A stretch of 64,000 bases of DNA from positions 5,001 to 69,000 of the forward strand of contig JAZLBT010000026.1 of assembly GCA_045613865.1 (NCBI GenBank), written 5' to 3'. Numbering within the stretch: the first letter of the stretch is position 1; every line of letters begins with the position of its first letter. Position numbers and translations under genes: made by a program. The notes beneath the pieces are model-generated. The model was given only the letters and a program-made list of their open reading frames with translations, was not told the origin of the DNA and made no database searches. This stretch comes from Candidatus Spyradenecus sp. (GTDB lineage Bacteria; Verrucomicrobiota; Kiritimatiellia; RFP12; DVOR01). Positions 1 through 64,000 of the stretch are shown here, piece by piece.

Positions 1-30
1 CGCCTCATTACTTGGATTTTAGGATTCTAA
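1..30 (+). CDS. 3' end of a small hydrophobic peptide (..RLITWILGF*), paralog of 316-426; truncated by window edge
   Basis: cgcctcattacttgg at 1-15 recurs exactly at 382-396 inside the 316-426 ORF, in the same reading (RLITW). Confidence 0.55.
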   Translation, partial: RLITWILGF

Positions 31-65
31 AAAATGAATGGCTAAAAAGATTCGCGATTACAATT

Positions 66-185
66 AAAAAAAACGCCCTCGGCTTCAGGGCGAGGGCGTT
101 CTAAAAGGCAGGTGATACCACTGTTATCTCGTGGCTCTACTGACCGAGGCGTTCATGAGGTTAGTCCCCAGTAGTTACCGCCAGT
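66..185 (-). ncRNA. candidate small structured RNA 'A'
   Basis: Directly downstream of the 187-221 promoter cassette. Internal stems TGGC/GCCA and CTACTG/CAGTAG. Ends in hairpin aacgccctcg..cgagggcgtt plus T8 on the minus strand. Confidence 0.55.
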
Positions 186-186
186 A

Positions 187-221
187 AGAATACTAAATCA
201 CAAACGATGAATGTTTGTCAA
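187..221 (-). promoter_or_regulatory. repeated sigma70-like promoter cassette, copy 1 (TTGACA-N15-TGn-TTTAGT)
   Basis: 187-228 is 40/42 identical to 5318-5359; its reverse complement matches 2204-2238. Confidence 0.7.
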
Positions 222-315
222 TGAAAAAGAGTCAAAAAAGCACGAAAAATGAAACTTGTGACGGTTTTTAGTCCTTGTCGACCTTTTATCTCGCAGCCTA
301 AGAGGAATAAATCCA

Positions 316-426
316 ATGAATAATCTGACGAAACAATGTTTGCGTGATATGGCCTCGGCCCTTGCAGGAATTTTCTTTTATCGCCTCATTACTTGGTTAT
401 TGGGTGCTAACGGCATTTGGACCTAA
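316..426 (+). CDS. 36-aa hydrophobic peptide, Ldr/Fst type I toxin-like (MNNLTKQCLRDMASALAGIFFYRLITWLLGANGIWT)
   Basis: AGAGGA RBS at 301-306; one hydrophobic segment; D-x-A..LAGI..W pattern resembles Ldr; a second copy ends at 30. Confidence 0.55.
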   Translation: MNNLTKQCLRDMASALAGIFFYRLITWLLGANGIWT

Positions 427-429
427 TAA

Positions 430-540
430 CAAAAAATAAGGAGTTTGTGATGTTCGTTATGCAGACCTACCTGGACATAACGCCTACTGCTTCATGCTTA
501 CTGTTCATGCGGCAATGAAGAGTTTCACAAACTCTGTACT
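430..540 (-). ncRNA. candidate small structured RNA 'B' (multi-stem junction)
   Basis: Closing stem gagtttgtga/tcacaaactc encloses cgttatg/cataacg and cttcat/atgaag stems. TTGACA on minus at 567-572; T-run on minus at 431-436. Confidence 0.5.
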
Positions 541-624
541 CATAACATCTCACATCTCACGCTTATTGTCAAGGAGAAAAGGCTAAAATGTTTAAAATAC
601 GAATAAAAGAGTGCGATTGTTTGC

Positions 625-700
625 TTGGCACACTTTTTGACCTGCCTAAATGATTTTAAAGAATTTCAGAAATAGACTACGATTGATTGAAAAAGTGAAA
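625..700 (+). repeat. degenerate partial copy of the outer end of the 39.5/41.6-kb inverted-repeat element
   Basis: ttggc..actttttgacctgcctaaa..gaaatag..tacga..gaaaaagtgaaa aligns with 5502-5570 and 41791-41858. Confidence 0.55.
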
Positions 701-894
701 CCAATAAGAAGCCCTTTACATCGAGGTGCCTTAGTTTCGTACTTTTCCAGAGGAACTTCTACCTTACAAACACAATTATTAAACCATAACAATAAAAGAA
801 ATATCGAAGAGGTGAATTGAATCATTGACATGAGATTGAAGAAGTGTTACTGTTAGAGGGAGTTTTCTCGGTGGATGTTATAGGACGTGGATTA

Positions 895-1761
895 ATGAAA
901 AAAACAACAAAAACCTCTCAGAAAGTTGCCAAACTGATTCAACATGCGCGTACCGGAAATGTTGAGGCACAGTATAACGTGGCATTAAAATATGTTTATG
1001 GTGATGGTGTACCAAAAAATCTACGCTTGGCAAGAAAGTATTATCGTCTGGCTGCATGTCAGGGACACATGTATGCGCAAAATAATCTAGGCGCGATGTA
1101 TCGTATGGGGGAAGGTGGAAAAATTGATTATCTAGAGGCGTTACGATGGTTTAAATTGGCTGCTGCACAAGGTGATGAATACGCCTATTCTTCGTTGGGG
1201 TGCATGTATGAAGAAGGATTAGGCGTTCGTAAAAATTATCGTAAGGCGGCTGAGTATTATCACTTTGCAGCGAACCGAGGGGATACTAGCGCTCAAAATG
1301 CATTGGGGTTAATGTATGAATCTGGAAAAGGTGTCCCGAAAGATTACCGAGAAGCCGCACGCCTGTATGAACTCGCGGCAGAGCAAGGCTCTGTCTACGC
1401 CAAAAACAACCTCGCAATTTTGTATAACCATGGACGAGGGGTTGAAAAAGATGTAGAAAAAGCAATTGCGCTCTACTATGCTTGCGCGAGTGAGGGACTT
1501 GCCGAAGCGGAATGTAACTTGGCGATATTGTACCTAAAGGGGAAATGTGTCCCTCGCGACGTAATGATAGCCGTTGATTTCTTTACGCGGGCAGCGAAAA
1601 GAGGACTGGCCGAGGCGCAATTTAGATTAGCTAAAATGTATACCCAAGGTCGCGGTGTTTCGCGTGACTTACGAAAGGCAATCCCACTCTATCGTCGTGC
1701 TGCAAGAAGTGGTCGAAAGGCTGCGCAAAATTGGCTTACAAAACATGGTTATACGTGGTAA
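895..1761 (+). CDS. Sel1-like repeat (TPR) protein
   Basis: About 7 repeats of AQxNLGxMYxxGxGVxxDyxxAxxxYxxAAxQG; ATG 895 preferred to GTG 844. Confidence 0.9.
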   Translation: MKKTTKTSQKVAKLIQHARTGNVEAQYNVALKYVYGDGVPKNLRLARKYYRLAACQGHMYAQNNLGAMYRMGEGGKIDYLEALRWFKLAAAQGDEYAYSSLGCMYEEGLGVRKNYRKAAEYYHFAANRGDTSAQNALGLMYESGKGVPKDYREAARLYELAAEQGSVYAKNNLAILYNHGRGVEKDVEKAIALYYACASEGLAEAECNLAILYLKGKCVPRDVMIAVDFFTRAAKRGLAEAQFRLAKMYTQGRGVSRDLRKAIPLYRRAARSGRKAAQNWLTKHGYTW

Positions 1762-1771
1762 AGTCCAATGA

Positions 1772-1905
1772 AATTAAAATGAGCCTACCCTTTCGGATGA
1801 GCTCGGGGGCGTAAAACACTCTTCAGTAAACTTGGCGTTGGAACCGAAGCAGACACCCTCCATATCTGAACATCTAGACTTGCATAAATGGAGAACTGAT
1901 TACCG
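1772..1905 (-). ncRNA. candidate small structured RNA 'C'
   Basis: Minus promoter TTGCTT(1931-1936)-17-GATACT(1908-1913). Stems ctccat/atggag and cttcgg/ctgaag; terminal hairpin gagctcatccgaaagggtaggctc plus T-run. Confidence 0.5.
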
Positions 1906-1945
1906 TCAGTATCGCATAACCTGCTTTTAGAAGCAATCTTTTTCA

Positions 1946-1980
1946 TTGACATATCATCTGATTTTGTGCTCTAATGTTCT
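1946..1980 (+). promoter_or_regulatory. promoter cassette, diverged copy (TTGACA-N15-TGc-TCTAAT)
   Basis: Same 35-nt length, same upstream tttttca, and TTGTG..TAATGTTCT end as the other copies. Confidence 0.6.
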
Positions 1981-2188
1981 TGTTTTCAAAGCGAAGGCTC
2001 CTCCAAGGAAGTAAGTTTGAGGCACTTGGAAGTAGACGGTGGCCGGAAATAACAGGTGCAGGTTCGCCTGCAAGTGCGAAAGATCCGAAAGGTGAAGCCC
2101 GGCGGTCGACATTAGTAAGTCGCGCCAATGTCATCCTCCGTTTTGTTCTCTATTTGGCCACCACGCGAACGATAGCGGGTGGCCTTTT
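1981..2188 (+). ncRNA. candidate structured RNA 'D' (paralog of F)
   Basis: 22-nt exact match aaagatccgaaaggtgaagccc (2079-2100) to the reverse complement of 4746-4767; terminator ggccacc..ggtggcc-tttt at 2156-2188. Confidence 0.65.
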
Positions 2189-2203
2189 CCAAAGCGATAA
2201 TAC

Positions 2204-2238
2204 TTGATAAACATTCATCGTTTGTGGTTTACTGTTCT
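2204..2238 (+). promoter_or_regulatory. promoter cassette copy (TTGATA-N15-TGg-TTTACT)
   Basis: 32/35 identical to the reverse complement of 5318-5352. Confidence 0.7.
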
Positions 2239-2239
2239 T

Positions 2240-2407
2240 CGCAAAACGGAGATAGAGACCATCCTCTGAGCCGTGAGTTGCCCGATGCCAGATGGTGAGG
2301 CATTTTGGTAGGCTTCTTTTGAAGCCGAGGCGCTTCCAAAAGTTTGCGGGTGAACGTGTGCGCTTTTGGATTAAACCTGGGGATGTTCACCAGCCCCGCG
2401 GTTTTTT
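2240..2407 (+). ncRNA. candidate structured RNA 'E' (paralog of G)
   Basis: AAACGGAGAT..CCGTGAGTT..TGCGGG shared with G; stems ccaaaag/cttttgg and ggcttc/gaagcc; terminator hairpin plus T6 at 2373-2407. Confidence 0.6.
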
Positions 2408-2428
2408 ACACTCGCCGGTTTTTCGTCA

Positions 2429-2457
2429 TTGACATTTTTCGCACATTGGGGTATTTT
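2429..2457 (+). promoter_or_regulatory. sigma70-like promoter of the ankyrin gene
   Basis: TTGACA-17-TATTTT, about 55 nt upstream of ATG 2511. Confidence 0.55.
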
Positions 2458-2510
2458 ATAAATATCAATTCTTTTAACCCCGTGATACGTCTCCGTGTCG
2501 AGACGTTTTT

Positions 2511-4394
2511 ATGACTCAAAAAACAATTCGTTTCGTTGGTGTCTCGCGCCTCAATCAGGCTGTTTTACCCTTTTTCTTTAACCGAGCCATTTCGCTAACG
2601 CCTTCCGTGCGTCGGCGATTGTTCAAATATGCCGATGAGGCCACAGCGGTGGTGCGCGCCTACTACCGCCGGTCTATCTTTCCGCATCACTACGGACGAG
2701 ATCCCGAGAATTGGGAGGTCTCTCCTAGTGCACTAGCGGCCTACGCCTTCTTTCTACGTGGCCTCGCGCGCGGACGCATCTTTCGTTATGGTGCCATTTT
2801 CCACTCGGTCGGTATTGCGGCAGCAAGTTTAAATCACGTTGAGATTTTACAACTCCTCATTCACGAGGGAATTCCCTTGGATTTACTCCATGAAGGGGGT
2901 GACACTGTGCTTGCCACCGCGATTCGCTACCATCACGAACCTTTGGCCCACGCCCTCATGGATGCATTCCCACGTTTTATAAGCCACAAATATGCCCCGA
3001 GTGCGATGTATGCCTGTATCTTTTCAGGCACTATTCCACTCTTTTTTGACATGGTTGAGCGCGGTTTCTCTATTACCTTTTTCATGGGTTTCAAAGATTG
3101 GATTGGCACCCCCTTGAGCGCCGCTGTGCGTCGCGGACGTCATACCATCACACGCTACCTGCTTAAACACGCCTTCACTGAGGCCAATATTCTCATGCCC
3201 AAGACCTTTGAGTATGACCCGTTGCACGCTTACTTCAAATGGACTCTCTTTAAAGAAGCCATCTGTCACCAAAACCGAGAAGTCCTTGACCATCTCAAAG
3301 CGCACGGTTGGAACCCGCCAGCAAAAATAATTGGGGCCTTCTGCAGAGAAACAGGCGTCCTCGACTCCCTTACGCGCCTCAAATTCACCGAAACCGTCTA
3401 TCCCGACTTACCCTTCCGCAAACACATCCAAGCGATGTGCATGGATGAAGATAACTGTTGGTTCATTGACGATGACATTCTGCGGTATTACAACCTTCCA
3501 CTCAATGAAGATGAGGAGGACTTAACGCGTGTAAAGGCCGAGCCACACGATTGGCGCACAGATATCCCCTCTACCATGGAGGAAATTGGGGAATGTCTTG
3601 GCGAACGCCCCGAAAACATCCTGCGCCTCATCCCACGCATTCGTGAACAACTGCGCACCTATTATCAAAAAGCAGAGTTTTCCCATCACGCAGCACGTGC
3701 CTCGGTCTATGCCCTCTGCCTCGCACAACACTCTGCCGCACCCCTCTTTACTCACGAAGAATTACAAGACGCCGTGCGTCAAAACTCGGAGTTTAAGTAC
3801 TACGCTACGTCTTATCACGAACGTATCCTCGGCGTTAAGATTTTCAAAAAAAATTATGAGCGCGTCAGAAAAATTGATCATATCGTAGCACTACAAGGGA
3901 AAGACTTGCAATCCTTTCTTGATCAAAGCGATGAAGCCCTTGAAAAATATCAGACATGTTATGGCATTCCCATCATTCGTTACATCGCAGAAAAATCCAC
4001 CGTAGAAGCCCTTGAAATGTGGATGGAACGTGGTTTCTCAATTTGCGCCTGCGAAGAAATTGAATCCTGGCATCCCACACACTATGCTAACCCAGAAATT
4101 CTTGACTACTACTTCACCCACGTCGGCATGCACTACCGCACTAGATGCAATGAATACGCAGACACCCTCGCCTTCTCCATCCGTGGCGATGACGCAAGAT
4201 GCGTCAAAATCTTTGTCAAACATGGCTACCCCCTCAATCGTCGCCTCTGCGATCACGACTACCCGCTCGCCTATGCCTTCTATGAAGGCGCCGAAAAAAT
4301 GACGCATGCCCTCTACGATGTTGGCGCCAAAATGTTGGACCGAAAAGGTCGAAAAATGAACCTACCCCCATGGTTTAAACCGCTTCGCGGTTGA
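2511..4394 (+). CDS. ankyrin-repeat protein
   Basis: GDTVLATAIRYHHEPL, GTPLSAAVRRGR, DYPLAYAFYEGA-type ankyrin motifs. Confidence 0.75.
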   Translation: MTQKTIRFVGVSRLNQAVLPFFFNRAISLTPSVRRRLFKYADEATAVVRAYYRRSIFPHHYGRDPENWEVSPSALAAYAFFLRGLARGRIFRYGAIFHSVGIAAASLNHVEILQLLIHEGIPLDLLHEGGDTVLATAIRYHHEPLAHALMDAFPRFISHKYAPSAMYACIFSGTIPLFFDMVERGFSITFFMGFKDWIGTPLSAAVRRGRHTITRYLLKHAFTEANILMPKTFEYDPLHAYFKWTLFKEAICHQNREVLDHLKAHGWNPPAKIIGAFCRETGVLDSLTRLKFTETVYPDLPFRKHIQAMCMDEDNCWFIDDDILRYYNLPLNEDEEDLTRVKAEPHDWRTDIPSTMEEIGECLGERPENILRLIPRIREQLRTYYQKAEFSHHAARASVYALCLAQHSAAPLFTHEELQDAVRQNSEFKYYATSYHERILGVKIFKKNYERVRKIDHIVALQGKDLQSFLDQSDEALEKYQTCYGIPIIRYIAEKSTVEALEMWMERGFSICACEEIESWHPTHYANPEILDYYFTHVGMHYRTRCNEYADTLAFSIRGDDARCVKIFVKHGYPLNRRLCDHDYPLAYAFYEGAEKMTHALYDVGAKMLDRKGRKMNLPPWFKPLRG

Positions 4395-4731
4395 TAACTC
4401 GCTCGGCCCCATCGATATTGTTTGGGGTATTCCAGGAGACGCCAAGAATGATTACGCAGGCGGTTACGGCATTTCTCATACACTGGCTAAGCACGGAAAG
4501 GAAGCATTAGAACAAGCTCCTCTTCTTCTAGCTTATGGAAAATATTATAAGGATGTTTGGAGAAAAAACGGCTGGCTGGTTATCAAAGGTCACTGGGTCG
4601 CCGCACTTAACGAAGATAAAAACAGTAATATTTATCTTTCTACGATTTACAAATCAATAGAAAAGGCGGCTCGCTACTCGCGAAGCCGCCAAATCGAAAA
4701 CAAAGTAGGAGATGATGGCGCGACTCTCTAG
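4390..4731 (+). pseudogene. start-less PBECR (Barnase/EndoU/ColicinE5-D/RelE-like) nuclease fragment
   Basis: Frame open 4360-4731 with no ATG; reads LGPIDIVWG..GGYGISHTLAKH..IYLSTIYK, matching my recollection of the PBECR3 DIDLVWG..GYGLxHIxxKH motif; absent from the ORF track. Confidence 0.6.
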
Positions 4732-4734
4732 TGG

Positions 4735-4866
4735 ACGACTTTCCAGGGCTTCACCTTTCGGATCTTTTGTACCCACGCCGTAGCTAATGGTATACTACTT
4801 CCTGGCACCGCTACGCATTATAGCCCTCACAGCTGTAGTCTATAATGGGAGCTCCTCTTTGAACAT
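4735..4866 (-). ncRNA. candidate structured RNA 'F', convergent with the nuclease fragment (paralog of D)
   Basis: TTGACT at 4894-4899 on minus. Shares TTCAAAG, GCTCC, GTAG(A)CGGTG, GGAARTA and the 22-nt block with D. Confidence 0.65.
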
Positions 4867-5008
4867 TTATAGTGTTCCAAATCTTAAACCAAAAGTCAAG
4901 CATTTTTATCGTTTTGGAAAGAGCCATTTAAAGGCAATGTAAAGCAAGCCAACAATATTGATTGTGGTTGTGCTAAGGAGTGTAATTTGCACAGGTTCTA
5001 CTAAATGA

Positions 5009-5167
5009 CTAACTCCCCACGCACAAAGTAGTAATGTTGTCATTAAATCAACCAGTGAAAAGAATAGCGTAATGGTCTTTGTGGATAATAATGGCGAAGT
5101 ACAAGAAGCCTTTGACGTCTTCACAAAAACGACAAAAGACATTCGTAGAAGTTTAAAGGAAAAATGA
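5009..5167 (+). pseudogene. possible second C-terminal nuclease-like fragment (..NSVMVFVDNNGEVQEAFDVFTKTTKDIRRSLKEK*)
   Basis: 52 open codons, beta-hairpin-like pattern, stop abuts RNA G as the PBECR fragment abuts F; no diagnostic motif. Confidence 0.3.
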
Positions 5168-5316
5168 GTCGGTGCTGGCGGCAAGACCCACACACCGCAA
5201 TGTTCTCGTTATGCGCGTGCCCGCACAAGAACAAGGCAAAACCCTCTAGTTCATAGGGTGGCGTAGCCCAGGGAGGAACTCACGGAGCAAATGTACGCCC
5301 ACATCTCCGTTTCGTT
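5160..5316 (-). ncRNA. candidate structured RNA 'G' (paralog of E)
   Basis: Directly downstream of promoter cassette 5318-5352; atctccgttt (5303-5312) and aactcacgg (5277-5285) match E; terminal hairpin cggtg..caccg at 5170-5197. Confidence 0.6.
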
Positions 5317-5317
5317 G

Positions 5318-5352
5318 AGAATATTAAACCACAAACGATGAATGTTTGTCAA
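5318..5352 (-). promoter_or_regulatory. promoter cassette copy (TTGACA-N15-TGg-TTTAAT)
   Basis: Near-identical to 187-221 and 2204-2238. Confidence 0.7.
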
Positions 5353-5390
5353 TGAAAAAAGGTAAAAAATAGAAGGGGAAAACCGAATGA

Positions 5391-5501
5391 GTGTTTTTTA
5401 TCTTTGTCTACTATTTTTTGTGCGCCTTCCGCATGGGCTTCGGCTTTATGCTGGGCGGTATCTTAACAGTCAAATGTCTTGAGTTATTTTACGAATCTTA
5501 A
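5391..5501 (+). CDS. 36-aa hydrophobic peptide (MFFIFVYYFLCAFRMGFGFMLGGILTVKCLELFYES)
   Basis: GTG start, GAAGGGG at 5372-5378; same length and same side of the promoter cassette as 316-426. Confidence 0.35.
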   Translation: MFFIFVYYFLCAFRMGFGFMLGGILTVKCLELFYES

Positions 5502-5570
5502 TTGGCCGGGGACTTTTTTGACCTGCTTAAATTGTTTTAGGAAATAGTACGAAGGGCCGAAAAAGTGAAA
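5502..5570 (+). repeat. partial copy of the inverted-repeat element outer end
   Basis: ttggccggggactttt..gacct..aaatagtacgaagggccgaa.aagtgaa matches 41791-41858 and the reverse complement of 39459-39526. Confidence 0.8.
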
Positions 5571-5740
5571 TAGAAAGGATATTTTATCAAAATCTTAACA
5601 TTTTCGTTCGCCTATTTCACCCCATCATTGAGCGGTTTATTTTCTTGGTTTTAAGGTGTCAAATGATAACAATAAAAAGTAGATGCAATACGCCTCATAA
5701 CTGAAGGTTGCATCTACTTTACGGACATGTAATTTTAGGA

Positions 5741-6118
5741 TTAAAGTGCGTACGTTGAGATCAATTGGCAAATTTCGATCACATTTGTACGCCCAGTGAA
5801 TTGAAACTTCACTTTACCGACCGCAGAGACGTAAACTTCCAACTCGGAATCCATATCAAATGTGCCTGCCGTTTCAACGGAAAAGGTTGTGATTTTGCTA
5901 TAGGGAATTGACGTATAATCTGTCTTCTTTCCCGTAATGCCTTGTACATTGATTGCAATAATTCGCTTGTTGGTGAAGACTACACCATCACGAATGGTTT
6001 TATAGGTTCCAACAATCTCTTCACCAGCAACTAAGAATGGCGCAACCTTCTTCGCGAAAACATCGTTCTCGACTTGTTTCATTCGAGAGAAAAATCCCTT
6101 GCTATTAAAGTCTATCAT
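5741..6118 (-). CDS. bacterial PH-domain protein (bPH_1/YjqA-like)
   Basis: RDGVVFTNKRII..QGITGKK..SIPYSKI..FSVETAGTFDMDSEL. Confidence 0.9.
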   Translation of the reverse strand: MIDFNSKGFFSRMKQVENDVFAKKVAPFLVAGEEIVGTYKTIRDGVVFTNKRIIAINVQGITGKKTDYTSIPYSKITTFSVETAGTFDMDSELEVYVSAVGKVKFQFTGRTNVIEICQLISTYAL

Positions 6119-6543
6119 TTAAACATCCTCTAGCCTGTTTATTTAAACACCAAACGTAGCAGACAGGCAATAGACAACCACTTTTGGTGCTAACGAAGAC
6201 AATGGGAATCGTTGACAATTGCAAAAGGATTTAAACACGCAATGTGTATGCCCTCAAAGGTGACGTTTGTCGCTAATTTCCTAGATTTCCGCTAGCAGTT
6301 TATACGCATCACTGCAAAGAGAGAAATGTCATAACGCTCTCACAGCTTAGTTTTAGTGTAGCACATTCAAGCGTTTGCAGCAAACAAAAAAATCTTCTTC
6401 CACGTTTCTACAATTGCATTGTCGATTGTATCATGAAAATGGAGTTTTATTGGCACTTTTATATTTATATGTTAATATCAAGTAGCGAGGTGTATCGGTT
6501 TGTGCTATAATGGTCGTGTTTCTTCACGAAAGGTTTTTAGGTT

Positions 6544-7461
6544 ATGGTTTATGATATTGTGATTTTAGGCAGTGGTCCTGCAGGGTGCACAGCGGCGATT
6601 TATGCAGCGCGTGCAGGGTTTAAGCCATTGGTTCTCGAGGGGATGCAACCTGGCGGACAGTTGACGCAGACAACGGATATTGAGAATTTCCCTGGCTTTG
6701 AAAAGGGTATTAATGGCTATGATTTGGTTGTGACGATGCGTCAGCAGGCGGAACGTTTTGGCGCAGTTTTTGAAATGGATGAGTGTATCGGGGCAGATTT
6801 TTCTGGTGAGGTTAAACGCCTCGAGACGATGGTGAATGGAACGATTGAAGCGCGTGTTGTGATTTTGGCAACGGGGGCTTCGGCGCGTTGGTTGGGGCTT
6901 GAGAGTGAGAAGCGGTTGATGGGGCATGGCGTTTCGGCATGCGCGACGTGTGATGGTGCCTTTTTTAAGGGAATGGATGTCGCTGTCAATGGCGGTGGTG
7001 ATACGGCGTGTGAAGACGCGTTGTATTTATCGAAGTTGTGTAATAAGGTGACGTTGATTCATCGCCGTGATACGTTGCGCGCGAGCAAGGTGATGGCTGA
7101 TCGCGTTCTTTCTACACCGAATATTGAGATGGCGTGGAATTCAACGGTGGTTGAGGTGCTTGATCCTGCTCAGGGTGAAGTTTCGGCCGTGCGTTTGCGG
7201 AGTACTGTGGATGGTTCTGAGCGTCTTTTGCCCGTGCGTGCATTGTTTGTCGCCATTGGTCATACGCCGAATACGAAGTTTTTAGAAGGCGCACTTGATT
7301 TGGATGAACATGGGTATATTGTGACGGATGGTGTACATACGAGTGCAAAGGGTGTTTTTGCAGCGGGTGATGCACAGGATCCGTATTACAAGCAGGCAAT
7401 TATTGCGGCGGGTTCGGGTGCCGTTGCAGCACTCGAGGCTGAACGTTATTTGTTGCATTGA
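6544..7461 (+). CDS. trxB: thioredoxin-disulfide reductase
   Basis: GSGPAG, GGQL, CATCDG, GGGDTA, HRR. Confidence 0.97.
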   Translation: MVYDIVILGSGPAGCTAAIYAARAGFKPLVLEGMQPGGQLTQTTDIENFPGFEKGINGYDLVVTMRQQAERFGAVFEMDECIGADFSGEVKRLETMVNGTIEARVVILATGASARWLGLESEKRLMGHGVSACATCDGAFFKGMDVAVNGGGDTACEDALYLSKLCNKVTLIHRRDTLRASKVMADRVLSTPNIEMAWNSTVVEVLDPAQGEVSAVRLRSTVDGSERLLPVRALFVAIGHTPNTKFLEGALDLDEHGYIVTDGVHTSAKGVFAAGDAQDPYYKQAIIAAGSGAVAALEAERYLLH

Positions 7462-7541
7462 TTGAGGGCGCTCGTTGTTGAATGAGCGTTTGGATATCAC
7501 AGGGCGATAGGCTTTCAATACGTTGAAGTGAGGGTCATGGG

Positions 7542-8930
7542 ATGATCGGTCTTGCGGATAGTGTTGTTTTTACAGGGGTGAGCGGTTGCTTTGGTCATGC
7601 CGCTTCACCGCGTGCGTTTTGGAAGGCGTTGTTACGTAAGCAGTCGGCGTTTGTTCCTTTGCCCGTAGCGGGTGATGGACATACGGCCGATGAGTTGTTT
7701 CAGGGGCATCCTTTGCCGGAGATGATTGCGGCGCTCGGGGAGAATTTCGCCTGCCAGTCGGATTGGTTATCGTTGCCACCGGACTTGGGGATTGGGGATA
7801 ATCCTGATTTTTGGTTTTCCGCGCAGTTGTTGTTTGACGCGTTGGAAGATGCGTGTCTCTCACCGAATTCCCCCTCAACCGATCGTATTGCGCTTTTTAT
7901 GGGGTATGATGCGACCTTTAATCCCGCTTCGGTGAATTGGTTGTGGCATGCAAATGTGATTGCCCAGGTGGTGAGTACGTTGCAACGATTCTTCCCGAAT
8001 GCAACGCATGCTCAGATGGGAGCGATTCGTGAAAATTTGATTGAGACGTTGCCTCTGTTGAAGCCTCGTCACCTTCACCATGCACGCGGGGATGGTATTG
8101 TACGTGCGTTGGCGCAGACCTTCCGGATGTGTGATTCGGTTTATCAGTGTACGGCAGGTGAAGCTTCCGTTTTTGCAGGGTTGGATGCAGCAAGTAATGC
8201 CTTGCGTTTAGGCCAGTGTGATGTTGCCGTCGTATTGGTCTTGCAGCCACCGATTTCTCAGACGCAATTAGTGGGCGAATCATGTTTGTTGCCATTCTCG
8301 CATCATCGCACATTGCAACCTTTCACAAAAGCAGCAGATGGTACGTTGCCGGGTGAAGGCGGCGCGGCATTTGTTTTGCGGCGTTTGTCGGATGCGCGAA
8401 AGGGTGCTCAGCGAATTTATGCGAAGTTGCACTGCAGTGCTTTGCTCGCAGGTATGACGCCCGAAGAAGGCGGTTTAGAGCAAGCGCTCGAACGGTGTTT
8501 GCATCGCGCATTACGTCGTTTACCCAATGGTTTCCGTGATATTGATTATTGGGAAATGAATGCTTCTGGCGTGCCAGAAGAAGATGCGGCAGAAGAGGCA
8601 TTATTGAATCGTGTGACAGCAAATCGTGGTGCCAATATTCCACTTTTGGCGTTGGGTTCTGCGAAGACGTCGTTTGGCCATGCCTTGACAGCGGCGGGTG
8701 CTTTGGGGCTCTTAAAGGGTTTGCTGGCGATGAGTCATCGTATTTTGCCCCCATCGATTACGCCGATGGATGAGTCATTCCGTTTATGTAAGCCGGAGCA
8801 CTCGTATTATTGGGTGCAGGAGGCGCGTCCGTGGATTGCATCGTCGATGCGCCCACGACGTCTTGCGGTGTCGACGTTGTCGCGTGCTGGTCGCGCGGGT
8901 GCGGCGATTCTTGAGGAGGTGTCTGAATGA
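7542..8930 (+). CDS. PKS ketosynthase-like protein with degenerate active site (KS0/CLF-like)
   Basis: ADGTLPGEGG, LGSAKTSFGH, PRRLAVS; catalytic Cys region reads AGEAS and HGTGT reads NASGV. Confidence 0.8.
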   Translation: MIGLADSVVFTGVSGCFGHAASPRAFWKALLRKQSAFVPLPVAGDGHTADELFQGHPLPEMIAALGENFACQSDWLSLPPDLGIGDNPDFWFSAQLLFDALEDACLSPNSPSTDRIALFMGYDATFNPASVNWLWHANVIAQVVSTLQRFFPNATHAQMGAIRENLIETLPLLKPRHLHHARGDGIVRALAQTFRMCDSVYQCTAGEASVFAGLDAASNALRLGQCDVAVVLVLQPPISQTQLVGESCLLPFSHHRTLQPFTKAADGTLPGEGGAAFVLRRLSDARKGAQRIYAKLHCSALLAGMTPEEGGLEQALERCLHRALRRLPNGFRDIDYWEMNASGVPEEDAAEEALLNRVTANRGANIPLLALGSAKTSFGHALTAAGALGLLKGLLAMSHRILPPSITPMDESFRLCKPEHSYYWVQEARPWIASSMRPRRLAVSTLSRAGRAGAAILEEVSE

Positions 8931-11900
8931 GCTTAGAACGATCGGAAGGTGTGCTTTGTTTGATCGGTGCTGATTCGCGTGAGGCACTTGAATTAGCGAT
9001 TTTGCGTTTGCAACATTTTTTGAATCATTCAACTGGGATTCGTTTTATTGATGTGGTTTACACGGCGACGTGTGAAGCGCGGAATAAGCGGTGTATCGCA
9101 GGTTTATGGGTCACATCACTCGATGAGATGGGACGAAAGTTGAAGTTCGCCCTCAACGCGCTCAAGAGTGGTCGCACACGCATGCGCGATAAGTCAGGGG
9201 TCTTTTTCACAATTGATCCATTGGCGCTTAAAGGTGGTAAGGTGGCGTTTATTTTCCCGGGGACGGGAAGTTTCCATTTGGAAATGATGCGCGACTTAGC
9301 GTTGACCTTTGATGGGGTGCGTGAGCGTTTTGATGATATGGAAGAGGCGTTTACAGGCTTTTGTGATGTGGCGTCTCCCTCGGAATGGCTCTTCTCAACC
9401 GCTCCTGAACATACCTTGCCCTTAACAGCATCCCGTGATTTCTTGCCCCTATTGGCATCGGCATCCACGTATTTGGCGAGTAAGGTTTTTGCCGATTATT
9501 TACGCTCGATTGGCGTGAAGCCTGCGGCGGTGGGTGGTATTGGTCTTGGGGCCTTTTCTGCGTATCATGCAACGCACCATGACCCGAAGATGCGTCTTGT
9601 GCAGATTCTTCGTGATGCAGGACGTATGTTGGTGCGATTAGGACAGGAGAAATCGGTTGTTCAACCATGGGTGCAGTTGACCGTCACGAATGTTGATGCG
9701 CGTGCATTGCAGGAATTTGTTGCCGATTATGATGACCAAGTGGTGCTCACGCAGCAGATTTCGGAACGGAATGCGATTGTTGCTGTTCACCCTGATTCGC
9801 TTACAGCGATGGAATCTTTTGTTCGCACACAGGGTGGAACGTCGATTGCCGAACCTTTGTCGGTGCCGTTTAACACGGGTACGGGCAGTGCGGCGATGGG
9901 AGAGATTTTCCATCAGTTCTTTAGCAAGTATGTGACGATTGAGCCGCAAGTTCCCTTTTATTCAAGTGTGACAGGCCAACCAGTGGATACCTCACTGGCA
10001 TCGATTTCGCAGTGCTTGGTTGAACAGATGATGCAGCCGCTCAATTTTGAAAAGATGATTCACTCGATGTATGACAACGGGTGTCGTATCTTCATTGAAG
10101 TGGGTGCACGCGGCGTGATGTCACCGATTATTCAGCAGATTTTGGCTAACCGCGAAGAGCCGATTGTCACCATTCCGATGCATATCCTTCACCGTTCGGG
10201 CGGAATTCAAGTTGGTCAGGCAACAGGTTTGTTAGCGGCGCATGGGGTGCCGATTGATTACTCGGGATTGCGTTTCTTTGCACATGCGAAGCGGTTGAAT
10301 TTTGATATGCCGATTGCAGAGACGGGCACCACGTCAATGTCGTTGCGCTTGACGCGTGATTTACCAGCCTTACGCCCCGCGTTGATTGACACACAGCGAA
10401 TTCTCGGTATGGAGACGACAAATGAAGAGGATGAACAACCTTCACATGCCCACGCCTTGCCGTTGTCAATGCCGAAACATGGCGTCCCCTACCCGCTCTT
10501 GCGAAATTCAAAGGTCTTGGAACAATCGCCCACGCATTTGACGTTGCGTGTGGTGTTGAAGCCGAAAGATGTGCCTTTCCTCAACGACTATGCGATTGGT
10601 ACGTCGGTTTCGATTAGCAACCCGCAGTTGCGTGGGTTGACCCTCTTCTCAATGGCTTCGGGGCTTGAGGTAATGGCGGAGAGCGCAAAACAGCTCGTGC
10701 CAGACTATTCGCTCGCAAGTGTGAAGCAAATGCGTGCACCGCGTTGGCTTTCCTTCTCCTTTGGCAAGTTGGCGTTGATTATCTCTGCCGATATCACCAA
10801 GGTCAATGACGATGATTCCAAGCAGGTACGTGTACGCATTTACACAGACACTGACACCGTTGAAGAAGGTGATCATATTGCGATGGAAGCAACGATGACC
10901 TTCGCCCGCGTCGTGCCAGAACCTGAAGCCGTGCCTGAGCTTGACCCCTTGGCGGGCTTGAAGAATGTGAATTGGCGTTTGTCGGATATCTATCCGAGTC
11001 GTCTTTTCCATGGGCCACTTTTGCGTAATATTCGGTCGGTTTCGGGTTGGGGCTATAATGGGATTGACTACGAAATTGTCTTGCCCTCTCGTGCGAACAC
11101 CGTGCGTGGAACACGTCGCCCCATCTTTTCAGCGATGCCGCTCTTCCTTGATGCCGTCTTTGCAGGGTTCCCGTTATGGCGTTCACATGAACGTTTCCAC
11201 GGTGCAATTTCGTTGCCTTTCCGCTGTCAGAGTATCAGCTATCACGCGGTTTGGATTCCTGAAGGAACACGGTTAAATTGTGCGTTGCGTCTTGTGAACG
11301 TGACAACGCGTACATTCCAGGTTGATATTCGTGTAACCGATGCCTCTGGACATGTGATTCTTGAAGTGAAGGGTTGGGAAGAAGTCAGTGGTCGCGCAAC
11401 GAATGAGTTGCATCACTTTATCATGAATCCCGCGAAGTCCTTCATTACACAGCCCTTGCCCGCAGCCATCCTTCCCGAGACGGATGTTGAGATTATCGGT
11501 GCACTCTATGTGAATGATAATGAAGAGTTCTTCATCTCAAATAACGAACTTTGGTTGAGTGCTTTAGCCAATGCGGTGTTAACGCCAAATGAACGCGTTG
11601 ACTACGCGCAGATGACGGGCACCGCCTCTCGTCGTTTAGAGTGGCTCTTAGGGCGTACCTCTGCGAAGGAAGCCGTACGTCGCTTGTTGTTGCAGAATTA
11701 TAATCTCTACGAACCGGCGGCAGATATTTCGATTTGGAAGGATAAACTCGGGAAGCCTCATCCCATTGGTGATTGGGATAATCATGTCTCGAGCCAGATT
11801 GACCTCTCGATTGCACACACCGCAGGGTTAATCCTCGGTGCAGCGACCGCACAGGGGCATATTGGTCTCGATGTAGAGTCGGTGAATCGTGACTTGACGG

Positions 11901-12211
11901 AAGACTTCTTACGCGGAGTCTTCACACTTGAAGAACAAGAACTCGCAAGCCGTAGTGGTGATGGCCCCACCGCAGTATTACGTTTTTGGTGTGCGAAGGA
12001 AGCCATTTCCAAGGCGTTGGGAACAGGTATTCGTTTCGCACCGACAGATTTACGGATTCGTACATCGGATCCAGCAACAGGACTTTTGGAGATGGAACTC
12101 TTTGGTGCATGGGCGGAAAATTTCCCGATGTTCCGCGAGAAGTTGATCCCCATCAAGACGTGTGTGCTTTATGGGCACGCAATCGCGTGTTGCATTCTCC
12201 CCAACTTTTAA
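8927..12211 (+). CDS. PKS-like AT-DH-PPTase fusion protein
   Basis: AFIFPGTGS and FIEVGARG (AT); LFHGP and LDA (DH); GRxxAKEA, GKP, SIAH, GLDVE, WCAKEAISKALGTG (Sfp-type PPTase). Confidence 0.8.
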   Translation: MSLERSEGVLCLIGADSREALELAILRLQHFLNHSTGIRFIDVVYTATCEARNKRCIAGLWVTSLDEMGRKLKFALNALKSGRTRMRDKSGVFFTIDPLALKGGKVAFIFPGTGSFHLEMMRDLALTFDGVRERFDDMEEAFTGFCDVASPSEWLFSTAPEHTLPLTASRDFLPLLASASTYLASKVFADYLRSIGVKPAAVGGIGLGAFSAYHATHHDPKMRLVQILRDAGRMLVRLGQEKSVVQPWVQLTVTNVDARALQEFVADYDDQVVLTQQISERNAIVAVHPDSLTAMESFVRTQGGTSIAEPLSVPFNTGTGSAAMGEIFHQFFSKYVTIEPQVPFYSSVTGQPVDTSLASISQCLVEQMMQPLNFEKMIHSMYDNGCRIFIEVGARGVMSPIIQQILANREEPIVTIPMHILHRSGGIQVGQATGLLAAHGVPIDYSGLRFFAHAKRLNFDMPIAETGTTSMSLRLTRDLPALRPALIDTQRILGMETTNEEDEQPSHAHALPLSMPKHGVPYPLLRNSKVLEQSPTHLTLRVVLKPKDVPFLNDYAIGTSVSISNPQLRGLTLFSMASGLEVMAESAKQLVPDYSLASVKQMRAPRWLSFSFGKLALIISADITKVNDDDSKQVRVRIYTDTDTVEEGDHIAMEATMTFARVVPEPEAVPELDPLAGLKNVNWRLSDIYPSRLFHGPLLRNIRSVSGWGYNGIDYEIVLPSRANTVRGTRRPIFSAMPLFLDAVFAGFPLWRSHERFHGAISLPFRCQSISYHAVWIPEGTRLNCALRLVNVTTRTFQVDIRVTDASGHVILEVKGWEEVSGRATNELHHFIMNPAKSFITQPLPAAILPETDVEIIGALYVNDNEEFFISNNELWLSALANAVLTPNERVDYAQMTGTASRRLEWLLGRTSAKEAVRRLLLQNYNLYEPAADISIWKDKLGKPHPIGDWDNHVSSQIDLSIAHTAGLILGAATAQGHIGLDVESVNRDLTEDFLRGVFTLEEQELASRSGDGPTAVLRFWCAKEAISKALGTGIRFAPTDLRIRTSDPATGLLEMELFGAWAENFPMFREKLIPIKTCVLYGHAIACCILPNF

Positions 12212-12226
12212 TTCAAAGGAGTGATT

Positions 12227-12922
12227 ATGGCGCTTCGTACAACAGAAATTATTCGTCATTTTACTAAGCATGCAGCGGGATCTGTATTGATTAAGCAGGG
12301 TGATACATGGGTGCTTTGCACAGCGTGTGTTGAGGAGAAAGTTCCACCCTTCTTGCGCGATACAGGTCGCGGTTGGGTGACCGCAGAGTATTCAATGTTG
12401 CCCTCGTCAACCGTTGGACGTAAGGATCGTGATATCAAGAAGTTAAAGCAGGATGGTCGCAGTGTTGAAATTGGTCGTCTCATCGGTCGCGCATTACGTG
12501 CTGCTGTGGATATGGAACTTTTGGGTGAACGCACGATTACAATTGACTGCGATGTTTTGCAAGCTGATGGTGGAACGCGTTGTGCCTCGATTACAGGGGG
12601 CATGGTTGCACTCGAGGATGCTGTTCGCAAGTTAATGGCAGAGGGTAAGATTGCAACTTCGCCGATTCTCCGTCGTGTGGCGGCAATTAGTGTTGGGATT
12701 TGTAAGGGCGAGCCAACGCTCGATCTCGATTATGCCCATGACTCAACCGCAGACACGGATATGAATGTTATTATGACCTCAGAAGGTCGTTATGTGGAAA
12801 TTCAGGGAACGGCAGAGCATGAACCTTTTGGCGATGAGGAATTTGATACCCTTCGTCAGCTCGCTAAGGAAGGGTGCATGCATCTCTTCGCCGCACAAGA
12901 AGCCGCGCTCAATGCAGAATAA
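12227..12922 (+). CDS. rph: ribonuclease PH
   Basis: [38 protein letters not shown]. Confidence 0.97.
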
Positions 12923-12928
12923 CACCCC

Positions 12929-14113
12929 ATGAAAACAGTACAGCTTAAGATTAAACGAGACTTCCCTACCCGCCATGGCCATCCGTGGATTTTCTCTGGT
13001 GCAATTGATAAGGTCACTGGCAATCCTCAGCGCGGGGATACCGTTTGCGTGCTCAATGCCAAGGGTGAAGTGCTCGGTATGGGTGCATGGTCGCCTGATT
13101 CGCAAATTCGTGTGCGCATGTGGACGTTTGGCAGTGAGCAGGCCATTGATAACGACTTCTTTGAGGCTCGTGTTCAGCAAGCCCTCGCGGTAAGAGAAGG
13201 TATGGCCGAACGCTTTAACACCAATGCCCTTCGCCTCATTAATGCCGAGGCGGATGGTTTGCCTGGGGTAACGGTTGATTGTTATGACAAGACACTCGTT
13301 GGGCAATTCACAACCGCAGGAGCAGAGGCTCACAAGCAAGCAATTGTTCAGGCGTTGATGAAGGCCACAGGCGCAACGTCGTTTTATGAGCGGAGTGATG
13401 TTGATGGACGTTTGCACGAAGGGCTTGAACAAGTCACCGGTTGTCTCGCTGGCGATGAGCCCCCTGAAAAGATTCGCATTCATGAAGGTGATGTGAATTT
13501 TGAAGTTGATGTGCGTTTGGGACATAAGACGGGTTTTTACCTTGATCAGCGTGAGAATCGTCGCATTTTGGCGAGCTATGCTCAAGGTAAGAGCGTGCTC
13601 AATACGTTTGCCTTCACCGGTGGGTTTGGTATCGCAGCACAGGTGGCAGGCGCGGCGTCGGTCACGCATATTGACATTTCTGAAACCGCTCTCACACAAG
13701 CCCAACGAAATGCACAGATTAATGTAAATACCGATTGTGCGACCTTCCAAAAGGCAAATGTTTTTGAAGCCTTGCGCACCTATCGTGATAAGGCGATGTC
13801 GTTTGATATGGTTGTGCTTGATCCGCCCAAGTTTGCCGAGACGCGAAGCCAGACCAATAAGGCTTTACGTGGATACAAGGATATCAATATTCTTGGAATG
13901 AAGTTAGTAAAACGTGGTGGACTGTTAGCAACGTTTTCATGTTCTGGAGCGATTGACCCGCAATGCTTCCGGATGATGTTGACCGAAGCAGCGTATGATG
14001 CCCATCGCGAAATCCGCATTTTGGATGAACTTCGTCAGGCGCCGGATCACGTTGAAGCGCTCACCTTCCCAGAAGGACTCTACCTTAAAGGTCTCCTCTG
14101 TCGCGTACTCTAA
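12929..14113 (+). CDS. rlmI: 23S rRNA m5C1962 methyltransferase family
   Basis: PUA HPWIFSG, GHKTGFYLDQR, LDPPKF, FPEGLYLK. Confidence 0.9.
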   Translation: MKTVQLKIKRDFPTRHGHPWIFSGAIDKVTGNPQRGDTVCVLNAKGEVLGMGAWSPDSQIRVRMWTFGSEQAIDNDFFEARVQQALAVREGMAERFNTNALRLINAEADGLPGVTVDCYDKTLVGQFTTAGAEAHKQAIVQALMKATGATSFYERSDVDGRLHEGLEQVTGCLAGDEPPEKIRIHEGDVNFEVDVRLGHKTGFYLDQRENRRILASYAQGKSVLNTFAFTGGFGIAAQVAGAASVTHIDISETALTQAQRNAQINVNTDCATFQKANVFEALRTYRDKAMSFDMVVLDPPKFAETRSQTNKALRGYKDINILGMKLVKRGGLLATFSCSGAIDPQCFRMMLTEAAYDAHREIRILDELRQAPDHVEALTFPEGLYLKGLLCRVL

Positions 14114-14127
14114 GAAAGGAGTTGTTT

Positions 14128-15480
14128 ATGAAAGCTTTTAAAGCCTATGACATTCGTGGTGTTTATGGTGTTGATTTAACCGATGACTTAGCCTATCAAG
14201 TGGGACGATGCCTGCCCACTTTGTTATCCGCAAAGTGCGTTTTGATTGGGCGTGATGCACGTCACTCCTCACCCGCATTACGCGAAGCATTAATTCGCGG
14301 GATTACAGATGCTGGTGCAGATGTTGATGACCTCGGTCTCTCGACAACACCCATGGTTTATTTCTTCACCGCAGAGAAGCACTATGCCGCCTCGGTGATG
14401 ATTACCGCATCGCATAACCCTGGTAAATATAATGGGTTAAAGGTTTCCAAGACCGATGCACGTCCTGTTAGTTATGAGCTTGGACTCAATCAAGTTGAAG
14501 CAATGATTGAAGCCGGTCAGTTGCCCCCCAAGGCGGATGTGCCAGGCAAGGTTACCCAAGTTAATTATCATGCGGAATATGTCGCATGGATGCGTCAGCG
14601 TTTACCTGATATGAGCGGGTTAAAGATTGCGATTGACTGCTCAGATGGCGCAGCGGGCATTCTTGCACGTGATATTTTTGGAGAAGCACCGATTTATCTT
14701 AATGCCACCCCCGATGGTGATTTTCCGCATCATGGTCCAAATCCATTAGAAGTTGAGAATTGCGAACAGTTAATGGCGTGCGTAAAGGCAAATCAGCTTG
14801 ACCTTGGAATTATCTTTGATGGTGATGCTGATCGCGTGATGTGTATTGACAATACAGGTGCATTTGTGCAACCTGATGTCTTTATCCCGCTCTTTGCTGA
14901 ATGCCTCTATGCCCCCGAAGATCCAACCGACATCGCAGTTGTGCATGACATTCGCACCTCTCGCGGTGTGATTGAAGCCATTCGTGAACGTGGTTTCTCC
15001 GCCGTTATGGTAAAGGTTGGTGCGGCTTATGCCAAGACGGAACTTCGTGCGCGGAATGGACTCTGTGGTGGAGAAGTAGCAGGTCACTATTACGCACGTG
15101 CGTTCCATTGGTGCGATAGTGGTATTTTGGCGGCCTTGCTCATCCTTCAAATTGCAGTTAAAGCCAAGGCAAAGGGACAAACACTCGCCGATGTTCTTGC
15201 GCCCATTGCTAATCGCTATGAACGTTCGGGCGAAGTGAATGTTGAAGGCATCGAAGATCGTCAAGGCGCAATTCATCGTGTTGAGGAAGCCGTTGTTCAA
15301 CTGCTCGGTGCACCCGTCAATCGCGTTGATTTTGATGGCGTTCGTCTCGATTGGGAAGATGCTTGGTTTGGTGTTCGCCCCTCAAATACGGAACCCATCC
15401 TTCGTCTTGCAGCAGAAGCAAAGACGATTGAAAAGCTCAAGGCAATCATTGATGTTGCTCGCGCGGCTGCGCTTGCATAA
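14128..15480 (+). CDS. phosphomannomutase/phosphoglucomutase
   Basis: FKAYDIRG, TASHNP, DGDADR, RPSNTEP. Confidence 0.95.
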   Translation: MKAFKAYDIRGVYGVDLTDDLAYQVGRCLPTLLSAKCVLIGRDARHSSPALREALIRGITDAGADVDDLGLSTTPMVYFFTAEKHYAASVMITASHNPGKYNGLKVSKTDARPVSYELGLNQVEAMIEAGQLPPKADVPGKVTQVNYHAEYVAWMRQRLPDMSGLKIAIDCSDGAAGILARDIFGEAPIYLNATPDGDFPHHGPNPLEVENCEQLMACVKANQLDLGIIFDGDADRVMCIDNTGAFVQPDVFIPLFAECLYAPEDPTDIAVVHDIRTSRGVIEAIRERGFSAVMVKVGAAYAKTELRARNGLCGGEVAGHYYARAFHWCDSGILAALLILQIAVKAKAKGQTLADVLAPIANRYERSGEVNVEGIEDRQGAIHRVEEAVVQLLGAPVNRVDFDGVRLDWEDAWFGVRPSNTEPILRLAAEAKTIEKLKAIIDVARAAALA

Positions 15481-15565
15481 TCATCCATTACAATTATGCA
15501 TAATAAGTCGTGTGATGAACCTCCACGACTTATTTTTTTGTCTTTTAATTTCAAGGTGATAAAAC

Positions 15566-15590
15566 AAAAAAAACGGAGCTCACCGCCCCG
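15566..15590 (-). terminator. terminator of the tRNA operon
   Basis: cggggc-ggtga-gctccg followed by T8 on minus. Confidence 0.7.
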
Positions 15591-15609
15591 CAACTTAAGC
15601 CTTCTTAAA

Positions 15610-15684
15610 TGGCACCCCCAAGGAGAGTCGAACTCCTCTTACAGGCATGAAAAGCCCGTGTCCTAACCGATAGACGATGGGGGC
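15610..15684 (-). tRNA. tRNA-Glu(TTC)
   Basis: Cloverleaf, anticodon TTC, GTTCGA, encoded CCA. Confidence 0.97.
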
Positions 15685-15690
15685 ACATAC

Positions 15691-15766
<76 letters not shown>

Positions 15767-15785
15767 TTACGACCGCTTGCGGTTA

Positions 15786-15860
15786 TGGCACCCCCAAGGA
15801 GAGTCGAACTCCTCTTACAGGCATGAAAAGCCCGTGTCCTAACCGATAGACGATGGGGGC
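15786..15860 (-). tRNA. tRNA-Glu(TTC), identical second copy
   Basis: Same sequence as 15610-15684. Confidence 0.97.
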
Positions 15861-15863
15861 AAC

Positions 15864-15939
15864 TGGTGGCAAGGGTCGGGATCGAACCGACGACACGCGA
15901 ATTTTCAGTCCGCTGCTCTACCAACTGAGCTACCTCGCC
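15864..15939 (-). tRNA. tRNA-Phe(GAA), one-base variant
   Basis: As 15691-15766 but with a G-U pair in the anticodon stem. Confidence 0.97.
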
Positions 15940-15972
15940 AGAAGTACGCTTACGTATCGTAAAACGGCGCAC

Positions 15973-16001
15973 ATTATAGCAAATGAAAAAAAGTAATGCA
16001 A
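15973..16001 (-). promoter_or_regulatory. tRNA operon promoter
   Basis: TTGCAT-17-TATAAT with upstream A-tracts. Confidence 0.85.
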
Positions 16002-16206
16002 GCCCTTTTTTCACTTTTTTTAATTTTTTCTATTTTTCTTTTGTAATGGTGATTTTTGAAGGCGGTTCTCTTTTTTTATTTTAATTATTTCCCTTTTTAT
16101 TAAATATATGGTAATATATGAAACGTTGATGACGTTTTATTTTGTTCGGCACATCGTGTCTACAAAGAGCGTTAGCAAAAAGCCTTGAATGAAAAAGGAA
16201 ATTAAG

Positions 16207-19200
16207 ATGAATAAAGTTTTTTCTACGGTTCTCACCTCGCTTTTGCCTGCGGCAAGCTTGCTTGCTACAGCAACGGCACGCTATGTCACCGTTGACATTC
16301 CAAAAGAAGCTGCAACCCTCTCCTTATCTGAAGTTGAAGTTTTTGTCAATGGAAAAAACATTGCCCCTACCGGCAAGGCAACCCAATCCAATACCGCGCA
16401 CAATGCCAAGGCTGAACGCGCAATTGATGGAAATTGTTCACCTTTTTGGAACCATGACACAATTACCCATACACCCGAGAATAGTAACCACCCCGCATGG
16501 GAACTTGACCTCGGAAGCGAATACCCCATCGATAAGATTACCCTTTGGAATCGTTCTGAAGGCATGTTAGGCGATCGCTTAAATGGCGTTCGTGTGACGC
16601 TCTCAAATGCGAATCGTGAAATTGTTTGGGATGACAGTCGCGCTTGGGATGCGAAGGATGGTATTCCACAGACGCTTTTCTTTATTCCTGAATATGGCAA
16701 GACAAATCGTTTTCAACAACACGCAGAAACGATGGCAGAACGCCAGGCACGTTTAACCCTTGCAGCCCTTTTGCAGCGCATCAACACCCCTGCCCTCTTA
16801 ACTGCACTTGATGCCTATGCCGAAAAGTATCCTGAAGCTTATCCAGAAGACACCTACGAAGCATTACGTCAGGCGATTCTCGATTTGGAAGCAGAAGTTA
16901 AGACTGGGAGCAAGGATCCATCGTTGGTTACGCGTTTCCGTGATTTGCAGAAGCAAGTTTTGCTCAAGCACCCCGCGATTGACTTTGATGAAATTCTCTT
17001 CATTAACCGTCCAAAGGGTTCAAAGCAAGGGCTCTTCCAAAACTATCAAGGCAACACCGCTTGGCTCGGAAAGAACGATGACCACCTTCGCGGTTATCAA
17101 AACACACTCTTGAAGGGTCCACTCTGTCAGGATGATGGTCCCGCGCAAGTGATTCGTTCCTCCTCTGCTTATATGGGTGAACTTTGTTTGGATTGGGATG
17201 CCAACAAGCTCCTTCTCTCCTCTGGTGATGAAAAGAGTGGTCCTTGGGGCATTTATGAACTCAATCTCGATGGAACGGGTTGGACCACCGCATTTGAGAA
17301 TAGCGATCCTCTCGTTGACTATTATGATGCATGCTACTTGCCAGATGGTCGCATTATCACCACGGCAACAGTTGGCTTTAATGGTGTGCCGTGCGTAACG
17401 GGCGGTGACTATGTGGCGAATGTCATTCTCATCGATAAGGATCGTAAGAATGCACGTCGTCTCACCTTTGACCAAGACATTAACTGGAACCCCGAAGTTT
17501 ATCCCAATGGTCGTGTTGTTTATTTGCGCTGGGAGTATACCGACTCGGCGCACTACTTCTCTCGCGTTTTAATGACGATGAACCCCGATGGCTCCGATCA
17601 GCAGGAATTCTATGGTTCGAATAGCTATTGGCCGAATGCTGTCTTCTATCACCAGCACATTCCTGGAAGTTCAACTAAGTTTGTCGGTATTGTCACAGGT
17701 CACCATGGCGTTGCTCGTAAAGGCGAGCTCGTGATGTTTGACGTCTCCAAGGGTCGTATTGAAACGCAAGGTGCGGTTCACAAGTTCCCCTTCCGCGGGA
17801 AGCCAATTGAGAATATCACCAAAGACCAGCTTGTTGACAATATTAAACCCTTCTTCCTTCACCCACGTCCGCTCAATGACGAACTCATTCTCGCCGCTAT
17901 GCAGGATGATGGTGGTTCGCCCTGGCGCATCGTTCTCGTTGATATTTATGACAACGTGCTCACCCTTTGGGAGGCCCCCGATGCCAACTACTATGAACCT
18001 ATTCCGGTTAAGAAAAAGGCTCGCCCCTATGCACGCGAAGATATTGTTAACTTGGAAAAGGATACGTGTAATGTTTATATGACCAACGTCTATCGTGGTC
18101 AGAAGACGCTTGAAGGTGTTCCTCACGGCAAGGTGAAGAAGCTTCGTGTGTTCAACTATGAATATGCCCCGCGTCACAGTGGTGGTCACTATGCCTTGGG
18201 CATGGAAGGTCCATGGGACGTACGCGTTCTCCACGGTACAGTTGATGTGGAAGAAGATGGTTCTTGTATGTTTGAGTTCCCCGCGAACACGCCGCTTTCC
18301 GTTCAGCCCATTGACGAAAATGGTCAAGCGCTTCAGTTGATGCGTTCTTGGTTGGTGGGTATGCCCGGTGAGACCATCTCTTGCGTGGGTTGCCATGAAA
18401 GTCAGAATGCCGCAGCCCCCTCGGGTCAGACCTCTATTGCTTCGCGCAAGCCTCCGCAACAGATTCAGCCTTGGTATGGACCTAAACGCGGTTGGTCGTT
18501 TGAACGCGAACTCCAGCCCGTGCTTGATCGTCGTTGCGTCGGTTGCCACAATGCAAACACCACATACACCAACGAACAAGGCATCAAGATTCCAGACTTC
18601 TCCTATCAAAAGGCGCCTGTTTGGAATGGTTTTAGCAAGTCGTACATTGCCTTGCACCCCTATGTTCGTCGTAATGGTCCCGAAGGCGACTATCACGTTT
18701 TGACGCCGTTGGAATTCAATGTGAACACCTCTGATCTTTGGCAGCGTTTGAAGAAGGGTCACCATGGCGTTACCTTAACAGCAGAAGAGTGGGATCGTCT
18801 TGCAACATGGATTGATCTTAACGTCCCCTACTTTGGCACTTGGACGGAACATGGTTCGCGCGTTGATATTATTCAAAAGCGTCGTGAATACGAAAAGCGC
18901 ATGACGAATAATCTCTCTGCTGAACCTAATGCATTTGACCCAGAAAAGATTGTCAATCCCTATACCCCTGGTGCGATCGCATTTGAAGCCCCGACAGGCC
19001 AACGTCTTCAGAAGGTTGCAGCCCCCACACTTGCACAACAATCTCCTACCCAAAATCAGGGAACGATTGAACTTAAAGTTGGCGGCGACCAAGTTTTGCG
19101 TCTTGCCAAGATTCCTGCTGGTTCCTTTGTCATGGGTTCGAATGACGAAACCCTCGCCGAAGCACCTGCACATGTTGTCACAATTGACAAGCCCTTCTAC

Positions 19201-19884
19201 ATTGGTACAACCGAAGTCACCATGGGCATGATGCAACAGTTTGACCCGACGTTCGAAAATGGTGTCTATGATATGCACTATAAAGATCAAGTACGCCGCG
19301 GTTACTTTGTCAACAATGCCAACTTCCCAGCTGTTCGCGTTAGCTATGAAAGGGCAGAAGCCTTCTGTCAATGGCTCTCCGAAAAGACTGGCAAGAAGGT
19401 TCGTCTCCCCACTGAAGCGGAATGGGAATATGCTTGCCGTGCAGGTACAACAACGCCGATGAACTATGGCGACTTCAACACCAACTTCTCGCAACGTGAA
19501 AACCTTGCAGATGTGACGATGAAGCGTCTTGCTGTTGTCGGTATTGATCCGCAGCCGATTCGCAACCCCGATTCCTTCTGGGATTTCGAAAAAAAGGACC
19601 CGCGTTCAAATGATGGCGTGCTCCATCTTGCACTCGTCGGTTCTTATCAGCCAAACAACTTCGGTCTCTATGACATGCATGGTAATGCGGCAGAATGGAC
19701 CTCCTCGCCCTTCGTTGCTTATCCGAATGGACAAGCATGTGAAGCCTTTGACGCCACCAAGCGTGTTGTCCGTGGCGGTTCTTGGTATCAACGTCAGATG
19801 CGAGCAACCTCTGCTTGGCGTTGGGCCTATCCCACATGGCAGCGACCCTTTGATGTGGGCTTCCGTGTGGTCATTGAAGACTAA
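16207..19884 (+). CDS. secreted discoidin + beta-propeller/HzsA-like + c-heme + FGE-sulfatase (SUMF1) domain protein
   Basis: Signal peptide; LSLSEVEVF discoidin; YLRWEYTD; two CVGCH; RLPTEAEWEYACR, FGLYDMHGNAAEW. Confidence 0.85.
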   Translation: MNKVFSTVLTSLLPAASLLATATARYVTVDIPKEAATLSLSEVEVFVNGKNIAPTGKATQSNTAHNAKAERAIDGNCSPFWNHDTITHTPENSNHPAWELDLGSEYPIDKITLWNRSEGMLGDRLNGVRVTLSNANREIVWDDSRAWDAKDGIPQTLFFIPEYGKTNRFQQHAETMAERQARLTLAALLQRINTPALLTALDAYAEKYPEAYPEDTYEALRQAILDLEAEVKTGSKDPSLVTRFRDLQKQVLLKHPAIDFDEILFINRPKGSKQGLFQNYQGNTAWLGKNDDHLRGYQNTLLKGPLCQDDGPAQVIRSSSAYMGELCLDWDANKLLLSSGDEKSGPWGIYELNLDGTGWTTAFENSDPLVDYYDACYLPDGRIITTATVGFNGVPCVTGGDYVANVILIDKDRKNARRLTFDQDINWNPEVYPNGRVVYLRWEYTDSAHYFSRVLMTMNPDGSDQQEFYGSNSYWPNAVFYHQHIPGSSTKFVGIVTGHHGVARKGELVMFDVSKGRIETQGAVHKFPFRGKPIENITKDQLVDNIKPFFLHPRPLNDELILAAMQDDGGSPWRIVLVDIYDNVLTLWEAPDANYYEPIPVKKKARPYAREDIVNLEKDTCNVYMTNVYRGQKTLEGVPHGKVKKLRVFNYEYAPRHSGGHYALGMEGPWDVRVLHGTVDVEEDGSCMFEFPANTPLSVQPIDENGQALQLMRSWLVGMPGETISCVGCHESQNAAAPSGQTSIASRKPPQQIQPWYGPKRGWSFERELQPVLDRRCVGCHNANTTYTNEQGIKIPDFSYQKAPVWNGFSKSYIALHPYVRRNGPEGDYHVLTPLEFNVNTSDLWQRLKKGHHGVTLTAEEWDRLATWIDLNVPYFGTWTEHGSRVDIIQKRREYEKRMTNNLSAEPNAFDPEKIVNPYTPGAIAFEAPTGQRLQKVAAPTLAQQSPTQNQGTIELKVGGDQVLRLAKIPAGSFVMGSNDETLAEAPAHVVTIDKPFYIGTTEVTMGMMQQFDPTFENGVYDMHYKDQVRRGYFVNNANFPAVRVSYERAEAFCQWLSEKTGKKVRLPTEAEWEYACRAGTTTPMNYGDFNTNFSQRENLADVTMKRLAVVGIDPQPIRNPDSFWDFEKKDPRSNDGVLHLALVGSYQPNNFGLYDMHGNAAEWTSSPFVAYPNGQACEAFDATKRVVRGGSWYQRQMRATSAWRWAYPTWQRPFDVGFRVVIED

Positions 19885-19894
19885 ATCAAGTGAC

Positions 19895-19930
19895 AAGGAT
19901 GCAGGGTTCAGCCCTGCATCTTTTGTTTTT
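19895..19930 (+). terminator. intrinsic terminator
   Basis: gatgcaggg-ttcag-ccctgcatc-ttttgttttt. Confidence 0.85.
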
Positions 19931-20010
19931 ATAGAACGCCCTTCACATGGCTTATTAATTTGTCTTCTCGTTGCTTGCAAGCGCACTTTATTTCTAGTAT
20001 AATAGGTCTC

Positions 20011-22299
20011 ATGAAGCAGCCCCTACCCCTTTCAATTTCTCTCGCTGGTCCATGGCATTTAGAAAGTTCTTCACGTTCGCTTGAAGCTACGTTGCCTGGC
20101 GATGTTTTGCATGCCCTTTTACAAGCAGAGATGATTGACGATCCATTTCTCCGTGAAAATGAGCGTGACGTTCAATGGATTTTTCAAACATCATGGACTT
20201 ATACCCGCGACTTTGAAGTTTCTGAAGCATTTCTCCAATCTGAACAGCAAACGCTTTTCATTGAGTCACTCGATACCTTTGCAACGCTTTCGCTTAATGG
20301 TCATGTACTCGGTGAACGCAATGAGACCATGATGCAAGCGACTCTTCGTGATGTCACAGGCCTCTTGCGCGTGGGAAAGAATACATTAAAGATTGTCTTT
20401 GATCCTCCTGCTCCCGAAGCGCTTCAACGTGCACGTCTTAATCCGCTCCCAATCGCAGCCCCCATCTCAGACAATAATCGCATCCCTGCAATGAATTTTG
20501 TTCGGAAAGTGGCTTGTCACTCTGGTTGGGATTGGGCGCCATGTTTGCCAACAATGGGTGTTTATGGTCAAATTCAGCTCTTAACCGGCACGTGGAAACC
20601 GCTTCATTTGCTTATCCGTTTACAGGGAGACCATTGGGAGATTTCCTCTCAAGCGGGTTACCTTTTGCAAGGGTTTGGACAACAAGGGAAGACGCTCGTC
20701 GTTGCGGATAAAGACATTCAACGTTGGTGGCCTGCGGGTCGAGGCGAACAAGTGCTTTACCCCATTGCGATTGAAACCCCTTATGGGATTGAACATCGTA
20801 AGATTGGTTTTCGTGAAGTTGAATGGCGTCGTCTCCCTGATGCAAATGGTGAAAGTTTTGCACTCCATGTGAATGGCGAACCGATCTTTTGTAAGGGAGC
20901 GAATTGGGTCCCACCAGATGCGCTTCCATCACGTGGTGATCAAGAAGATGCATGGCGACCGCTCTTGCAAGCCGCTGTTGATGCTCACATGAATATGCTT
21001 CGTATGTGGGGCGGTGGTCGATGGGAAAGTGAAGCCTTCTATACGGCATGTGATGAGATCGGCATTCTCCTTTGGCACGACTGCATGTTTGCCTGCATGC
21101 ATTATCCCTCTGACCCAGCATTTCTCAAAGTTATTGAAGATGAGCTAAAGGAACAAATTGCACGTCTATCGCATCACCCCTCTATTGTCTTGTGGTGTGG
21201 TGACAATGAGATTTTAGGGCTCTGTGCAGGGGGCGATGCAGAAGCAGATCCTGTTTTAGCAGCGAATTATTTCCGTTTTGCTAAAGCTGTTAATGACGCC
21301 GTCACGGCAACAGACTCCACACGCCTTTTTTGGCCAAGTTCACCGAGCAATGGACCTTACCAAGATCCTAGTGAATGTACCCCAGGCTCATGGCATGATG
21401 ACACCCGAGGCGATATGCATTTTTGGAAAGTTTGGCACGGAAATGAAGGCATGGAAGCATATGCTTCTGTTAAGCCTCGTTTTTGTTCTGAATTTGGCTT
21501 CCAAAGTCTTCCCTCAAATGCGACCTTGTGGGGGGACAATCTTACGCATCCCACAGTCGAATTTCACCAGAAAGCGTGCGCAACGGGCAACAAGAATATC
21601 CTTACAATGATGGCACGTTATTTCCGAATGCCAAAGGATTTCTATCACACAATTTATCTCTCGCAAGTCCAACAAGCCATTGCGATTGAGTATGCCGTGC
21701 GTCGTTGGCGTGCGGAAGCTCCACGTTGTATGGGTACACTCTATTGGCAGCTCAATGACACATGGCCCGCGATTTCTTGGTCTTCACTTGAATATCAAGG
21801 ACGTTGGAAACTCTTACATCATTTTGCACGTCGATTCTATGCGCCACAAACCCTCAATGCCATCCTCGATGATGCACATCATGTTCGACTCATCCTTTCA
21901 AGCGATACGCCGCTTCAGCACCCGCTTGAACTCTATGCCGACATTTGTTCGATTGATGGTTCCGTTTTGGAGACGTGGCGTAACACAACACCAACGACGC
22001 TTGAAGTTTATCATCCCGATGCCGCCTATCTCCGTTATGGAATCCAAGGCGAGACAGAGGAAATCCTCTTCTTGCGCCCGCCGAAGCACTTTGACTTGCC
22101 CAAGGCTCACCTTCGCGCAGAATGGTCTGATGGCGAACTCACTCTTACAACGACCCAACCTGCATTTTATGTTTGGTTAGATACCGATGTACCTGTACCA
22201 GACAATGGTTTTTATCTTGATCCCAAACGTCCTCGTGTCTTCAAACTTGAGGAATGTCCTTTACATCTTCGTGTTACGTCTCTTCGTGACACCTATTAA
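20011..22299 (+). CDS. GH2 beta-mannosidase
   Basis: SGWDWAP, KGANWVP, NMLRMWGGG, WCGDNE, RFCSEFGFQS, YWQLND. Confidence 0.93.
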   Translation: MKQPLPLSISLAGPWHLESSSRSLEATLPGDVLHALLQAEMIDDPFLRENERDVQWIFQTSWTYTRDFEVSEAFLQSEQQTLFIESLDTFATLSLNGHVLGERNETMMQATLRDVTGLLRVGKNTLKIVFDPPAPEALQRARLNPLPIAAPISDNNRIPAMNFVRKVACHSGWDWAPCLPTMGVYGQIQLLTGTWKPLHLLIRLQGDHWEISSQAGYLLQGFGQQGKTLVVADKDIQRWWPAGRGEQVLYPIAIETPYGIEHRKIGFREVEWRRLPDANGESFALHVNGEPIFCKGANWVPPDALPSRGDQEDAWRPLLQAAVDAHMNMLRMWGGGRWESEAFYTACDEIGILLWHDCMFACMHYPSDPAFLKVIEDELKEQIARLSHHPSIVLWCGDNEILGLCAGGDAEADPVLAANYFRFAKAVNDAVTATDSTRLFWPSSPSNGPYQDPSECTPGSWHDDTRGDMHFWKVWHGNEGMEAYASVKPRFCSEFGFQSLPSNATLWGDNLTHPTVEFHQKACATGNKNILTMMARYFRMPKDFYHTIYLSQVQQAIAIEYAVRRWRAEAPRCMGTLYWQLNDTWPAISWSSLEYQGRWKLLHHFARRFYAPQTLNAILDDAHHVRLILSSDTPLQHPLELYADICSIDGSVLETWRNTTPTTLEVYHPDAAYLRYGIQGETEEILFLRPPKHFDLPKAHLRAEWSDGELTLTTTQPAFYVWLDTDVPVPDNGFYLDPKRPRVFKLEECPLHLRVTSLRDTY

Positions 22300-22312
22300 T
22301 GGAGAATAACCT

Positions 22313-23350
22313 ATGCCAACACTTGCCCTACCCCTTTGTCTTTGCCATGCCACTCAGCCGGCCTTACGATTAGATAAGGCAATCAAATATCTTGCGGACA
22401 AAGCATTACCCATTGACCAAGTTCTCTTGCCTCATGCGTTGGCAACAGAAATTGAGACCTCTTATCGCTTAACCTCTGAAGCCGCTCGTAATGGCTTGTG
22501 CGCCACATTCGGTGAAGTTCCTGAAGCAAACGATCCTTTGACATTTTTCTATGATGGCGAAGCATGTGATCTTCGTATTCCAAATGATCTTTGCGATTGG
22601 CATGCGCATACGCAATTTGCCTATTGTGGACGTGGTATTGATATTAAAGATGCCGCAGACTTTGCACTTGAACTCGGTATTAAAACGCAAGGGTTTGCAG
22701 AACATGCCTTTGCGCTTTACTTTGCTTCAAATGCCCTCAAATTTTATTGGCAGAGTGATCGTGCTTATGTTGAATCGATTTGGGCGACAGAACAGCGTGC
22801 ACGCATGAAAAGTTATAAAATGCTTGTACAGCAGCTTCGAACGCATTATCAAGGTAAAGTTAAATTTGGTCTTGAAGTTGATCTCTTTGGTGGTGGTGAT
22901 TTTTGTTTAGCCCCTCAAGACTACGAAGGTTGGGATTACTTTATTGGTGCTATTCACGAGATTGAAGGCATTACTGCCAAAAGTACACAACAAGAGATTG
23001 AAAAACGTTGGATGGAAGACTTAGAACGTTTACTTGATATGCCAATCAAGATTCTCGCCCATCCCTTCCGCTACTTCCCTTGGTATAAGCATGATATTCC
23101 TCGTCACTTCTATCGTCCTGTAGCCAAGATGCTTGCGGAGAAGAAGATTGCTGCGGAAATAAACCATCACGCCAATCCGTTTGAGCTCGACTTCTTCAAT
23201 ATTTGTCTTGAAGAAGGCGTTAAACTCTCACTCGGCACCGATGCACACATCACACGTAACATCGCAGATGTTCGTCCGCATCTTAAGACCTTTGAGGCAT
23301 TAGGTATCCGCACAGCGGCGGATCGTGCTGCAGCATTTATCGAGCTATAA
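22313..23350 (+). CDS. PHP-domain phosphoesterase (HisK-like)
   Basis: DWHAHT, AEH, GLEVD, AHP, GTDAH. Confidence 0.8.
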   Translation: MPTLALPLCLCHATQPALRLDKAIKYLADKALPIDQVLLPHALATEIETSYRLTSEAARNGLCATFGEVPEANDPLTFFYDGEACDLRIPNDLCDWHAHTQFAYCGRGIDIKDAADFALELGIKTQGFAEHAFALYFASNALKFYWQSDRAYVESIWATEQRARMKSYKMLVQQLRTHYQGKVKFGLEVDLFGGGDFCLAPQDYEGWDYFIGAIHEIEGITAKSTQQEIEKRWMEDLERLLDMPIKILAHPFRYFPWYKHDIPRHFYRPVAKMLAEKKIAAEINHHANPFELDFFNICLEEGVKLSLGTDAHITRNIADVRPHLKTFEALGIRTAADRAAAFIEL

Positions 23351-23433
23351 GCAAATTCACCTATACGATCACCAAATCCTCCTTTTGTTAACGCGGGTCT
23401 TACGTTCTCAAAAGGGTGATTTGTTTTATTCTA

Positions 23434-24132
23434 TTAACGCATAGTAAGATAATGAACAAGTGAACGTTGAAGCCAATCCGGAAGAAGTGTTGTTAAATAT
23501 CGCCAAAAGCGTACACTATGATTAAACTCAACAAGGTGTGCGAGTTCATGTGCGAGGGTTTCTTCAAGAATTTCCCGTGGCCATTGAAGCAATGAGAGGT
23601 TCAATCGTATCTCTCCCTCACGGGTGCACTGTCCAAGAATACGTGGCCGTAAGGGCGCAATCACAATTCGTTGTGGCATGCGTAGAAGACGCGGCTGATA
23701 GGTTTGAAGAATACGTTCAGCAGCTTCTAAAAGTTGCCTACGTTTGAATTGTGTAAGCAATTCTTCTATTCGGTTGCGTTTAGGCATTCGACGTTGAGAG
23801 ATGTAAACCGTTTGATTTTCAAACCAAAGATCATCACATCCCGTAAAGGGAACAACTTCAATCGGATAAGGTTGACCAAATAAAATACACTCAGGTCCCG
23901 TAGAAACATAGGGGCGTGGAGAACCTTTTGCGTGCCATGCTGCTAAGAGAAGTTGCTCTTCTACCGCCCATGGACCATTAGGTAAAAAGATGCCAACCTT
24001 GTGAAGAAGTGGCGCAAAGACAACAACAGGGCGTTGAAGCACTCGTTCTTGTTGATTTGAACGCCCCTGACGAAAGGCTTCAACTTGAAAGCCTTGAAAT
24101 GTTTTTAATGTTGTAGGCTCTGCGCGAAACAT
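23434..24132 (-). CDS. YgjP/DUF45 (M48-like) metal-dependent hydrolase
   Basis: HELAHLVEFNHSxxFW. Confidence 0.8.
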   Translation of the reverse strand: MFRAEPTTLKTFQGFQVEAFRQGRSNQQERVLQRPVVVFAPLLHKVGIFLPNGPWAVEEQLLLAAWHAKGSPRPYVSTGPECILFGQPYPIEVVPFTGCDDLWFENQTVYISQRRMPKRNRIEELLTQFKRRQLLEAAERILQTYQPRLLRMPQRIVIAPLRPRILGQCTREGEIRLNLSLLQWPREILEETLAHELAHLVEFNHSVRFWRYLTTLLPDWLQRSLVHYLTMR

Positions 24133-24195
24133 AAGATGACAATAAACGCCTTAGGCATCCTAGACACCCAAGGCGTTCAGATTTAAGCCTTAGAC

Positions 24196-26289
24196 TTACA
24201 GCAAGCCCTCTTGACGAAGGATTGCCTTTGCATCAGGGTCACGTCCCATCAACTCACGGAAGACCTCTGCTGCAGGCGCAGAGCCGCCCTTTGCCAAAAT
24301 AGTATTACGATAGCGTTTTGCAAAGGTTTTACGCTTTGCTGCTGGCAAGTCCGTATAAGCGCCATAGATGTCTGCAGACAATGTTTCGCTCCACTTATAC
24401 GAATAGTAACCCGCGCTATAACCACCTGCAAAGATATGTGTGAAGGCATTCAAGAAACGATCATCCTCATGCATTGCAGTTGGCAAAAGTTTCTTCGAGA
24501 ATGCATGTTTGACGTCATTTGCCTTCTTATAACGACCGGGATAAGCCGTTGAGTGTAAGTAAAGGTCAACCTGGGCAAACAACAACTGACGCACTAATGC
24601 AGATCCTGCACGATATGTACGCTTCTGTGCAATCTTCTTTGCCAATGCCTGCGGCAATGCGTCCCCAGTCTTAATGTGCTTCGAAAGATTACGCAAAATC
24701 ACAGGATCATAAGGGAATTGCTCAAAGAACTGCGAGGCAATCTCAACAGCATCCCACTCGATATTTTCAATGCACGAACACGTCGGCGAATCAACCGTTG
24801 TAAGCATGGCTTGCAATGCATGTCCCATTTCATGGAAGAGGGTTGAAACCTCATAGAAGCTCATCGTTGCAGGAGCCTTACCGATAGGTGCCTTCTGATT
24901 GCAACACACCGTCACAATCGGATTTTGTTGACGTGTTTCGAAATCACGCGTACGAAGTACATTCACCCAAGCGCCACCGCTCTTCATCCCCGGACGGGCA
25001 TAGGGGTCAAAGTACATACCAGCAAAAATCTTACCATCTTTGTCCTTGACGTTATAGAAGCGCACATCCTTGTGCCAACCCTTTACATTGCCCGTAGCAC
25101 GTTCAAGTGTGACATCAAAGAGTTTCGTGATAAGCGCAAACATTCCATCGAGAACACATTCCATTGGGAAGTATTCGCGTAAGGCTTCTTCATCGTATCC
25201 AAAGCGTTCCTTCGACTGCTTCTCAATCCAATAGCCGCCATCCCATGGTTGCATTTTACCCTTAAAGCCATGCGCTTTTGCAAAAGCCTTCAAATCTGCA
25301 GTGTCTGCCTTTGCAGCAGGACGGCCGATTTCAGCCATCGGTGCTAAAAGCGCATTCACTGCTTCTGGCGTACCCGCCATCTTACTCTGAGTGGAAAGAT
25401 GTGCATAGTCCTTATAGCCCAAAAGTGTCGATAACTGTTGGCGCAAGGTTAAAATACGTTCAATCAAAGGCGCATTATTGCTCTTGCCCGAAGAAGCGCG
25501 AGTCGAACGTGCACGCCAGAACTTTTCACGAAGTGCCGAGGATTCCGCATAACGCATCACCGCATCATAAGTTGCGAAATCAATACCCAATGTCCAAGGG
25601 CCCTTACCATTGAGCAAGTCCGCGGGGATACCTGCACTTTCCTCAGGCGTGATTTCAATCTTTGCTTCCTTCTCAGCATCAAGCACATTGTTATGGAACT
25701 TCATGGAGAGCGAAGCAAGGTCTGCTTGAATCTTGTTAAAACGCTTCTTCTGAGCCCCAACAAGACCAACACCTGCATTGCGCATTCCATCAACCATACG
25801 ATTGACAACATGCTTTTGCCAAGGCGCAAGTGTATCCATTTCCAACAACGACAAAAGACCTTCATAAAGGGGCTTGCTTTGAGAGCACTTCTGCGCAAAG
25901 ATAACAATCTTTGTCTGCCATGCTTCTTGCACTTCGCGCCATTCATCATTGTTAATGACCGAGGTTAAATGCGCTAAATGCCCCCAAACATCAAACAATT
26001 GACGAACTGCCAACATCGGCTTAATCACAAGACCGTTCCAAGAGATGTCGAGTTGCTTTTCAACCATTTCAAGGGCACGTTCTGCTTCAGGCAAGGAGGC
26101 TTCTAATGCTTCTCGGCACAATGCTGGTGTCATCTCGGCATAGCGCGGCATCCATGTCGTGTCCAAGAATGGATTGACCTTTGGCTGCTTTTCAACAGTT
26201 TTCTTTACCGGGGACTTTTTGCATGTTTTCGTCGGCTTAGCAGGAGCCTTCTTCGTCGGACTTTTTTTCTTCGTCGTAGATGTCTTCAT
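24196..26289 (-). CDS. prlC: oligopeptidase A (M3)
   Basis: KSGGAW, FHEMGH, EWDAVE, HIFAGGYSAGYYSYKW. Confidence 0.93.
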   Translation of the reverse strand: MKTSTTKKKSPTKKAPAKPTKTCKKSPVKKTVEKQPKVNPFLDTTWMPRYAEMTPALCREALEASLPEAERALEMVEKQLDISWNGLVIKPMLAVRQLFDVWGHLAHLTSVINNDEWREVQEAWQTKIVIFAQKCSQSKPLYEGLLSLLEMDTLAPWQKHVVNRMVDGMRNAGVGLVGAQKKRFNKIQADLASLSMKFHNNVLDAEKEAKIEITPEESAGIPADLLNGKGPWTLGIDFATYDAVMRYAESSALREKFWRARSTRASSGKSNNAPLIERILTLRQQLSTLLGYKDYAHLSTQSKMAGTPEAVNALLAPMAEIGRPAAKADTADLKAFAKAHGFKGKMQPWDGGYWIEKQSKERFGYDEEALREYFPMECVLDGMFALITKLFDVTLERATGNVKGWHKDVRFYNVKDKDGKIFAGMYFDPYARPGMKSGGAWVNVLRTRDFETRQQNPIVTVCCNQKAPIGKAPATMSFYEVSTLFHEMGHALQAMLTTVDSPTCSCIENIEWDAVEIASQFFEQFPYDPVILRNLSKHIKTGDALPQALAKKIAQKRTYRAGSALVRQLLFAQVDLYLHSTAYPGRYKKANDVKHAFSKKLLPTAMHEDDRFLNAFTHIFAGGYSAGYYSYKWSETLSADIYGAYTDLPAAKRKTFAKRYRNTILAKGGSAPAAEVFRELMGRDPDAKAILRQEGLL

Positions 26290-26390
26290 AACAATCTCCT
26301 TAATGATGTTAGTGTAGCATATTTTAAGTAAAAAATAAAGATTTGCTTTTAAGAATATCTTTTGTTAATATTTGACTTGAAGGAGAGTTT

Positions 26391-26636
26391 ATGAAACAGA
26401 TTACAATTTGCATGGGGAGTTCTTGTTTTTCGCGTGGCAATAACAAAAACCTCGACATCATTCGCACATGGTTAAACGACCACGGCATCACTGCAGATGT
26501 TGAACTCAAGGGGTGTCGTTGTGGTAACAATTGCGGAGAAGGGCCCAACATTTGGATTGATGGTGTTCGCCATCAAGAAGTCCTTCCAGAAAAGATTCCC
26601 GCGCTTCTTGAAGCCTCGTTTGCAAAGGAGATATAA
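26391..26636 (+). CDS. thioredoxin-like [2Fe-2S] ferredoxin (HfsA-like)
   Basis: ICMGSSC..CRCGNNCGEGP. Confidence 0.85.
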   Translation: MKQITICMGSSCFSRGNNKNLDIIRTWLNDHGITADVELKGCRCGNNCGEGPNIWIDGVRHQEVLPEKIPALLEASFAKEI

Positions 26637-28351
26637 TGAACGCGCTCTCTCCAATTTACTCTGTTAACGCACAATGCCGCGATTGCTACAAATGTGTTCG
26701 CCGTTGTCCTGTTAAAGCAATTCATGTTGAAAATGACCACGCAGTGGTGGCGCCAGATGACTGTATTTTTTGTGGTACCTGCGTCTCAACTTGCCCCAAT
26801 AACGCAAAGGTCGTTCGCGATGATTTGAAGGCTGTTCGCAATCTTGTTTCCGCTCGTAAGGATGTAATCCTCTCCATCGCCCCCAGCTTTGCCTCTGAAT
26901 TTCCTGGCGTTGATCCTGCGAAATTCTCCACAGCAATGAAGAAGCTTGGCTTTGCACGCATGGAAGAAACCGCCATCGGCGCGAATATCGTCTCACGTCG
27001 TGTTGCAGAGCTTATGGCTCAAACCTCCTCGCACCGCCTTCAAATCTCCTCCGCATGTCCTGTTGTAGTTGAGTTAATTCAACGTTATTATCCACGTTTT
27101 TCTGCTTATCTTACGCCCGTTGACTCCCCACTGATTGCACATACCAAAGCCATTCGCCATGCATCACCAGATGCGCCCATCGTCTTCGTTGGTCCTTGCA
27201 TTGCGAAGAAACACGAACAAGACCTTAATCCTCAACTTCTCAACGCCGTACTTACATTTGAAGAACTTCGTCGTTGGATGATGATGGCTGGCGTGGAGGA
27301 TGTTAACCGCCTTGAAGCCGATCCAAACTATAAATTGCCGGGTGATGGTGCCTACTATCCCATTGAAGGGGGAATGATTCGTAGCGTAACACGTAATCTC
27401 TTGCATCTTGCTCCCGAGCACGAATATCTGCCTATGGTCATTACAGGTATTCAATCCATTAAAGCGATGCTAGAATCATTGGACCCGAAGACACTTGAGC
27501 AGCCCGTCTTTGTTGAAGCACTCGCATGTCCTGGTGGGTGTGTTTGCGGACCAAAGAGTAAGGTGCGTTGTTCGGCAACTGGCCTTCTTGACGTCCTTCG
27601 CCATGCGAAAAAAACACAACCCGATGATCCTGAAGATAAACCCGATATCGGCCATCATTATCGACCAACGCCCAACAATCAAAAGAATTTTAGCGAAGAA
27701 GAAATCACAGCAACACTTCATGCGCTTGGTAAATTCCGTCCAGAGGATGAACTCGACTGCGCAGGATGCGGTTATGACAGCTGTCGCGATTTAGCCCGCG
27801 CCATTCTTGCTGGTCACGCAGAACCTCAAATGTGCGTCAGTCGCATGCGCCAAATTGCTTCAAAGCAAAGTCTTGCCATTGATCGCGCACTTCCCTATGG
27901 GCTTGTTGTCGCCGACAGCAACTTACACATCATTGAATGCAATGAACGCTTTGCAAGTCTACTAGGAGAAATGACCAAACTTGCCTATGACGCAAAGCCT
28001 GGATTACGTGATGTTGAGCTTGATGCGCTTATTCCTTATCCTCAACTCTTCCAAAATGTCCTTCGTACAGGTGAAGAACTCATTCGCCAAACCATTGAAA
28101 TTGGTGGGCGTCTCTTCTCCTTAACCATCTTCAACGTTGATGTACACGAAGTAGTCGGCGCCTTAATTCTTGACATTACAGAATCCGAACAAAAACGTCA
28201 AGCGCTCATTGAAAAAGCTCGAACAGTTGTAACCAATACGGCAAAAACAGTTCAAGAAATTGCCTTTATGCTTGGTCGAAATGCTGCAGAGAGCGAGCTT
28301 ATTCTTGACTCTGCCGTGCAAATGTTTGCTCCCCTTGACAAGGATGAATAA
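26636..28351 (+). CDS. sensory group C [FeFe]-hydrogenase with PAS domain (HydS/HfsB-like)
   Basis: 2x[4Fe-4S]; ISSACP, GPCIAKK, LACPGGC; CAGCGY FeS domain; C-terminal PAS. Confidence 0.9.
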   Translation: MNALSPIYSVNAQCRDCYKCVRRCPVKAIHVENDHAVVAPDDCIFCGTCVSTCPNNAKVVRDDLKAVRNLVSARKDVILSIAPSFASEFPGVDPAKFSTAMKKLGFARMEETAIGANIVSRRVAELMAQTSSHRLQISSACPVVVELIQRYYPRFSAYLTPVDSPLIAHTKAIRHASPDAPIVFVGPCIAKKHEQDLNPQLLNAVLTFEELRRWMMMAGVEDVNRLEADPNYKLPGDGAYYPIEGGMIRSVTRNLLHLAPEHEYLPMVITGIQSIKAMLESLDPKTLEQPVFVEALACPGGCVCGPKSKVRCSATGLLDVLRHAKKTQPDDPEDKPDIGHHYRPTPNNQKNFSEEEITATLHALGKFRPEDELDCAGCGYDSCRDLARAILAGHAEPQMCVSRMRQIASKQSLAIDRALPYGLVVADSNLHIIECNERFASLLGEMTKLAYDAKPGLRDVELDALIPYPQLFQNVLRTGEELIRQTIEIGGRLFSLTIFNVDVHEVVGALILDITESEQKRQALIEKARTVVTNTAKTVQEIAFMLGRNAAESELILDSAVQMFAPLDKDE

Positions 28352-28353
28352 CC

Positions 28354-29547
28354 ATGGATAAGGTTGATCTTGAAAAAGATGAACCCGCACCTTTTATTGA
28401 GGTGGATTGGTTCAATCGCCATAAATTTCGCAAAGTTTGCAGTGGTGACATCTTCTTGAGTGAACGTCAAAAGGATGGCTCTGTCGTTGCGGTATTAACC
28501 GACGGCCTTGGGAGTGGTCAGCAAGCCAATGTCTGCGCATCACTAACAGCGACAATGGCAATGGAATACATGCGTGCAAACATTGGCCTTCGACGCGCAG
28601 CAACGTTGATTATGGATGCACTTCCCATCTGTCCTCAACGTCACATCACCTACTCCACATTTACAATGGTACACGCTTTCCCTGAAGGTGAAGTACGTCT
28701 TATTGAATACGAAAATCCACCTGCCGTCCTCCTCCGAGACACGGAACACGTTGACATCCCTCGAACAACCTATGCCCTTCCCCGTTGGGATGGACGCCAC
28801 CTTTCCTACGCGACCTTCCAAATGAAGCGCGGCGATCGCCTCTTCTTCTGTTCTGATGGTATTACACAGGCAGGTCTTGGAGAAGAAGGTACACCCTTTG
28901 GTCAAGGACTTGAACGTGTTATTCCTTGGTTACAAGAAGCAATTGAAATTGCAGACGATGTTGATGCACATATTCTTTGCAAAGGCGCGGCAGATCGTGC
29001 AACCCGCCTTGATGGTGGGCGTGCCGGTGATGACACAACGGCAGCTATGCTCCATTATAGAACGCCACGTCTTACACAAATGCTCACGGGCTGTCCTTTT
29101 GATAAGAATTATGATGCAACCTTTGCTGCACTTGCAACACGCCCTGGAATTAAGACGATTATCTCTGGAGGCTCTACGTCGGATTTAGTTGCGCGTGAAC
29201 TCAATCGTCCCATTGAAACTCCCCTCACGGGTCTCGACCCAGAAGTCCCCGCAGGCTCTGAAATTCCAGGTATTGAACTCGTTACAGAAGGGTGTGTGAC
29301 CCTTTCAAAGGTGATTGACCTTTTGCGGAATCCAGGTCCCGATGCACGTGTAAATCCTGCAACAAAAATGCGAGACTTACTCCTCAAATCAGATCGCATC
29401 TTTATTGATGTTGGTACAGCAATTAATCCTGCGCACCAAGATCCGAACCTACCGGTCTCATTGGATATCCGTCGAAACATTGTTCGACAATTAGCCGATG
29501 TTCTTATTACACAATATGTAAAAGACGTGGAAGTCAACTTCCATTAA
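28354..29547 (+). CDS. SpoIIE-family Ser/Thr phosphatase (HfsC-like)
   Basis: CSGD, DGLGSG, SDGITQ, DDTT, VTEG, AINPAHQ. Confidence 0.9.
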   Translation: MDKVDLEKDEPAPFIEVDWFNRHKFRKVCSGDIFLSERQKDGSVVAVLTDGLGSGQQANVCASLTATMAMEYMRANIGLRRAATLIMDALPICPQRHITYSTFTMVHAFPEGEVRLIEYENPPAVLLRDTEHVDIPRTTYALPRWDGRHLSYATFQMKRGDRLFFCSDGITQAGLGEEGTPFGQGLERVIPWLQEAIEIADDVDAHILCKGAADRATRLDGGRAGDDTTAAMLHYRTPRLTQMLTGCPFDKNYDATFAALATRPGIKTIISGGSTSDLVARELNRPIETPLTGLDPEVPAGSEIPGIELVTEGCVTLSKVIDLLRNPGPDARVNPATKMRDLLLKSDRIFIDVGTAINPAHQDPNLPVSLDIRRNIVRQLADVLITQYVKDVEVNFH

Positions 29548-29569
29548 TGAAAATGAAAGTCTCTCAAAC

Positions 29570-29597
29570 AAAAACCGCGTGTGATGCACGCGGTTTT
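29570..29597. terminator. bidirectional terminator
   Basis: aaaaccgcgtg..cacgcggtttt between convergent genes. Confidence 0.85.
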
Positions 29598-29610
29598 ATT
29601 CTAAAATGAA

Positions 29611-31152
29611 TTAACGTTCACGCTGATAAGGTCGCTTTGAGTTGTACCGACGCATGGGATAACGGACTTCATGGCGACGCGCTGAAGGCCCTACCGTTGC
29701 AGGCTTCTCAATAATACGTGGAAGCGCTTCAAGTCGTGTAAGGAACTCCCTTGCTTTTGCACCTTCATAATGCGTTAATTCAAGGGCAATCTTCTCACGC
29801 AAATAGTCCTTCTCCGCCTGTTCACCCCAGTGTGACAACATTTCATAACGATAGAGCTGCAACTCAATTAGACGCTCCTTCACGGAATCCGAGATGTTGG
29901 GATTCCAAAAGAGCACTTCAAACTTCGAGACAATCCGTTCCATTTCACGAAATGCAGGACCATTTCGTCTATGTTGGGTTTGTAAACGCATATACTCATC
30001 ATAGAATTCAAGCGCCTTCTCAACAATCGGTCCATCATCTGGATAACGGCCTAATGTTCGCTCCGCAAGATCAAGCACACGTGCAAACTGAATCTGTTCT
30101 TCACGCGTTGTATGCGGTTGTGAAGGCAAGGTACACGCTTCTAAAAGGTGACGCGCATGTAATCGTTGCGCTGTGGCAATTGATGAGGAAACTCCAACCA
30201 TCGCCAATCCCATCAAGGCAAGAATAATGAGTACGCCATAAATAGGATTACGACGTATCCACAATCCCATACGTGTAACAATCGTTGGGCGAGCAGCCAT
30301 CACCGGTCGGCAGCGAATCCAACGCATAAGATCATCTGCCACATCACTAATCTGAGCATAACGCTGCTTTGGCTCTTTCTCAATGCAATGTTGAAGAATC
30401 GCATTCAACGCCTTAGGCGCTTTAAAACCTGACGTGCGAATAAGCTCACGCAAAAGAATTCCGAACGAGTAGATATCCGATTGCACTGTATTCTCACCAC
30501 GTTCTCGCCGTTCAGGGGCAAGATAAGCTGGCGTTCCCGAAACATTTTCCTTAGCTTCAATCATTTGCTGACCGCCACCGAGAGCATAGGCAATCCCAAA
30601 GTCCCCCACATGGACGTCTCCCGATTGATCAACAAAGACATTAGCAGGTTTAATATCACGGTGTAAAACGCCACACTGATGGGCATAAGCAAGAGCATTC
30701 GCCACCTTTACACAAGTCATAGCAAGATGTCGTAAGTCTTTGAATGCAACCTTGTCAAGCGTTGTACCATCAACAAGTTCCATCGCATAGAAGTAACGTC
30801 CGTTACATTCACCTGCACTTAATACCTTCACGATACCAGGATGGTGAAGCATTGCGATAAGCTTTGATTCTCGTTCAAATTGAAGACGATCTTGATCATT
30901 CTTCACCAATTCACGTGCGAGAACTTTAACCGCGACCTGACGTTCAAGTGAAAGCTGCTCAGCGACATACACCGTTCCCATGCCGCCTCGCCCTAATACT
31001 CGCAAAAGACGAAAATCCTTCGGCTCAAGAGAGGGGAAATCGACCTCAGGCCATTCTGTCAAACGCTGCGATTGTGTTCGTGCATACTGATTAAGATGCG
31101 TCACAAGATCTTGAAGACCTTCAGGGATCTCTTCCACAAATTCATCACTCAT
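29611..31152 (-). CDS. membrane Ser/Thr protein kinase
   Basis: GRGGMG, VAVK, HRDIKPAN, DFG, GTPAYLAPE, TM segment. Confidence 0.93.
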   Translation of the reverse strand: MSDEFVEEIPEGLQDLVTHLNQYARTQSQRLTEWPEVDFPSLEPKDFRLLRVLGRGGMGTVYVAEQLSLERQVAVKVLARELVKNDQDRLQFERESKLIAMLHHPGIVKVLSAGECNGRYFYAMELVDGTTLDKVAFKDLRHLAMTCVKVANALAYAHQCGVLHRDIKPANVFVDQSGDVHVGDFGIAYALGGGQQMIEAKENVSGTPAYLAPERRERGENTVQSDIYSFGILLRELIRTSGFKAPKALNAILQHCIEKEPKQRYAQISDVADDLMRWIRCRPVMAARPTIVTRMGLWIRRNPIYGVLIILALMGLAMVGVSSSIATAQRLHARHLLEACTLPSQPHTTREEQIQFARVLDLAERTLGRYPDDGPIVEKALEFYDEYMRLQTQHRRNGPAFREMERIVSKFEVLFWNPNISDSVKERLIELQLYRYEMLSHWGEQAEKDYLREKIALELTHYEGAKAREFLTRLEALPRIIEKPATVGPSARRHEVRYPMRRYNSKRPYQRER

Positions 31153-31739
31153 GACTTAAACTCCGTGAACTCTCGCAACGCACCTTGAAGGCGTTCCAAC
31201 GCACGCACATAACGAATACTTGCTGCCTTTGGTGAAAGATTAAGAACACGTGCACAAGCCTCGTTAGACATATCATCAAAATGACGCATTTCAATAATTT
31301 GACGATCATTCTCAGAGAGCGTCTTTAACGCCTGCCGAAGAAGTGCATATTGATCCTTACGTGCAACAAATGTAAGTGGCCCCGTAACCTCCCCTTCAAT
31401 CTCGCTCAAACATGCACCTGCAGACGAAACATCCGTTCGCGTATCCTGAAATCGTTCCTCTCGATAAACATCGCGCCGCTCTGAACGCAAATGAAAACGT
31501 TGGATGTCGGTCAATGTTTGAAAGAACAACACACGTAATCGAAAATAAAGGGGCACCTCATGATTTGTTGTGAAAAAGTCCTCACGTTTACACGCACGAG
31601 CAAAAACATCCTGTACAAGATCTTCGGGAGAAAGACGTTGAAGAAGAATGGGATTCAGATACCGCCGTGCAAGCAAAAGCAATTGGTCTTTATATTCAAC
31701 CAATGCCTCCATATGTGATGTTTGATGCGCTTCTTCCAT
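31149..31739 (-). CDS. ECF sigma factor (kinase-associated type)
   Basis: EDLVQD region 2; region 4 with RYVRALERL; overlaps the kinase by 4 nt. Confidence 0.9.
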   Translation of the reverse strand: MEEAHQTSHMEALVEYKDQLLLLARRYLNPILLQRLSPEDLVQDVFARACKREDFFTTNHEVPLYFRLRVLFFQTLTDIQRFHLRSERRDVYREERFQDTRTDVSSAGACLSEIEGEVTGPLTFVARKDQYALLRQALKTLSENDRQIIEMRHFDDMSNEACARVLNLSPKAASIRYVRALERLQGALREFTEFKS

Positions 31740-31797
31740 AATGTACTCCCAACTTTCTTATAGAACGTCACGCGAGGTCACCAACCTACATCTTATT

Positions 31798-33153
31798 TTA
31801 ATTAACCGTCACATCAATCGCGCCATCCGCAAAGCGAACATTTAACGTCTCACCCTGTTGAACCTTCTGAGTTGAGGCAATAACCTCACCCTTGGCATTC
31901 GTCGTTAACGTATACCCTCGCTTCAACACCTCAAAGGGATTATAGGCATTTAACTTTGTCTGCAAAGACCCCAAGTGATGCGTTGCACGCTCAATTGATC
32001 GCTCCATCAAATGCGACAAATGCGTTAACCGCAATTCCATTTGTTGCTGCGCCCGCGCCAACATACGCGTACCAATTTGCTCAAAGAAAAAATGCGTTGT
32101 CGTAAAACGCTTCTGAAGCTGAGTCAACTGCTGTTGAAAGAGTGCATCCAAACGATGCTCTGCGATATCCACACGTTGCGAGCGCATCTCAAGATACTGT
32201 CGTGGATCACGGAAAAGTGGCGAACGTTCACAAGCCTGCAAGCGATTGCGCGCATCACGATAACTCACACGCATTGCCTGAAGTAAACGCGTCTTAATAT
32301 CCTCAACCCGCTTTTCAATATCCTCCTTACGACCACATATTAACTCTGCAGCAGCAGAAGGCGTTGGCGCACGTAAATCCGCAACAAAGTCTGTAATCGC
32401 AATATCAGGCTCATGCCCAACAGCAGAAATCACAGGAATTTTCGAAGCAGCCACTGCACGCGCAACGCGCTCTTCATTAAAACACCACAAGTCTTCTAAC
32501 GAACCGCCCCCACGCCCAACAATCATGGCATCCATCGGTTCATCACTCTCAGGACCAAAATGACGATTCAACAACTCAATCGCTTGGGCAATTTCCTCAA
32601 TTGCCTCCGTTCCCTGCACACGACAAGGTGAGAGAATAATATGCAAATGAGGATAACGACGATTAAGCACATTCAGAATATCACGAATCGCTGCGCCAAC
32701 AGGCGAAGTCACAATTCCAATACGCTTAGGCAATAATGGAATCGGACGCTTCCGTTCCTGTGCACACAAGCCCTCGGCATAAAGTTGACGCTTTAGGAGC
32801 TCGAAACGCTTAAGCAAATCACCCATACCATCTGCACGTTCAAGCTTCTCCACACGTATATGGTAACTTCCATGAGGCGGATAAACGCTAATACGTCCCG
32901 TTACCCGAACCTTATCCCCGTTCTTGAACTCAGGGATCTCACCACCATTCTTGCACTGCGCCTTCTGTTGATAAGAAAAGAACGCCGCGGAAAGTTTCGC
33001 CGATTCATCTCCAAGCGTGAAATACAAATGTCCCGATGCATTTTTAGGAAAGAGGTTTGAAACCTCTCCCTCCACCACCATACGCGGAATATCCTCAAGG
33101 CGAACCTTGATGAAATAGGTTGCTTGACTTACAGAGAGGACCTGCTCACTCAT
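31798..33153 (-). CDS. xseA: exodeoxyribonuclease VII large subunit
   Basis: SGHLYF, GRGGGSLEDLW, SAVGHE, PTPSAAAE. Confidence 0.97.
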   Translation of the reverse strand: MSEQVLSVSQATYFIKVRLEDIPRMVVEGEVSNLFPKNASGHLYFTLGDESAKLSAAFFSYQQKAQCKNGGEIPEFKNGDKVRVTGRISVYPPHGSYHIRVEKLERADGMGDLLKRFELLKRQLYAEGLCAQERKRPIPLLPKRIGIVTSPVGAAIRDILNVLNRRYPHLHIILSPCRVQGTEAIEEIAQAIELLNRHFGPESDEPMDAMIVGRGGGSLEDLWCFNEERVARAVAASKIPVISAVGHEPDIAITDFVADLRAPTPSAAAELICGRKEDIEKRVEDIKTRLLQAMRVSYRDARNRLQACERSPLFRDPRQYLEMRSQRVDIAEHRLDALFQQQLTQLQKRFTTTHFFFEQIGTRMLARAQQQMELRLTHLSHLMERSIERATHHLGSLQTKLNAYNPFEVLKRGYTLTTNAKGEVIASTQKVQQGETLNVRFADGAIDVTVN

Positions 33154-34136
33154 TTTTCCGCCACCTTATGCTCCATTGCTTTACGGCGTTGCACATCATC
33201 ATCAATAATTTGATGCGCATCAACAGTTGCCGATTCCGCCACCGGCACGGGTATTTGTTGACCCGCAAACTTCACATAGTCTGCAGCCTTCAGAAAATCC
33301 TGCATTGCCGACCACGCTTGAACATCAACCGGCAACAATGCATGCAATTGATGCAAAAACTCTTCACTCGTCTGTCGCGTCGCACGCAAATGATAAACAC
33401 GCTCAAAGTAACGACGAATAACTGCCGTAAGTTCATAAAAATAACGCCGAACCTCACCCTGTTCAAGCAAATGTTGCGCCATCAACCGCTCAAACTCAAG
33501 CTGTGCACGACGTTCTGGCGGCAACGTCCGTTCCTTCAAATAACGCTGCAACGGCTTCCACCACCAACGCGTACTCACAGCAATTGCGACAAGCAACAAT
33601 GCGATAAGCAACCAACACACATGATCCTTCATCCACTCCCACACATCAACTAAACGCAAAGGCACACGCGCTGCATCACCATTAAAGACCGGCTCCCCCT
33701 CAATCACCGGCAATGGTTGCGGTGTTGGAAAGGTCACACCCGCGACAAGCACTTCTCGAAGGGCCTTCGTCTGTTGGTTTTCCAATAGCAGAACAAAGGG
33801 ATCCAAACGCCAAGGCCCCATTCCATCAAGCGACATACGATAACGCCAAATCGTCTTCCGTTGGGCACCAACAACAAGACTCGACATCTCAAACGATTCA
33901 ACATTATGAAACCCACGCAATTGCTCCACAAGCGCAGTTGGTCGAGGGCGTTCATTCACAGGCGTCAAAAACGTAATCGTCCCTTCAAGGGGTTGCTCAT
34001 AAACTAACGCCTCTGATTTTGTATCAAAAGTGATTGAGATATCCGTGTCACCTTTAACAGGGATGTGCAACGAAAGCCCTGCATGCGCAATCGCCACCCA
34101 CCCCGTTAAACAACACCAAAGAAAGAGCTTTCTCAT
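33150..34136 (-). CDS. BatD/DUF4381-like membrane protein
   Basis: Signal peptide, one TM, RRYFER..QTSEEFL..ADYVKFA. Confidence 0.6.
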   Translation of the reverse strand: MRKLFLWCCLTGWVAIAHAGLSLHIPVKGDTDISITFDTKSEALVYEQPLEGTITFLTPVNERPRPTALVEQLRGFHNVESFEMSSLVVGAQRKTIWRYRMSLDGMGPWRLDPFVLLLENQQTKALREVLVAGVTFPTPQPLPVIEGEPVFNGDAARVPLRLVDVWEWMKDHVCWLLIALLLVAIAVSTRWWWKPLQRYLKERTLPPERRAQLEFERLMAQHLLEQGEVRRYFYELTAVIRRYFERVYHLRATRQTSEEFLHQLHALLPVDVQAWSAMQDFLKAADYVKFAGQQIPVPVAESATVDAHQIIDDDVQRRKAMEHKVAEK

Positions 34137-34155
34137 AAAAGATGCTCCACTCCAT

Positions 34156-34602
34156 TTAATTCAGTTCAAGCATAAACGTGCAAGGGCCATCATTCAAAAG
34201 ACGCACCTTCATATCCGCACCAAAACGACCTGTCCCCAAACGCACCCCAAGTGTCTCACGCAAACGCTGACAACAATAATCATAGAGTGGCTCAGCATGT
34301 TCAGGACGTGCCGCCGTTGAAAACCCAGGTCGATTACCCGACGCTGTATCGGCATAAAGCGTAAACTGCGAAATAAAGAGCACCTTACCCTGCACATCTT
34401 GCACCGAACGATTCATCGCATGCTGCTCATCTTCAAAAATCCGCAACTTCAACAACTTCGCGCACAACTTATCCGCAAGAGCCTTTGTGTCACTCGGTGC
34501 AATTCCACAAAGCACCACCATCCCCTCGCCCTCAAAACCAGCAAGGCATTCACCCTCTACCGTTACTGACGCCTCTGTGACACGCTGAATTAAAAACCGC
34601 AT
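34156..34602 (-). CDS. dtd: D-aminoacyl-tRNA deacylase
   Basis: QRV, SQFTL, GNRPGF, NDGP. Confidence 0.97.
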   Translation of the reverse strand: MRFLIQRVTEASVTVEGECLAGFEGEGMVVLCGIAPSDTKALADKLCAKLLKLRIFEDEQHAMNRSVQDVQGKVLFISQFTLYADTASGNRPGFSTAARPEHAEPLYDYCCQRLRETLGVRLGTGRFGADMKVRLLNDGPCTFMLELN

Positions 34603-34614
34603 ACGTCCTCCACC

Positions 34615-35766
34615 TTAACGCGAGAGTCGAATGCCGCGTCGAATATACGTCGGCACATCAAGATCTTGGCCATTATAAAGCGTACGTTCCGAATTTGCAA
34701 AATAATCCGATGATGTTGACAAACGTGCCTTATTTCCACCCTTACGCGAACGCTTCGTCGTTCCTGCAATCGGCGTTGTCATCACCGGTTTACCCCCCAC
34801 CTCTGCAGAGGGCAACGTAAAGGCAAAAAGAACAATGCTCAATGTCTCCTGCGTCTGCGGCAAACAGGCCGTACCGAGGAAACTTTCCTTCATCGCACTA
34901 CAATGCCCCTTCACCGCATCCATGATCGTCGTCAACTCACACAACCGCAAATCATCGCCCGCCAAAACACCCACGAGCACCTGCGCAGCATGCGTTAAAC
35001 GTTCACTGCCATCACGTTGAAAACGATTCGACGCTAAAATCTTTTGAATCGCAATTGCTGCACGATCGGGACCCGTCGCCGATGCCTCTGCAAAATAAAA
35101 CGGCAACCCTGCATTTCCTTCTTCTGTTAAGAAACGACGCAAACGCTCAATATCAAAAGCAAAGAAACTCGGTTGCAAAAGCAACGTCCAAAGCAACGTC
35201 AACCCAACACTCAAGCGTTCTGAAGCAATCTTAAAAAGCTGCTCCATCGGTGTTGATGTTGGCAAATCCTCAATCAACAACTCCAGAGGAACCCGCGTCA
35301 TCGCATCAGAATACTGCTCAAGCGAAGGCAAAAGATACGCTGCATTCTGACGCACATCATCACTTTCAAAAGAAAACGGCGACGTTGCAAAACACAATGT
35401 TGCAATCCCCTGCTCACGAAGACGCTCAAGCAACAAACGCGTCGCAGCCGATGTTCCACCGCCCGTACACGTTAAAACAATCGCAAGACGTGGAGAACCA
35501 ATCTGCGCTAAAATCTCCGAAAAATCATCTCGCAAAGCACTCTCACCGAGACGGCGATCGCCCCCCGTACCACGGCCCTGCAAACGCTTTGTACCAAAAA
35601 TGGTTGTCTTTATCCCTGTCGTCGGTGGAATGCACTCTAACGTTGCATCCTCAGTATCAAGCACAAGCGTCTGCATCGGCAACTTCGCACGCGACACAGC
35701 ATGCAATGCAACCTTCGCCGCCGCACTACCAATCGAAATAAAAATCAAATCATCTGCCGTCATCAT
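34615..35766 (-). CDS. ftsZ: divergent FtsZ
   Basis: Follows ftsA; GRGTGGD, GGGTS, PFSFE, C-terminal DLDVPTYIR. Confidence 0.8.
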   Translation of the reverse strand: MMTADDLIFISIGSAAAKVALHAVSRAKLPMQTLVLDTEDATLECIPPTTGIKTTIFGTKRLQGRGTGGDRRLGESALRDDFSEILAQIGSPRLAIVLTCTGGGTSAATRLLLERLREQGIATLCFATSPFSFESDDVRQNAAYLLPSLEQYSDAMTRVPLELLIEDLPTSTPMEQLFKIASERLSVGLTLLWTLLLQPSFFAFDIERLRRFLTEEGNAGLPFYFAEASATGPDRAAIAIQKILASNRFQRDGSERLTHAAQVLVGVLAGDDLRLCELTTIMDAVKGHCSAMKESFLGTACLPQTQETLSIVLFAFTLPSAEVGGKPVMTTPIAGTTKRSRKGGNKARLSTSSDYFANSERTLYNGQDLDVPTYIRRGIRLSR

Positions 35767-35774
35767 GCACCTCT

Positions 35775-36971
35775 TTAATGCCTAAAATAATTCGCAATAC
35801 GATGAAGTAGCGAAGAACGAGGCGCCATTTGTGCAAGCATACTTGCGCGGAACTTTAAAAGCCCCACACCCGTTGCATGAAGATAAGGTTCATCACGAAT
35901 CTCATCCGTCAAATCCACATCCGTCGGCACACCCAAACGACACGGACATTGGAAAATCTGCGAAGCACGCTCGGCAATACCTGGCAATGCCGCAGTTCCA
36001 CCCGTTAAGAAAATCCCTCCGTGAATGTGATGAAGAATATTTCGCTCCGCAAGTGCATCATGTACAATTCGCAACAACTCATCAACACGTTCCGTTGTCA
36101 CCGTCTGAATTGCATGCACCGAAACCGAACGTTGCGAAGAGCCCAACACCTGATCGAGCGGGTAACGATCACGCGCAAGATCCGGTTGCAACATTGCCGC
36201 ACCATGCGCCAACTTCATCTCCTCAGCCTTCTTTTGTGGCACCTGAAAAGCCGTTGCGAGATCCGTTGTCAAATGCGCGCCACCCACACCAAGCGTCCCC
36301 GTCGTTGCAATAATGCCATTATTCACGACCACATAATCCGTGATACCTGCGCCAATATCAATCACAATTGCGCCCTCATCACGCATCTTCGCATCAACCA
36401 CAGCCTCCATCGCAGCAACACCCGAAAAGTAAATATCGACCATTCGAAGTCCCGCACGATGCACCGCAGTCTTAATCGCCTCATAAGAAGAACGTGGCGC
36501 CATCAAATCAAGCACATTTGCCACCAAATTCGTTCCCATCATACCAAGTGGCGTACTCACAGGTTGGCCATTCACCGTATACTTCTGGCGAAAACGTTGA
36601 ATCGAGACCTCCGTTGCATCTGGTTCTTCCTGTGCAGTAGCATTTGCTTCAGCATCTGCAACATCCTGCTCATCAATCTCATGGCCCGAGAGAATCATTT
36701 TATGCCCCTCGCGCATCTGAACCAACAACGACGGCGATGTGAAACTAATCACCACATCATACAAATCAATCTTATGCTCCGTCGCCATCTTCTTCTGGAC
36801 CGACATAATATTTTTGACAATATCATCAATACTACGAATCGTTCCCTTACGCATATTCACCGTGGCGATTGAACTACACGCAAAAATCTTCAACTTCTGA
36901 TTCACCACCTCGCCCGCGTACAACCGCGTCATCGAAGTGCCAATATCAAGTGCACCAATTACATAACCCAT
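35775..36971 (-). CDS. ftsA: cell division protein FtsA
   Basis: LDIGTS, DIGAGITD, VGGAHLTTD, LTGG. Confidence 0.93.
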   Translation of the reverse strand: MGYVIGALDIGTSMTRLYAGEVVNQKLKIFACSSIATVNMRKGTIRSIDDIVKNIMSVQKKMATEHKIDLYDVVISFTSPSLLVQMREGHKMILSGHEIDEQDVADAEANATAQEEPDATEVSIQRFRQKYTVNGQPVSTPLGMMGTNLVANVLDLMAPRSSYEAIKTAVHRAGLRMVDIYFSGVAAMEAVVDAKMRDEGAIVIDIGAGITDYVVVNNGIIATTGTLGVGGAHLTTDLATAFQVPQKKAEEMKLAHGAAMLQPDLARDRYPLDQVLGSSQRSVSVHAIQTVTTERVDELLRIVHDALAERNILHHIHGGIFLTGGTAALPGIAERASQIFQCPCRLGVPTDVDLTDEIRDEPYLHATGVGLLKFRASMLAQMAPRSSLLHRIANYFRH

Positions 36972-36980
36972 AAAAACCTC

Positions 36981-37925
36981 TTACTCAGGAATCTTTGCTG
37001 AAACCTGCTTCTTCTCGCCATAAACCGCAGAGAATTCCATAAAATCACGTCCATCTGGGCTTGCCAGCACGCCATTCAAATCCGCCAACAACTCCAACAT
37101 CTTTGGAGACGCTGCCGTTTCATACTCCATGCCTGCCCACTGCATCATAATCCGACGCCCATTATAAAGATAAACATAAATGCCATCCTCAGGTGCTAAC
37201 CCTCTAAAACGCACCTGCTTAATTCCACCGGGCAAACGCGAACGCTCCACCGCGCGACGATCCGCATCCAACAAATGCAAAATACAATTATATGCCTTTG
37301 GCAACTGCGCCCCAGGCTCAAGATTCAAATGATCCCCCAAAAGCACCATCGTCGACCATCCTCGCGAACCATGCGACACCGGCCGAAAGACAACCCCATC
37401 CAAATCCGCTACCATCCGCGAATGATTCGCCGTCTCAAACGAAACAATCGGTTGACGCTCCGTAATCATCAACTCCACCTTATGATCAATCGAATTATAC
37501 CGCATCCGAACATCCTTGATACTCGGCATATCCCGCTTCAAACGCGCCACCAAATCCGACGTCACCAAATCAAAACCACAAATCTTCTTACTTCCATCCG
37601 GCTGCACAATTACCGCATCCATCCGATGAATCGTTGCCTGCACATACTCCTCCAAAATCTCTCGGCGAAGCATCGAATTCCCTTGAATCGAAACATCCTT
37701 AGGCGAAATATAAAAGGTCGGATTATGACGATAATACGCCGTCTTAAACCCCGAAAAGATTGCCGTCGGCAACCCAATCAAAATCGTTAAAAACAAAAAC
37801 ACAAGCACCTTCCGATGATGACGCTCCCAAAAAAGCCCCAACATCGCCAAAAAACGCTCCCTCGCCGTCTTCGGCACACGCTTAACAACCGTTCGTTTAG
37901 AAGAAATAGGTGTAAAACGATCCAT
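36981..37925 (-). CDS. ftsQ: FtsQ/DivIB-like protein
   Basis: Single TM, POTRA-like region, ITERQP; lies between ddl and ftsA. Confidence 0.7.
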   Translation of the reverse strand: MDRFTPISSKRTVVKRVPKTARERFLAMLGLFWERHHRKVLVFLFLTILIGLPTAIFSGFKTAYYRHNPTFYISPKDVSIQGNSMLRREILEEYVQATIHRMDAVIVQPDGSKKICGFDLVTSDLVARLKRDMPSIKDVRMRYNSIDHKVELMITERQPIVSFETANHSRMVADLDGVVFRPVSHGSRGWSTMVLLGDHLNLEPGAQLPKAYNCILHLLDADRRAVERSRLPGGIKQVRFRGLAPEDGIYVYLYNGRRIMMQWAGMEYETAASPKMLELLADLNGVLASPDGRDFMEFSAVYGEKKQVSAKIPE

Positions 37926-37936
37926 CCCAAACTCCC

Positions 37937-38845
37937 TTAAACATCCACCTCTGCACGCTCAATCAACGATGCGCACAACTGCGGGAACGCAATCCCCGCC
38001 CGTGCGGCTGCATCCGGCATTAAACTCGTAGCCGTACACCCTGGCGCAGTATTAATCTCCAAAATAAAAGGCTCGCCCGACGCCGTTAAACGAAAATCCA
38101 CTCGCACAGCGCCACGACATCCCGTCGCAAAACACGCACGCTCCGCCAAACGTTGCAAACGCTCCATCATCGCATCCTGCTCGGGATAAACATGCGCCGA
38201 CACCCCAGGCGTATACTTCGCATGAAAATCATACCATCCCCCTGGTGCAAGAATCTCCACCACGGGCAACGCCTGCCCATGCACCACACTCACCGCCAAC
38301 TCACGCCCCTCAATATAACGTTCACACAACGCCTCACCATGCGCATCCTGCGCACATGCCAACGTTACCGCCTCAGCCCATTGAGCAGGCTCCGTCACCT
38401 TCGAAAGTCCAACACTCGAACCATCCCGCGGTGGCTTCACCACCACAGGCAATGGGAAAGGCGCCCCCTTTGCGCAATCCGCCACCGTCACCAGCTGCCC
38501 CATCGGCACAGGAAGCCCCGCAGCAGCCAACACCTGCTTCGTTGCCTCCTTATCCATACACAATGCACTTGCCCTAGCACCTGGACCTGTATACGGCAAC
38601 CGAAGCGCATTCAAATCCGCTTGAATACCACCCCCTTCACCATATCCACCGTGAAGCGCAATATAAACAGCCTCCACATCACGCGGCAACGCTGCCAACG
38701 AATCCTCGTGCAACACCACCTCAACAACCTCATAACCAGCCGTCCGTAACGCCTCGGCCACTGCTGCACCAGAACGCAATGAAACCTCCGCCTCATTCGA
38801 CGTACCACCCATAACAACAGCAACGCGTTTCAACATCTCGCCCAT
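37937..38845 (-). CDS. ddl: D-alanine--D-alanine ligase
   Basis: GGTSNEAEVSL, LHGGYGE, GSSVG, EINTAPG. Confidence 0.96.
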   Translation of the reverse strand: MGEMLKRVAVVMGGTSNEAEVSLRSGAAVAEALRTAGYEVVEVVLHEDSLAALPRDVEAVYIALHGGYGEGGGIQADLNALRLPYTGPGARASALCMDKEATKQVLAAAGLPVPMGQLVTVADCAKGAPFPLPVVVKPPRDGSSVGLSKVTEPAQWAEAVTLACAQDAHGEALCERYIEGRELAVSVVHGQALPVVEILAPGGWYDFHAKYTPGVSAHVYPEQDAMMERLQRLAERACFATGCRGAVRVDFRLTASGEPFILEINTAPGCTATSLMPDAAARAGIAFPQLCASLIERAEVDV

Positions 38846-39309
38846 AACCTCTTCAATCCTTGCGCAAGCAAAAGTACATTCATTATTTATGATAGCAAAA
38901 AAAAGAGAAAAAAGATAGCAAACATTTCAAAAATCCCCACCTTTGAATATTGCACAATAGTGCCGCGGTGGTAAGAAAAAGCCTTCACAGAAGAAATACT
39001 GGAATTACAAGAAATTCTTGTTAATTACCCTAGCCCCTCACAATACAACAAGGAACTCGTAACATGAAAATATTCAACCTTTTTCCCCGTACCCCCCGCG
39101 ATTTAACTTGCAATTCACAAAAAAATCCCCCCACCCCGCGACCAAAACAGCTAAAAGTTAAAATTAACGATTAACAAACAACTCACTTACACCCACGCAA
39201 GCACATGTTAATAAAACAATTCCGTTAAATACCACCCATCCACAAAGACTTGAAAGTCTTTGTTTAAGCGTTGAGAGTGCATTCAAAATCAGTCGCTATC
39301 ACTTTGAAA

Positions 39310-39353
39310 TTCAAACAGGTGCGGTTTGACGTTCAAACAGGTGCGGTTTGAAA
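39310..39353. repeat. 22-bp tandem repeat x2 (ttcaaacaggtgcggtttga)
   Basis: tcaaacagg at 39311 and 39333. Confidence 0.85.
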
Positions 39354-39458
39354 TAGGGGTTTATAAACAAGTTATAACACCCCACCCTACGAGCCACTCA
39401 TGCTACGCTATAAGCAGGGTAACGCGCTGAATGGCAGGTTATTTGTATTGTATATAAT

Positions 39459-39739
39459 TTCACTTCTTCGGCCCTTCGTACTATTTTCTAAAGTTTTCTA
39501 AACAGGTCTAAAAAGTCCCCGCCCAAAATTGTACTATTTAAGATTTCTTCCCGAGAGGAAATTTTCCCTTTAAATGATTGGCCTGTAAAGATTTTGCACT
39601 GTTTAAATTTTGCGTGAATAGTACAAATTGTACTGATTTTAAACCTAAAATTACCCGCCATAAAATATTCAAGATAAGTTATTGTAAATTAATAAGTTAT
39701 GACACGGCAAATATGGTACAAAGTATTGAAGAAATGAAA
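39459..39739 (-). repeat. left arm of ~281-bp imperfect inverted repeat
   Basis: Reverse complement aligns collinearly with 41577-41858. Confidence 0.92.
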
Positions 39740-39797
39740 CATTGGTTTTAACTTTTAAAACCATTGGTTTTGAGATTCAATTCCATTGGTTTTGAAA
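39740..39797. repeat. 22-bp period repeat x3 (cattggtttt)
   Basis: Cores at 39740, 39762, 39784. Confidence 0.85.
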
Positions 39798-40085
39798 AAT
39801 GATTTCGGCTGACTTGAAAAATGGAGTGAACTGAACGCTATTCTTGATACATCGTAAAGGAATTTTGATGTTAGAGAAGAGAGTGTCTAGCTGGGATCTT
39901 TGTGTATTAAAGAGGAATGTCTTGAGCGCATGAGGAGGGCGCTTTGTGGAGGAGATGTCTTGAGTGCGTGAGGTGGAGCAAGAGAAATCAAAGCAAGGGC
40001 TCTCTTGTTATTAGAACAGCGAATTTTTTAGGAAGGGGCAGGATATTGGAGTGGTGAATGTGCTTAGAGAGAAAGGGCTAGGGAA

Positions 40086-40118
40086 AAATAAAAGGCGCAT
40101 CGTTGCCGATACGCCTTC
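40086..40118 (-). terminator. terminator of the PEP-CTERM gene
   Basis: aaggcgcatcg..cgatacgcctt with an A-run on its left. Confidence 0.75.
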
Positions 40119-40141
40119 GAAGCAAATAGTTTGCTTAAACC

Positions 40142-40837
40142 TTACGCAACCTTGCGCTTGAGGGCCAAGCCAGCCACGCCGAGCGCCAAGAGCGCCAATG
40201 CGGTCGGCTCAGGAACGGTGGTGTAGGTTCCTTCAAGTTGGACATATGCAGAAAAGCCATTCTGCACAGCAAACGAACCTTCTCCATTGCCCATTACAGC
40301 AAGACGATTATTGGAACCTTCGCCCGTCGTAACACCCTCAATATTGGAAGGGGGCATAAAGGCCGTCCATGTGTTTGCTGCGAGGTCGTACTGATTGGAA
40401 AAGATGAGGGAATATGTGGAGCTTGCGTCAATAGCAACATCGTCAAAAGCATAAGTCCATAACCCTGCGCCACCAGTAGAACCATTAGTGTTTGTCTTCA
40501 CAGAAGCACTACCAGTTGAAAAATCTGAAGACGCTGCTACAATTTTTCCGTCTTTCACTAAAAGCAAATCGGCTAATTTCGTTTGACTCATACCGGTAGG
40601 GGAAATCATTGCGATGCTAACGGTTGTTAAAGCGACACTTGTTGCGTCAGAAGCAATCGCAGAGGTGTAAATTAATTGACTACTTGCGAGGCTCACGTTG
40701 GACACATTGCTATAAACACCCTTGTTCAAGGATGTAAAGCCAGAATAATTGAAGTTATTTGCGGTCCACGATAGGGTCACGGCCTGGGCGGCGGAGACGC
40801 AAAGGGCTGCGAGGGCGAAAAGAAATGCTTTCTTCAT
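40142..40837 (-). CDS. PEP-CTERM sorting-domain surface protein
   Basis: Signal peptide; C-terminal VPEPTALALLALGVAGLALKRK; promoter TTGCAC-17-TATTTT at about 40876-40904. Confidence 0.93.
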   Translation of the reverse strand: MKKAFLFALAALCVSAAQAVTLSWTANNFNYSGFTSLNKGVYSNVSNVSLASSQLIYTSAIASDATSVALTTVSIAMISPTGMSQTKLADLLLVKDGKIVAASSDFSTGSASVKTNTNGSTGGAGLWTYAFDDVAIDASSTYSLIFSNQYDLAANTWTAFMPPSNIEGVTTGEGSNNRLAVMGNGEGSFAVQNGFSAYVQLEGTYTTVPEPTALALLALGVAGLALKRKVA

Positions 40838-41520
40838 GTTTTGTTACCTTTTCCTAAAAGATGAAAATCACATATAAAATAACACAGCGAAGGGAGGGGT
40901 GCAAGCATTATTTGCATGATTCGTGAAATAAAAGGAGGTAACCCTCGCTTAAATGCTGTGATGACGCACTTTGGGCCTATTGGTAAAAAAGTGTATCATT
41001 TCATGTGTAATCCTATTTTCTTCTCCAAATTTGCATTTCTGCGTAGGTTGGGTCTGCCGACTTAAGGCCGGTTACGTGCGTAAATTCGATTTGTTCACCT
41101 ACCTATTTTATAAATAATGGCGCTGTGCACAAACAAAATCGCGCCACATCTTCTCGACCAAAGAAAAACGAAAACCGCAAACGAAAAACCGCAGCATAAC
41201 CGCCAGCCCCAAAGGTGCGACTGGCCGTTCTGTGTAGACGCACACTTGTGTTGGATAAATGCAGTCCAGCGATGTAGCCGCTTAGCCCCGACGGGGTGAC
41301 TGGCCGGCACTTGATGCCATTGGGCTTTATCATTTTTTCAGATGATTGTACTATTTTTGGGAAGCCGTTTTGCATTCATATGTAATTGATTTCCAATAAC
41401 TTATTTCGGGGCTAAAATGTATTCCAAAAAATTAGTATGGGGTTATGCATTTTGTACTATTGCATTTCTCCAAAATTAGTACAAAAGTGGGATAAATTCA
41501 TATGGGTTTATATCAAATCT

Positions 41521-41576
41521 CAATATGAATCAAACTTGAATTCAATATGAATCAAACTGAAGTTGAATATGATTCA
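41521..41576. repeat. 22-bp period repeat x3 (aatatgaatca)
   Basis: aatatga at 41522, 41544, 41566. Confidence 0.8.
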
Positions 41577-41858
41577 TTTCATTTCTTCAATACTTTATAC
41601 TCTATTTGCCGTGCCGTAACTTATTCATTTACAATAACTTATCTTGAATATTTTATGGCTGGCAATTTTAGGTTTAAAATCAGTACAATCTGTACTATTC
41701 ATGCAAAATTTAAACAGTACAAAATCTTTCCGTGCAAATTAATTTAAGGGGAAATTTCCGCTCGGGAAGAAATCTTAAATAGTACAATTTTTGGCCGGGG
41801 ACTTTTTAGACCTATCTAGAAAATTCTAGAAAATAGTACGAAGAGCTGAAGAAGTGAA
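41577..41858 (+). repeat. right arm of ~281-bp inverted repeat
   Basis: See 39459-39739. Confidence 0.92.
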
Positions 41859-41896
41859 TCAATAGGGTTTGGACTTCAAATCAATAGGGTTTGAAA
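41857..41896. repeat. 22-bp period repeat x2 (aatcaatagggtttg)
   Basis: caatagggttt at 41860 and 41882. Confidence 0.8.
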
Positions 41897-41972
41897 AAGG
41901 GGGTAAAAGGGATGTTTTTTACGGGTCGTATTTTTCGTAAAATCTTACTTTTTTATCTCAATTTCCTTCAAA

Positions 41973-42062
41973 TTCAAAAACACAAGCATTTGAGCTTCAA
42001 ATCACAAGCATTTGATGATTAAAACACAAGCATTTGAAGGTCAAATCACAAGCATTTGAAAA
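41973..42062. repeat. 22-bp period repeat x4 (cacaagcatttga)
   Basis: Cores at 41981, 42003, 42025, 42047. Confidence 0.9.
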
Positions 42063-42102
42063 CGCGTCCGCAACGTTCTCCCAAAACAAGACGACTACTC
42101 TC

Positions 42103-42180
42103 CTTTTTCGCCTTTGAAATGACTCTTTTTCGCCTTCGAAATGGGTCTTTTCACCTTTGAAATGAGTCTTTTTGAAATAG
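42103..42180. repeat. 21-22-bp period repeat x3 (ttttcgcctttgaaatgactc)
   Basis: gaaatg at 42116, 42138, 42159. Confidence 0.8.
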
Positions 42181-42518
42181 AAAGATGTTTTTTTCAAAAA
42201 TAGAGCAATTTTAATGCTATTACTCTCTCTTTATAGCGATTAAAACATATTTTGAACGGCTTCAAATTCAACTGCTTGCGATTTGAGATTCAAAGAGCAA
42301 ATATTTAACGACCAAAGTGCAATTTTTGCACTTTGAAGTTGCACTTTGAACCTCTGGTGTTGCTTCCCATTGGATATGGCAGGTGGGATTTATGCCTATG
42401 GTGTAGACATGTCCCGCTTTTCCGTTAGTTTATTTGGCGATGTGCGCACAGAAAGTTCGTGGTTTTTCAAGGTGATTTTGTCCTTGCATTTTCTCTTTTG
42501 ATGTGACATAATGAAGTC

Positions 42519-43649
42519 ATGATTGAGTCGTTCGTGATTGAGAATTTTCGCTCGATACCTCACGCAAGGTTGGACTTTATGTTTCCACGTCAACGTGCGC
42601 GACGTGGGGGATTTTGTGATGAGTATCATTCCTTTTTCAAGGTTAAAACGTCTCAGGGCACGTCGAAGGTTGTGCCGCTTCTTGGGGTGTGGGGACCAAA
42701 TGGCGCGGGAAAGAGTAATCTCTTTCGCGCGTTGAAAACGTTGTATGCATTGATGCAATCTTCTCATGTATCATTAGCGGCCTATTATGAGCCTCATCGT
42801 TTCGCATCGACTTTAGCGCCAACGCGTTTTACGCTTTCATTAATTGTGCCTCATCAACGTCGTTTTTGTCGCCTTGTCTATACGTTATCTTATGATGCTA
42901 GTTGCATTTATGAGGAGTCTCTCACGTGTGATGGCAAGGTGGTTTTTGATCGTCAGGAGATTGCGTTATCACCACAGCAGCTTGCTTTGTCGCAGTCGTC
43001 ATCACCATGGGGGCAACGGTTGCGTGAGACGGTTCATTTTATCGATGTGTGGGCGTGTCATGATTCGGCATATGGCAAGCATATCCTCATGCTTGCTCAA
43101 CAGTTTGTGGATGGGCCTCAGGTGTTTATTGATCGTCTTTCTGAGATTGCTAAACGTTTGGATGTTGGCATTCAGGCGCTTTCATTTGAGGCAACACCAG
43201 ATTCGCCACCCCTACTCATTTCGCATCATCGTGACGCGAAGAATCAGGCGGTTTTATTTGATTTTAATGAGGAGTCTGATGGCACGCAACGTCTTCTTTT
43301 TCTCGTTGCGGAGCTTATTGCTCATATGACATTGGGGCAAACGATTGTTGCAGATGAGATGGATCGTTCGATTCATCCGGTCCTCTTCCGAGCGCTTCTT
43401 CGCATGTGTCGCTCAAAGGTGTATAATCCGCATTATGGGCAGCTCTGTTTTTCGACGCATGATGTTTCGCTTCTTGACGCATCGGTGATTTTGCCGGAGG
43501 AGGTTGTGCTTGTTGGAAAGGTTGGAAATGAAACGCGTCTCGAGACGACAAGTACGCTCCATGCTCAGCAGACCCCTCTCTCGTTAAAACGTTTTCGTGA
43601 ACGTTATATTGAAGGTTGGTATCAAAATATCCCTTATCCAAGTTTATAG
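42519..43649 (+). CDS. AAA_21 ATPase, RloA/AbiLi-like
   Basis: VIENFRS, GPNGAGKSN, ESDGT, DEMDRSIHP, FSTHD. Confidence 0.88.
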   Translation: MIESFVIENFRSIPHARLDFMFPRQRARRGGFCDEYHSFFKVKTSQGTSKVVPLLGVWGPNGAGKSNLFRALKTLYALMQSSHVSLAAYYEPHRFASTLAPTRFTLSLIVPHQRRFCRLVYTLSYDASCIYEESLTCDGKVVFDRQEIALSPQQLALSQSSSPWGQRLRETVHFIDVWACHDSAYGKHILMLAQQFVDGPQVFIDRLSEIAKRLDVGIQALSFEATPDSPPLLISHHRDAKNQAVLFDFNEESDGTQRLLFLVAELIAHMTLGQTIVADEMDRSIHPVLFRALLRMCRSKVYNPHYGQLCFSTHDVSLLDASVILPEEVVLVGKVGNETRLETTSTLHAQQTPLSLKRFRERYIEGWYQNIPYPSL

Positions 43650-43655
43650 GTTGTT

Positions 43656-44282
43656 ATGCCAGCGCCACTCTGCATTTTCTGCGAAGGACCCTCTGAAGCG
43701 CGTTATCTCAACGCGTGGAATGTTCGTTTGCGTGATGCCAATATTCCACTCATTTTCGTTGCAAAACCGATGAATGGAGGAATTTTGAGCCATGTTAAGC
43801 AGGTAACGGCACAGTTTCAACGCGCAAATCGCCGTTCAAAAGCGATTGTTTGGGCAGATAGCGACCTCTATCATCGCAATGATAATGGATGTACGGATGA
43901 GTTAAAACGAATTTGGCCTCAACTCCCACCCTTTGAATTCTCTGTTCACAATTTTGAGGATTTTGTTGCCGCACATTTACCGGATGAGGCGTTTGAGCGT
44001 TGGCAGGAGGAGTTTAAGGATCACCTCGCAAATCCACTTCATTCAAGACAGTATAACCCACGTTTTCAAAAGGTGCTTCGAGGATATTCTAAGGGGATTC
44101 TTCCTGCGCCAGAGAAGGTGATTACCTTTGATGCATTGCGGCGCCTCAAACGACGGCTACCCTACTTACAACCGCCAAATTTACCTGCGCATGTTGCAGG
44201 TTATCCACTTTTTGCATCTTGCTTAATTCGTGAAATTGAGACCGCTGCGTCTCTATTGATAGATGATATTCAGGCGTATTAA
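43656..44282 (+). CDS. RloB-like TOPRIM-fold partner protein
   Basis: IFCEGPSEARY, WADSD, NFEDFVAAH; directly follows the ATPase. Confidence 0.7.
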   Translation: MPAPLCIFCEGPSEARYLNAWNVRLRDANIPLIFVAKPMNGGILSHVKQVTAQFQRANRRSKAIVWADSDLYHRNDNGCTDELKRIWPQLPPFEFSVHNFEDFVAAHLPDEAFERWQEEFKDHLANPLHSRQYNPRFQKVLRGYSKGILPAPEKVITFDALRRLKRRLPYLQPPNLPAHVAGYPLFASCLIREIETAASLLIDDIQAY

Positions 44283-44291
44283 GGCTCGAGA

Positions 44292-44726
44292 TTAATTTTC
44301 AGAGCCAGTGATTGCAGAGACACGTCCTTTTTTGAATTCAACACGTAGGGATTCTTTCCAAACATATTGAGGGGTATCATCGATATAGTAGGAGGTTTGG
44401 ATGCGACCATTGATGTCGCGATAAATGGGGCGTACCGCGGGGTAGAGTTCGTCCGATGAGGCGAGGTATTTATAGACCCAGATATCTGTTCGTCCAGCAT
44501 CGGTGATAGAATATTTTCGTTCTGAAGGTTCACCAAAAGCGATCCACACCGCATTCATATCATCACCAATGTGAATTTGACGTCGTTGTAAACGTGCTTG
44601 AACGTCCGCAGGATAGGCATCAAAGATTTCCTGACGCGCTTGAATACGCGATTCAACCGTTGATGAGCATCCTGCGATAAGCATTGCTACAAGGGTGAAG
44701 AGAATGGGTGTAAATACGTTTTTCAT
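44292..44726 (-). CDS. lipoprotein
   Basis: Lipobox LIAGC after MKNVF start. Confidence 0.8.
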   Translation of the reverse strand: MKNVFTPILFTLVAMLIAGCSSTVESRIQARQEIFDAYPADVQARLQRRQIHIGDDMNAVWIAFGEPSERKYSITDAGRTDIWVYKYLASSDELYPAVRPIYRDINGRIQTSYYIDDTPQYVWKESLRVEFKKGRVSAITGSEN

Positions 44727-44734
44727 AATGTTTT

Positions 44735-45910
44735 TTATTCTGCACGATAGGCCCAATCAAGGAGCGCCTTGCAGAATTCATCACGATTCTTGGATTTATC
44801 AAAACCTGTAACGCAACCAATCAAACGGCGGCCATTACGAATGCAGGTAAATGTCACGCAGTAGCCAGCTTCATCTGTAAAGCCAGTTTTCATACCATCG
44901 ACACCAGGGATGCGATTGAAGACAAGATTGTTGCTATTGCGCAATTCTGTCTTGCCATTACGGAAGGTATCAAGACGCGTGGAGACGAGTTTCATAACTT
45001 CGGGATAGTTCAAGAGTTTCTCTGCCAAGAGAATCATATCATAGGCACTCGAAGTATTATGTTTCTTCGCCTTCTTATCCCCTAACCCATGGGCATCAAA
45101 GAAGTGGGTATTTGCCATGCCAAGTTCTTTCGCACGTCCATTCATTAAACGGATGAAGGAGGTGATGTCACCACTCGAAAGGTATTCACCCACGAGGAAA
45201 GCGGCATCATTTGCCGATCGAATAGCGATGGCTTTCATTAATTCTCGCAAGGGGAAGGATTCGCGCGGATCAAGCCACACTTGCGTGCCACCAATACGAT
45301 AGGCTTTTTCAGTCACGGGAATAACGGTATCACGTTTAATCGATCCATTGGTGATGGCTTCTTCAATGAGGAGCAAGGTCATCATCTTGGTCATTGAAGC
45401 AATCGGGACAACCTTTTCCGCATTCTTTGCCCACAACACTTTGTGTGTCACAGGATCGACAATAATCCCCGACTTGCAGAGATTTTCTTTCGGGAGATTA
45501 AGATTAGAGCGTGCACCCGAGAAGTCATAGATTGATGAGATTCCAGGAAGTTGCGCCACTGCATTAACAGGTGTTGTCGGCGCAGGTGCTGGTGCGTTGG
45601 TCGACTCAACAGGTTGAGGCGCTGCTGGCATCGACGGCTGAAGCGGTTGCTCAGGTTGCGGCGCAACAGGGGTCTCGGGAGCCTTCGGAGATTCTTGAGA
45701 AACGGGTTCTGTTGCCGTTTCTGTGGGTGCGGGAGCAACTTGTGATGTTGCTTCGGGTTTCTTTTCCGAGGGTTCTTCTTCACCAGAATAAAGCCACCAA
45801 GCAATAATCAAGCCCAACCAACAAATAACAGGTAAACCCCATATCAAAAAGGTTTGAACAAAGGAGCCTTTGCTATTCGATGTTTTCGGTAAATCATAAC
45901 GTATGGACAT
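44735..45910 (-). CDS. D-Ala-D-Ala carboxypeptidase (S11)
   Basis: SMTK, SAN, KTG; TM plus Pro-rich linker. Confidence 0.93.
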   Translation of the reverse strand: MSIRYDLPKTSNSKGSFVQTFLIWGLPVICWLGLIIAWWLYSGEEEPSEKKPEATSQVAPAPTETATEPVSQESPKAPETPVAPQPEQPLQPSMPAAPQPVESTNAPAPAPTTPVNAVAQLPGISSIYDFSGARSNLNLPKENLCKSGIIVDPVTHKVLWAKNAEKVVPIASMTKMMTLLLIEEAITNGSIKRDTVIPVTEKAYRIGGTQVWLDPRESFPLRELMKAIAIRSANDAAFLVGEYLSSGDITSFIRLMNGRAKELGMANTHFFDAHGLGDKKAKKHNTSSAYDMILLAEKLLNYPEVMKLVSTRLDTFRNGKTELRNSNNLVFNRIPGVDGMKTGFTDEAGYCVTFTCIRNGRRLIGCVTGFDKSKNRDEFCKALLDWAYRAE

Positions 45911-45921
45911 AAATCTATCCC

Positions 45922-47025
45922 TTAAACATTAAACAAGAAGTGAACGACATCGCCTTCACGCATGACATATTCTTTACCTTCTACACGAAGAAGGCCTTTT
46001 TCACGCGCATGCGATTCGCCACCGAGAGCAATAAAATCATCATAAGAAACGACTTCCGCACGAATGAAGCCACGTTCAAAATCGGTATGGATAACACCCG
46101 CTGCCGTTGGTGCGGTCCACCCCTGACGAATGGTCCAAGCACGTGCTTCCATTGGACCTGCCGTGAAGAAGCTCTGCAAACCAAGGGTGTGATAGGCTTT
46201 TTTAACGGTGACATCAAGTCCCGATTCTTCAAGGCCGTAAGAGGAGAGGAAGTCTTGCTGTTCTGCTTCCGAGAGGCCAATCAAGTCGGCTTCCATTGCA
46301 GCACAAATGGTGACGGTGTCACACTGATTTGCCGCAGCGTGTGCCTTCAACGCCTGTACGTGAACATTATCCGGTTGTCCCAAATCACCTTCGCCAACAT
46401 TGGCAACATAAATTACAGGCTTATCGGTAAGGAAGTGCAATTCCTTGCGGCAGGGTGCAATTGCATCAGCATCGTCATAAACGAAGGTACGTACAGGGCA
46501 ACCTGCATCGAGGTGTTGTTGCAATGCTTTCATTGCTTCAACTTCCTTCGCCAAACTCTTATCTGCGCGGGCTTGACGGCTAATGCGATCAAGACGTTTT
46601 TCAAGACTTTGCATATCTGCGAGAACGAGTTCAGTCTCAATGATACCAATGTCACGAATGGGGTCAACCGAACCCTCAACGTGCACCACATCATCATTAT
46701 CAAAGCAACGAACAACTTCGAGAATTGCGTCACACTCACGGATATTACCAAGAAATTGGTTGCCCAAACCTTCGCCTTTAGAGGCACCACGAACGAGACC
46801 CGCAATATCGGTGAAGTCTACTGTCGCATGGATAATACGGCCGCTCTTGCAAAGTTCGGCAAGACGTTCAACGCGTTCATCGGCAACGGGCACCGTTGCT
46901 TTGTTCGGTTCGATTGTACAAAAAGGATAATTTGCCGCTTCTGCATTTTGTGCACGGGTCAACGCATTAAAAAGGGTGGACTTGCCAACATTCGGCAAAC
47001 CAACAATACCAACAGCAAGACTCAT
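45922..47025 (-). CDS. ychF: ribosome-binding ATPase YchF
   Basis: GLPNVGKST, NYPFCTIEPN, DIAGLV, IHTDF. Confidence 0.98.
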   Translation of the reverse strand: MSLAVGIVGLPNVGKSTLFNALTRAQNAEAANYPFCTIEPNKATVPVADERVERLAELCKSGRIIHATVDFTDIAGLVRGASKGEGLGNQFLGNIRECDAILEVVRCFDNDDVVHVEGSVDPIRDIGIIETELVLADMQSLEKRLDRISRQARADKSLAKEVEAMKALQQHLDAGCPVRTFVYDDADAIAPCRKELHFLTDKPVIYVANVGEGDLGQPDNVHVQALKAHAAANQCDTVTICAAMEADLIGLSEAEQQDFLSSYGLEESGLDVTVKKAYHTLGLQSFFTAGPMEARAWTIRQGWTAPTAAGVIHTDFERGFIRAEVVSYDDFIALGGESHAREKGLLRVEGKEYVMREGDVVHFLFNV

Positions 47026-47831
47026 ATTCTGTCTCCATGTTCATAGGCTTCCATATAGCGCACATAGGCTAACTCGCGCAATCCTGAAACCCAAACCATA
47101 TAAGCGATCAATGGCAAAAGCCAACCGCGAACATTAAAAAAGATCTCTAAAATCGATCGTAACCAAACCGAAGAGACTTGGTTAAAGTCGAAACTTACCG
47201 CAAAGAAAAGATCCAACACCCACAACACAATCCAAATTGCCGCAATCGTACAACCCAAATAAACCGAAATCGCCGTCGCCTTTACGAGAGGGATTCTAAA
47301 ACAACGCAAAAGACTGCAGAAAACACGTCCTCCATCCAATGGATAAGCGGGCACACAGTTAAAAATTGCCAAAATAATATTCACCCACGACGAAATCAAA
47401 AAGACGGTTGTTAGATAAGCCGCACCTTCCCGTGCCACTGGCGATAAGAGAATCATTGACAAATTTGCAAGAAAGGCAAAAAGAAACGATAACCCAAAGG
47501 ATGAAAGAGGCCCCACAATCGCAATCAAAAATGACTGCCATGCTTTCTTTGGCATATGTTCGAGCATTGCCATACCGCCAAAAACGTGGAGGGTAATACT
47601 TCGTATGCGACTGCCAAAACAACGTGCCGTCAAACTATGTGCTAGTTCATGGATAAGAATCGACAAGAGAAACAAGAGCACAACGCCCACAACCGACAAC
47701 ATCCCATAGACAGCATTTCCACGCATCATCCCGCCCGAAAAGACGAAGAAGAGGTAAGCCACCAAAATGGCTGACGAAACATCAACCATGATTGGAATAC
47801 CAAAAAGTGAAAAGAGCTGTATTTTTTTCAT
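47022..47831 (-). CDS. site-2 protease (M50)
   Basis: HELAH, FNCVPAYPLDGG. Confidence 0.9.
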   Translation of the reverse strand: MKKIQLFSLFGIPIMVDVSSAILVAYLFFVFSGGMMRGNAVYGMLSVVGVVLLFLLSILIHELAHSLTARCFGSRIRSITLHVFGGMAMLEHMPKKAWQSFLIAIVGPLSSFGLSFLFAFLANLSMILLSPVAREGAAYLTTVFLISSWVNIILAIFNCVPAYPLDGGRVFCSLLRCFRIPLVKATAISVYLGCTIAAIWIVLWVLDLFFAVSFDFNQVSSVWLRSILEIFFNVRGWLLPLIAYMVWVSGLRELAYVRYMEAYEHGDRI

Positions 47832-48050
47832 ATCCCTTTATTATAGCATAATTTCAAGCGATACAATACCTTTAAGACAAAAAAATCATCCCCAAATTAC
47901 TAAATGCACACCTCAAAAGATAAAAATAGCATTTTTTAGGACCTTTTACGGAGGCTTGCAAAGGGTTTCATCAAACAAAACAAAAATTCCCTTCATATGT
48001 AAATACACGAAGGGAACGTTAATAAATGAATAATCGAAAATGTAAATGGG

Positions 48051-48758
48051 TTAATGCTTTTCGTTTTGTTCGTTATCTTCTGGCACAAGAAGACCTTCGT
48101 GTAAGGTCAATACCCGTTGGCAACGATGCGCCGTATCGAGATTGTGCGTCACCATAACAAGCGCGGCTTGACGTTCATTCACGAGTTCAAAGAGCAAATC
48201 TAAAACACCCTGCCCTGTTGTTGGGTCGAGATTACCCGTCGGTTCATCCGCCAAAATCAATTGCGGATCATTGATGAGCGCACGTGCGATGGCTGCTCGT
48301 TGTTGTTCTCCGCCAGAGAGTTCTTGGGGACGATGTTTAAGACGATCTGCAAGGCCAACCTTTGTCAATAGTGCAATTGCCTTTTCACGCATCGCTTTGC
48401 GAGAAAGCTTGCCCGATGCCATCGCAGGAAGCATCACATTCTCAACAATATCCATTTCAGGCAAAAGATGATAAGCTTGGAAAACAAATCCCAAAGATTC
48501 CGCACGCAAACGATTTTTTGTTCGTGCAGAGGAACGATAAAGATTAATCCCTTTTAGGGTAATCGTTCCTTCTTTTGGTCGATCCAAACCACCAAGCACG
48601 TGTAAGAGCGTTGATTTTCCCGCTCCACTACGACCAACAATCGCCACGGTTTCACCCGGTTGAACAACAAGGTCTGCACCTTTTAAGATTTCAAGCTTCG
48701 ACCCTTGCAAGACATATGCCTTGTGAAGATTTACGGCGTTCAATAAGCTCGTATCCAT
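48051..48758 (-). CDS. lolD: lipoprotein-releasing ABC ATPase
   Basis: [26 protein letters not shown]; adjacent to the permease. Confidence 0.85.
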
Positions 48759-48761
48759 CTC

Positions 48762-50039
48762 TTATTCCTTCCGTAATGCATCCACAGGATTCATCTTTGC
48801 AGCACGCCAAGCAGGTAACATTGAAGCCAACGCGCACAAGATCACAACCATAAAACAAACCTGGATTACCTCATACGGCACAACGCGCCACGGCAGAGCA
48901 TCAAGTCCATAAACTTCTTTAGGGAAAACGTTCAAGCCAAACGTTGCTAAGAAATCGACGAGGTTCTGTAAATTTGAAAGGACAAGGAAGGCGAGTCCAA
49001 GACCAAGGAGCGTGCCAATCATGCACTGTATCCACCCATAGAAGACAAAGGTCATCATCAATTGGCGAGATGAAAAACCTAAAGCCTTCAACAATCCAAC
49101 TTCATGGGTCTTTTGCACGGTAATAACAATAATCGTATTCACCACACAGAAGATGGCCACCACGCAGATAAACATGAGGAGCAACATCATCATGTTCTTT
49201 TCCGTTGCCACTGCATTAAAAATCATTTGGTCCATTTCTTGCCATGTACTCACTCGTACAAGCGAACGTCCTAAATGGTCACGCCCATAAAGTTCTGATG
49301 CGACACGAGTGATATCTTCCACGGTGCCTTCAGCGGCTTGATTCCATGTCACTGGACGTAATGCTTGAGGATCATTAACTTTAATATTAATACCATTTGC
49401 AGCCGACTTCGAGAGTCCCGCTAAATCGCGCGCAACTTCAAGTGAAACAAGGATATACCCACTATCAAACTCGGCTTGTCCCGTTGTGAAAATACCCGTT
49501 ACAGGCAATCGTTCAGGGAGGTAGGCCTCATCTTCCTTCACAAGGTTCATGGGAGAGTAAACTTCAAGTTCATCCCCGACTTGCACACAAAGTGTTGTGG
49601 CCATATCCTCACCAATAACCACACCGTCATAGGAAAGGTCAAATTCCCCCTCCTTCATCTTCATGGGGAACATCTTTTGAATGCGTTTAGCATCTGTTCC
49701 AAGAAGAACGGGGGCCAAGATGCGACGGTCATGTTCAACCATAACACGTGTCTCAATGCTTGGCGCACAGGCTTTAACCTCAGGGAGTTTTTCAAGTTTC
49801 ATGCAGAGCAAATCCACGCCCTGCAAAGCGCCACCAGCAGCCGAACGTACCACAACATGCGGTTTAAAATCTAAGATCTTCGATTGCCATGTATCACCAA
49901 AACCCGTAAAGACGGCGCGTACAATAATCACAATAGCAACACCAATCGTCACCCCAAGAATGGACAAAATGGTGACAACCGATGCTACACCTCGTTTCGG
50001 TTTCAAATATTTTAATGCTAAAAATAGCGGAAATTTCAT
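48762..50039 (-). CDS. LolC/E-family permease
   Basis: 4-TM FtsX-type topology, EVGLLKALG, PAWRAAKMNP. Confidence 0.88.
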   Translation of the reverse strand: MKFPLFLALKYLKPKRGVASVVTILSILGVTIGVAIVIIVRAVFTGFGDTWQSKILDFKPHVVVRSAAGGALQGVDLLCMKLEKLPEVKACAPSIETRVMVEHDRRILAPVLLGTDAKRIQKMFPMKMKEGEFDLSYDGVVIGEDMATTLCVQVGDELEVYSPMNLVKEDEAYLPERLPVTGIFTTGQAEFDSGYILVSLEVARDLAGLSKSAANGINIKVNDPQALRPVTWNQAAEGTVEDITRVASELYGRDHLGRSLVRVSTWQEMDQMIFNAVATEKNMMMLLLMFICVVAIFCVVNTIIVITVQKTHEVGLLKALGFSSRQLMMTFVFYGWIQCMIGTLLGLGLAFLVLSNLQNLVDFLATFGLNVFPKEVYGLDALPWRVVPYEVIQVCFMVVILCALASMLPAWRAAKMNPVDALRKE

Positions 50040-50063
50040 ATCTCTATCAACTCATTTCTGCAT

Positions 50064-50522
50064 TTAAACAGATTCAACATCTTTTGCTTGCGAGGCAAGA
50101 CGCGCACACAAGGCAACAAACTTTGCACACGGACGTTTTGCATAATAGGCTTCGGTTCGCTCTTCTGGTGCTACGCCAGCAGACTTTTCAATTGAAGCTT
50201 GTTGCAAAAGTGCTTTACATTGATGCGTGCCGAAGGTTTCATCAAATCTCTTAACTAGAGCCTGCGCATCACTATAGAGTCCAGCCTTTGTCTTGGCATC
50301 CATCGGTTCGGTCGGTGCACGCGATGCACCACAAACCGCAACCATTCCTAACACCGCGCCACAGGTTTCACGTAAACCACACAATCCTGCACCCAATGCA
50401 CTTCCCATTCGCAGTGCAGTCTCTTTTGTAACACCCATCTCTTGTGCACAGGCCGCTAAAACAGCTTGTGCACAAGAATAACCTTGATTAAATAAGGCTA
50501 CAGCCTCTTCTTCAACTGTCAT
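50064..50522 (-). CDS. C-GCAxxG-C-C family redox protein
   Basis: GYSCAQAV, ETCGAVLG, two later Cys. Confidence 0.85.
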   Translation of the reverse strand: MTVEEEAVALFNQGYSCAQAVLAACAQEMGVTKETALRMGSALGAGLCGLRETCGAVLGMVAVCGASRAPTEPMDAKTKAGLYSDAQALVKRFDETFGTHQCKALLQQASIEKSAGVAPEERTEAYYAKRPCAKFVALCARLASQAKDVESV

Positions 50523-50576
50523 ACAAGAACCATTACATTTGAGCACCTCGCGGGGGAGGTGCTCAATGTTGTTTCA

Positions 50577-52031
50577 TCACTTCACGATGACATTAAAATC
50601 ATCGGGTCGGCGATTTTGAATAATCTTTGTTGCATCTTCTGGAGTATTAATTGCAGCAGGACCTGCCACGCATCCACCAGGGCAAACCATGATTTCAATA
50701 ATATCTGCGGGCGCCTTCTTCGTCTTCGCAAAGACGCGCAACAACGCAATATTCTTTTTATTCAAGCCATTAATCTTAAAGACCGTCGGCATGGGTGCAC
50801 CTTCAGGGAGATAATGTGCAACAGCATTTGCCACACCACCACTCACTGCAAATTCTGCACCATACTGCGTACCCACACATGCCGGAGCTTCGGGTTCAAG
50901 ATCATCCAACTGAATATTATCCGCCATCAACCATGCGCCAACTTCTTCAGCCGTAATCACATAGTCAGGCGACTTCAAGCGATTTGCTTCCGCGCGCTTC
51001 GCCATGCAAGGTCCGATAAAGACGGTAATCGCATCCGGATGATCCTTCTTTGCACGACGATCCGAATAGACCATCGGTGACGGCGTGTGCGAAACATAAG
51101 GCAAGATTTCGGGAATATGACGTTGAACGGTCTCCACCCAAGCCGGGCAGCAACTCGTAGTCATAAAGGGTGCACCCTGAGCTTTACGTTCGACCCATTC
51201 CTTTGCCTCGTCAATAGCGACTTCATCACCCGCGAGTGCAACTTCATAAACATCCGCAAAGCCCATCTTACGCAACGCTGCATAAAGCTTACCCGGTTCC
51301 GTCGGGAAGTAACCAAGAATTGCGGGAGCAACAAGGGCAATCACCTTCTTACCTTGTGCAATTGCACGTACAACGTGAGCAACTTGGTTCGCTTGCATAA
51401 TTGCAGCAAAGGGACATGCCTTGATACACTTACCACAACGGATACACTTTTCCTGATCAACAGTTACGCGGCCATCATCGGTCTTACCGATTGCACCAAC
51501 CGGACAAGCATCCGCACAAGCAAGCGGCACCTGAATAATTGCGTGGTAACGGCAAACTTCTGCACACTTACCGCAGTTAATGCAAAGTTCACTCGAAATC
51601 TGCGCACGACCATTACGCACTTGAATCGCCTTGCGCGGGCAGATATTTGTACACGGACGCGCCAAGCAACCACGGCACATATTCGTGACCATAATCTGCG
51701 ATTCCATACATGCCGAACATGCATCTGGGAAGATGGTTAAGAAGGGGTTTGCAGCAGGAGGCGTATGATCGATATCCGTTGCGTAACTTGCGAGGGTCTT
51801 CAATTCATCCGTTTCATCTTCAACGCGATAACCCATCGCCGACATGCAACGATAACGCAATGCTGCACGATCCTTGTAAACGCAGCAACGCGACGAAGGC
51901 TGCCCTTTCGGACGCATCTTAAGCGGGATACGATCAAGTTCCTCGTAAGCACCTTCACGAATCGTCTTAATCACGTGAGCCAACACCTCACGACGTAGAC
52001 GATCGGCTTCACTAATCATTGGAATCGCCAT
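50577..52031 (-). CDS. monomeric [FeFe]-hydrogenase (group B-like)
   Basis: Several [4Fe-4S] motifs; TTSCCPAW, GPCMAKRAE, EIMVCPGGCVAG. Confidence 0.92.
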   Translation of the reverse strand: MAIPMISEADRLRREVLAHVIKTIREGAYEELDRIPLKMRPKGQPSSRCCVYKDRAALRYRCMSAMGYRVEDETDELKTLASYATDIDHTPPAANPFLTIFPDACSACMESQIMVTNMCRGCLARPCTNICPRKAIQVRNGRAQISSELCINCGKCAEVCRYHAIIQVPLACADACPVGAIGKTDDGRVTVDQEKCIRCGKCIKACPFAAIMQANQVAHVVRAIAQGKKVIALVAPAILGYFPTEPGKLYAALRKMGFADVYEVALAGDEVAIDEAKEWVERKAQGAPFMTTSCCPAWVETVQRHIPEILPYVSHTPSPMVYSDRRAKKDHPDAITVFIGPCMAKRAEANRLKSPDYVITAEEVGAWLMADNIQLDDLEPEAPACVGTQYGAEFAVSGGVANAVAHYLPEGAPMPTVFKINGLNKKNIALLRVFAKTKKAPADIIEIMVCPGGCVAGPAAINTPEDATKIIQNRRPDDFNVIVK

Positions 52032-52058
52032 AACGTTTCTCCTCTCAAATAAACAAAA

Positions 52059-52328
52059 TTAAGCTTCAAGAAGCTTGCGGATGGCCATAACGACCTTACC
52101 TTCATCAGCTTCTGCGATCAATTCTCCATTCACGCGTACAAAGGGTGCACGGCCATAATCATCGGTCTGCTGACAAGCACCAATACAACGCATGCCCTTC
52201 ACCTCTACAAGCTCCTTCCACTCCTCTGGAAGACGTTCTGCCATGCTTGCCAACTGTGCGCTACCCATAACGTAGCAAGTTGTTCCCATACAAATCTCAA
52301 CGGTCACTTTTTTCATATGTACGCTCAC
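52059..52328 (-). CDS. NuoE-like [2Fe-2S] small protein
   Basis: ICMGTTCYVMG, CIGAC, APFVRVNG. Confidence 0.85.
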   Translation of the reverse strand: MSVHMKKVTVEICMGTTCYVMGSAQLASMAERLPEEWKELVEVKGMRCIGACQQTDDYGRAPFVRVNGELIAEADEGKVVMAIRKLLEA

Positions 52329-52546
52329 CTCTAAATAACGACATTCTATACGTGGACAACAAATATAGTATAATAAAATTTATCACAAAAAGCAAATCCG
52401 AAATTCAACATTCCTTCATCACATCTATTTCTCATCCAAAGGCCTTCGTTTGCCCTTCCAACCATACAAAGCGACAGCTGCACGACAAAAGGTTTGAATC
52501 AGGGGTTATTTTTTGCTACAATATATAATATATAAAGGATTTCCAT

Positions 52547-53257
52547 ATGAATGCTATGACACCCGCTTCTCGTCGCGTCGCCAAACCTCGTGCAAAGTCC
52601 AACGAGGTCACTAAAAATGATAAGGTGCAAATGGAGCAAACACCGCGTTCGCCTCAATCGACCAAGTCGCATCGCCGCTATGGCAAACATCCGCGCATGC
52701 ATGATCAAGTTCAAACGCCTGCTGCAGAACATGCACCTGTCGTTGAAAAGACGCCACCAGTAAACCAAGAAGCTTCTTCGCAAACACAGGGTTTAACCTT
52801 ACTCGGCGCCAAGGCAACCGTTTATAGCGATAAATATACGCCAGCAATTCTTGAAACCTTTGAAAATCGCCATCAAGAATACGACTACTTCGTCAAATTC
52901 AACTGTCCCGAATTTACCTCGCTCTGTCCGATTACAGGTCAGCCCGATTTCGCGACCATTTATATCAGCTATATCCCTGATAAAAAGATGGTGGAGAGCA
53001 AGAGCTTAAAACTTTATCTCTTTGGCTTCCGCAACCATGGTGCATTTCACGAAGATTGCATCAACATCATCATGAAGGATCTCATCAAGTTAATGGCTCC
53101 GCGTTACATTGAAGTGTGGGGCAAATTCTTACCGCGTGGCGGTCTGTCGATTGATCCGTATGTCAACTATGGCCGCCCCTCTACACAGTGGGAAGAGTTC
53201 GCACGTCAACGTTTATTGATGCATGATTTGAACCCTGAAACAGTTAACAATCGTTAA
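52547..53257 (+). CDS. queF: preQ0 reductase (unimodular) with N-terminal extension
   Basis: [27 protein letters not shown]; start uncertain. Confidence 0.95.
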
Positions 53258-53275
53258 TCTTGAAAGAGGTAAAGG

Positions 53276-53935
53276 ATGAAACCAATCCTCGTTATCTTTT
53301 CTGGTGGCCAAGATAGCACAACATGTTTGATGAAGGCTATTGCCGAACGTGGCGCAGAGAATGTACACACCTTAACCTTTGACTACAATCAACGTCACGC
53401 ACGAGAAGTCCAACTCGCAACAGAGATTGCCAAAGAGCAAGGCGTTGCCTCGCATAAGGTCATTACGGTTGACTGGTATCGCGACATCACATTAAATGCG
53501 CTTATGAACACGGATATGCCAATTGAACGTGAAGCCGATGCCCCCTTCCCCAACACTTTTGTGGATGGCCGAAATGCACTCTTCTTGTTAACGGCAGCCA
53601 TTTACGCAAAGAGCAAATCCATCTTTGACCTTATGATTGGTGTCAGTGATGCTGATTACAGCGGATATCCCGACTGTCGTGAGGTCTTTGTTAAATCAAT
53701 GAATGAAACGCTCAACCTCGCAATGGGATGTGAATTCAACATTTACGCGCCATTGCAACACCTCACGAAGGCTCAAGAATGGGCGCTCGCTGATAAATTA
53801 GGTTGCCTTGATTATATTCGCACACGCACCTTAACATGTTATGAGGGCATCCCTGGCGATGGCTGTGGCAAGTGTCCTGCATGTGTGCTCCGTGCGGCTG
53901 GTCTTAACACTTATTTGGCGTCTCGTAATGGTTAA
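53276..53935 (+). CDS. queC: 7-cyano-7-deazaguanine synthase
   Basis: FSGGQDSTT, GYPDCR, TCY..CGKCPAC. Confidence 0.97.
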   Translation: MKPILVIFSGGQDSTTCLMKAIAERGAENVHTLTFDYNQRHAREVQLATEIAKEQGVASHKVITVDWYRDITLNALMNTDMPIEREADAPFPNTFVDGRNALFLLTAAIYAKSKSIFDLMIGVSDADYSGYPDCREVFVKSMNETLNLAMGCEFNIYAPLQHLTKAQEWALADKLGCLDYIRTRTLTCYEGIPGDGCGKCPACVLRAAGLNTYLASRNG

Positions 53936-55706
53936 AAAATACATTCTTATTGCAGCATGCCTTCTCGTTGTCATTGGCATCGGGGGAATTTGTTGTTTAC
54001 GCACAACAAAAACAACCGCAACCCCTGAGGTTGATCTCACATTCCGTCGCGCGCATATTTCAATCAATACATTAGACCCTGCTCATGGCTCTGATACAAG
54101 TGTAAATAGTGCGATGTCCCTTGTGTTGCAACCGCTCCTCGACTATGCCTATGCTGATCGTCCCTACCGCCTTATCCCAGGCGCAGCCGCAGAAATGCCC
54201 ACGTGTAGTGAAGATGGCACGACCTACACCATCCGTTTGCGTGAGGCCTATTATGTAGACGACCCATGCTTTAGTGGACAACGTCGACGCGTTTGCGCAA
54301 AAGACTTTGTCTATGGCTGGAAACGTCTTGCCGACCGTACAATTGGAGGATCGGGAGAATGGCTCGTCACCAACATCAAAGGCATGACAGACTTCGCCAC
54401 CAAAACGTCTGACCTCCTCGCCTCCCTTAATGGGTATACAGAAAAGAAAAAAGCCGAATTACTCAAAGCGAGTCGTCAAAAACTCTACGCCGAACCCCTC
54501 GAAGGTCTCATCGCACGCGATGATGAAACTCTCGAAATTCGCCTCAATAAGCCTAACAACCAATTCCTTTGGTTCCTCACCATGTGCTATATGGCACCTG
54601 TTCCCCAAGAGGCAGAAGAATACTATGGCGAAACACTCGCCCAACATCCCGTTGGCTCAGGTCCCTATAAGTTACGTTCGCTCCATCGTGGATATGAATA
54701 CATCTTTGATCGCAATCCCGAATGGCATGGTTGGCGAGAGGTAGACTTTACCGCTGACGAAGTTCCCTTTGAGACGATCCGCTATCGTATTGTGAAGGAA
54801 CCACTCTCACAATGGTTGATGTTGCTCACAGGGCAGCTTGACTTCCTTGAACAAATGGATCGTAACAGCATGGATATGGCAATCGATCCAAACAAAGGAC
54901 TTACCGACGAAATTAAAGCACGCGGTGTTCAACTCTTCAAGGCTCCTACCCTGAAGATTTACTACCTTGGTATTAACATGGAAGATCCTGTGCTCGGCAA
55001 AAACAAAGCCTTGCGTCAAGCACTCAATGCAGCCTTTGATACCGCCCAATGGGAAATCCACTACCGTGGTCGTGTTAAAGCCTTAAACACCGTTGCACCG
55101 CGACATATCGCTGATGCCTTGCAAGAACCCTTTGAGTTTTCCTACAACCTCGACAAGGCTCGTGCACTTCTCGCTGAAGCAGGCTACCCCAATGGATGCG
55201 ATGCAACAACGGGTAAACCGCTCCGAATTACTGTCGAGGTGGGAAATGCCTCTCAAGATACAATGGAGTCGATGGAATTACTCGCATCCTTCTTCGCAAA
55301 AATTGGCGTTAAACTCGAAATCTCAGTGAATACATGGCAAGCATTGCTCGACAAGGTGAGCCAACGTAAAGCCCAAATCTTTATGATGGGATGGGTGGGA
55401 GATTATCCGGATGTGGAGACCTTCTTACAGCTCTTTGTAAGTAAAAATCAATCTCCAGGTCCCAACCGTGCCAATTACATCAATGCCGAAGTTGATGCAT
55501 GTTATGAACGCGCGATTGCCTCACGCGATCCAGAGGAAATCTCCGCATGTTGGAAACGCATCCAAACCATCATCCTTGATGAATGCCCCTGGATTCTCTT
55601 GCACTACGCCATGGACTATACCTTAACGCGAACACGTGTCAAGAACTACATTCCTCACAACTTCCCCTACGGAATGGAAAAACACTATCGCGTCCGCGTG
55701 CGTTAA
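53928..55706 (+). CDS. ABC substrate-binding protein, family 5
   Basis: TLDPA, PVGSGPY, RQALN, GWVGDYPD; ATG 53928 overlaps the queC end. Confidence 0.9.
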   Translation: MVKKYILIAACLLVVIGIGGICCLRTTKTTATPEVDLTFRRAHISINTLDPAHGSDTSVNSAMSLVLQPLLDYAYADRPYRLIPGAAAEMPTCSEDGTTYTIRLREAYYVDDPCFSGQRRRVCAKDFVYGWKRLADRTIGGSGEWLVTNIKGMTDFATKTSDLLASLNGYTEKKKAELLKASRQKLYAEPLEGLIARDDETLEIRLNKPNNQFLWFLTMCYMAPVPQEAEEYYGETLAQHPVGSGPYKLRSLHRGYEYIFDRNPEWHGWREVDFTADEVPFETIRYRIVKEPLSQWLMLLTGQLDFLEQMDRNSMDMAIDPNKGLTDEIKARGVQLFKAPTLKIYYLGINMEDPVLGKNKALRQALNAAFDTAQWEIHYRGRVKALNTVAPRHIADALQEPFEFSYNLDKARALLAEAGYPNGCDATTGKPLRITVEVGNASQDTMESMELLASFFAKIGVKLEISVNTWQALLDKVSQRKAQIFMMGWVGDYPDVETFLQLFVSKNQSPGPNRANYINAEVDACYERAIASRDPEEISACWKRIQTIILDECPWILLHYAMDYTLTRTRVKNYIPHNFPYGMEKHYRVRVR

Positions 55707-55726
55707 ACAAACTAAACAAAAACACA

Positions 55727-55762
55727 AAAACAACCTTACACGCAAAATGTAAGGTTGTTTTC
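55727..55762. terminator. bidirectional terminator
   Basis: aaaacaaccttaca..tgtaaggttgtttt. Confidence 0.85.
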
Positions 55763-55777
55763 GTTTTAAAGCCAATG

Positions 55778-56821
55778 TTAAAGAATGTAACCCTTTAACT
55801 CATCCCAAAGTTCCGTCCACAGTGTCGGTGTCAATGTCACGGATAATCGAAGTGTATGCTCTTCGCAAACAACCTGTAGCGTACTTAAAAGCGCAGCAGT
55901 TTTCGGCAAGGTGAGCCGTTGAAGCAAGGTCTCCTTGTAGTGAACAACCTCCGCTGCTAACGTTTCAAGTGTGATCCCCTCGCACGGAGAACAAACAAGA
56001 TTCAAATAACAAGAGTTCAATTCAAGCGTTGCATCAAAGGTTAACTGTTCAACATTCGCCAAGAAGGGAAAGGTCGTCTGCCAGGGTGTATAAGCAGAAA
56101 CATCGGTCATCGCTAAAATCAAATTCTTCGTTGGTGGAAGGGTCGCGTCAGGATAGAGAATCTGATGAAAGAGGGGCATTGCCTCAAGTTGAAGCATCGG
56201 AACCTCACCGCGATAATAGGCCTCTGCAGCAGGGTTTTTCTGACAAAAAGCAACAACCGCACCATTGGGCGCCGATCGACAACCCGCAAGCGTTGTATCA
56301 TTCTCTGCAACCGTCCATGCGCCAATATATCCACGTGGTTGATGATGTGTACCAATCGTTGCGAACCACTCCGAGAATGCAGACGCATCAACAAATTGCC
56401 CCTCCGCAAAGAGAAAAACGCCACCCCACGTATCCGTTGTAGACAATCGAATTCCACAACGAAGTGTCGTCCCCCCAACAATACTAGAAACGCCACCAAA
56501 TCCATCGAGAAGCGAATCCTTCTCTTCGTCATCAAACCCGCCAAACTTCTTCTTCAATGCCTTCCGAGCGGGCTTAATCGCCTTTCGCCAAAGCATTGCA
56601 GAGAAAACATCCATTGTTTGCGGGGGATGAAGTATCCCGACAATCTGCGTCCCTTCCGGCAAGGAAAAAGGTTTCCCGCCGAGTTGCTCAGGTTTCGGTA
56701 ATAAGAATAAGAGAAGCGGCTTCAGAAAGAGTAAAAGAATCACCACAACACCAACAACAAACACCCACCGCTTCCATCGATAGTGTTTGGGCGATATGGG
56801 TGTCTGTTTGTCTTGTTGCAT
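55778..56821 (-). CDS. hypothetical membrane-anchored protein
   Basis: 347-aa ORF, N-terminal TM, no recognised motif. Confidence 0.6.
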   Translation of the reverse strand: MQQDKQTPISPKHYRWKRWVFVVGVVVILLLFLKPLLLFLLPKPEQLGGKPFSLPEGTQIVGILHPPQTMDVFSAMLWRKAIKPARKALKKKFGGFDDEEKDSLLDGFGGVSSIVGGTTLRCGIRLSTTDTWGGVFLFAEGQFVDASAFSEWFATIGTHHQPRGYIGAWTVAENDTTLAGCRSAPNGAVVAFCQKNPAAEAYYRGEVPMLQLEAMPLFHQILYPDATLPPTKNLILAMTDVSAYTPWQTTFPFLANVEQLTFDATLELNSCYLNLVCSPCEGITLETLAAEVVHYKETLLQRLTLPKTAALLSTLQVVCEEHTLRLSVTLTPTLWTELWDELKGYIL

Positions 56822-56846
56822 TCGTTGAGAGGATAATACAAAGAGA

Positions 56847-58013
56847 TTAAAGGCTTGCCGTCAAGATATCAAGCACATCATCCTTTGTCAACTTCTTATA
56901 GCCGCCGTCGAGGATAATGGTAGAATCCACAATCGCAGGGAGCATCGCTTCTGTTACGCCGAGTGAACGTAAATCGAGCACAAGTCCAAGCTCACGCATC
57001 CATGATTGCATGGCCTGCAAGCCCGCCATCGCGACATCGCTATCGGATTGTCCTGCAGGTTGAATTCCCCACACGTTGATAGCAAGACGTTTAAAACGGT
57101 GTAATCCTGCGGAAAGAATCTTCTTATAATAAGCCATACTCACAGCAGAAAGGGTCATGCCATGTGTTGCATCGGTATGTGCACCCACCGCTTGACCAAG
57201 CATGTGAACCATCCAATCGGTTGTCTTACCCTGGCAAATCAACGTGTTCAATGCCCATGTCGCCGTCCACATAATATTGGAGCGTGCTTCATAATGGGTG
57301 GGTTGCTTCACAGCAATACGACTGCTGTGGATCAATGAACGCATCAATCCTTCTGCAAGATAATCACTCGTATTATCATCACTGTCCGAGAGATACTGCT
57401 CCAAGATGTGACACATAATATCATAACACCCTGCCACCATCTGATACGTGGGCAAGCTGTAGGTCAAAAGAGGATTCAAAATTGCAAAACGCGGATAAAG
57501 CGCAGGTTCAAAGACGTGACCAATCTTCATCTTTGAAGCGGTATGCGTAATCACAGAACCGCCATTCATTTCACTCCCCGTGCCGACCATTGTTAAGATC
57601 GACCCCAAAGGAATAATGGGGCACGTTACGGCCTCGCCGCGCAAAAAGTAGGTTTCCCAAGGATCCGTTGTACAATAGGTTGAAGCCGCAACAGCCTTCG
57701 CATAGTCACAGACAGATCCGCCACCAACCGCAAGCAGAAAGTCAACCTTATTGTCACGCGCAATGCGACAACCATCAAGCAACTTCTCATACGTTGGATT
57801 CGGCATTACGCCAGCATCTTCAACGATGGTCTTCCCTGCCGATTTCAAAATGGCAACCACTTGATCATAAAGCCCCGAAGCTTTAATCGACTGCTTCCCA
57901 TAAATCAACTGAACGACAGGTCCTACCTTTTGCAATTCCGGCAAGAGCTGGTCCAACGCGTGCTCACCAAAGTGCAAACGCGTTGGATTCTCAAATGTAA
58001 ACGTGCCTAACAT
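56847..58013 (-). CDS. iron-containing alcohol (butanol) dehydrogenase
   Basis: PNP, GGGSVCD, GTGSE, H..HG metal ligands. Confidence 0.92.
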   Translation of the reverse strand: MLGTFTFENPTRLHFGEHALDQLLPELQKVGPVVQLIYGKQSIKASGLYDQVVAILKSAGKTIVEDAGVMPNPTYEKLLDGCRIARDNKVDFLLAVGGGSVCDYAKAVAASTYCTTDPWETYFLRGEAVTCPIIPLGSILTMVGTGSEMNGGSVITHTASKMKIGHVFEPALYPRFAILNPLLTYSLPTYQMVAGCYDIMCHILEQYLSDSDDNTSDYLAEGLMRSLIHSSRIAVKQPTHYEARSNIMWTATWALNTLICQGKTTDWMVHMLGQAVGAHTDATHGMTLSAVSMAYYKKILSAGLHRFKRLAINVWGIQPAGQSDSDVAMAGLQAMQSWMRELGLVLDLRSLGVTEAMLPAIVDSTIILDGGYKKLTKDDVLDILTASL

Positions 58014-58022
58014 AACGTCCCT

Positions 58023-61000
58023 TTACTCTTCGCAAACAAGACGAATAGCCACATTCGCAACACGCTGCCACTGAGGATAGTGTACGCGGAGGCTCACGCG
58101 CGAGAAACGCGGGAGTAAATCCCATGCACCGCCACGTGCAACAACGTCTTGATTTGCAGCAGGGGTATTACGACCGTCATCTGCATAAGGATACGGCATA
58201 TAAGCCGATTGCGTCCATTCTGCAGCATTACCGATCATATCCTTGAGACCAAAGGCATTGGCCTTGCGCTTACCAACAATACCGAGCACCTTATCACCAT
58301 CGTTATAACGCATATCGCGGTGATAATAGTTCAACGTCTGACGCTGGAAGTCCAACTTATCCAATGCTGCATCAGCGAGGTTGGCATAAGGTGCAAAGTT
58401 GTCATTCTCACCACCCCAATAGAACGGTGTATTCGTGCCACCACGTGCAGCCCATTCCCATTCAGCTTCTGTCGGCAAACGGAACTTCTTGCCCGTCTTC
58501 TCAGAGAGCCACTTGCAGTAATCCTGAGCTTCCTGCCAAGAAACACGAACCGCCGGGAACCAAACATTGTTCATCACATCAACGCCAGGGCGCGTATGGT
58601 CCTTACCGAGTTCATCGATATAACCATTGTAGTGGTCTGGCTTGTAAGCCTTCCAGTTACGGAGAGGCACTTCAATGTCAGCCATGAGGAACGGCTTCTT
58701 AATTTCAACAACATGTGGTGCTTCATCACCATAGCCAGCCTTATCACCCATGATGAACTTACCTGCAGGAATACGCAAGAAGGTCAACGAACCACCCGGC
58801 ATATCCACCTGAACAGGCTGAGCCTTCACATCCTTCAACGGCCAACCTTCGAGCGTTGGCACCTTCGGGCGAGGCTTGCGCTTCTCAACGGGAGCATATG
58901 CAATCTTTGCCAAATCCTTCTTGGCCTGCTCAAACCCATATGCATCGGCCTCGAGAATTGGATCGTGATTCGAAACCTGATAGAGCTTGGCCCACTTCTC
59001 ACGACGAGCGCGCGATTCGTTCATACGATCATACTGCATCTGCGGGCCACGAATACCAATCCAGTTACGATGGAATTCATTTGCCCAGTTAAAGGCAAAG
59101 TCGGTCCACGTTCCCCAGAAGGGTGCATTGAGGTCAATCCACGTATAGAGACGTTCCCACTCATCATCCGTCAACGTCACCCCATGGTGACCGCGCTTCA
59201 AGAGCTGAATCAACGGCGAGGTATTTGCAGAGTACTCACCAGGATTGAACAAATGGTTGTCACTTTCAGGACCCGGACGACGCACATAAGGATTCAAATC
59301 GTGATAAGAACGCGAGAATGCACCCGCGCCACCCGGCTTCAAACCGTCACGATAAGGCAACACCACAGGATCAACATTCGCCAAGTTCGGACGGCGACCA
59401 ATCAACGACTGCTGACCATAAATGCCATCCATCTTCATATCGGTATCCGTCGTCTCATCATTATGACAACGTGCACACTTATGCGTCAAGATCGGCTGAA
59501 TGTCACGCAAGAAGTTCCATGTCGGGCCCTTCTTATCCTTCTTTGGCCATGCGTCAAGCGGACGCGCCTGCGTCAACAACGAGGGCACGTTATAAATCGA
59601 GTTCGCCGACTCATGGCAACCGGTACAAGACACACGTTCACCCGGCTGACCAACAAGCCAAGAACGCATAATCTGCAAAGCCTTCCCCTCTTCATCCAAG
59701 GGCTGAATAGCAATCGGGGTATGTGCCGGTGCAGTGAAATAAACCGAACCATCTTCATTCACAGGGGCTGTACCGAGGACATACTTCATATCCCAAGAGG
59801 ATTCTGTACCCACACCTTCGTGCGAGCCCGCCTTCACATAAGCATAGTGATAAGCAAAGACGCGAACATTCTTCACGGTACCACGCGGCACGCCACGCAA
59901 ACCAGGTCCATTGTAAATATCAGCGATATGAATCGAACATTCCTTCTCACCAGGAATAATGCTGTCGGGATAAACCGGTGGCACCTTGCGCTTGGTGAAG
60001 TGAATCGGATCGGTGTAAGAGAAACCTTCCGTCTCGCAAAGCAACGTAATATTATCGTAAATATCGATAAGATAAATACCCCAAAGACCATTTGCAGATC
60101 CACGCATTGCCGTGATAAAGAAACGACCTGCGCCATCATCACGCGGATTCGTTCCCAACGGATACGGCGTCAAGAAACGTGGCCAATCACCAGCATAGAG
60201 ATAGTCTTCGATACGTTCCGGAATCGGCTTGCCATAACCCGGCAACATCTGCTCACACCCTGCCGCTTCAGCACGTGCCTTCGACACATCAAAGAGCGCC
60301 AAACGCCCCGTCTTCGGTGCATGGTGACCCGTCACAACGCAAATAAACTTACCATTCGCCCCAGGAATCGGCAAGGGATCACCATAATGGTTCGGCCAGA
60401 AGCTATTCGAACCGAAATAAGCCAACTGACGCGTACCATCAGGGCGCATCGTCATCACAATACGCGAGAAGAAGTGCGTCAAATCGCAATATTCCCAACG
60501 CACATACATCACACGACCATCATCCGTCACACACGGCGACCAGTTCGAGTCCTGGTCAAACGTCAAACGCTCCATGGTGTTCGTCTCAGGCGAATAACGA
60601 TAGGTATTCGTCATAGCCATACGACCCGATTCACACGGAAGGCCCTGCTCAGCAGCGGTAGCCGTGATGATGAACTTACCATCGGGCAAGAAGCAACCAT
60701 CACCCACATCATAATCAACACCCGATGGCGTCACCGTTGTCGGTGCGCTACCATCCAACGCCATCTGCCACAACTTCAAACGATTCTGATCCTGCGGATC
60801 CTTACGCAAGAAGCAAACCTTATCCGCGTTCCAATGCAAATCCACACACGAAATCGTATTCGCGGGCGAATCCAAAAGGCTCTCCACCTTAGGCTGCCCC
60901 GAGGCAATATTCGAAATCTTAACAATCTTCGAGTTCAAGCCACGATTCGCTTCGAGCATATTGTAACATGCCATATAAGCCTGACCAGGGGCATCCTGAC

Positions 61001-61367
61001 GACGTGCATTAATGCCATGCTCATACTGCGTTGCGAGAATCTCCATGCCATCGAGCATCGGATACTTCAAAATTGCCGCACGCACAGCCTGCTCCAAATC
61101 CAACGCTGCCGTTGTTACACCCGACTGACGCAACGTTGCAATCGCTGCAGCCTTGCGCTCCTGAATCGTTGGGATCAACGCACGAAATGCCGCCAAATCC
61201 GCGGACTCCCCATACGTTGCTTCCCAGTCATCAGCCATACGTGTCAATGCTTCCGGCTGAATACGCTCAACACGGCGAAGAACCGCCTGCTCTGCAGGAC
61301 CCAAATCCACCGCCATCGCCGTAGCACTAAAACACAACATCATTAAAACGCTTAAGGTCGCTTTCAT
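58023..61367 (-). CDS. secreted HzsA-like + c-heme + FGE-sulfatase protein, paralog of 16207-19884
   Basis: YVRWEYCD, CTGCH, CARCH, RLPTEAEWEWAAR. Confidence 0.85.
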   Translation of the reverse strand: MKATLSVLMMLCFSATAMAVDLGPAEQAVLRRVERIQPEALTRMADDWEATYGESADLAAFRALIPTIQERKAAAIATLRQSGVTTAALDLEQAVRAAILKYPMLDGMEILATQYEHGINARRQDAPGQAYMACYNMLEANRGLNSKIVKISNIASGQPKVESLLDSPANTISCVDLHWNADKVCFLRKDPQDQNRLKLWQMALDGSAPTTVTPSGVDYDVGDGCFLPDGKFIITATAAEQGLPCESGRMAMTNTYRYSPETNTMERLTFDQDSNWSPCVTDDGRVMYVRWEYCDLTHFFSRIVMTMRPDGTRQLAYFGSNSFWPNHYGDPLPIPGANGKFICVVTGHHAPKTGRLALFDVSKARAEAAGCEQMLPGYGKPIPERIEDYLYAGDWPRFLTPYPLGTNPRDDGAGRFFITAMRGSANGLWGIYLIDIYDNITLLCETEGFSYTDPIHFTKRKVPPVYPDSIIPGEKECSIHIADIYNGPGLRGVPRGTVKNVRVFAYHYAYVKAGSHEGVGTESSWDMKYVLGTAPVNEDGSVYFTAPAHTPIAIQPLDEEGKALQIMRSWLVGQPGERVSCTGCHESANSIYNVPSLLTQARPLDAWPKKDKKGPTWNFLRDIQPILTHKCARCHNDETTDTDMKMDGIYGQQSLIGRRPNLANVDPVVLPYRDGLKPGGAGAFSRSYHDLNPYVRRPGPESDNHLFNPGEYSANTSPLIQLLKRGHHGVTLTDDEWERLYTWIDLNAPFWGTWTDFAFNWANEFHRNWIGIRGPQMQYDRMNESRARREKWAKLYQVSNHDPILEADAYGFEQAKKDLAKIAYAPVEKRKPRPKVPTLEGWPLKDVKAQPVQVDMPGGSLTFLRIPAGKFIMGDKAGYGDEAPHVVEIKKPFLMADIEVPLRNWKAYKPDHYNGYIDELGKDHTRPGVDVMNNVWFPAVRVSWQEAQDYCKWLSEKTGKKFRLPTEAEWEWAARGGTNTPFYWGGENDNFAPYANLADAALDKLDFQRQTLNYYHRDMRYNDGDKVLGIVGKRKANAFGLKDMIGNAAEWTQSAYMPYPYADDGRNTPAANQDVVARGGAWDLLPRFSRVSLRVHYPQWQRVANVAIRLVCEE

Positions 61368-61586
61368 AAAAATCCTCTTTCTTCGTCAGTTCTAGAACGA
61401 ACCTATACTAATAATACCAAAAAACGCATCTCCCGTCCACAAAAATAAATACACCCCACCTTAAAATCACCCCTCCCCCAACCAAATGAAAAACCCAAGA
61501 TTCTCAAAAAACTCATTTGGCCTTTCATCCTAAAATATGATAAAATAACGTTGAATTAATTTCCACTTTATGTAAGGACGAAAACA

Positions 61587-62384
61587 ATGAAAGTCGTACC
61601 AACCGAATTTAATGCCCCCATTGATCGCCTTCGCTGGGTACTTAAAGCTCTCCGTGCCCCTGACGGTTGCCCCTGGGATCGCGAACAAACCCTCAAATCC
61701 ATCCAGCCCTGCCTCCAAGAAGAGTGCTACGAACTCCTCTCGGCAATGGTTGACGACAACGACCTCGACAACCACCGCGAAGAACTCGGCGACGTCCTCC
61801 TCCAAGTTCTCTTCCAATGCGACATCCGCGAAGACCAAGGCAAATTCACCTTTGACGACGTCGTCAACACCCTTGCTGACAAACTCATCCGTCGTCACCC
61901 CCACGTCTTCAGCACCGTCGATGCAAAAGACACCGAAACCGTCTTGAAAAACTGGGAAACCATCAAACAAACCGAACACAAAACCCCAAAAGCCTCCGCA
62001 CTCGATGGCGTCCCCACGGCACTCCCTGCCCTTCTTAAAGCACAACGCACCCAACACAAAGCCGCAAAAGTCGGCTTCGACTGGAAAGACGCCCAAGGCC
62101 CTGAAGCAAAAATCATTGAAGAACTCGCCGAACTCCGCCAAGCCATCGAAGCTGGCAACCCTGCCGCCATTGCGGACGAATATGGCGACGTCCTCTTCTC
62201 CCTTGTCAATCTTGCCCGCCACATCAATGTCGATGCAGAGAGCGCCCTCCGCGCCTCAACAGAAAAATTCGCTCGTCGCTTCCGTGCCGTTGAAGCACGC
62301 GTTAAAGCAAGCGGACAAGAAATGAAAAAACTCTCCCTCGAAGCCCTCGATGCCATCTGGGACCAAGTCAAAGCGGAGCAATAA
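61587..62384 (+). CDS. mazG: nucleoside triphosphate pyrophosphohydrolase
   Basis: GCPWDREQT, EELGD, RRHPHVF, GFDW. Confidence 0.96.
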   Translation: MKVVPTEFNAPIDRLRWVLKALRAPDGCPWDREQTLKSIQPCLQEECYELLSAMVDDNDLDNHREELGDVLLQVLFQCDIREDQGKFTFDDVVNTLADKLIRRHPHVFSTVDAKDTETVLKNWETIKQTEHKTPKASALDGVPTALPALLKAQRTQHKAAKVGFDWKDAQGPEAKIIEELAELRQAIEAGNPAAIADEYGDVLFSLVNLARHINVDAESALRASTEKFARRFRAVEARVKASGQEMKKLSLEALDAIWDQVKAEQ

Positions 62385-62385
62385 A

Positions 62386-63246
62386 ATGACCCCTCTCTAC
62401 GAAACCTTTATCGCGCTCGACTCCGATGGTTGCATCGTCGACACCATGGCTGCAAAACAACACCAATTCTTGCAACCCCTCATGATCGAACACCTCGGCC
62501 TCACAGACGAACAGGCCGACGTCTACCGTGCATGCGCTGACTACGTCAACCTCTACTCCGTCACCCGTGGCATCTCCCGCTACAAAGCCATCCTTCTCAA
62601 CCTTGAAGCCTACAACACCCACCCCACGACCCTCGCAAAAGGCTGGACTCCCTTCCCACTCGACGACCTTCGAGCCTTCGTAGAGAGCGGCCTCCCCCTT
62701 GGCAACCCAGGCGCAGAAACCTTCCTCAAAGATCACCCCTCTGACTTCCTTCAGACAATCCTTGACTGGAGCCGCCACGTAAACGAAGCCATCATCACCT
62801 CTGGCGCAACCTTCCCCGCCTACAACGGTGCCCGCACCGCACTCATGCGCATGAAAGGCAAATCCCACAACGGCATCGTCTCCCAATCCCCCGAAGCCGT
62901 CCTCCGCGAAGACTGGGGCAGCCAAGGCCTCCTCGACTATGTGGAACAAATCGCAGGTCAAGAAAAAGGCCTCAAAGTGGCCCAACTCACCCTCCTTACC
63001 CAAGGCATTGACCCACAACGCGTGATGATGATCGGCGATGCCCCCGGCGACCTCGAAGCCGCCCGCGCCTTTGGCTGCCGCTTCTTCCCCATCATCCCTG
63101 GCGAAGAAGAAACCTCCTGGCAAGACTTCAACACCACCGTCTACGATGCCTTCCTCAACAACACCTACACCCAAGAAGAAGAAGCCAAACGCATCGCGGC
63201 CTTTGAACATCGCCTTCCCAACCATCCCCCTTGGACAACGCACTAA
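62386..63246 (+). CDS. HAD-family hydrolase
   Basis: DSDGCIVDTM, IGDAPGD. Confidence 0.88.
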   Translation: MTPLYETFIALDSDGCIVDTMAAKQHQFLQPLMIEHLGLTDEQADVYRACADYVNLYSVTRGISRYKAILLNLEAYNTHPTTLAKGWTPFPLDDLRAFVESGLPLGNPGAETFLKDHPSDFLQTILDWSRHVNEAIITSGATFPAYNGARTALMRMKGKSHNGIVSQSPEAVLREDWGSQGLLDYVEQIAGQEKGLKVAQLTLLTQGIDPQRVMMIGDAPGDLEAARAFGCRFFPIIPGEEETSWQDFNTTVYDAFLNNTYTQEEEAKRIAAFEHRLPNHPPWTTH

Positions 63247-63258
63247 AAGGAGCCCACC

Positions 63259-64000
63259 ATGTCAACGCCGACCCTTTACAACTTCTCTGCGGGCCCAGCC
63301 GTCCTCCCCCTTGCCGTCCGCGAACAACTCAAAGACGACCTCACAAACTACAACAACACCGGCCGCTCCATCATTGAAATCTCCCACCGCTCCGCGACCT
63401 ATCAAGAAATGATGGACCAAGTCATCGCCAACCTCCACCAACTCCTTAACATTGGTGAAGACCGCACCCTCCTCCTCCTCCAAGGCGGCGCCTCTGGACA
63501 ATTCGCAATGCTCCCCTACAACTTCCTCCGTGAAGGTGCTGCCGCCGACTACCTCGTCCGCGGCTACTGGGGCGAAAAAGCCGCCCAACAAGCCGCCCGC
63601 ATCGGACGCATCACCCGCCGAGAAAACCTTGACCAGTGGAACGACCAAGCCGTCTATGCCCACGTCACAACCAACGAAACCATCGCTGGCACCGCACTCC
63701 CCGAAAACTTCAACCTCCCCCCAATCCCCCTCTGCGCCGACATGAGCAGCGACATCCTCGCCGCCCCGCGCAACTACAACAACTACCACCTCCTCTATGC
63801 CGGCACTCAGAAAAATCTCGGTGTCGCAGGCCTTGCCCTCGTCGTTGCAGAAAAAGAATTCCTCTCCAAAGCACGCCGCAACCTCCCCGCGGCCTTCTGC
63901 TACCTTGAACATGCAAAAGCCAAAGGCCTCTACCACACCCCCAACGCCTTTGCCGTCTGCGCCCTCTACCGCGTCACACAATGGCTCCAAAAAGAAACCC
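63259..64000 (+). CDS. serC: phosphoserine aminotransferase (3' truncated; absent from ORF track)
   Basis: NFSAGPA, EISHRS, LQGGA, ADMSSD, YAGTQKNLG. Confidence 0.93.
   Translation, partial: MSTPTLYNFSAGPAVLPLAVREQLKDDLTNYNNTGRSIIEISHRSATYQEMMDQVIANLHQLLNIGEDRTLLLLQGGASGQFAMLPYNFLREGAAADYLVRGYWGEKAAQQAARIGRITRRENLDQWNDQAVYAHVTTNETIAGTALPENFNLPPIPLCADMSSDILAAPRNYNNYHLLYAGTQKNLGVAGLALVVAEKEFLSKARRNLPAAFCYLEHAKAKGLYHTPNAFAVCALYRVTQWLQKET

Follow-up and report, generated by a model that had tools for sequence, protein, structure and literature searches.

The start of the window (the 64,000-nt stretch of Candidatus Spyradenecus sp. DNA that was analyzed) probably holds an array of small structured RNA genes of 115-210 nt, each with a sigma-70-type promoter and an intrinsic terminator. 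As judged from comparative sequence analysis, it is rather likely that these RNAs belong as cognate partners to PBECR RNase toxins of Mu-like phages, most likely serving as antidotes. Observed directly were the conservation and covariation of the RNAs, their linkage to toxin genes, and the eroded state of the latter. A sequence-only reading of this DNA had proposed that the locus accumulates antitoxin RNAs, while its toxin genes erode, as an immunity cassette against RNase toxins from phages or mobile elements; that idea is largely borne out, by association.

The RNA Genes of the Array

Covariance models, homologs and direct reading confirmed the seven non-coding blocks (A to G) at or near the places that the sequence-only reading had given them, and revealed what it had missed, namely an eighth block, H, located together with an intact nuclease ORF just upstream of base 1 of the window. 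Each block had been described as having its own promoter-like sequence and several stems, and most as having a terminator, and comparative evidence supports independently promoted structured RNAs, with the exception of C and E, for which homologs are lacking. Of 24 genomes sampled from the genus, 16 contain matches to the RNA blocks, at 73-89% identity, and the Sel1 and ankyrin genes lying between the blocks gave no match at the DNA level within the genus. A, D, F and H constitute one covarying RNA superfamily, and G a second, separate family. As anticipated, the RNAs do not belong to known families: with Rfam release 15, only four tRNAs (15.6-15.9 kb) reach the gathering threshold in the whole window, and the best sub-threshold match in 1-6500 is a MicA-like 3' end of D (28.5 bits vs. 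41, E 0.28). A generic promoter and terminator scan found no enrichment (14 sites vs. 10.6 expected, and 8 vs. 7.3), and direct comparison revealed a 35-nt promoter with a 6-bp palindrome common to A, E and G. Outside the RNA system, a dispersed repeat of ~105 nt occurs in nine places of the window's own genome, with further copies in relatives; one copy lies at 599-704 (no strand assigned) and a partial one at 5502-5578.

RNA A (65-185, minus strand) is ~120 nt long, combines a three-way junction with an intrinsic terminator (74-92), and scores 124.5 bits with the R1 covariance model. Its promoter (192-221, minus strand) consists of TTGACA, an 18-nt spacer and TTTAGT, and carries the palindrome ACAAAC-N7-GTTTGT held in common with E and G. 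In 17 sequences, aligned by fitting to the model, 97.3% of cells were paired, vs. 37-49% when the partners were slid, and 25 of 33 pairs were changed on both sides. RNA A is an orphan, with neither an adjoining nuclease ORF nor a PBECR frame. Comparison of A RNA bodies with the 3'-terminal 500 nt of the toxin coding region showed no more complementarity than shuffled RNA has (18, 5 and 12 of 30 shuffles scored no worse), which argues against a pure antisense action for the A type. Tail-to-tail with A is the 3' end of a truncated small hydrophobic ORF (1-30, plus strand, ending in MASALAGIFFYRLITWILGF and a stop codon), the start of which lies upstream of the window; this end repeats 349-404 at 95% identity and is also matched by tblastn with a small ORF from genome G041. 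The repeated segment falls in a 36-aa hydrophobic ORF with a ribosome-binding site (316-426, plus strand), divergent from A and tail-to-tail with B, and an 83%-identical copy of this ORF in G041 adjoins a D/F-type RNA and a portal-PBECR1 gene.

RNA D (1983-2188, plus strand; 206 nt; 191.7 bits with the R2 covariance model) has a long closing stem, inner hairpins with UUCG and GAAA loops, and a terminator, and is preceded by a promoter (1946-1975, plus strand; TTGACA, 18 nt, TCTAAT) that resembles those of A, E and G. A copy in genome G003 is 88% identical. D had been taken to have no partner, which proved wrong, as an antisense remnant covering the last ~38 codons of a PBECR1 ORF is found at 2115-2228 (minus strand, ending in KATRYRSRGGQIENKTEDDIGATY and a stop codon); tblastn aligns 38 aa of it with residues 154-191 in the G003 partner at 68% identity. 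RNA F had been drawn too short, at 4735-4866; the R2 model (204.8 bits) extends it to 4661-4865 (minus strand, 205 nt), so that its last ~71 nt and terminator are inside the nuclease-like ORF, antisense to the end of the PBECR1 frame. An 88%-identical copy of F is found in genome G002, and its promoter region (4869-4899, minus strand) has TTGACT as -35. The partner of F (4360-4731, plus strand) is a PBECR1-like frame of 123 codons that lacks an ATG, GTG or TTG start; it scores 22.7 bits with Pfam PBECR1, under the 27.6 cut-off, and is 47% identical to the G003 partner (tblastn). Two paralogous pairs had been proposed, and the one formed by D and F stands (73% identity over 114 nt, 13 double-compensatory pairs), while E and G are alike only in the promoter and first ~45 nt. 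For the D/F structure, 93.4% of cells were paired vs. 38-51% with partners slid, with 23 of 45 pairs changed on both sides, and orphan and linked copies alike had 38-44 of 45 cells paired. The H RNA overlaps its partner ORF, which is outside the window and is the only intact toxin ORF of this array, by ~40 nt.

RNA G (5160-5316, minus strand; ~155 nt) is conserved at 73-77% in seven homologous loci of six other genomes, and its variable stem is formed by five different complementary arm pairs in seven sequences. The promoter (5323-5351, minus strand; TTGACA, 17 nt, TTTAAT) contains the palindrome, and the T-run of the RNA overlaps the stop codon of the partner, a PBECR2-like pseudogene (4910-5167, plus strand) from which the N-terminal ~48 residues are absent and which has two in-frame stops; its last 31 codons are the ORF 5072-5167, and tblastn matched it at 40% over 89 aa. 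Divergent from G is a 31-aa hydrophobic and basic ORF (5387-5482, plus strand; alternative frame 5391-5501).

The remaining RNAs have few or no relatives. RNA B (430-543, minus strand; ~114 nt) has 5' and 3' ends that pair, followed by a T-run; TTGACA at 567-572 represents its -35, the -10 is poor, and the fold z is -3.36. Its single homolog, in genome G019, has a family-type promoter and compensatory changes in the closing and inner stems, and B is tail-to-tail with a small ORF both there and in the window; no link of B to a toxin gene was found. Candidate RNA C (1772-1901, minus strand) was identified by direct reading, with a terminator hairpin at 1772-1805 and a T-run, a promoter-like site at 1908-1936 (minus strand, TTGCTT-17-GATACT) and a weak fold z of -1.53; in one metagenome contig, its positions 1808-1877 are swapped for 66 other letters. 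Candidate RNA E (2241-2407, plus strand; 167 nt) ends in a terminator with T6 and follows a promoter (2204-2233, plus strand; TTGATA and TTTACT) with the palindrome seen for A and G. Its 5' hairpin is common to G, the remainder is unique, the fold z is weak (-1.54), and the R2 model weakly matches 2316-2475 (E 0.014). As neither C nor E has a homolog among 27 other genomes of the genus, nothing ties these two candidates to toxins.

Linkage of the RNAs to PBECR RNase Genes

Comparative evidence agrees with the earlier suggestion that the RNAs are tied to RNase-toxin genes of phage origin. Within the genus, 17 of 36 RNA loci have an intact convergent ORF for a PBECR-type (colicin D/E5/RelE-like) RNase. 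The stop codon of this ORF abuts the 3' end of the RNA, or the two overlap by as much as 77 nt; in many cases the ORF forms the C-terminal part of a Mu-type phage portal. Linkage was found at seven of 17 loci of the A family (for five of them the distance between stop and RNA end was measured, at 0-7 nt), four of ten of the D/F family (overlap of 53-77 nt), five of eight of the G family (stop 4-8 nt from the RNA end), and at the single H locus, in the window's own genome. At L202 and L203, both of the A family, the RNA model was matched first and the partner identified second, with hmmsearch E-values of 2e-31 and 3e-31 for the partners. Outside the genus, the same pairing is present in a Verrucomicrobiota MAG (R1 28.5 bits, E 5.8e-5) and on a 38.5-kb IMG/VR viral contig (R1 17.5 bits), where the RNA copy has a TTGCAT-17-TATAGT promoter; the two copies differ by a compensatory change in P1 (GGCGG/CUGCC vs. 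GGUAG/CUACC).

The 115-220 nt past the toxin stop codon are taken up by the convergent RNA gene and its promoter, and an immunity-protein ORF directly downstream of the toxin, as polymorphic toxin-immunity systems have, is absent. Complete modules lie inside Mu-type head-gene blocks, among terminase, portal and MuF/protease genes. Moreover, RNA subtypes and toxin subtypes cluster identically in 13 pairs (Mantel r 0.285, 20 of 2000 permutations as high), although physical linkage by itself would lead one to expect this. An intact toxin gene is missing from the surroundings of 19 of the 36 RNA loci, or about half; these fit the description of orphans and, equally, that of decaying prophage debris.

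Identity of the Toxin Partners

Toxins of the ToxN/AbiQ type, which had been considered for this locus, found no support, as Pfam matches were to PBECR1 or PBECR2 only. The gathering score of PBECR1 (PF18809), 27.6 bits, is exceeded by the H partner (36.2 bits) and by the D partner of G003 (39 bits), and five A partners score below it, at 17-23 bits. Among ten partners the Lys-His pair is invariant and a Thr nearly so, the His being invariant in 27 sequences, and Lys-His and Thr are kept in the F partner of the window and in the H partner. With the AlphaFold model of the H partner (pLDDT 87.9), VIA ranked the tRNase domain of colicin D highest (Z 5.6, rmsd 3.0, 76 residues). RelE, HigB, BrnT and CDI toxins came next, at Z 5.0-5.5, and the tool itself describes structural Z values of 5-5.6 as common; a Foldseek search with the same model returned no match at E<=0.001. 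For the G partners, sub-threshold PBECR2 (PF18810) matches were obtained in three of five members (best E 1.4e-4, 21.1 bits, cut-off 27.1), no profile similarity to the PBECR1 alignment was detected (hhalign probability 0.15%), and the model (pLDDT 74.9) has a CDI toxin as best match, with a weak Z of 4.9.

Where the register is fixed, the partner is an RNase domain of 100-140 aa or a portal fusion. Portal_Mu is fused ahead of PBECR1 in L042, L048, P0002 and P0008, all from relatives, and the portal half of L042 had no tblastn match in the window's own assembly. A search profile made from these partners matched 1493 cluster representatives in 1.84 billion proteins.

Erosion of Toxin Genes and Orphan Arrays

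That the toxin genes of the locus are eroding, as had been supposed, is evident from what is left of them: ~38 codons at D, a frame without a start at F, a pseudogene at G, and none at A. Matches to the toxin queries in a tblastn search of the whole assembly are confined to this locus, where the array comprises eight RNA genes, including H, and at most one intact toxin gene. The proposed accumulation of RNAs finds a parallel in three further genomes of the genus that have orphan-RNA arrays, with three tandem RNAs adjoining a Sel1 gene in one case (G007:C6) and three RNAs each in the others (G002:C21 and G019:C29). In metagenome contigs of other samples, D is missing or B is joined to G, the joints falling in repeated promoters; in addition, the one RNA-library run gave a single contig over B and G, which may be DNA. 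Overall, the locus has the layout of an orphan-immunity array of the AID kind, being clustered, toxin-less and variable between strains, with antidote genes that are putative.

Proposed Role of the RNAs and Alternatives

In the explanation we favor, the RNA would keep the RNase harmless in the producing cell. For the A and G types we propose that the RNA would bind the protein via the conserved junction and loops; what these types have in common with the toxin mRNA is limited to the terminator or the region of the stop codon. In the D/F/H type, pairing of the RNA as an antisense strand to the toxin mRNA 3' end may contribute as well. In this genome, the phage would have been lost and the toxin genes deleted or broken, with RNA genes and promoters kept, and what is left would serve as a collection of orphan antidotes to related toxins arriving with phages or prophages, from which the cell would presumably benefit. 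The more specific proposal that the array is an RNA immunity island, each RNA binding and blocking one PBECR subtype carried on the portal in the virion of a Mu-like phage and injected, is put forward as a tentative possibility.

It seems unlikely that the RNAs have a regulatory or structural role in the phage and neutralize no toxin, for example as antisense or terminator elements setting the level of portal and late-operon mRNA, or as RNAs that travel with the portal. The array would in that case be debris of repeated prophage decay and of recombination at the shared promoter. The presence of complete modules in Mu-type head-gene blocks, the overlap of D/F/H RNAs with the 3' end of the portal/toxin mRNA and the joints of metagenome contigs in repeated promoters would all suit such a role; however, promoter, full structure and terminator are intact in RNAs whose toxin ORFs are gone, and orphan arrays exist in four genomes, also beside ordinary chromosomal genes. 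Moreover, the RNA is always at the toxin domain, whether this is solo, portal-fused or placed before MuF/protease genes, and the large conserved loops and junctions are not needed by a terminator or a plain antisense RNA.

A type I role, with the RNAs as antitoxins of the adjoining small hydrophobic peptides (316-426, 5387-5482 and the ORFs of relatives) and the nucleases as bystanders, is quite improbable. Small single-helix ORFs do begin 30-150 nt from RNA start sites in many loci, the 36-aa ORF recurs beside the D/F RNA of G041, and B keeps its tail-to-tail small ORF in both the window and G019, but these ORFs are of several unrelated types, one of them occurring with different RNA families, and they are absent where MuF/protease genes directly follow (L029b and L200). 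In addition, the RNA is divergent from the small ORFs, with no overlap, whereas the PBECR ORF is held in a fixed tail-to-tail register. An activating partnership, in which the RNA is a cofactor, guide or substrate needed by the RNase, might account for the tight co-inheritance of RNA type and toxin type, and Iyer et al. 2017 (PMC5512222), in the part drawn on here, suggest for some PBECR domains that they bind RNA but are inactive. We consider it highly improbable, as the helper of a phage weapon would be an odd thing for hosts to keep in arrays without toxin genes, and the partners retain the catalytic Lys-His and Thr.

Relation to Known Systems and Significance

In type III toxin-antitoxin systems (ToxIN, CptIN, TenpIN), the antitoxin consists of short tandem direct repeats upstream of the toxin and in the same orientation, with a terminator between them. 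The likeness to the present system is the combination of an endoribonuclease toxin with a non-coding RNA, the antidote role of which is here putative; the differences are the predicted PBECR/BECR fold and a single structured RNA of 115-210 nt that has its own promoter and is transcribed towards the toxin. No tandem short repeats were found in 1-7000. Type III membership was considered and rejected, as the RNA genes are single units convergent to the toxin and PBECR is not ToxN/AbiQ; the order of A RNA, terminator and H-partner ORF on the minus strand mimics the type III layout and was judged to be a chance arrangement. The type III RNA antidote is considered to act on the protein, and links of these systems to phages and phage defence are described in the parts of the literature used here (PMC8860590, PMC13682666).

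Among type I systems, yonT/SR6 and bsrG/SR4 of Bacillus subtilis are similar in their convergent genes, 3' overlap and prophage setting. SR6 is described, in the relevant part of the source, as an antisense RNA of 100 nt that overlaps its toxin gene at the 3' end (PMC5848175), and the account of RalR/RalA in another illustrates that a nuclease can have a small-RNA antitoxin (PMC5576092). However, the toxins here are RNase domains of at least 100 aa, often portal-fused, and not small membrane peptides, and the A and G RNAs barely overlap the toxin ORF, with a conserved multi-stem body outside the overlap.

PBECR domains occur widely among the polyvalent proteins of phages and plasmids. Iyer et al. 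2017 (PMC5512222), in the passages considered, report PBECR1 domains solo or fused to Portal_Mu, in phage polyvalent, MuF and portal proteins, and the partners found here are likewise PBECR1, solo or Portal_Mu-fused. As far as the portions consulted of that paper and of the work of Jamet et al. 2017 on MuF polymorphic toxins (PMC5576092) go, the immunity discussed is by protein ORFs, if any is discussed, an RNA partner is nowhere mentioned, and no explanation is given for how producing cells tolerate PBECR domains; here, in contrast, an RNA gene occupies the place directly after the toxin gene. In the literature searched, no description of an RNA antidote for PBECR toxins was found. If our reading is correct, a cognate structured RNA would be a new control of polymorphic and polyvalent toxins, in a toxin-antitoxin architecture fitting neither type I nor type III. 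Under the tentative immunity-island proposal, PBECR toxins in general would be checked by cognate RNAs and not by immunity proteins.

AID clusters, described in the part of the source used here as orphan immunity-gene arrays of gut Bacteroidales that vary between strains (bioRxiv 10.1101/471110), resemble the present locus as toxin-less, strain-variable arrays of antidote genes (putative ones here) in gut bacteria. Their antidotes are proteins against type VI secretion effectors, whereas here they would be RNAs against phage RNases, so that the locus, if correctly interpreted, would be the first RNA counterpart of orphan-immunity arrays; under the tentative immunity-island proposal, a gut bacterium would be collecting RNA "immunity genes" against phage effectors much as Bacteroidales collect orphan immunity proteins against secreted toxins. 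The system is directly testable, as in this genome a gene for a 100-aa toxin adjoins one for an RNA of ~150 nt, and the genome also has seven further RNAs usable as non-cognate controls.

Predicted small RNA genes of the locus

We focused our attention on the seven non-coding blocks (A to G) that the sequence-only reading had placed at the beginning of the window, which spans G000:C26:5001-69000 of a 1.91-Mb assembly (34 contigs, 94.5% complete). Positions 1-6000 indeed contain all seven of them, each preceded by a -35/-10-like site, and the hairpin and T-run described at the end of most blocks were likewise borne out. An eighth block of similar build, H, lies upstream of the window on the same contig (C26:4527-4674, plus strand). 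A generic promoter and terminator scan showed no enrichment over shuffled sequences (14 sites with 10.6 expected, and 8 with 7.3 expected), so that the case for these RNAs rests on comparison across genomes and not on such motifs. Blocks A, E and G have in common a 35-nt promoter with the palindrome ACAAAC-N7-GTTTGT located between -35 and -10 (192-221, 2204-2233 and 5323-5351), which may represent an operator for one common repressor; RNA promoters of relatives carry a different conserved spacer, TTGCGTTCTCCTTGGGTTTGTGGTTTACT. Regarding the proposed paralogous pairs, D and F are alike in their 3' halves, while E and G, as judged from one alignment alone, share the promoter and about 45 nt, the remainder being distinct. 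No second copy of any block was found in the window's own genome when the whole assembly was searched.

Comparison with Rfam, a check that the sequence-only reading had proposed, matched no known family in the RNA blocks. At gathering threshold, only four tRNAs at 15.6-15.9 kb passed in the whole window (a cluster of four genes at 15613-15939, minus strand), and at E<=10 nothing usable was obtained over positions 1-6500, the best sub-threshold match having an E-value of 0.28. Riboswitches or leaders were rejected, as every block is closed by a terminator of its own, with no same-strand gene downstream; insertion sequence ends or omega-RNAs, as neither a transposase nor terminal repeats are present; and retron or CRISPR RNAs, as there is no reverse transcriptase and there are no repeats.

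Conservation and covariation

When positions 1-5700 were searched against the DNA of 40 relatives, matches were obtained in 16 of the 24 genomes of the same genus and in one of the 16 outside it, where the sole match was a 42-nt piece of the Sel1 gene. Matches within the genus fell in blocks A, B, D, F and G (72-89% identity), in the shared promoter and in a dispersed repeat, and none in the Sel1 or ankyrin genes (24 genomes). These five blocks are predicted to be conserved, structured RNAs. For the A family, a covariance model (R1) located 14 copies in 9 of 28 genus genomes and gave no match over 123 genomes from other genera of the order. In an alignment of 17 copies, which was fitted to the model and is thus biased towards pairing, 97.3% of cells were paired, as compared to 37-49% with the partners slid, and both sides had changed in 25 of 33 pairs. 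The D/F model (R2) was based on a MAFFT alignment, and of its 45 pairs 23 had changed on both sides; 93.4% of cells were paired, as compared to 38-51% when slid, a result equalled by none of 500 shuffles, and with this model 10 strong copies were located, distributed over 9 genomes.

When filters were switched off, H was matched by R2 as well, at 21.9 bits (E 6.7e-7), as was A, at 21.6 bits, which places A, D, F and H in a single predicted superfamily; under the same setting E reached only an E-value of 0.014, and B and C gave no match. The G family comprises 7 homologous loci in 6 other genomes, with five different complementary arm pairs in one inner stem among 7 sequences, and B has a single homolog, in genome G019, whose promoter is of the family type and in which two stems carry compensatory changes. 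No DNA homolog of C, E or H was detected in 27 other genus genomes; moreover, C and E have weak fold z-scores and are regarded as candidate RNAs only. Applied to 151 genomes sampled from the phylum, a widened A model (R3) produced 4 borderline matches outside the genus with no PBECR frame beside them, which look like bare terminators. In IMG/VR, exact-pattern scans with the A and G cores returned 0 matches, and a loose D/F pattern returned 119 stretches, none of the 80 listed being confirmed by R2.

Convergent partner ORFs

Every homolog was oriented and the opposite strand was read for ORFs. The recurring neighbour was an ORF aimed at the RNA gene and ending at or within the RNA 3' end, hereafter the partner. 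An intact convergent partner was present in 17 of the 36 RNA loci examined in the genus, with two further cases outside it, which bears out the tail-to-tail association with a nuclease-like ORF described from the window sequence.

The register of this arrangement differs among families. In the A family, a partner with GGHGLAHILAKH...KGEN* or a variant of this motif occurred in 5 of the first 14 loci, its stop codon lying 0-7 nt from the RNA end. Two additional A copies were located by R3 (loci L202 and L203), and their neighbours were then found to match the toxin profile described below (E 2e-31 and 3e-31); the third new R3 copy had no toxin-profile neighbour, and the tally is a partner in 7 of 17 copies examined, one further copy in genome G002 being outside this count. 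For D/F, 4 of 10 loci had an intact ORF whose overlap with the RNA measured 53-77 nt; among the rest, the frame at window F lacks a start codon, a copy in genome G007 and window D retain only the final codons, and three have nothing. In the G family, 5 of 8 loci had an intact partner, either an ORF of 137 aa or a longer fusion, with the stop 4-8 nt past the RNA end, the other three being an N-terminally degraded copy, the window pseudogene and a copy without a partner. The H partner is an apparently intact 100-aa ORF (about C26:4643-4942, minus strand) that overlaps H by about 40 nt.

Outside the genus, a search with the toxin proteins led to a Verrucomicrobiota MAG and to a 38.5-kb IMG/VR viral contig, in both of which an A-like RNA faces the toxin ORF convergently and overlaps it. 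These RNAs scored 28.5 bits (E 5.8e-5) and 17.5 bits, respectively, against R1, and differ by a compensatory change in the closing stem. Moreover, the viral RNA has a promoter (TTGCAT-17-TATAGT) whose predicted start coincides with the conserved 5' end. At locus L029, the module lies between terminase, portal and MuF-position genes, and at locus L200 the gene after it is, in our own reading, presumably a Mu-type protease.

Identity of the partner proteins

Several partners are related to the PBECR-type RNases. With a Pfam cut-off of 27.6 bits for PBECR1, the H partner (36.2 bits) and the D partner of genome G003 (39 bits) score above it, and the A partners (17-23 bits) and the window F partner (22.7 bits) below it. 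A PBECR1 domain is also fused behind Portal_Mu at loci L042 and L048 and in the database proteins P0002 and P0008. The partners conserve the Lys-His of the first helix and one late Thr, a pattern that Iyer et al. 2017 (PMC5512222) give for active PBECR domains. A profile built from ten partners retrieved 1493 cluster representatives at E<=0.001, including solo proteins (~100-140 aa), the C-terminal parts of proteins of ~700 aa and domains in giant polyvalent proteins; it had 0 matches at E<=1 among PDB sequences. When the H partner was modelled with AlphaFold (pLDDT 87.9), the nearest structure was the tRNase domain of colicin D (Z 5.6, rmsd 3.0, 76 residues), followed by RelE, HigB, BrnT and CDI toxins (Z 5.0-5.5), all of these Z values being modest, and Foldseek of the same model against the PDB gave nothing at E<=0.001. 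The identity of the G partners is less certain: PBECR2 was matched below threshold in 3 of 5 members, hhalign found no relation to the PBECR1 alignment, and the best match of the model (pLDDT 74.9) was a CDI toxin (Z 4.9).

Erosion of toxin genes at the locus

H and its PBECR1 ORF form the only complete RNA-toxin module at the locus (G000:C26:4527-4942, locus L044:963-1378). D had been described as having no partner, which proved incorrect, as ~38 codons of the end of a partner ORF remain antisense to its 3' part. The F partner frame (4360-4731) has 123 open codons and no ATG, GTG or TTG, begins within the end of the ankyrin gene and overlaps the F RNA over 71 nt, while the G partner (4910-5167) is a pseudogene lacking about 48 N-terminal residues and carrying two in-frame stops. 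Next to A, there is nothing but a small-ORF fragment. Altogether, these remnants agree with the earlier suggestion that the toxin genes are eroding. Six partner proteins searched by tblastn had no match beyond this locus in the assembly (94.5% complete), nor did the portal half of the L042 query match anywhere in it. Along the minus strand, the promoter and RNA of A are followed by the terminator and, some 120 nt further on, by the H-partner ORF, so that transcription from A could run through into the intact toxin gene.

Possible function of the RNAs

Linkage to the toxin ORFs, the fixed register and the persistence of intact RNA genes at sites that have lost the toxin together point to the RNAs as putative antidotes to the partner toxins. 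In A and G, overlap with the toxin mRNA is limited to the terminator or stop-codon region, and complementarity of the A body to the toxin coding region was equalled by 18, 5 and 12 of 30 shuffles; thus, for these types, action of the RNA on the toxin protein would be favoured. For the D/F/H types, antisense action through the 40-77-nt overlap would also be possible. RNA and toxin subtypes cluster identically over 13 pairs (Mantel r 0.285, with 20 of 2000 permutations as high), as is expected from physical linkage alone.

Other explanations have to be weighed against the antidote role. The RNAs could be regulatory phage RNAs, the locus being debris, or an RNA could serve its partner as an activating cofactor. 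They could also be the antitoxins of the adjoining small membrane ORFs, which do accompany many RNA copies. Overall, from the interpretation initially given to the locus, the RNA-PBECR association and the erosion of the toxin genes are supported by the sequence comparisons, and the antidote function of the RNAs is putative.

As predicted here, the system would behave in the manner of a toxin-antitoxin pair, or of a toxin and its immunity factor, the antidote being an RNA. Type III systems are defined by upstream repeat arrays and a ToxN-type toxin, features that are absent from the RNA-PBECR modules, whereas the fit to type I is partial, a 3'-end overlap being present in some copies and the toxin being something other than a small peptide. 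The closest architectures include yonT/SR6, a prophage system overlapping at the 3' end, and RalR/RalA, a pair of nuclease and small RNA; the closest ecological analogue appears to be the orphan immunity arrays of gut Bacteroidales, in which the antidotes are proteins. The accessible parts of the PBECR literature and of Jamet et al. 2017 mention no RNA partner for PBECR domains, and a literature search combining RNA antitoxin with BECR or type III found no PBECR RNA antidote in the texts available.

Arrays, variants and neighbouring features

Clusters of partnerless RNAs also occur in three other genomes of the genus: three in tandem in G007 (contig C6), adjoining a Sel1-repeat gene; three within 600 nt in G002 (contig C21); and F-like, G-like and B-like copies within 7 kb in G019 (contig C29). 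The window array itself encloses a Sel1-repeat gene (844-1761), 39% identical to that of the G007 array (L030:8328-10142), and the combination of Sel1 gene and RNA array may represent a shared island or cargo.

Contigs from public runs of other samples, mapped to positions 1-5700 at a likeness of at least 90%, provide variants only and no evidence of transcription; at most 0.16 of the sampled words were present in these runs. D is missing from one DNA contig, in which 1952 is followed directly by 2221, and in another contig 68 nt inside C (1808-1877) are replaced by 66 other letters. The single RNA-library run consists of contigs alone and is uninformative on transcription, starts and ends; one of its contigs joins 603 to 5159, with B adjoining G.

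A dispersed repeat of ~105 nt, found at 599-704 and 5502-5578, occupies nine places in the window's own genome (79-100% identity), has many copies in other genus genomes and contains a promoter-like stretch, TTGACC...AAGAAT. Small ORFs of 31-62 aa with a single membrane helix start 30-150 nt from many RNA start sites, as at 316-426 and 5387-5482 and at loci L042, L033, L057, L061, L060 and L070; they are of several sequence types, and the same type can occur beside different RNA families. Upstream of the window, an ORF at C26:4320-4480 has a signal-peptide-like start (MKKVLTLLL) and an in-frame TGA after nine codons, and may represent either a pseudogene or an error of assembly. Downstream of the array, a 462-aa ORF (7542-8930), which we take from its translation to be ketoacyl-synthase-like, of polyketide or fatty-acid type, is directly preceded by a gene that, read in the same manner, is presumably thioredoxin-reductase-like (6544-7461).

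Follow-up and report, generated by a model that had tools for sequence, protein, structure and literature searches.

A predicted promoter cassette at the probable fixed edge of replaceable RNA–nuclease modules in Mu-like prophages

The first 5.4 kb of the window, the 64,000-nt stretch of Candidatus Spyradenecus DNA analysed here, raise the question of why one 35-nt promoter-like cassette recurs, in both orientations, ahead of different RNAs. We consider it probable that the cassette is an extended −10, housekeeping-type promoter situated at the fixed edge of a replaceable RNA and nuclease module in Mu-like prophages. To address this question, the copies in this genome, their promoter anatomy, the RNAs and neighboring genes, and the corresponding loci of related genomes were compared.

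The 35-nt pattern was matched exactly at 187–221 (−), 2204–2238 (+) and 5318–5352 (−), with no match expected from 100 shuffles, and these copies are the predicted promoters of RNAs A, D and E, respectively. In copy 1, which is of type 1, TTGACA occupies 216–221 and TGA with TTTAGT occupies 192–200. A diverged copy, the predicted promoter of RNA C, lies at 1946–1980 (+) and is preceded by the common TTTTTCA at 1939–1945. These four positions had already been proposed in a sequence-only reading of the window, and they were confirmed. A search of the whole genome (1.91 Mb, with the unassembled 5% of the genome outside it) returned only three cassette matches both at up to 3 mismatches and at up to 9 substitutions. 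The diverged copy scored 31/42 without gaps over 1939–1980 and ranked fourth among approximately 3.8 million genome positions, the next scores being 28 and 27; judged by this ranking, its resemblance to the other cassettes is real homology. All three copies and the diverged one are thus confined to 5.4 kb of the 1.91-Mb genome. The identities given in the sequence-only reading were also correct (40/42 between the A and E copies, 32/35 between D and E), and the A and E copies have 17 further bases in common upstream of the −35 element (187–238 versus 5318–5369, 90%). The three near-identical copies are recent paralogues. Copy 2 directly follows the terminator of RNA C, forming a tandem promoter–RNA array of C and then D. 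A possible half-cassette relic is located at 564–596, with TTGACA on the minus strand and AAGGAG plus ATG (588–590) on the plus strand. The earlier view that identity ends at the start site holds for RNA A, which is unrelated to D and E downstream, but not for D and E, which remain similar over 76 nt at 76% (2204–2279 versus 5277–5352). Because this similarity continues past the cassette, D and E are considered paralogues.

The cassette consists of TTGACA, an 18-nt spacer ending in TGTGg, and TTTAnT. In this genome the −35 element is TTGACA or TTGATA with an 18-nt spacer, and in most relatives it is TTGCNT or TTGACC with a 17-nt spacer. TGTGg or TGTGa precedes TTTAnT, so that a single base separates TG from the −10 hexamer, which is TTTACT, TTTAAT or TTTAGT and carries T at position 2 in all copies of the genus. 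The −10 hexamers of sigma-70 promoters nearly always have A at this position, as does the TATACT of this genome when set beside the TTTACT of the cassette. An alternative hexamer two bases further, TACTAT or TAATAT, does have A at position 2, but its spacer would be 20 nt. The T at position 2 may mean that the promoter is weak, regulated or read differently. This genome contains 20 instances of TGTGnTATACT and 26 of TGTGnTATAAT, compared with 4 and 3 for scrambled control patterns, so that TGTGnTATAMT is enriched (46 versus 7). The promoter of the rpsL leader reads CTTGAT...TTTGTGGTATACTAT, one base away from the −10 block of the cassette, and that of the tRNA operon reads CTTGCAT-17-TATAAT. 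On its sequence, the cassette thus reads as a predicted sigma-70-type, extended −10 promoter, from which transcription would begin at the predicted start site. It resembles known promoters of this class (TGn/TRTGn) in its −35 element (TTGACA/TTGCAT), 17–18-nt spacer and TG, and differs from them in TTTAnT, with T replacing a near-invariant A at position 2. A MerR-type reading, with a 20-nt spacer to TAnTRT plus a palindrome, was rejected, as TGn with TTTAnT and a 17–18-nt spacer fits the other promoters of the genome and no MerR gene lies nearby. A sigma-54 reading of TTGGCAC...TTGAC at 625–645 was also rejected, since a second copy does not conserve it.

The sequence-only reading had further held that the spacer is more conserved than promoter function requires. 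Part of this conservation is accounted for by TGTG, which belongs to the genome-wide promoter consensus, and much of it in relatives is explained by the opposite strand, where the spacer serves as the Shine–Dalgarno sequence of a predicted open reading frame (ORF) whose ATG abuts the −35 element. Of 23 distinct cassettes, 9 have CTCC, the complement of AGGAG, in the spacer, and 14, counted by eye, have CAT 0–3 nt before the −35 element. In this genome, the opposite-strand ATG at 221–223 of copy 1 starts a relic ORF of 16 codons, that at 5352–5354 of copy 3 a relic of 6 codons, and the opposite-strand ORF 1785–1952 (−) begins inside the diverged cassette. The opposite-strand ORFs are probably real. 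The type-1 spacer of this genome lacks AGGAG and is not covered by the Shine–Dalgarno and ATG explanation.

Five RNAs are predicted in the island. RNA A (63–185, −), a covariance-model hit, forms a three-way junction of approximately 85 nt, with a P1 stem GGCGG/CCUGCC, two variable hairpins and an intrinsic terminator at 74–92. Its structure is supported by covariation, as both partners vary in 24 of its 31 pairs and 93.8% of cells pair, compared with 41–49% in slid controls. RNA C (1981–2192, +), structured and approximately 210 nt long, is a paralogue of RNA F and has an orthologue in G003 that is 88% identical; across five sequences, compensatory changes were found in 21 of 46 predicted pairs. 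RNA D (2239–2410, +) is a divergent paralogue of RNA E at its 5′ end (AAACGGAGAT...CCGTGAGTT); its fold is no better than those of shuffled sequences (z −1.48), and no orthologue was detected by blastn in 40 relatives. RNA E (5159–5317, −), approximately 155 nt long, is 73–84% identical in five other genomes of the genus. RNA F (4662–4866, −), the fifth RNA, has an upstream segment different from the cassette (TTGACT...TATAAAT, approximately 4867–4900), which it has in common with an A-like RNA in G002. Searches against Rfam returned no gathering-score hit in the window and none better than E 0.3 in 1–7000; at the loci of five relatives nothing appeared at E up to 1, and the 6S and SRP models had no match in this genome. 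An RNA run of a near-identical strain (X1; 6% of sampled words) is available as contigs only, so that neither starts nor transcription can be read from it. In one contig of this library, RNA E is preceded by a copy of the 564–596 piece and 28 other bases, possibly through a mis-join at repeats, and both the stretches that the contigs leave uncovered and the contig joints at 603/5159, 5314/564 and 2199/4922 are hints only.

The genes accompanying these RNAs are mostly broken. A PBECR1-like nuclease frame of 123 codons, devoid of a start codon, occupies 4360–4731 (+), overlapping in another reading frame the end of an ankyrin ORF (2511–4394); it matches Pfam PBECR1 (PF18809) with E 1.3e-4 and 22.9 bits, below the curated cut-off of 27.6 bits. 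The last 70 nt of this frame are antisense to RNA F, so that the two are convergent and overlapping. A second frame at 4910–5166 (+), interrupted by two in-frame stops, is the remnant of the BECR-like protein of 137–143 aa found alongside RNA E in relatives (P0005 is an intact relative), with a tblastn identity of 40% over 89 aa. RNA E is convergent with this frame. An ORF at −360 to −58 on this contig matches PBECR1 with E 8.9e-9 and 36.2 bits; RNA A stands in tandem with this ORF, not convergent to it, and RNAs C and D are without partners. When the portals of G006 and G009 and the terminase of G006 were compared with this genome by tblastn, only the two nuclease fragments were recovered, and the portal and terminase genes are gone from it. 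The first 5.4 kb of the window is an island of decayed nuclease frames with intact promoters and RNAs. Between −3.7 kb and +12 kb, the annotated ORFs include AAA_14/DUF4143, Endonuclease_NS, PBECR1, Sel1, Ank, bPH, Pyr_redox, ketosynthase and a PKS-like protein. Other dispersed repeats, at 599–704 and 5502–5578, lie near the island.

In related genomes, the same type of promoter fronts at least five RNA families. The −10 block TKTGGTTTACTRT yielded 18 hits in 28 genomes of the genus, compared with 8 for a backward control; 15 of the 18 have a −35 element and a noncoding stretch downstream (flanks judged by eye), and the RNAs of these 15 belong to families A, C, D, E, H and I. Several of the contigs concerned are short metagenome-assembled genome (MAG) contigs of 2.5–4 kb. 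Tandem promoter–RNA arrays, as formed by C and D in this genome, are also present in G007:C6 and G002:C21. A Mu-type phage portal gene at the relatives' loci ends in a BECR-type nuclease domain, and the RNA is transcribed convergently to this domain. With Pfam, Portal_Mu (E 1e-36 and 9e-33) and terminase were identified there, and with PHROGs a transposase and a portal.

RNA family and nuclease family correspond in all 18 loci that contain a BECR-like ORF. By blastp, the C-terminal tails fall into one family comprising nine A-linked and one C-linked tail, a second of six E-linked tails and a third of two H-linked tails, with no cross-hits among the three at E ≤ 1e-3. A BECR-like convergent ORF is missing from 8 of 17 A-type RNA loci, and an A-type RNA beside the same nuclease clade occurs also in two other families of the order. 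The C-linked ORF of G003 exceeds the PBECR1 cut-off (E 3.6e-9, 37.5 bits), the A-linked ORFs fall below it (E 6e-4 to 1e-3, 19.9–20.7 bits), and the E-linked domain matches PBECR2 below cut-off (E 3.7e-4). For the 137-aa E-linked protein, an AF2 model (pLDDT 76.8) found its best match, a weak one, in CdiA-CT 7m5f_C (Foldseek E 0.025, prob 0.99; VIA Z 5.4, rmsd 3.5, 88 aligned), followed by CdiA-CT NC101, colicin D, ParE and RelE at Z 4.0–4.9; the top rows are mostly BECR toxins.

Exchange of RNA and nuclease domain between species is seen in two pairs of loci, in agreement with the earlier proposal of a standard promoter with interchangeable RNA cargo swapped at the boundary. G013, carrying RNA A, and G003, carrying RNA E, are 94% identical over 120 nt including the promoter and unrelated from approximately +1. 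G006 (RNA A) and G010 (RNA E) are 95.9% identical over 242 nt ending 2 nt past the −10 block, unrelated across the RNA and the nuclease domain, and homologous again from inside the portal gene, both flanks being retained over approximately 10 kb. Their portal bodies are 78–92% identical, and approximately 750–850 nt comprising the C-terminal domain and the RNA are unrelated. On the promoter side, G006 and G001:C5 have only the 42-nt cassette in common. At the swapped loci, the next small ORF on the same strand is identical despite the different nuclease domains, while the RNA changes with the domain. Since the two species pairs cease to match no more than a few bases from the predicted start, the cassette marks a constant edge of a replaceable module.

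In the reading that we consider probable, the other strand of the ancestral cassette would also provide the next gene with its ribosome-binding site and start codon. The module would pair a BECR-type (PBECR) nuclease domain, fused to or located 3′ of the phage portal gene in Mu-like prophages of the genus, with a structured small RNA whose transcription runs towards the domain and stops at or within the domain's 3′ end. RNA and nuclease domain would be exchanged jointly between genomes, probably by homologous recombination, with promoter and flank staying in place; unrelated RNAs would therefore come to stand behind one promoter, with identity ending at approximately +1.

Among the other explanations, a promoter with a built-in operator, in which a dedicated and perhaps phage-encoded repressor or activator would bind the spacer palindrome ACAAAC-N7-GTTTGT, co-regulate all the RNAs and thereby preserve the spacer, is unlikely. 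The 6+6 palindrome is perfect in the A and E copies, with one arm altered in the D copy, G005 keeps both arms with one loop base different, the T at −10 position 2 throughout the genus would be in keeping with dependence on an activator, and the entire promoter is conserved across RNA families and species. However, the palindrome is found in this genome and G005 only, being absent from the type-2 cassettes that front the same RNA families and in which AGGAG and ATG on the opposite strand account for the conserved spacer. Three recent paralogues would have a common spacer even without selection, and no gene for a DNA-binding protein is present among the annotated ORFs within approximately 5 kb on either side. 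The two orientations of the cassette and the nearby dispersed repeats might suggest that it forms one end of a dispersed mobile element such as a MITE or an IS, but this is almost certainly wrong: the 3–4 cassette copies occupy a single 5.4-kb locus, and the search above found none in the rest of the 1.9-Mb genome. For the same reason, the at least seven other copies of the 599–704 repeat are without a cassette. Moreover, no pair of terminal inverted repeats encloses a unit; the inverted copies enclose 2–5 kb of unrelated genes, and no target-site duplication was seen.

A site-specific recombination or capture site comparable to integron attI/Pc, at which a recombinase would insert RNA units, appears very unlikely. 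Such a site would fit the breakpoints at most a few bases from +1 in the two species pairs, the tandem arrays in three genomes, and the RNA-library contig in which an E unit, cut at both ends, lies in a different setting, although the joints of that contig are possibly assembly mis-joins. Identity ending at +1 would be shown by any different RNAs behind one promoter, and the position of the second breakpoint, within the portal gene, matches homologous C-terminal displacement. The units have family-specific, unrelated terminators and no common 3′ recombination site, and the ORFs annotated between −3.7 kb and +12 kb include neither an integrase nor a recombinase gene. As in integrons, there is one resident promoter with exchangeable downstream units and tandem arrays; unlike in integrons, no integrase or attC-like site was found, each RNA gene brings or keeps its own promoter copy, and the second breakpoint falls in a protein gene. 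Ordinary homologous exchange between common flanks explains the data equally well as site-specific capture.

The closest parallels to the replaceable module are polymorphic toxin loci. CdiA-CT/CdiI and Rhs orphan modules are polymorphic toxin loci in which C-terminal modules are displaced. The loci described here resemble such systems in block replacement together with a downstream partner, in decayed "orphan" units and in the prophage packaging context (terminase, portal). Known polymorphic toxin loci have a small immunity ORF as the partner, whereas here that place is taken by a structured small RNA, convergent and driven by a promoter of its own; no ORF for a cognate immunity protein changing with the toxin was found at the swapped loci, where the next small ORF stays with the flank. 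Among the nearest of these loci are the MuF toxins of temperate phages (Jamet et al. 2017, PMC5576092), in which, as here, the body of a phage head protein is conserved and its C-terminal BECR-type nuclease domain varies; in that study, a small ORF follows 89.4% of 191 toxin genes. Portal/MuF–PBECR fusions (Iyer et al. 2017, PMC5512222) are likewise among the closest known polymorphic toxin loci. In the consulted portions of the literature on PBECR and MuF toxins, supplements excepted, no RNA partner is described.

RNA antitoxins offer a further comparison. In type III (ToxIN) and type I (txpA/RatA) systems, as here, a small structured RNA is genetically locked to a toxin, here a predicted one of the ribonuclease type. 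In ToxIN, a tandem-repeat RNA precedes the toxin and is read in the same direction as it, whereas the RNAs here are single units, convergent in relatives. Type I pairs such as txpA/RatA have a convergent 3′ overlap, as is seen for C/F here (70–89 nt), but their toxin is a small hydrophobic peptide and not a predicted nuclease domain. We tentatively suggest, as a rather unlikely possibility, that the RNAs may be cognate RNA antitoxins ("RNA immunity"), each neutralizing its own portal-borne BECR ribonuclease domain in the producing cell, that bacteria which have lost the phage may keep promoter–RNA units as an immunity library against the effectors of incoming phages, and that the cassette may act as the constant arm for swapping in new RNA–nuclease pairs.

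Polymorphic nuclease tips have been described on phage head proteins, and a small immunity protein is assumed to provide self-protection. Here, the travelling partner of the nuclease is a structured RNA with strong covariation and a conserved promoter, retained after the decay of the phage genes. If this RNA neutralizes or controls the nuclease, the two would constitute a new kind of toxin–partner pair. For an uncultured gut lineage (Kiritimatiellae/Lentisphaerae MAGs), the analysis also provides at least five new RNA families and a first picture of the promoter consensus.

The 35-nt promoter-like cassette was matched at 187-221(-), 2204-2238(+) and 5318-5352(-), ahead of RNAs A, D and E, where no match is expected by chance. 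Across the genome carrying the window (1.91 Mb, 34 contigs, 94.5% complete), no further matches were found at up to three mismatches, and up to nine substitutions returned only the same three. When the 42-nt E copy was slid ungapped over both strands of the genome, it scored 42 at E, 40 at A, 34 at D and 31 at a diverged copy at 1939-1980, which precedes RNA C and is considered real because its score stands above the next best (28 and 27). The three sites and diverged fourth copy of the sequence-only reading were thus borne out. Its claim that similarity between the D and E copies ends at the predicted start was not: the two share 76 nt at 76% identity from the cassette start. Upstream of the cassette, the A and E copies have 17 more bases in common. 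RNA F (4662-4866, minus strand), a fifth RNA paralogous to C, has a different upstream segment, one common to an A-like RNA in the relative G002.

An origin of the cassette as a MITE or IS end was rejected, since the genome-wide search gave only the three matches and the diverged copy. Separately, a dispersed repeat of ~105 nt (599-704 and 5502-5578) lies upstream of two cassette copies, at a distance of 380-480 nt; its other copies in the genome, at least seven (79-87% identity), are all without a cassette. A piece related to it is present in many copies in G012, G014 and G022. A 22-nt unit (CAAACAGGTGCGGTTTGAAGTT-like) forms arrays on numerous contigs of the genome, frequently at their ends; one example is ~39312-39350 of the window (C26:44312-44350).

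The cassette comprises TTGACA, an 18-nt spacer with TGTGg at its end, and TTTAnT, and on sequence grounds it is a predicted promoter of the kind usual in this genome. TGTGnTATACT and TGTGnTATAAT occur 20 and 26 times in the genome, compared with 4 and 3 for scrambled control patterns; the rpsL leader promoter reads CTTGAT...TTTGTGGTATACTAT and that of the tRNA-Phe/Glu operon CTTGCAT-17-TATAAT. Because the TGTGn-hexamer motif is common, the -10-proximal half of the "spacer" represents a general extended -10 motif, and the one steady oddity of the cassette is T in place of A at hexamer position 2. The proposal that spacer conservation exceeds what a promoter needs is therefore not supported for this half. 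The window's form of the spacer (type 1) contains a palindrome.

The same promoter type recurs across the genus. Type 1 is also found in G005, preceding an A-like RNA located where a portal-PBECR (phage BECR-type nuclease domain) gene ends, and the cassette that fronts A, C and E in relatives has a second form, type 2: gCTTGCaTTyCTCCTTTGGGTTTG(T)GGTTTACTRTGGG. Searching 28 genomes for the -10 block gave 18 matches versus 8 for a backward control, and 15 of the 18 carried a -35 and a noncoding downstream stretch (flanks read by eye). Two additional RNA families stand behind this promoter type: H (~125 nt; L037/L061 in G011:C38 and L050/L060 in G001:C28) and I (~130 nt; L040 in G020:C234). Promoter-RNA units also occur in tandem, with C then D at 1946-2410 of the window, F, an A-like RNA and a third unit in L076 (G002:C21), and an F-like RNA then A in L012 (G007:C6). 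At L057 (G003:C63), a second cassette-like promoter at 2300-2350(-), with -10 GCGATAAT, precedes an ORF encoding a protein of ~125 aa, not an RNA; the cassette of RNA C follows 516 nt downstream.

None of the RNAs matched an Rfam family; the Rfam 6S RNA and bacterial small SRP RNA models likewise had no match in this 94.5%-complete genome. RNA A was detected by blastn in 10 of 28 genus genomes. When 151 genomes drawn from the order were scanned with a 9-sequence covariance model, 13 had a match, including three that belong to two other families. In a model-based alignment of 17 distinct sequences, both sides change in 24 of 31 pairs and 93.8% of cells pair, versus 41-49% with partners slid; the observed values were reached by 0 of 500 shuffles, although the alignment was fitted to the model, which favours this result. 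RNA A forms a three-way junction in which the closing helix is invariant and the two hairpins vary, together with a terminator. Compensatory change is seen in 21 of 46 predicted pairs of the paralogues C and F (5 sequences). RNA E is kept at 73-84% in G001, G003, G009 (two copies), G010 and G021, with just 2 covarying pairs among these close sequences. RNA D had no orthologue in relatives by blastn, and its predicted fold is unremarkable.

The relatives' RNAs each converge on the 3' end of a large ORF. The portal protein (Pfam Portal_Mu, E 1e-36 in G006 and 9e-33 in G009) is preceded by a large terminase and either ends in a PBECR-type domain or is followed by one; PHROGs identified transposase and portal in this context. 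Portal-PBECR and MuF-PBECR fusions (Iyer et al. 2017, PMC5512222) and MuF polymorphic toxins of temperate phages (Jamet et al. 2017, PMC5576092) have been described, and the available portions of these two articles do not mention an RNA partner. PBECR1 matches were above the Pfam cut-off for the C-linked ORF of G003 (37.5 bits) and an ORF at -360..-58 relative to the window on its contig (36.2 bits), and sub-threshold for the A-linked ORFs (E about 1e-3), as was a PBECR2 match for the 137-aa E-linked protein (E 3.7e-4). A model of the latter (8 homologues, pLDDT 76.8) best matched the BECR toxin CdiA-CT 7m5f_C (Foldseek E 0.025, Z 5.4), followed by CdiA-CT NC101, colicin D, ParE, RelE and BrnT (Z 4.0-4.9), each match being individually weak. 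The ORFs convergent with H (410-441 aa, ending ...RVSGWHL) had no Pfam match. In L031 (G009:C45), two E-plus-nuclease units (5678-6074 and 11798-12191; 89% identical, 398 nt) are inverted to each other on either side of a terminase-portal pair.

RNA family and nuclease family correspond. When the C-terminal 120 residues of these convergent ORFs were compared by blastp, nine A-linked tails and the C-linked tail formed one family, the E-linked tails (6/6) a second and the H-linked tails (2/2) a third, with no cross-hits between families at E <= 1e-3. A BECR-like partner is absent at 8 of 17 A-type loci, which are read as orphans or unclear cases. In the genome under study these pairings persist in a decayed state: a PBECR1-like frame without a start codon (4360-4731) is overlapped by RNA F, a broken copy of the E-linked protein with two stops (4910-5166) adjoins RNA E, and an intact 100-aa PBECR1 ORF lies beside RNA A in tandem, not convergent. 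With relatives' portal and terminase proteins as tblastn queries, only the two decayed nuclease fragments (4360-4731 and 4910-5166) were recovered from this genome. A 627-aa ankyrin-repeat ORF ends at 4394, in a different frame from the PBECR1-like one opening at 4360; 2511-4731 represents either an ankyrin-nuclease fusion split by a frameshift or a pseudogene.

Strain comparison uncovered cargo swaps at the cassette boundary, in agreement with the earlier proposal of a standard promoter with exchangeable cargo. Between G013 (A with PBECR1) and G003:C35 (E with the E-linked protein), a 120-nt stretch that takes in the promoter shows 94% identity, and relatedness stops three bases past ...TTTACTGTGGG. 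Synteny between G006 (A) and G010 (E) extends through ~10 kb of flank; the last block, 95.9% identical, ends 2 nt after the -10 block, and ~750-850 nt of unrelated sequence (RNA plus C-terminal domain) follow before homology returns inside the portal gene. These breakpoints indicate that RNA and nuclease domain were swapped as one, with the promoter on the constant side. On that side, the 42-nt cassette is the sole stretch common to G006 and G001:C5, and G006 and G007:C27 share a 5-kb block starting at the cassette's -35 edge. In a gut metatranscriptome run (6% of sampled words), E (5159-5314) is present with 4 differences on a contig of 1,771 nt, where it is joined on the promoter side to 28 other bases, which include the -10 block TTTGTGCTTTACTAT (reverse-complemented by hand), and a copy of 564-596, and on the other side to 603 down to 400. 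This contig hints at the E unit in another arrangement in a strain ~97% identical, though contigs can mis-join at repeats and are informative on neither start sites nor transcription. That the cassette is itself a site-specific capture site, as had been suggested, is considered very improbable.

An operator role added to that of promoter also appears unlikely, albeit less so. The spacer palindrome was seen only in the window and G005, and the reverse complement of the type 2 spacer, CCAAAGGAGAA, is a Shine-Dalgarno sequence. In 14 of 23 distinct cassettes (read by eye), the -35 is preceded at a distance of 0-3 nt by CAT, which reads as ATG on the opposite strand, and CTCC is present in the spacer of 9 of the 23 (script count). 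Together, these opposite-strand signals would largely account for spacer conservation in relatives. There, the ORFs predicted to start beside the cassette are small, often hydrophobic, and run in the direction of the portal gene; the RNA gene therefore occupies, in antisense, the space separating the portal/nuclease gene from the gene that follows. Being identical in loci with different nuclease domains, the small ORF is not a domain-specific partner. Only the ATG of this pair survives in the window, opening relics of 16 and 6 codons and one 55-codon ORF. Small ORFs at 316-426(+) (36 aa), 5387-5482(+) (31 aa) and 1785-1952(-) (55 aa), some of them hydrophobic, either adjoin the RNA promoters or begin within them. 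A 56-nt stretch (349-404) that spans the C-terminal half of the 36-aa ORF is repeated downstream of RNA A at 94.6% (contig positions -32..30).

Overall, the cassette is probably a promoter (TTGACA, TGTG-extended -10) forming the constant edge of a recombining RNA plus BECR-nuclease unit of Mu-like prophages, represented here by an island of units that have decayed while their RNAs stayed intact. Given the one-to-one linkage to nuclease families, the RNA structure and survival as orphans, the most interesting reading still standing is that these RNAs may serve as RNA antitoxins or in immunity.

What the first reader, a model, noticed from the sequence alone, without database searches (positions are those of the whole stretch)
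1981..4866. RNA family D/F: conserved junction motifs with fully replaced stems
Seen: both read TTCAAAG..GCTCC-[stem]-GTAG(A)CGGTG..GGAARTA..GTRCRAAAGATCCGAAAGGTGAAGCCC. The first stem is tccaag/cttgga in D and cattatag/ctataatg in F. The closing stem is gccgg/ccggc in D and ccagg/cctgg in F. Preserved pairing despite changed sequence indicates selection on RNA structure. F abuts the stop of the PBECR fragment on the opposite strand; D is an orphan copy.
Basis: seen in the sequence. Interest (0 to 1): 0.8.

Follow-up and report, generated by a model that had tools for sequence, protein, structure and literature searches.

The report
Structured small RNA beside phage RNase
The two look-alike stretches are genes for a previously uncatalogued folded small RNA that, in related bacteria, always sits tail-to-tail with a phage gene ending in an RNA-cutting (PBECR1) domain, so it may be an RNA that keeps that enzyme in check.

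Summary
Confirmed. D (window 1982-2188, +) and F (4661-4866, -) are two diverged copies (76% column identity) of one small-RNA gene: a 165-171-nt core, then an intrinsic terminator. D has a near-consensus promoter; F's is off-consensus.

Eleven members were found (nine of 33 genomes of the family, plus one metagenome contig). They support six helices: 88% of cells paired against 73% in shuffles, and 23 of 36 pairs changed on both sides. A GNRA loop is present in 11 of 11. No frame is conserved. Rfam 15 has no match.

The family is one branch of a wider set of junction RNAs. These lie antisense between a portal-PBECR1 fusion gene and the next head gene of Mu-like prophages. The RNA's terminator is encoded inside the last 7-35 codons of the PBECR1 domain.

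In this genome only relics remain. F overlaps, rather than abuts, a start-less PBECR1 fragment. D keeps 25 terminal codons. A third, different RNA with a 118-codon remnant lies just upstream of the window.

RNAs without the RNase gene are common; the reverse is rare. My best reading (0.4) is an RNA antitoxin or immunity factor for the PBECR1 RNase. No expression or binding data exist.

The parts
1946..1975 (+). Promoter of copy D: TTGACA (1946-1951), 18-nt spacer ending TTTGTGC, then TCTAAT (1970-1975).
   Evidence: Read by eye. The same layout (TTGnCn, about 13 nt, TTGTGG, A/T-rich hexamer) appears upstream of all 20 related RNAs listed. The consensus scan did not call it, because that scan requires A at position 2 of the second hexamer.
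1982..2150 (+). Copy D, structured core. P1 is the closing helix. P2 is a hairpin with loop GAAGUAAGUUUGAGGCA. P3 is GGUGG/GCGCC. P4 is CCGG/CCGG. P5 is GCAGG-UUCG-CCUGC. P6 is CC-GAAA-GG.
   Evidence: Covariance model R1 scores it 145.7 bits, E 3e-39.
2156..2188 (+). Copy D intrinsic terminator: a 10-bp hairpin followed by UUUU.
   Evidence: -20.9 kcal/mol, z -3.35, 0 of 200 shuffles fold as well. Its stem differs from F's by compensatory changes.
2112..2189 (-). Relic of a PBECR1 gene 3' end, antisense to D's terminator and 3' core. It is 25 codons plus a stop (EKATRYRSRGGQIENKTEDDIGATY*).
   Evidence: It matches 24 of 25 residues of the C-terminus of the 301-aa PBECR1 protein of G115.
4696..4866 (-). 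Copy F, structured core. Same helices as D. P2 is CAUUAUAG/CUAUAAUG and P4 is CAGG/CCUG.
   Evidence: R1 scores it 184.2 bits, E 5e-50. F's single-sequence minimum-energy fold recovers P1 and P2.
4661..4690 (-). Copy F intrinsic terminator: a 10-bp hairpin followed by UUUU.
   Evidence: -21.2 kcal/mol, z -4.17, 0 of 200 shuffles fold as well.
4866..4899 (-). Promoter-like region of F: TTGACT (4899-4894) and TATAAA (4871-4866), separated by an off-consensus 22-nt spacer.
   Evidence: Read by eye. Compared with the 93%-identical copy in G100, F carries a 6-7-nt insertion here. The scan did not call it. It is possibly a weakened promoter.
4360..4731 (+). PBECR1 fragment, 123 codons from stop to stop with no ATG, GTG or TTG start. 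Homology begins at 4396 (NSLGPIDIVWG). The conserved KH and S/T-x-Y motifs are kept. Its last 23 codons are antisense to F.
   Evidence: Pfam PF18809 E 1.3e-4, 22.9 bits, which is below the cut-off of 27.6. It is 42% identical to the PBECR1 end of the portal fusion of G088. The AlphaFold model has pLDDT 87.7, and its best PDB matches are RelE/HigB/CDI RNase toxins, all weak (best E 6.6e-3). A contig of DNA run X4 diverges from the window after 4408.

Best explanation
D and F are genes for a folded small RNA of about 205-215 nt. The layout is own promoter, 165-171-nt multi-helix core, then terminator. The family belongs to Mu-like prophages of Kiritimatiellia-type bacteria.

In intact relatives the gene lies antisense in the gap between the portal-PBECR1 fusion gene and the next head gene. 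The folded core fills the intergenic space. Only the terminator hairpin, and in some members the 3' edge of the core, is encoded inside the last codons of the PBECR1 RNase domain.

I propose that the RNA neutralises that RNase, acting as an RNA antitoxin or immunity factor. Two routes are possible. It could pair with the 3' end of the portal-PBECR1 message. More probably, the conserved junction and loop nucleotides bind the RNase domain as an inhibitor or decoy.

Relic copies such as D and F persist after the prophage has decayed. This could be because losing the RNA while an RNase gene remains is harmful, or because the RNA protects against the virion-delivered RNase of related phages.

Shown: the RNA structure, the strand, the gene arrangement, and the co-occurrence with its asymmetry. 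Inferred: expression, any effect on the RNase, and the mode of action.
For: 1. Structure. Six helices covary (figures in the observation check). In an alignment not fitted to any model, hairpin P2 pairs in 96.7% of cells against 59.9% in shuffles across 10 wider relatives.

2. Strand. A GNRA tetraloop caps P6 in 11 of 11 members (GAAA, GCGA or GCAA). There are 33 G-U cells against 14 A-C cells. A terminator with a U-tract follows on this strand only.

3. Linkage to PBECR1, starting from the RNA. Of 11 D/F-type RNAs, 5 converge on an ORF with a full PBECR1 domain (G088, G011, G115, G031, L025). One converges on a start-less domain fragment (F). Three keep only terminal codons (D, G019, G060). 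Two have nothing (G100, G097).

4. Linkage, starting from the protein. Of 15 genomes with a PF18809 match among 201 searched in the order, 11 clearly and 2 probably (G037, G047, by eye) carry a convergent junction RNA. One has only an antisense promoter (G096). One contig ends too soon to tell (G182).

5. The proteins are Portal_Mu plus C-terminal PBECR1. The next gene is the Mu gpI protease in G154, G167 and viral contig L069.

6. The pairing follows the RNase domain rather than the portal type. A viral contig with the other portal family (PF04860) fused to PBECR1 also has a small convergent junction RNA, and its terminator covers the last 7 codons.

7. Asymmetry typical of antitoxin or immunity genes. 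RNAs without the RNase are frequent. By model R2 (a covariance model of the P2 hairpin module), 5 of 14 hits also lack an intact partner. A C-terminal PBECR1 without the RNA is rare.

8. Relic RNAs keep their helices as well as linked ones do. The relics of G060 and G097 differ from each other by compensatory changes in P1 and P2.

9. In G011 the pair sits alone between acpP/fabG and a Glu/Gln-tRNA synthetase gene, with no phage genes. Within about 5.5 kb, G000 holds three separate relics that each keep the RNA.

10. His and Thr/Ser columns are conserved in the linked PBECR1 domains: H invariant in 14 of 14, the T/S-x-Y/F motif present in all. By my reading they correspond to the catalytic residues named by Iyer et al. 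2017 (PMC5512222, passages read). In MuF toxins, 89.4% of 191 toxin genes are followed by a small putative immunity ORF at this same position (PMC5576092, passages read).
Against: No expression evidence exists. The one RNA run that shares words with the region has no contig over D or F.

Single-sequence folding is no more stable than shuffles: z +0.49 for F and -0.11 for D.

The alignment used for covariation was fitted to the model. The 11 sequences come from one genus and include near-identical pairs (G088/G011, F/G100).

The antisense overlap with the coding region is short, about 20-105 nt. It could be simple genome compaction rather than a functional feature.

Some loci have a small ORF just beyond the RNA that could be a protein immunity factor instead: 92 aa in G154, 64 aa in L025, 44-47-aa membrane peptides in G115 and G031, and 207 aa in L069. 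None matched a family.

F's promoter is off-consensus. In intact phages the supposed toxin is part of an essential virion protein, so the logic of an addiction module does not transfer simply. Polyvalent proteins with an internal PBECR1 domain were not examined for such an RNA.
Confidence: 0.4

Rival explanations
1. It is a purely cis-acting antisense regulator of the phage late (head) operon. Pairing with the read-through portal-to-gpI transcript would trigger cleavage or decay. That would silence leaky late expression in lysogens or set the portal-to-protease ratio, with no specific relation to RNase activity.
For: The RNA is fully complementary to the intergenic part of an operon transcript. 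Its promoter abuts the start codon of the next gene in G154, G167, G163, G093, G037, G115 and G031. G096 has only an antisense promoter at this place. Lambda OOP RNA against cII is a precedent (recalled, not from a call).
Against: A cis-antisense RNA needs no conserved junction nucleotides, no GNRA loop and no covarying multi-helix fold. Relic copies with no sense gene left keep their structure, their terminator and (except F) a consensus-like promoter. The association holds across two unrelated portal families and different downstream genes, while PBECR1 stays constant.
Confidence: 0.2
2. It is a trans-acting phage 'moron' small RNA that regulates host or competing-phage messages. Its position next to PBECR1 would be historical only.
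For: It has its own promoter and terminator (in most copies strong or extended -10-like) and is about 200 nt long. It persists as single genes in chromosomal contexts. There is a conserved 18-22-nt unpaired segment between P4 and P3 (GUCGUCCACUAGnnAGUC) that could serve as a seed.
Against: No target was sought or found. The position relative to PBECR1 is kept over three or more RNA subtypes whose sequences are otherwise barely alignable. Hitch-hiking does not predict that.
Confidence: 0.15
3. It is a type I antitoxin for the small hydrophobic peptide encoded just beyond its promoter on the other strand.
For: In G115 and G031 the next ORF is a 44-47-aa single-helix membrane peptide. In G088 a 31-aa hydrophobic peptide follows, and a copy of that peptide lies at window 316-426.
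Against: The neighbour varies. It is a soluble 64-92-aa ORF in L025 and G154, gpI directly in G167, and nothing in G011. The RNA does not overlap the peptide's start region.
Confidence: 0.07
4. It is a virion or packaging RNA bound by the portal's C-terminal RNA-binding domain, analogous to phi29 pRNA.
For: It has a junction architecture and adjoins the portal gene. Iyer et al. predict RNA binding for inactive PBECR domains (PMC5512222, passage read).
Against: There is no Rfam pRNA match. These phages have terminase-type packaging genes. The catalytic residues are conserved. Relics survive without any portal.
Confidence: 0.05
5. It is not an RNA at all, but a coding or DNA-level element such as a phage site or a transposon end.
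For: The 3' 30-100 nt do double as coding sequence for the PBECR1 C-terminus.
Against: No frame is open in all 11 members on either strand, and indels of 1-2 nt are common. The covariation includes a G-U bias and strand-specific GNRA loops.
Confidence: 0.02

Closest known systems
Type I toxin-antitoxin pairs with convergent, 3'-overlapping antisense RNA (B. subtilis txpA/RatA, bsrG/SR4; E. faecalis par RNA I/II). Recalled, not from a call.
   Same: An RNA of about 200 nt is transcribed tail-to-tail with a harmful gene. It shares the terminator region with that gene, sits on prophage-derived DNA, and has its own constitutive-type promoter.
   Different: The partner here is an RNase domain of about 100 aa, usually fused to a 600-750-aa portal, not a small membrane peptide. 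The overlap is limited to the terminator region. The RNA has a conserved multi-helix core lying outside the overlap.
Type III toxin-antitoxin systems (ToxIN, CptIN, TenpIN). Recalled, not from a call.
   Same: The idea of a folded RNA that directly neutralises an endoribonuclease.
   Different: There is no tandem repeat array. The RNA is downstream and convergent, not upstream in the same operon. The RNase has a BECR/RelE-like fold by Pfam and by weak fold matches, not the ToxN/AbiQ fold.
MuF and portal polymorphic toxins or polyvalent-protein effectors with downstream immunity ORFs (Jamet 2017, PMC5576092; Iyer 2017, PMC5512222).
   Same: A portal or MuF head protein carries a C-terminal PBECR RNase. 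The partner gene sits immediately after the toxin domain.
   Different: The slot is filled by an antisense RNA gene, and no immunity protein family is conserved there. A word search of each paper (PBECR/portal/immunity in one; immunity/downstream/RNA in the other) showed no RNA partner in the passages displayed. Their supplements were not seen.
Lambda OOP RNA and other phage cis-antisense RNAs. Recalled, not from a call.
   Same: A phage-borne RNA convergent with, and overlapping, the 3' end of a phage gene.
   Different: OOP is 77 nt and is essentially a terminator hairpin. This RNA has six covarying helices and conserved junctions.
phi29 prohead RNA (pRNA)
   Same: A junction RNA of similar size, functionally tied to a portal.
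   Different: No sequence or structure match in Rfam. The phage type and genome position differ. There is no evidence of virion association.

Membership tests
Any Rfam 15 family | Covariance-model match at the family's gathering score | tested here: not met
   A gathering-score scan of the whole window found only 4 tRNAs. Permissive scans (E up to 5 and up to 1) of 14 loci holding D, F and relatives of several subtypes gave only chance microRNA or snoRNA-type rows, far below their cut-offs.
Type I toxin-antitoxin (3'-overlap class) | Antisense RNA complementary to the toxin message | tested here: met
   The RNA's terminator and 3' edge are encoded inside the last 7-35 codons of the PBECR1 ORF in all 5 intact D/F-type pairs and in F, and in most of the wider relatives examined (G154, G167, L096). 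This is sequence-level only; transcripts were not observed.
Type I toxin-antitoxin (3'-overlap class) | Toxin is a small (under about 60 aa) hydrophobic peptide | tested here: not met
   The partner is a PBECR1 RNase domain, mostly at the end of portal fusions of 340-753 aa.
Type I toxin-antitoxin (3'-overlap class) | The RNA lowers toxin translation or message stability | not testable with these tools
   Needs expression experiments.
Type III toxin-antitoxin | Antitoxin is a tandem array of short repeats upstream of the toxin gene | tested here: not met
   Tandem Repeats Finder finds no array at D or F. The gene is single-copy and convergent.
Type III toxin-antitoxin | Toxin of ToxN/AbiQ-type fold that processes and binds its RNA | tested here: not met
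   Pfam assigns PBECR1. The model's best PDB matches are RelE, HigB and CDI toxins, all weak. Processing and binding are not testable here.
Portal/MuF polymorphic toxin with immunity gene | Head-protein N-terminus with a C-terminal toxin domain | tested here: met
   Portal_Mu plus PBECR1 occurs in G088, G154, G172, G167, G093, G047 and L069. Phage_portal plus PBECR1 occurs in L096. In the window itself only fragments remain.
Portal/MuF polymorphic toxin with immunity gene | Small immunity protein ORF directly downstream of the toxin domain | tested here: inconclusive
   The first feature downstream is the RNA gene, which has no conserved ORF. Beyond it, some loci have small unrelated ORFs with no family match and others have none.
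PBECR1 (PF18809), for the ORF beside F | Pfam score above the gathering cut-off; conserved His and Thr/Ser | tested here: inconclusive
   The score of 22.9 bits is below the cut-off of 27.6. However, the ORF aligns at 40-48% identity with five ORF ends beside D/F-type RNAs, four of which score above the cut-off, and it keeps KH and S-T-x-Y. It has no start codon, so it is a fragment.

The most novel reading that the evidence does not exclude
The folded core binds and blocks the BECR-fold RNase domain directly. That would make it the first RNA immunity factor for a virion-delivered, polymorphic-toxin-like effector. Relic copies such as D and F would then act as 'orphan immunity RNAs' that protect the cell against the injected RNase of related superinfecting phages.
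Probability: 0.25. Interest if true: 0.85.

Novelty: new variant of a known kind. Interest (0 to 1): 0.62.

Why it matters
PBECR RNase domains on portal and MuF proteins are predicted to be injected weapons, but how phages and lysogens stay safe from them is not known. A conserved, structured RNA sitting exactly where protein immunity genes sit in MuF toxins gives a concrete, testable candidate. If it holds, RNA antitoxins extend to the BECR/RelE-like RNase fold and to virion effectors.

Independently of function, this is an uncatalogued bacterial and phage RNA family with strong covariation. It has at least three subtypes sharing one junction plan. It is also useful as a marker of Mu-like prophage relics in gut Kiritimatiellia-type genomes.

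Tried and rejected
- **Rfam.** Three scans found no family.
- **Expression.** One run search and one laying gave only assembled contigs. The single RNA run has no contig over D or F, so nothing can be said about expression.
- **Promoter/terminator scan.** It called neither the promoters nor the terminators of D and F, because of its strict hexamer rule and the bulged stems. Those features rest on my reading, on folding and on conservation across relatives.
- **Single-sequence folding.** No excess stability. Support for the structure comes from covariation only.
- **Genome-collection pattern scan.** Of 10 stretches, 3 were real members by R1 (L013, L016, L022). Their scores equal those of three G-handle loci, so they were counted once. 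The other 7 were chance matches in GC-rich genomes.
- **Viral pattern scan.** Of 2 stretches, 1 was real (L067) and 1 was chance (L068).
- **P7.** The hairpin ACU/AGU proposed by RNAalifold (a consensus-fold program) was dropped because it is broken in G060, G097 and G115.
- **P1 in the G167-type RNAs.** No convincing closing helix was found by eye.
- **PDB sequence search with the PBECR1 profile.** Nothing relevant.
- **Cultured phages.** Only Helicobacter polyvalent proteins at 29-33% identity, so there is no cultured model phage.
- **Literature.** No paper was found that describes such an RNA. Searches: 'PBECR'; 'Mu-like' + 'antisense RNA' + 'portal'; a five-term antisense/portal/small RNA/prophage/toxin-antitoxin search; 'RNA antitoxin' + 'BECR'. 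Supplements were not available.
- **Earlier notes of this scan.** Nothing on this element.
- **Ideas considered and dropped.** Hammerhead, k-turn, sarcin-ricin or tRNA mimicry in the P2 loop were considered by eye. No consistent match was found and none is claimed.
- **Prophage attachment-site gene.** Rejected. The RNA lies inside the head operon, is patchy (9 of 33 genomes) and has no conserved host flank.
Full report
**Observation**

The longest shared block, a 22-mer, occurs exactly twice in the 64-kb window, once on each strand, and no shuffle produced a match. The genome (G000; 1.9 Mb, 34 contigs) holds only these two copies.

**Anatomy**

The element is larger than described. RNAalifold on four sequences and then a covariance model (R1) define the following parts:
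- P1 is a closing helix of up to 11 bp, joining CAAAGnnnnGG to CCnnnnCUUUG about 150 nt downstream.
- A short joiner follows (GCUCC or GCACC).
It carries a 15-19-nt loop ending in UGAGG.
- Next comes a (C/A)GUAG joiner.
- P3 is GGUGC/GCGCC. It encloses P4, P5 and P6.
- P5 is a variable hairpin.
- P6 is CC-GNRA-GG.
- A conserved 18-22-nt unpaired segment ends in UAGnnAGUC.
- A joiner (AUCAU or UCAC) leads back to P1.

A 10-bp hairpin plus UUUU follows in both copies, at about -21 kcal/mol. No shuffle of 200 folds as well.

D has a near-consensus promoter: TTGACA, 18 nt, TCTAAT. F's has a 22-nt spacer. The simple scan did not call any of these sites. Single-sequence folding energies are not better than shuffles.

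**Homologs and covariation**

R1 finds full-length members in 9 of 33 genomes of the family. That is 8 of the other 27 genomes of the same genus and 0 of 5 genomes of other genera. Each has one copy, except G000 with two. One metagenome contig, L025, adds another.

On the 11-sequence model alignment with my six helices (36 pairs), 88.1% of cells pair. Column shuffles give 72.9% (0 of 500 reach the observed value), and sliding partners by 1-3 columns gives 38-45%. Twenty-three pairs change on both sides, and every helix has at least two such pairs.

Three caveats apply. The alignment is fitted to R1, although the P1 extension and P5 were not in the model. All sequences come from one genus. Some are near-identical pairs.

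**Strand and coding**

P6 is capped by GNRA in 11 of 11 members. G-U cells outnumber A-C cells 33 to 14. The terminator U-tract and the promoter are on the same strand. No frame is open in all members on either strand, and 1-2-nt indels are common. Only the 3' 30-100 nt double as coding sequence on the other strand.

**Context**

The ORF that F overlaps (4360-4731) is a PBECR1 fragment. Its Pfam score is below the cut-off, but it is 40-48% identical to five ORF ends beside D/F-type RNAs, four of which score above the cut-off. It models confidently (pLDDT 87.7), with weak RelE, HigB and CDI-toxin fold matches. It has no start codon.

In G088 the same RNA converges on a 703-aa Portal_Mu plus PBECR1 fusion that follows a large terminase gene.

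Of the 11 RNAs:
- 5 face a full PBECR1 domain;
- F faces a fragment;
- D, G019 and G060 keep only terminal codons;
- G100 and G097 keep nothing.

In G011 the truncated PBECR1 ORF and the RNA sit alone between fatty-acid synthesis genes and a Glu/Gln-tRNA synthetase gene.

**A wider family**

PF18809 matches 15 of 201 genomes searched in the order. Reading the DNA beyond each C-terminal PBECR1 shows, in most, a convergent gene with the same promoter type and the same plan. That plan is P1, GCAAC or GCUCC, P2 with loop GGAAGUA...CUGAGGCA, GUAG, P3, UAGCAAAG, and P1 again.

P2 pairs in 96.7% of cells in a plain MAFFT alignment of 10 such RNAs. A 48-nt model of this module (R2) hits 14 places in 12 of 151 genomes. 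Nine of the 14 face a PBECR1-like ORF and five do not.

The proteins are Portal_Mu-PBECR1 fusions, and the next gene is the Mu gpI protease in G154, G167 and viral contig L069. Among 29 PBECR1 loci from viral contigs, 4 have the domain at the C-terminus. Three of those have a convergent RNA, including one with the other portal family. The 25 internal or unresolved ones were not examined.

One such pair lies just upstream of this window: a 118-codon PBECR1 remnant with a different-subtype RNA, at L011:1328-1480.

**Variation among strains**

A DNA contig of run X4 joins window 1952 to 2221 with 10 other letters in between, so it lacks the D module. The same run diverges after 4408, 14 nt past the ankyrin gene's stop. 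Run X1 has a diverged D allele. The modules are therefore accessory.

**Mechanism**

The constant partner is the RNase domain, not the portal type or the downstream gene. The RNA survives the loss of the RNase far more often than the reverse. Relics keep their fold, and G000 has three relics that each retain the RNA.

This is the pattern of an antitoxin or immunity gene, and the gene occupies the slot where MuF toxins carry immunity ORFs (PMC5576092, passages read). The conserved unpaired nucleotides argue for recognition of the folded RNA rather than mere antisense pairing. The short overlap could still contribute.

Nothing here shows expression, binding or toxicity. Small unrelated ORFs beyond the RNA in some loci remain alternative immunity candidates.

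**Known systems**

The arrangement resembles 3'-overlapping type I pairs, and the idea resembles type III pairs. Defining features of both fail: there is no small peptide toxin and no repeat array. Rfam has no match. In the Iyer 2017 passages shown by a word search, portal/MuF-PBECR fusions are described and no RNA partner appears. My literature searches found none either.

Noticed in passing
L011:1328-1480 (+) and L011:1441-1797 (-), which is G000 contig C26 about 4527-4996, just upstream of the window start: A third relic. It is a 118-codon PBECR1 remnant (PF18809, 37.5 bits), with an internal conserved Met as its only start. It is convergent with a different-subtype junction RNA (GCGAG/CUCGC closing helix, P2 loop GAAGUACAAAACUGAGGCA) and a strong terminator over its last codons.
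   Followed up: yes
window 66-186 (-), with its promoter at about 192-221: Another small-RNA-like gene with the same promoter cassette, the motifs ACUGGCGGUAAC...GGACUA...CAGUAG...CACC and a strong terminator (GCCCUCGCCCUGAAGCCGAGGGC plus U8). A close relative follows the D/F-type RNA in G019. It has no Rfam match and is possibly a further subtype of the same superfamily.
   Followed up: partly
window 696-771 (-): A decayed copy of the P2 module (GGAAAAGUACGAAACUAAGGCAC). It is a weak R1 hit (E 0.063).
   Followed up: partly
window 192-221 (-), 2212-2241 (+), 5325-5354 (-): A repeated promoter cassette of about 30 nt (TTGAyAAACATTCATCGTTTGTGrTTTAnT). The same cassette drives the junction RNA in G109, and a diverged form of the cassette is D's own promoter. 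Here one copy precedes the ankyrin gene, with a 270-nt leader. Recombination between cassettes may explain the D-less strain variant.
   Followed up: partly
window 1952-2221 and 4408: Strain polymorphism. A contig of DNA run X4 lacks 1953-2220 (the whole D module), with 10 other letters in its place, and diverges from the window after 4408. Run X1 carries a diverged D allele (195 nt replaced by 199 nt).
   Followed up: partly
window 316-426 (+); partial copy at L011:1768-1830 (+): A 36-codon hydrophobic peptide gene (MNNLTKQCLRDMASALAGIFFYRLITW...). A 31-aa homolog lies next to the RNA promoter in G088, followed there by a lipoprotein-like ORF with a coiled coil. This may be a lysis or type I toxin-like peptide of the same prophage lineage.
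   Followed up: no
window 2511-4394 (+) and 4360-4731 (+): The 627-aa ankyrin-repeat gene ends 35 nt inside the open frame of the PBECR1 fragment, which is in the +1 frame. The strain comparison puts the homology break at 4408. This looks like a junction between unrelated DNA rather than a frameshifted fusion.
   Followed up: partly
L016 (genome contigs): A contig whose record title names a Firmicutes gut species carries a full-length member (143.9 bits, GC 0.58). Its score is identical to that of a locus in a genome of the window's own genus, so it is probably a mis-binned contig.
   Followed up: no
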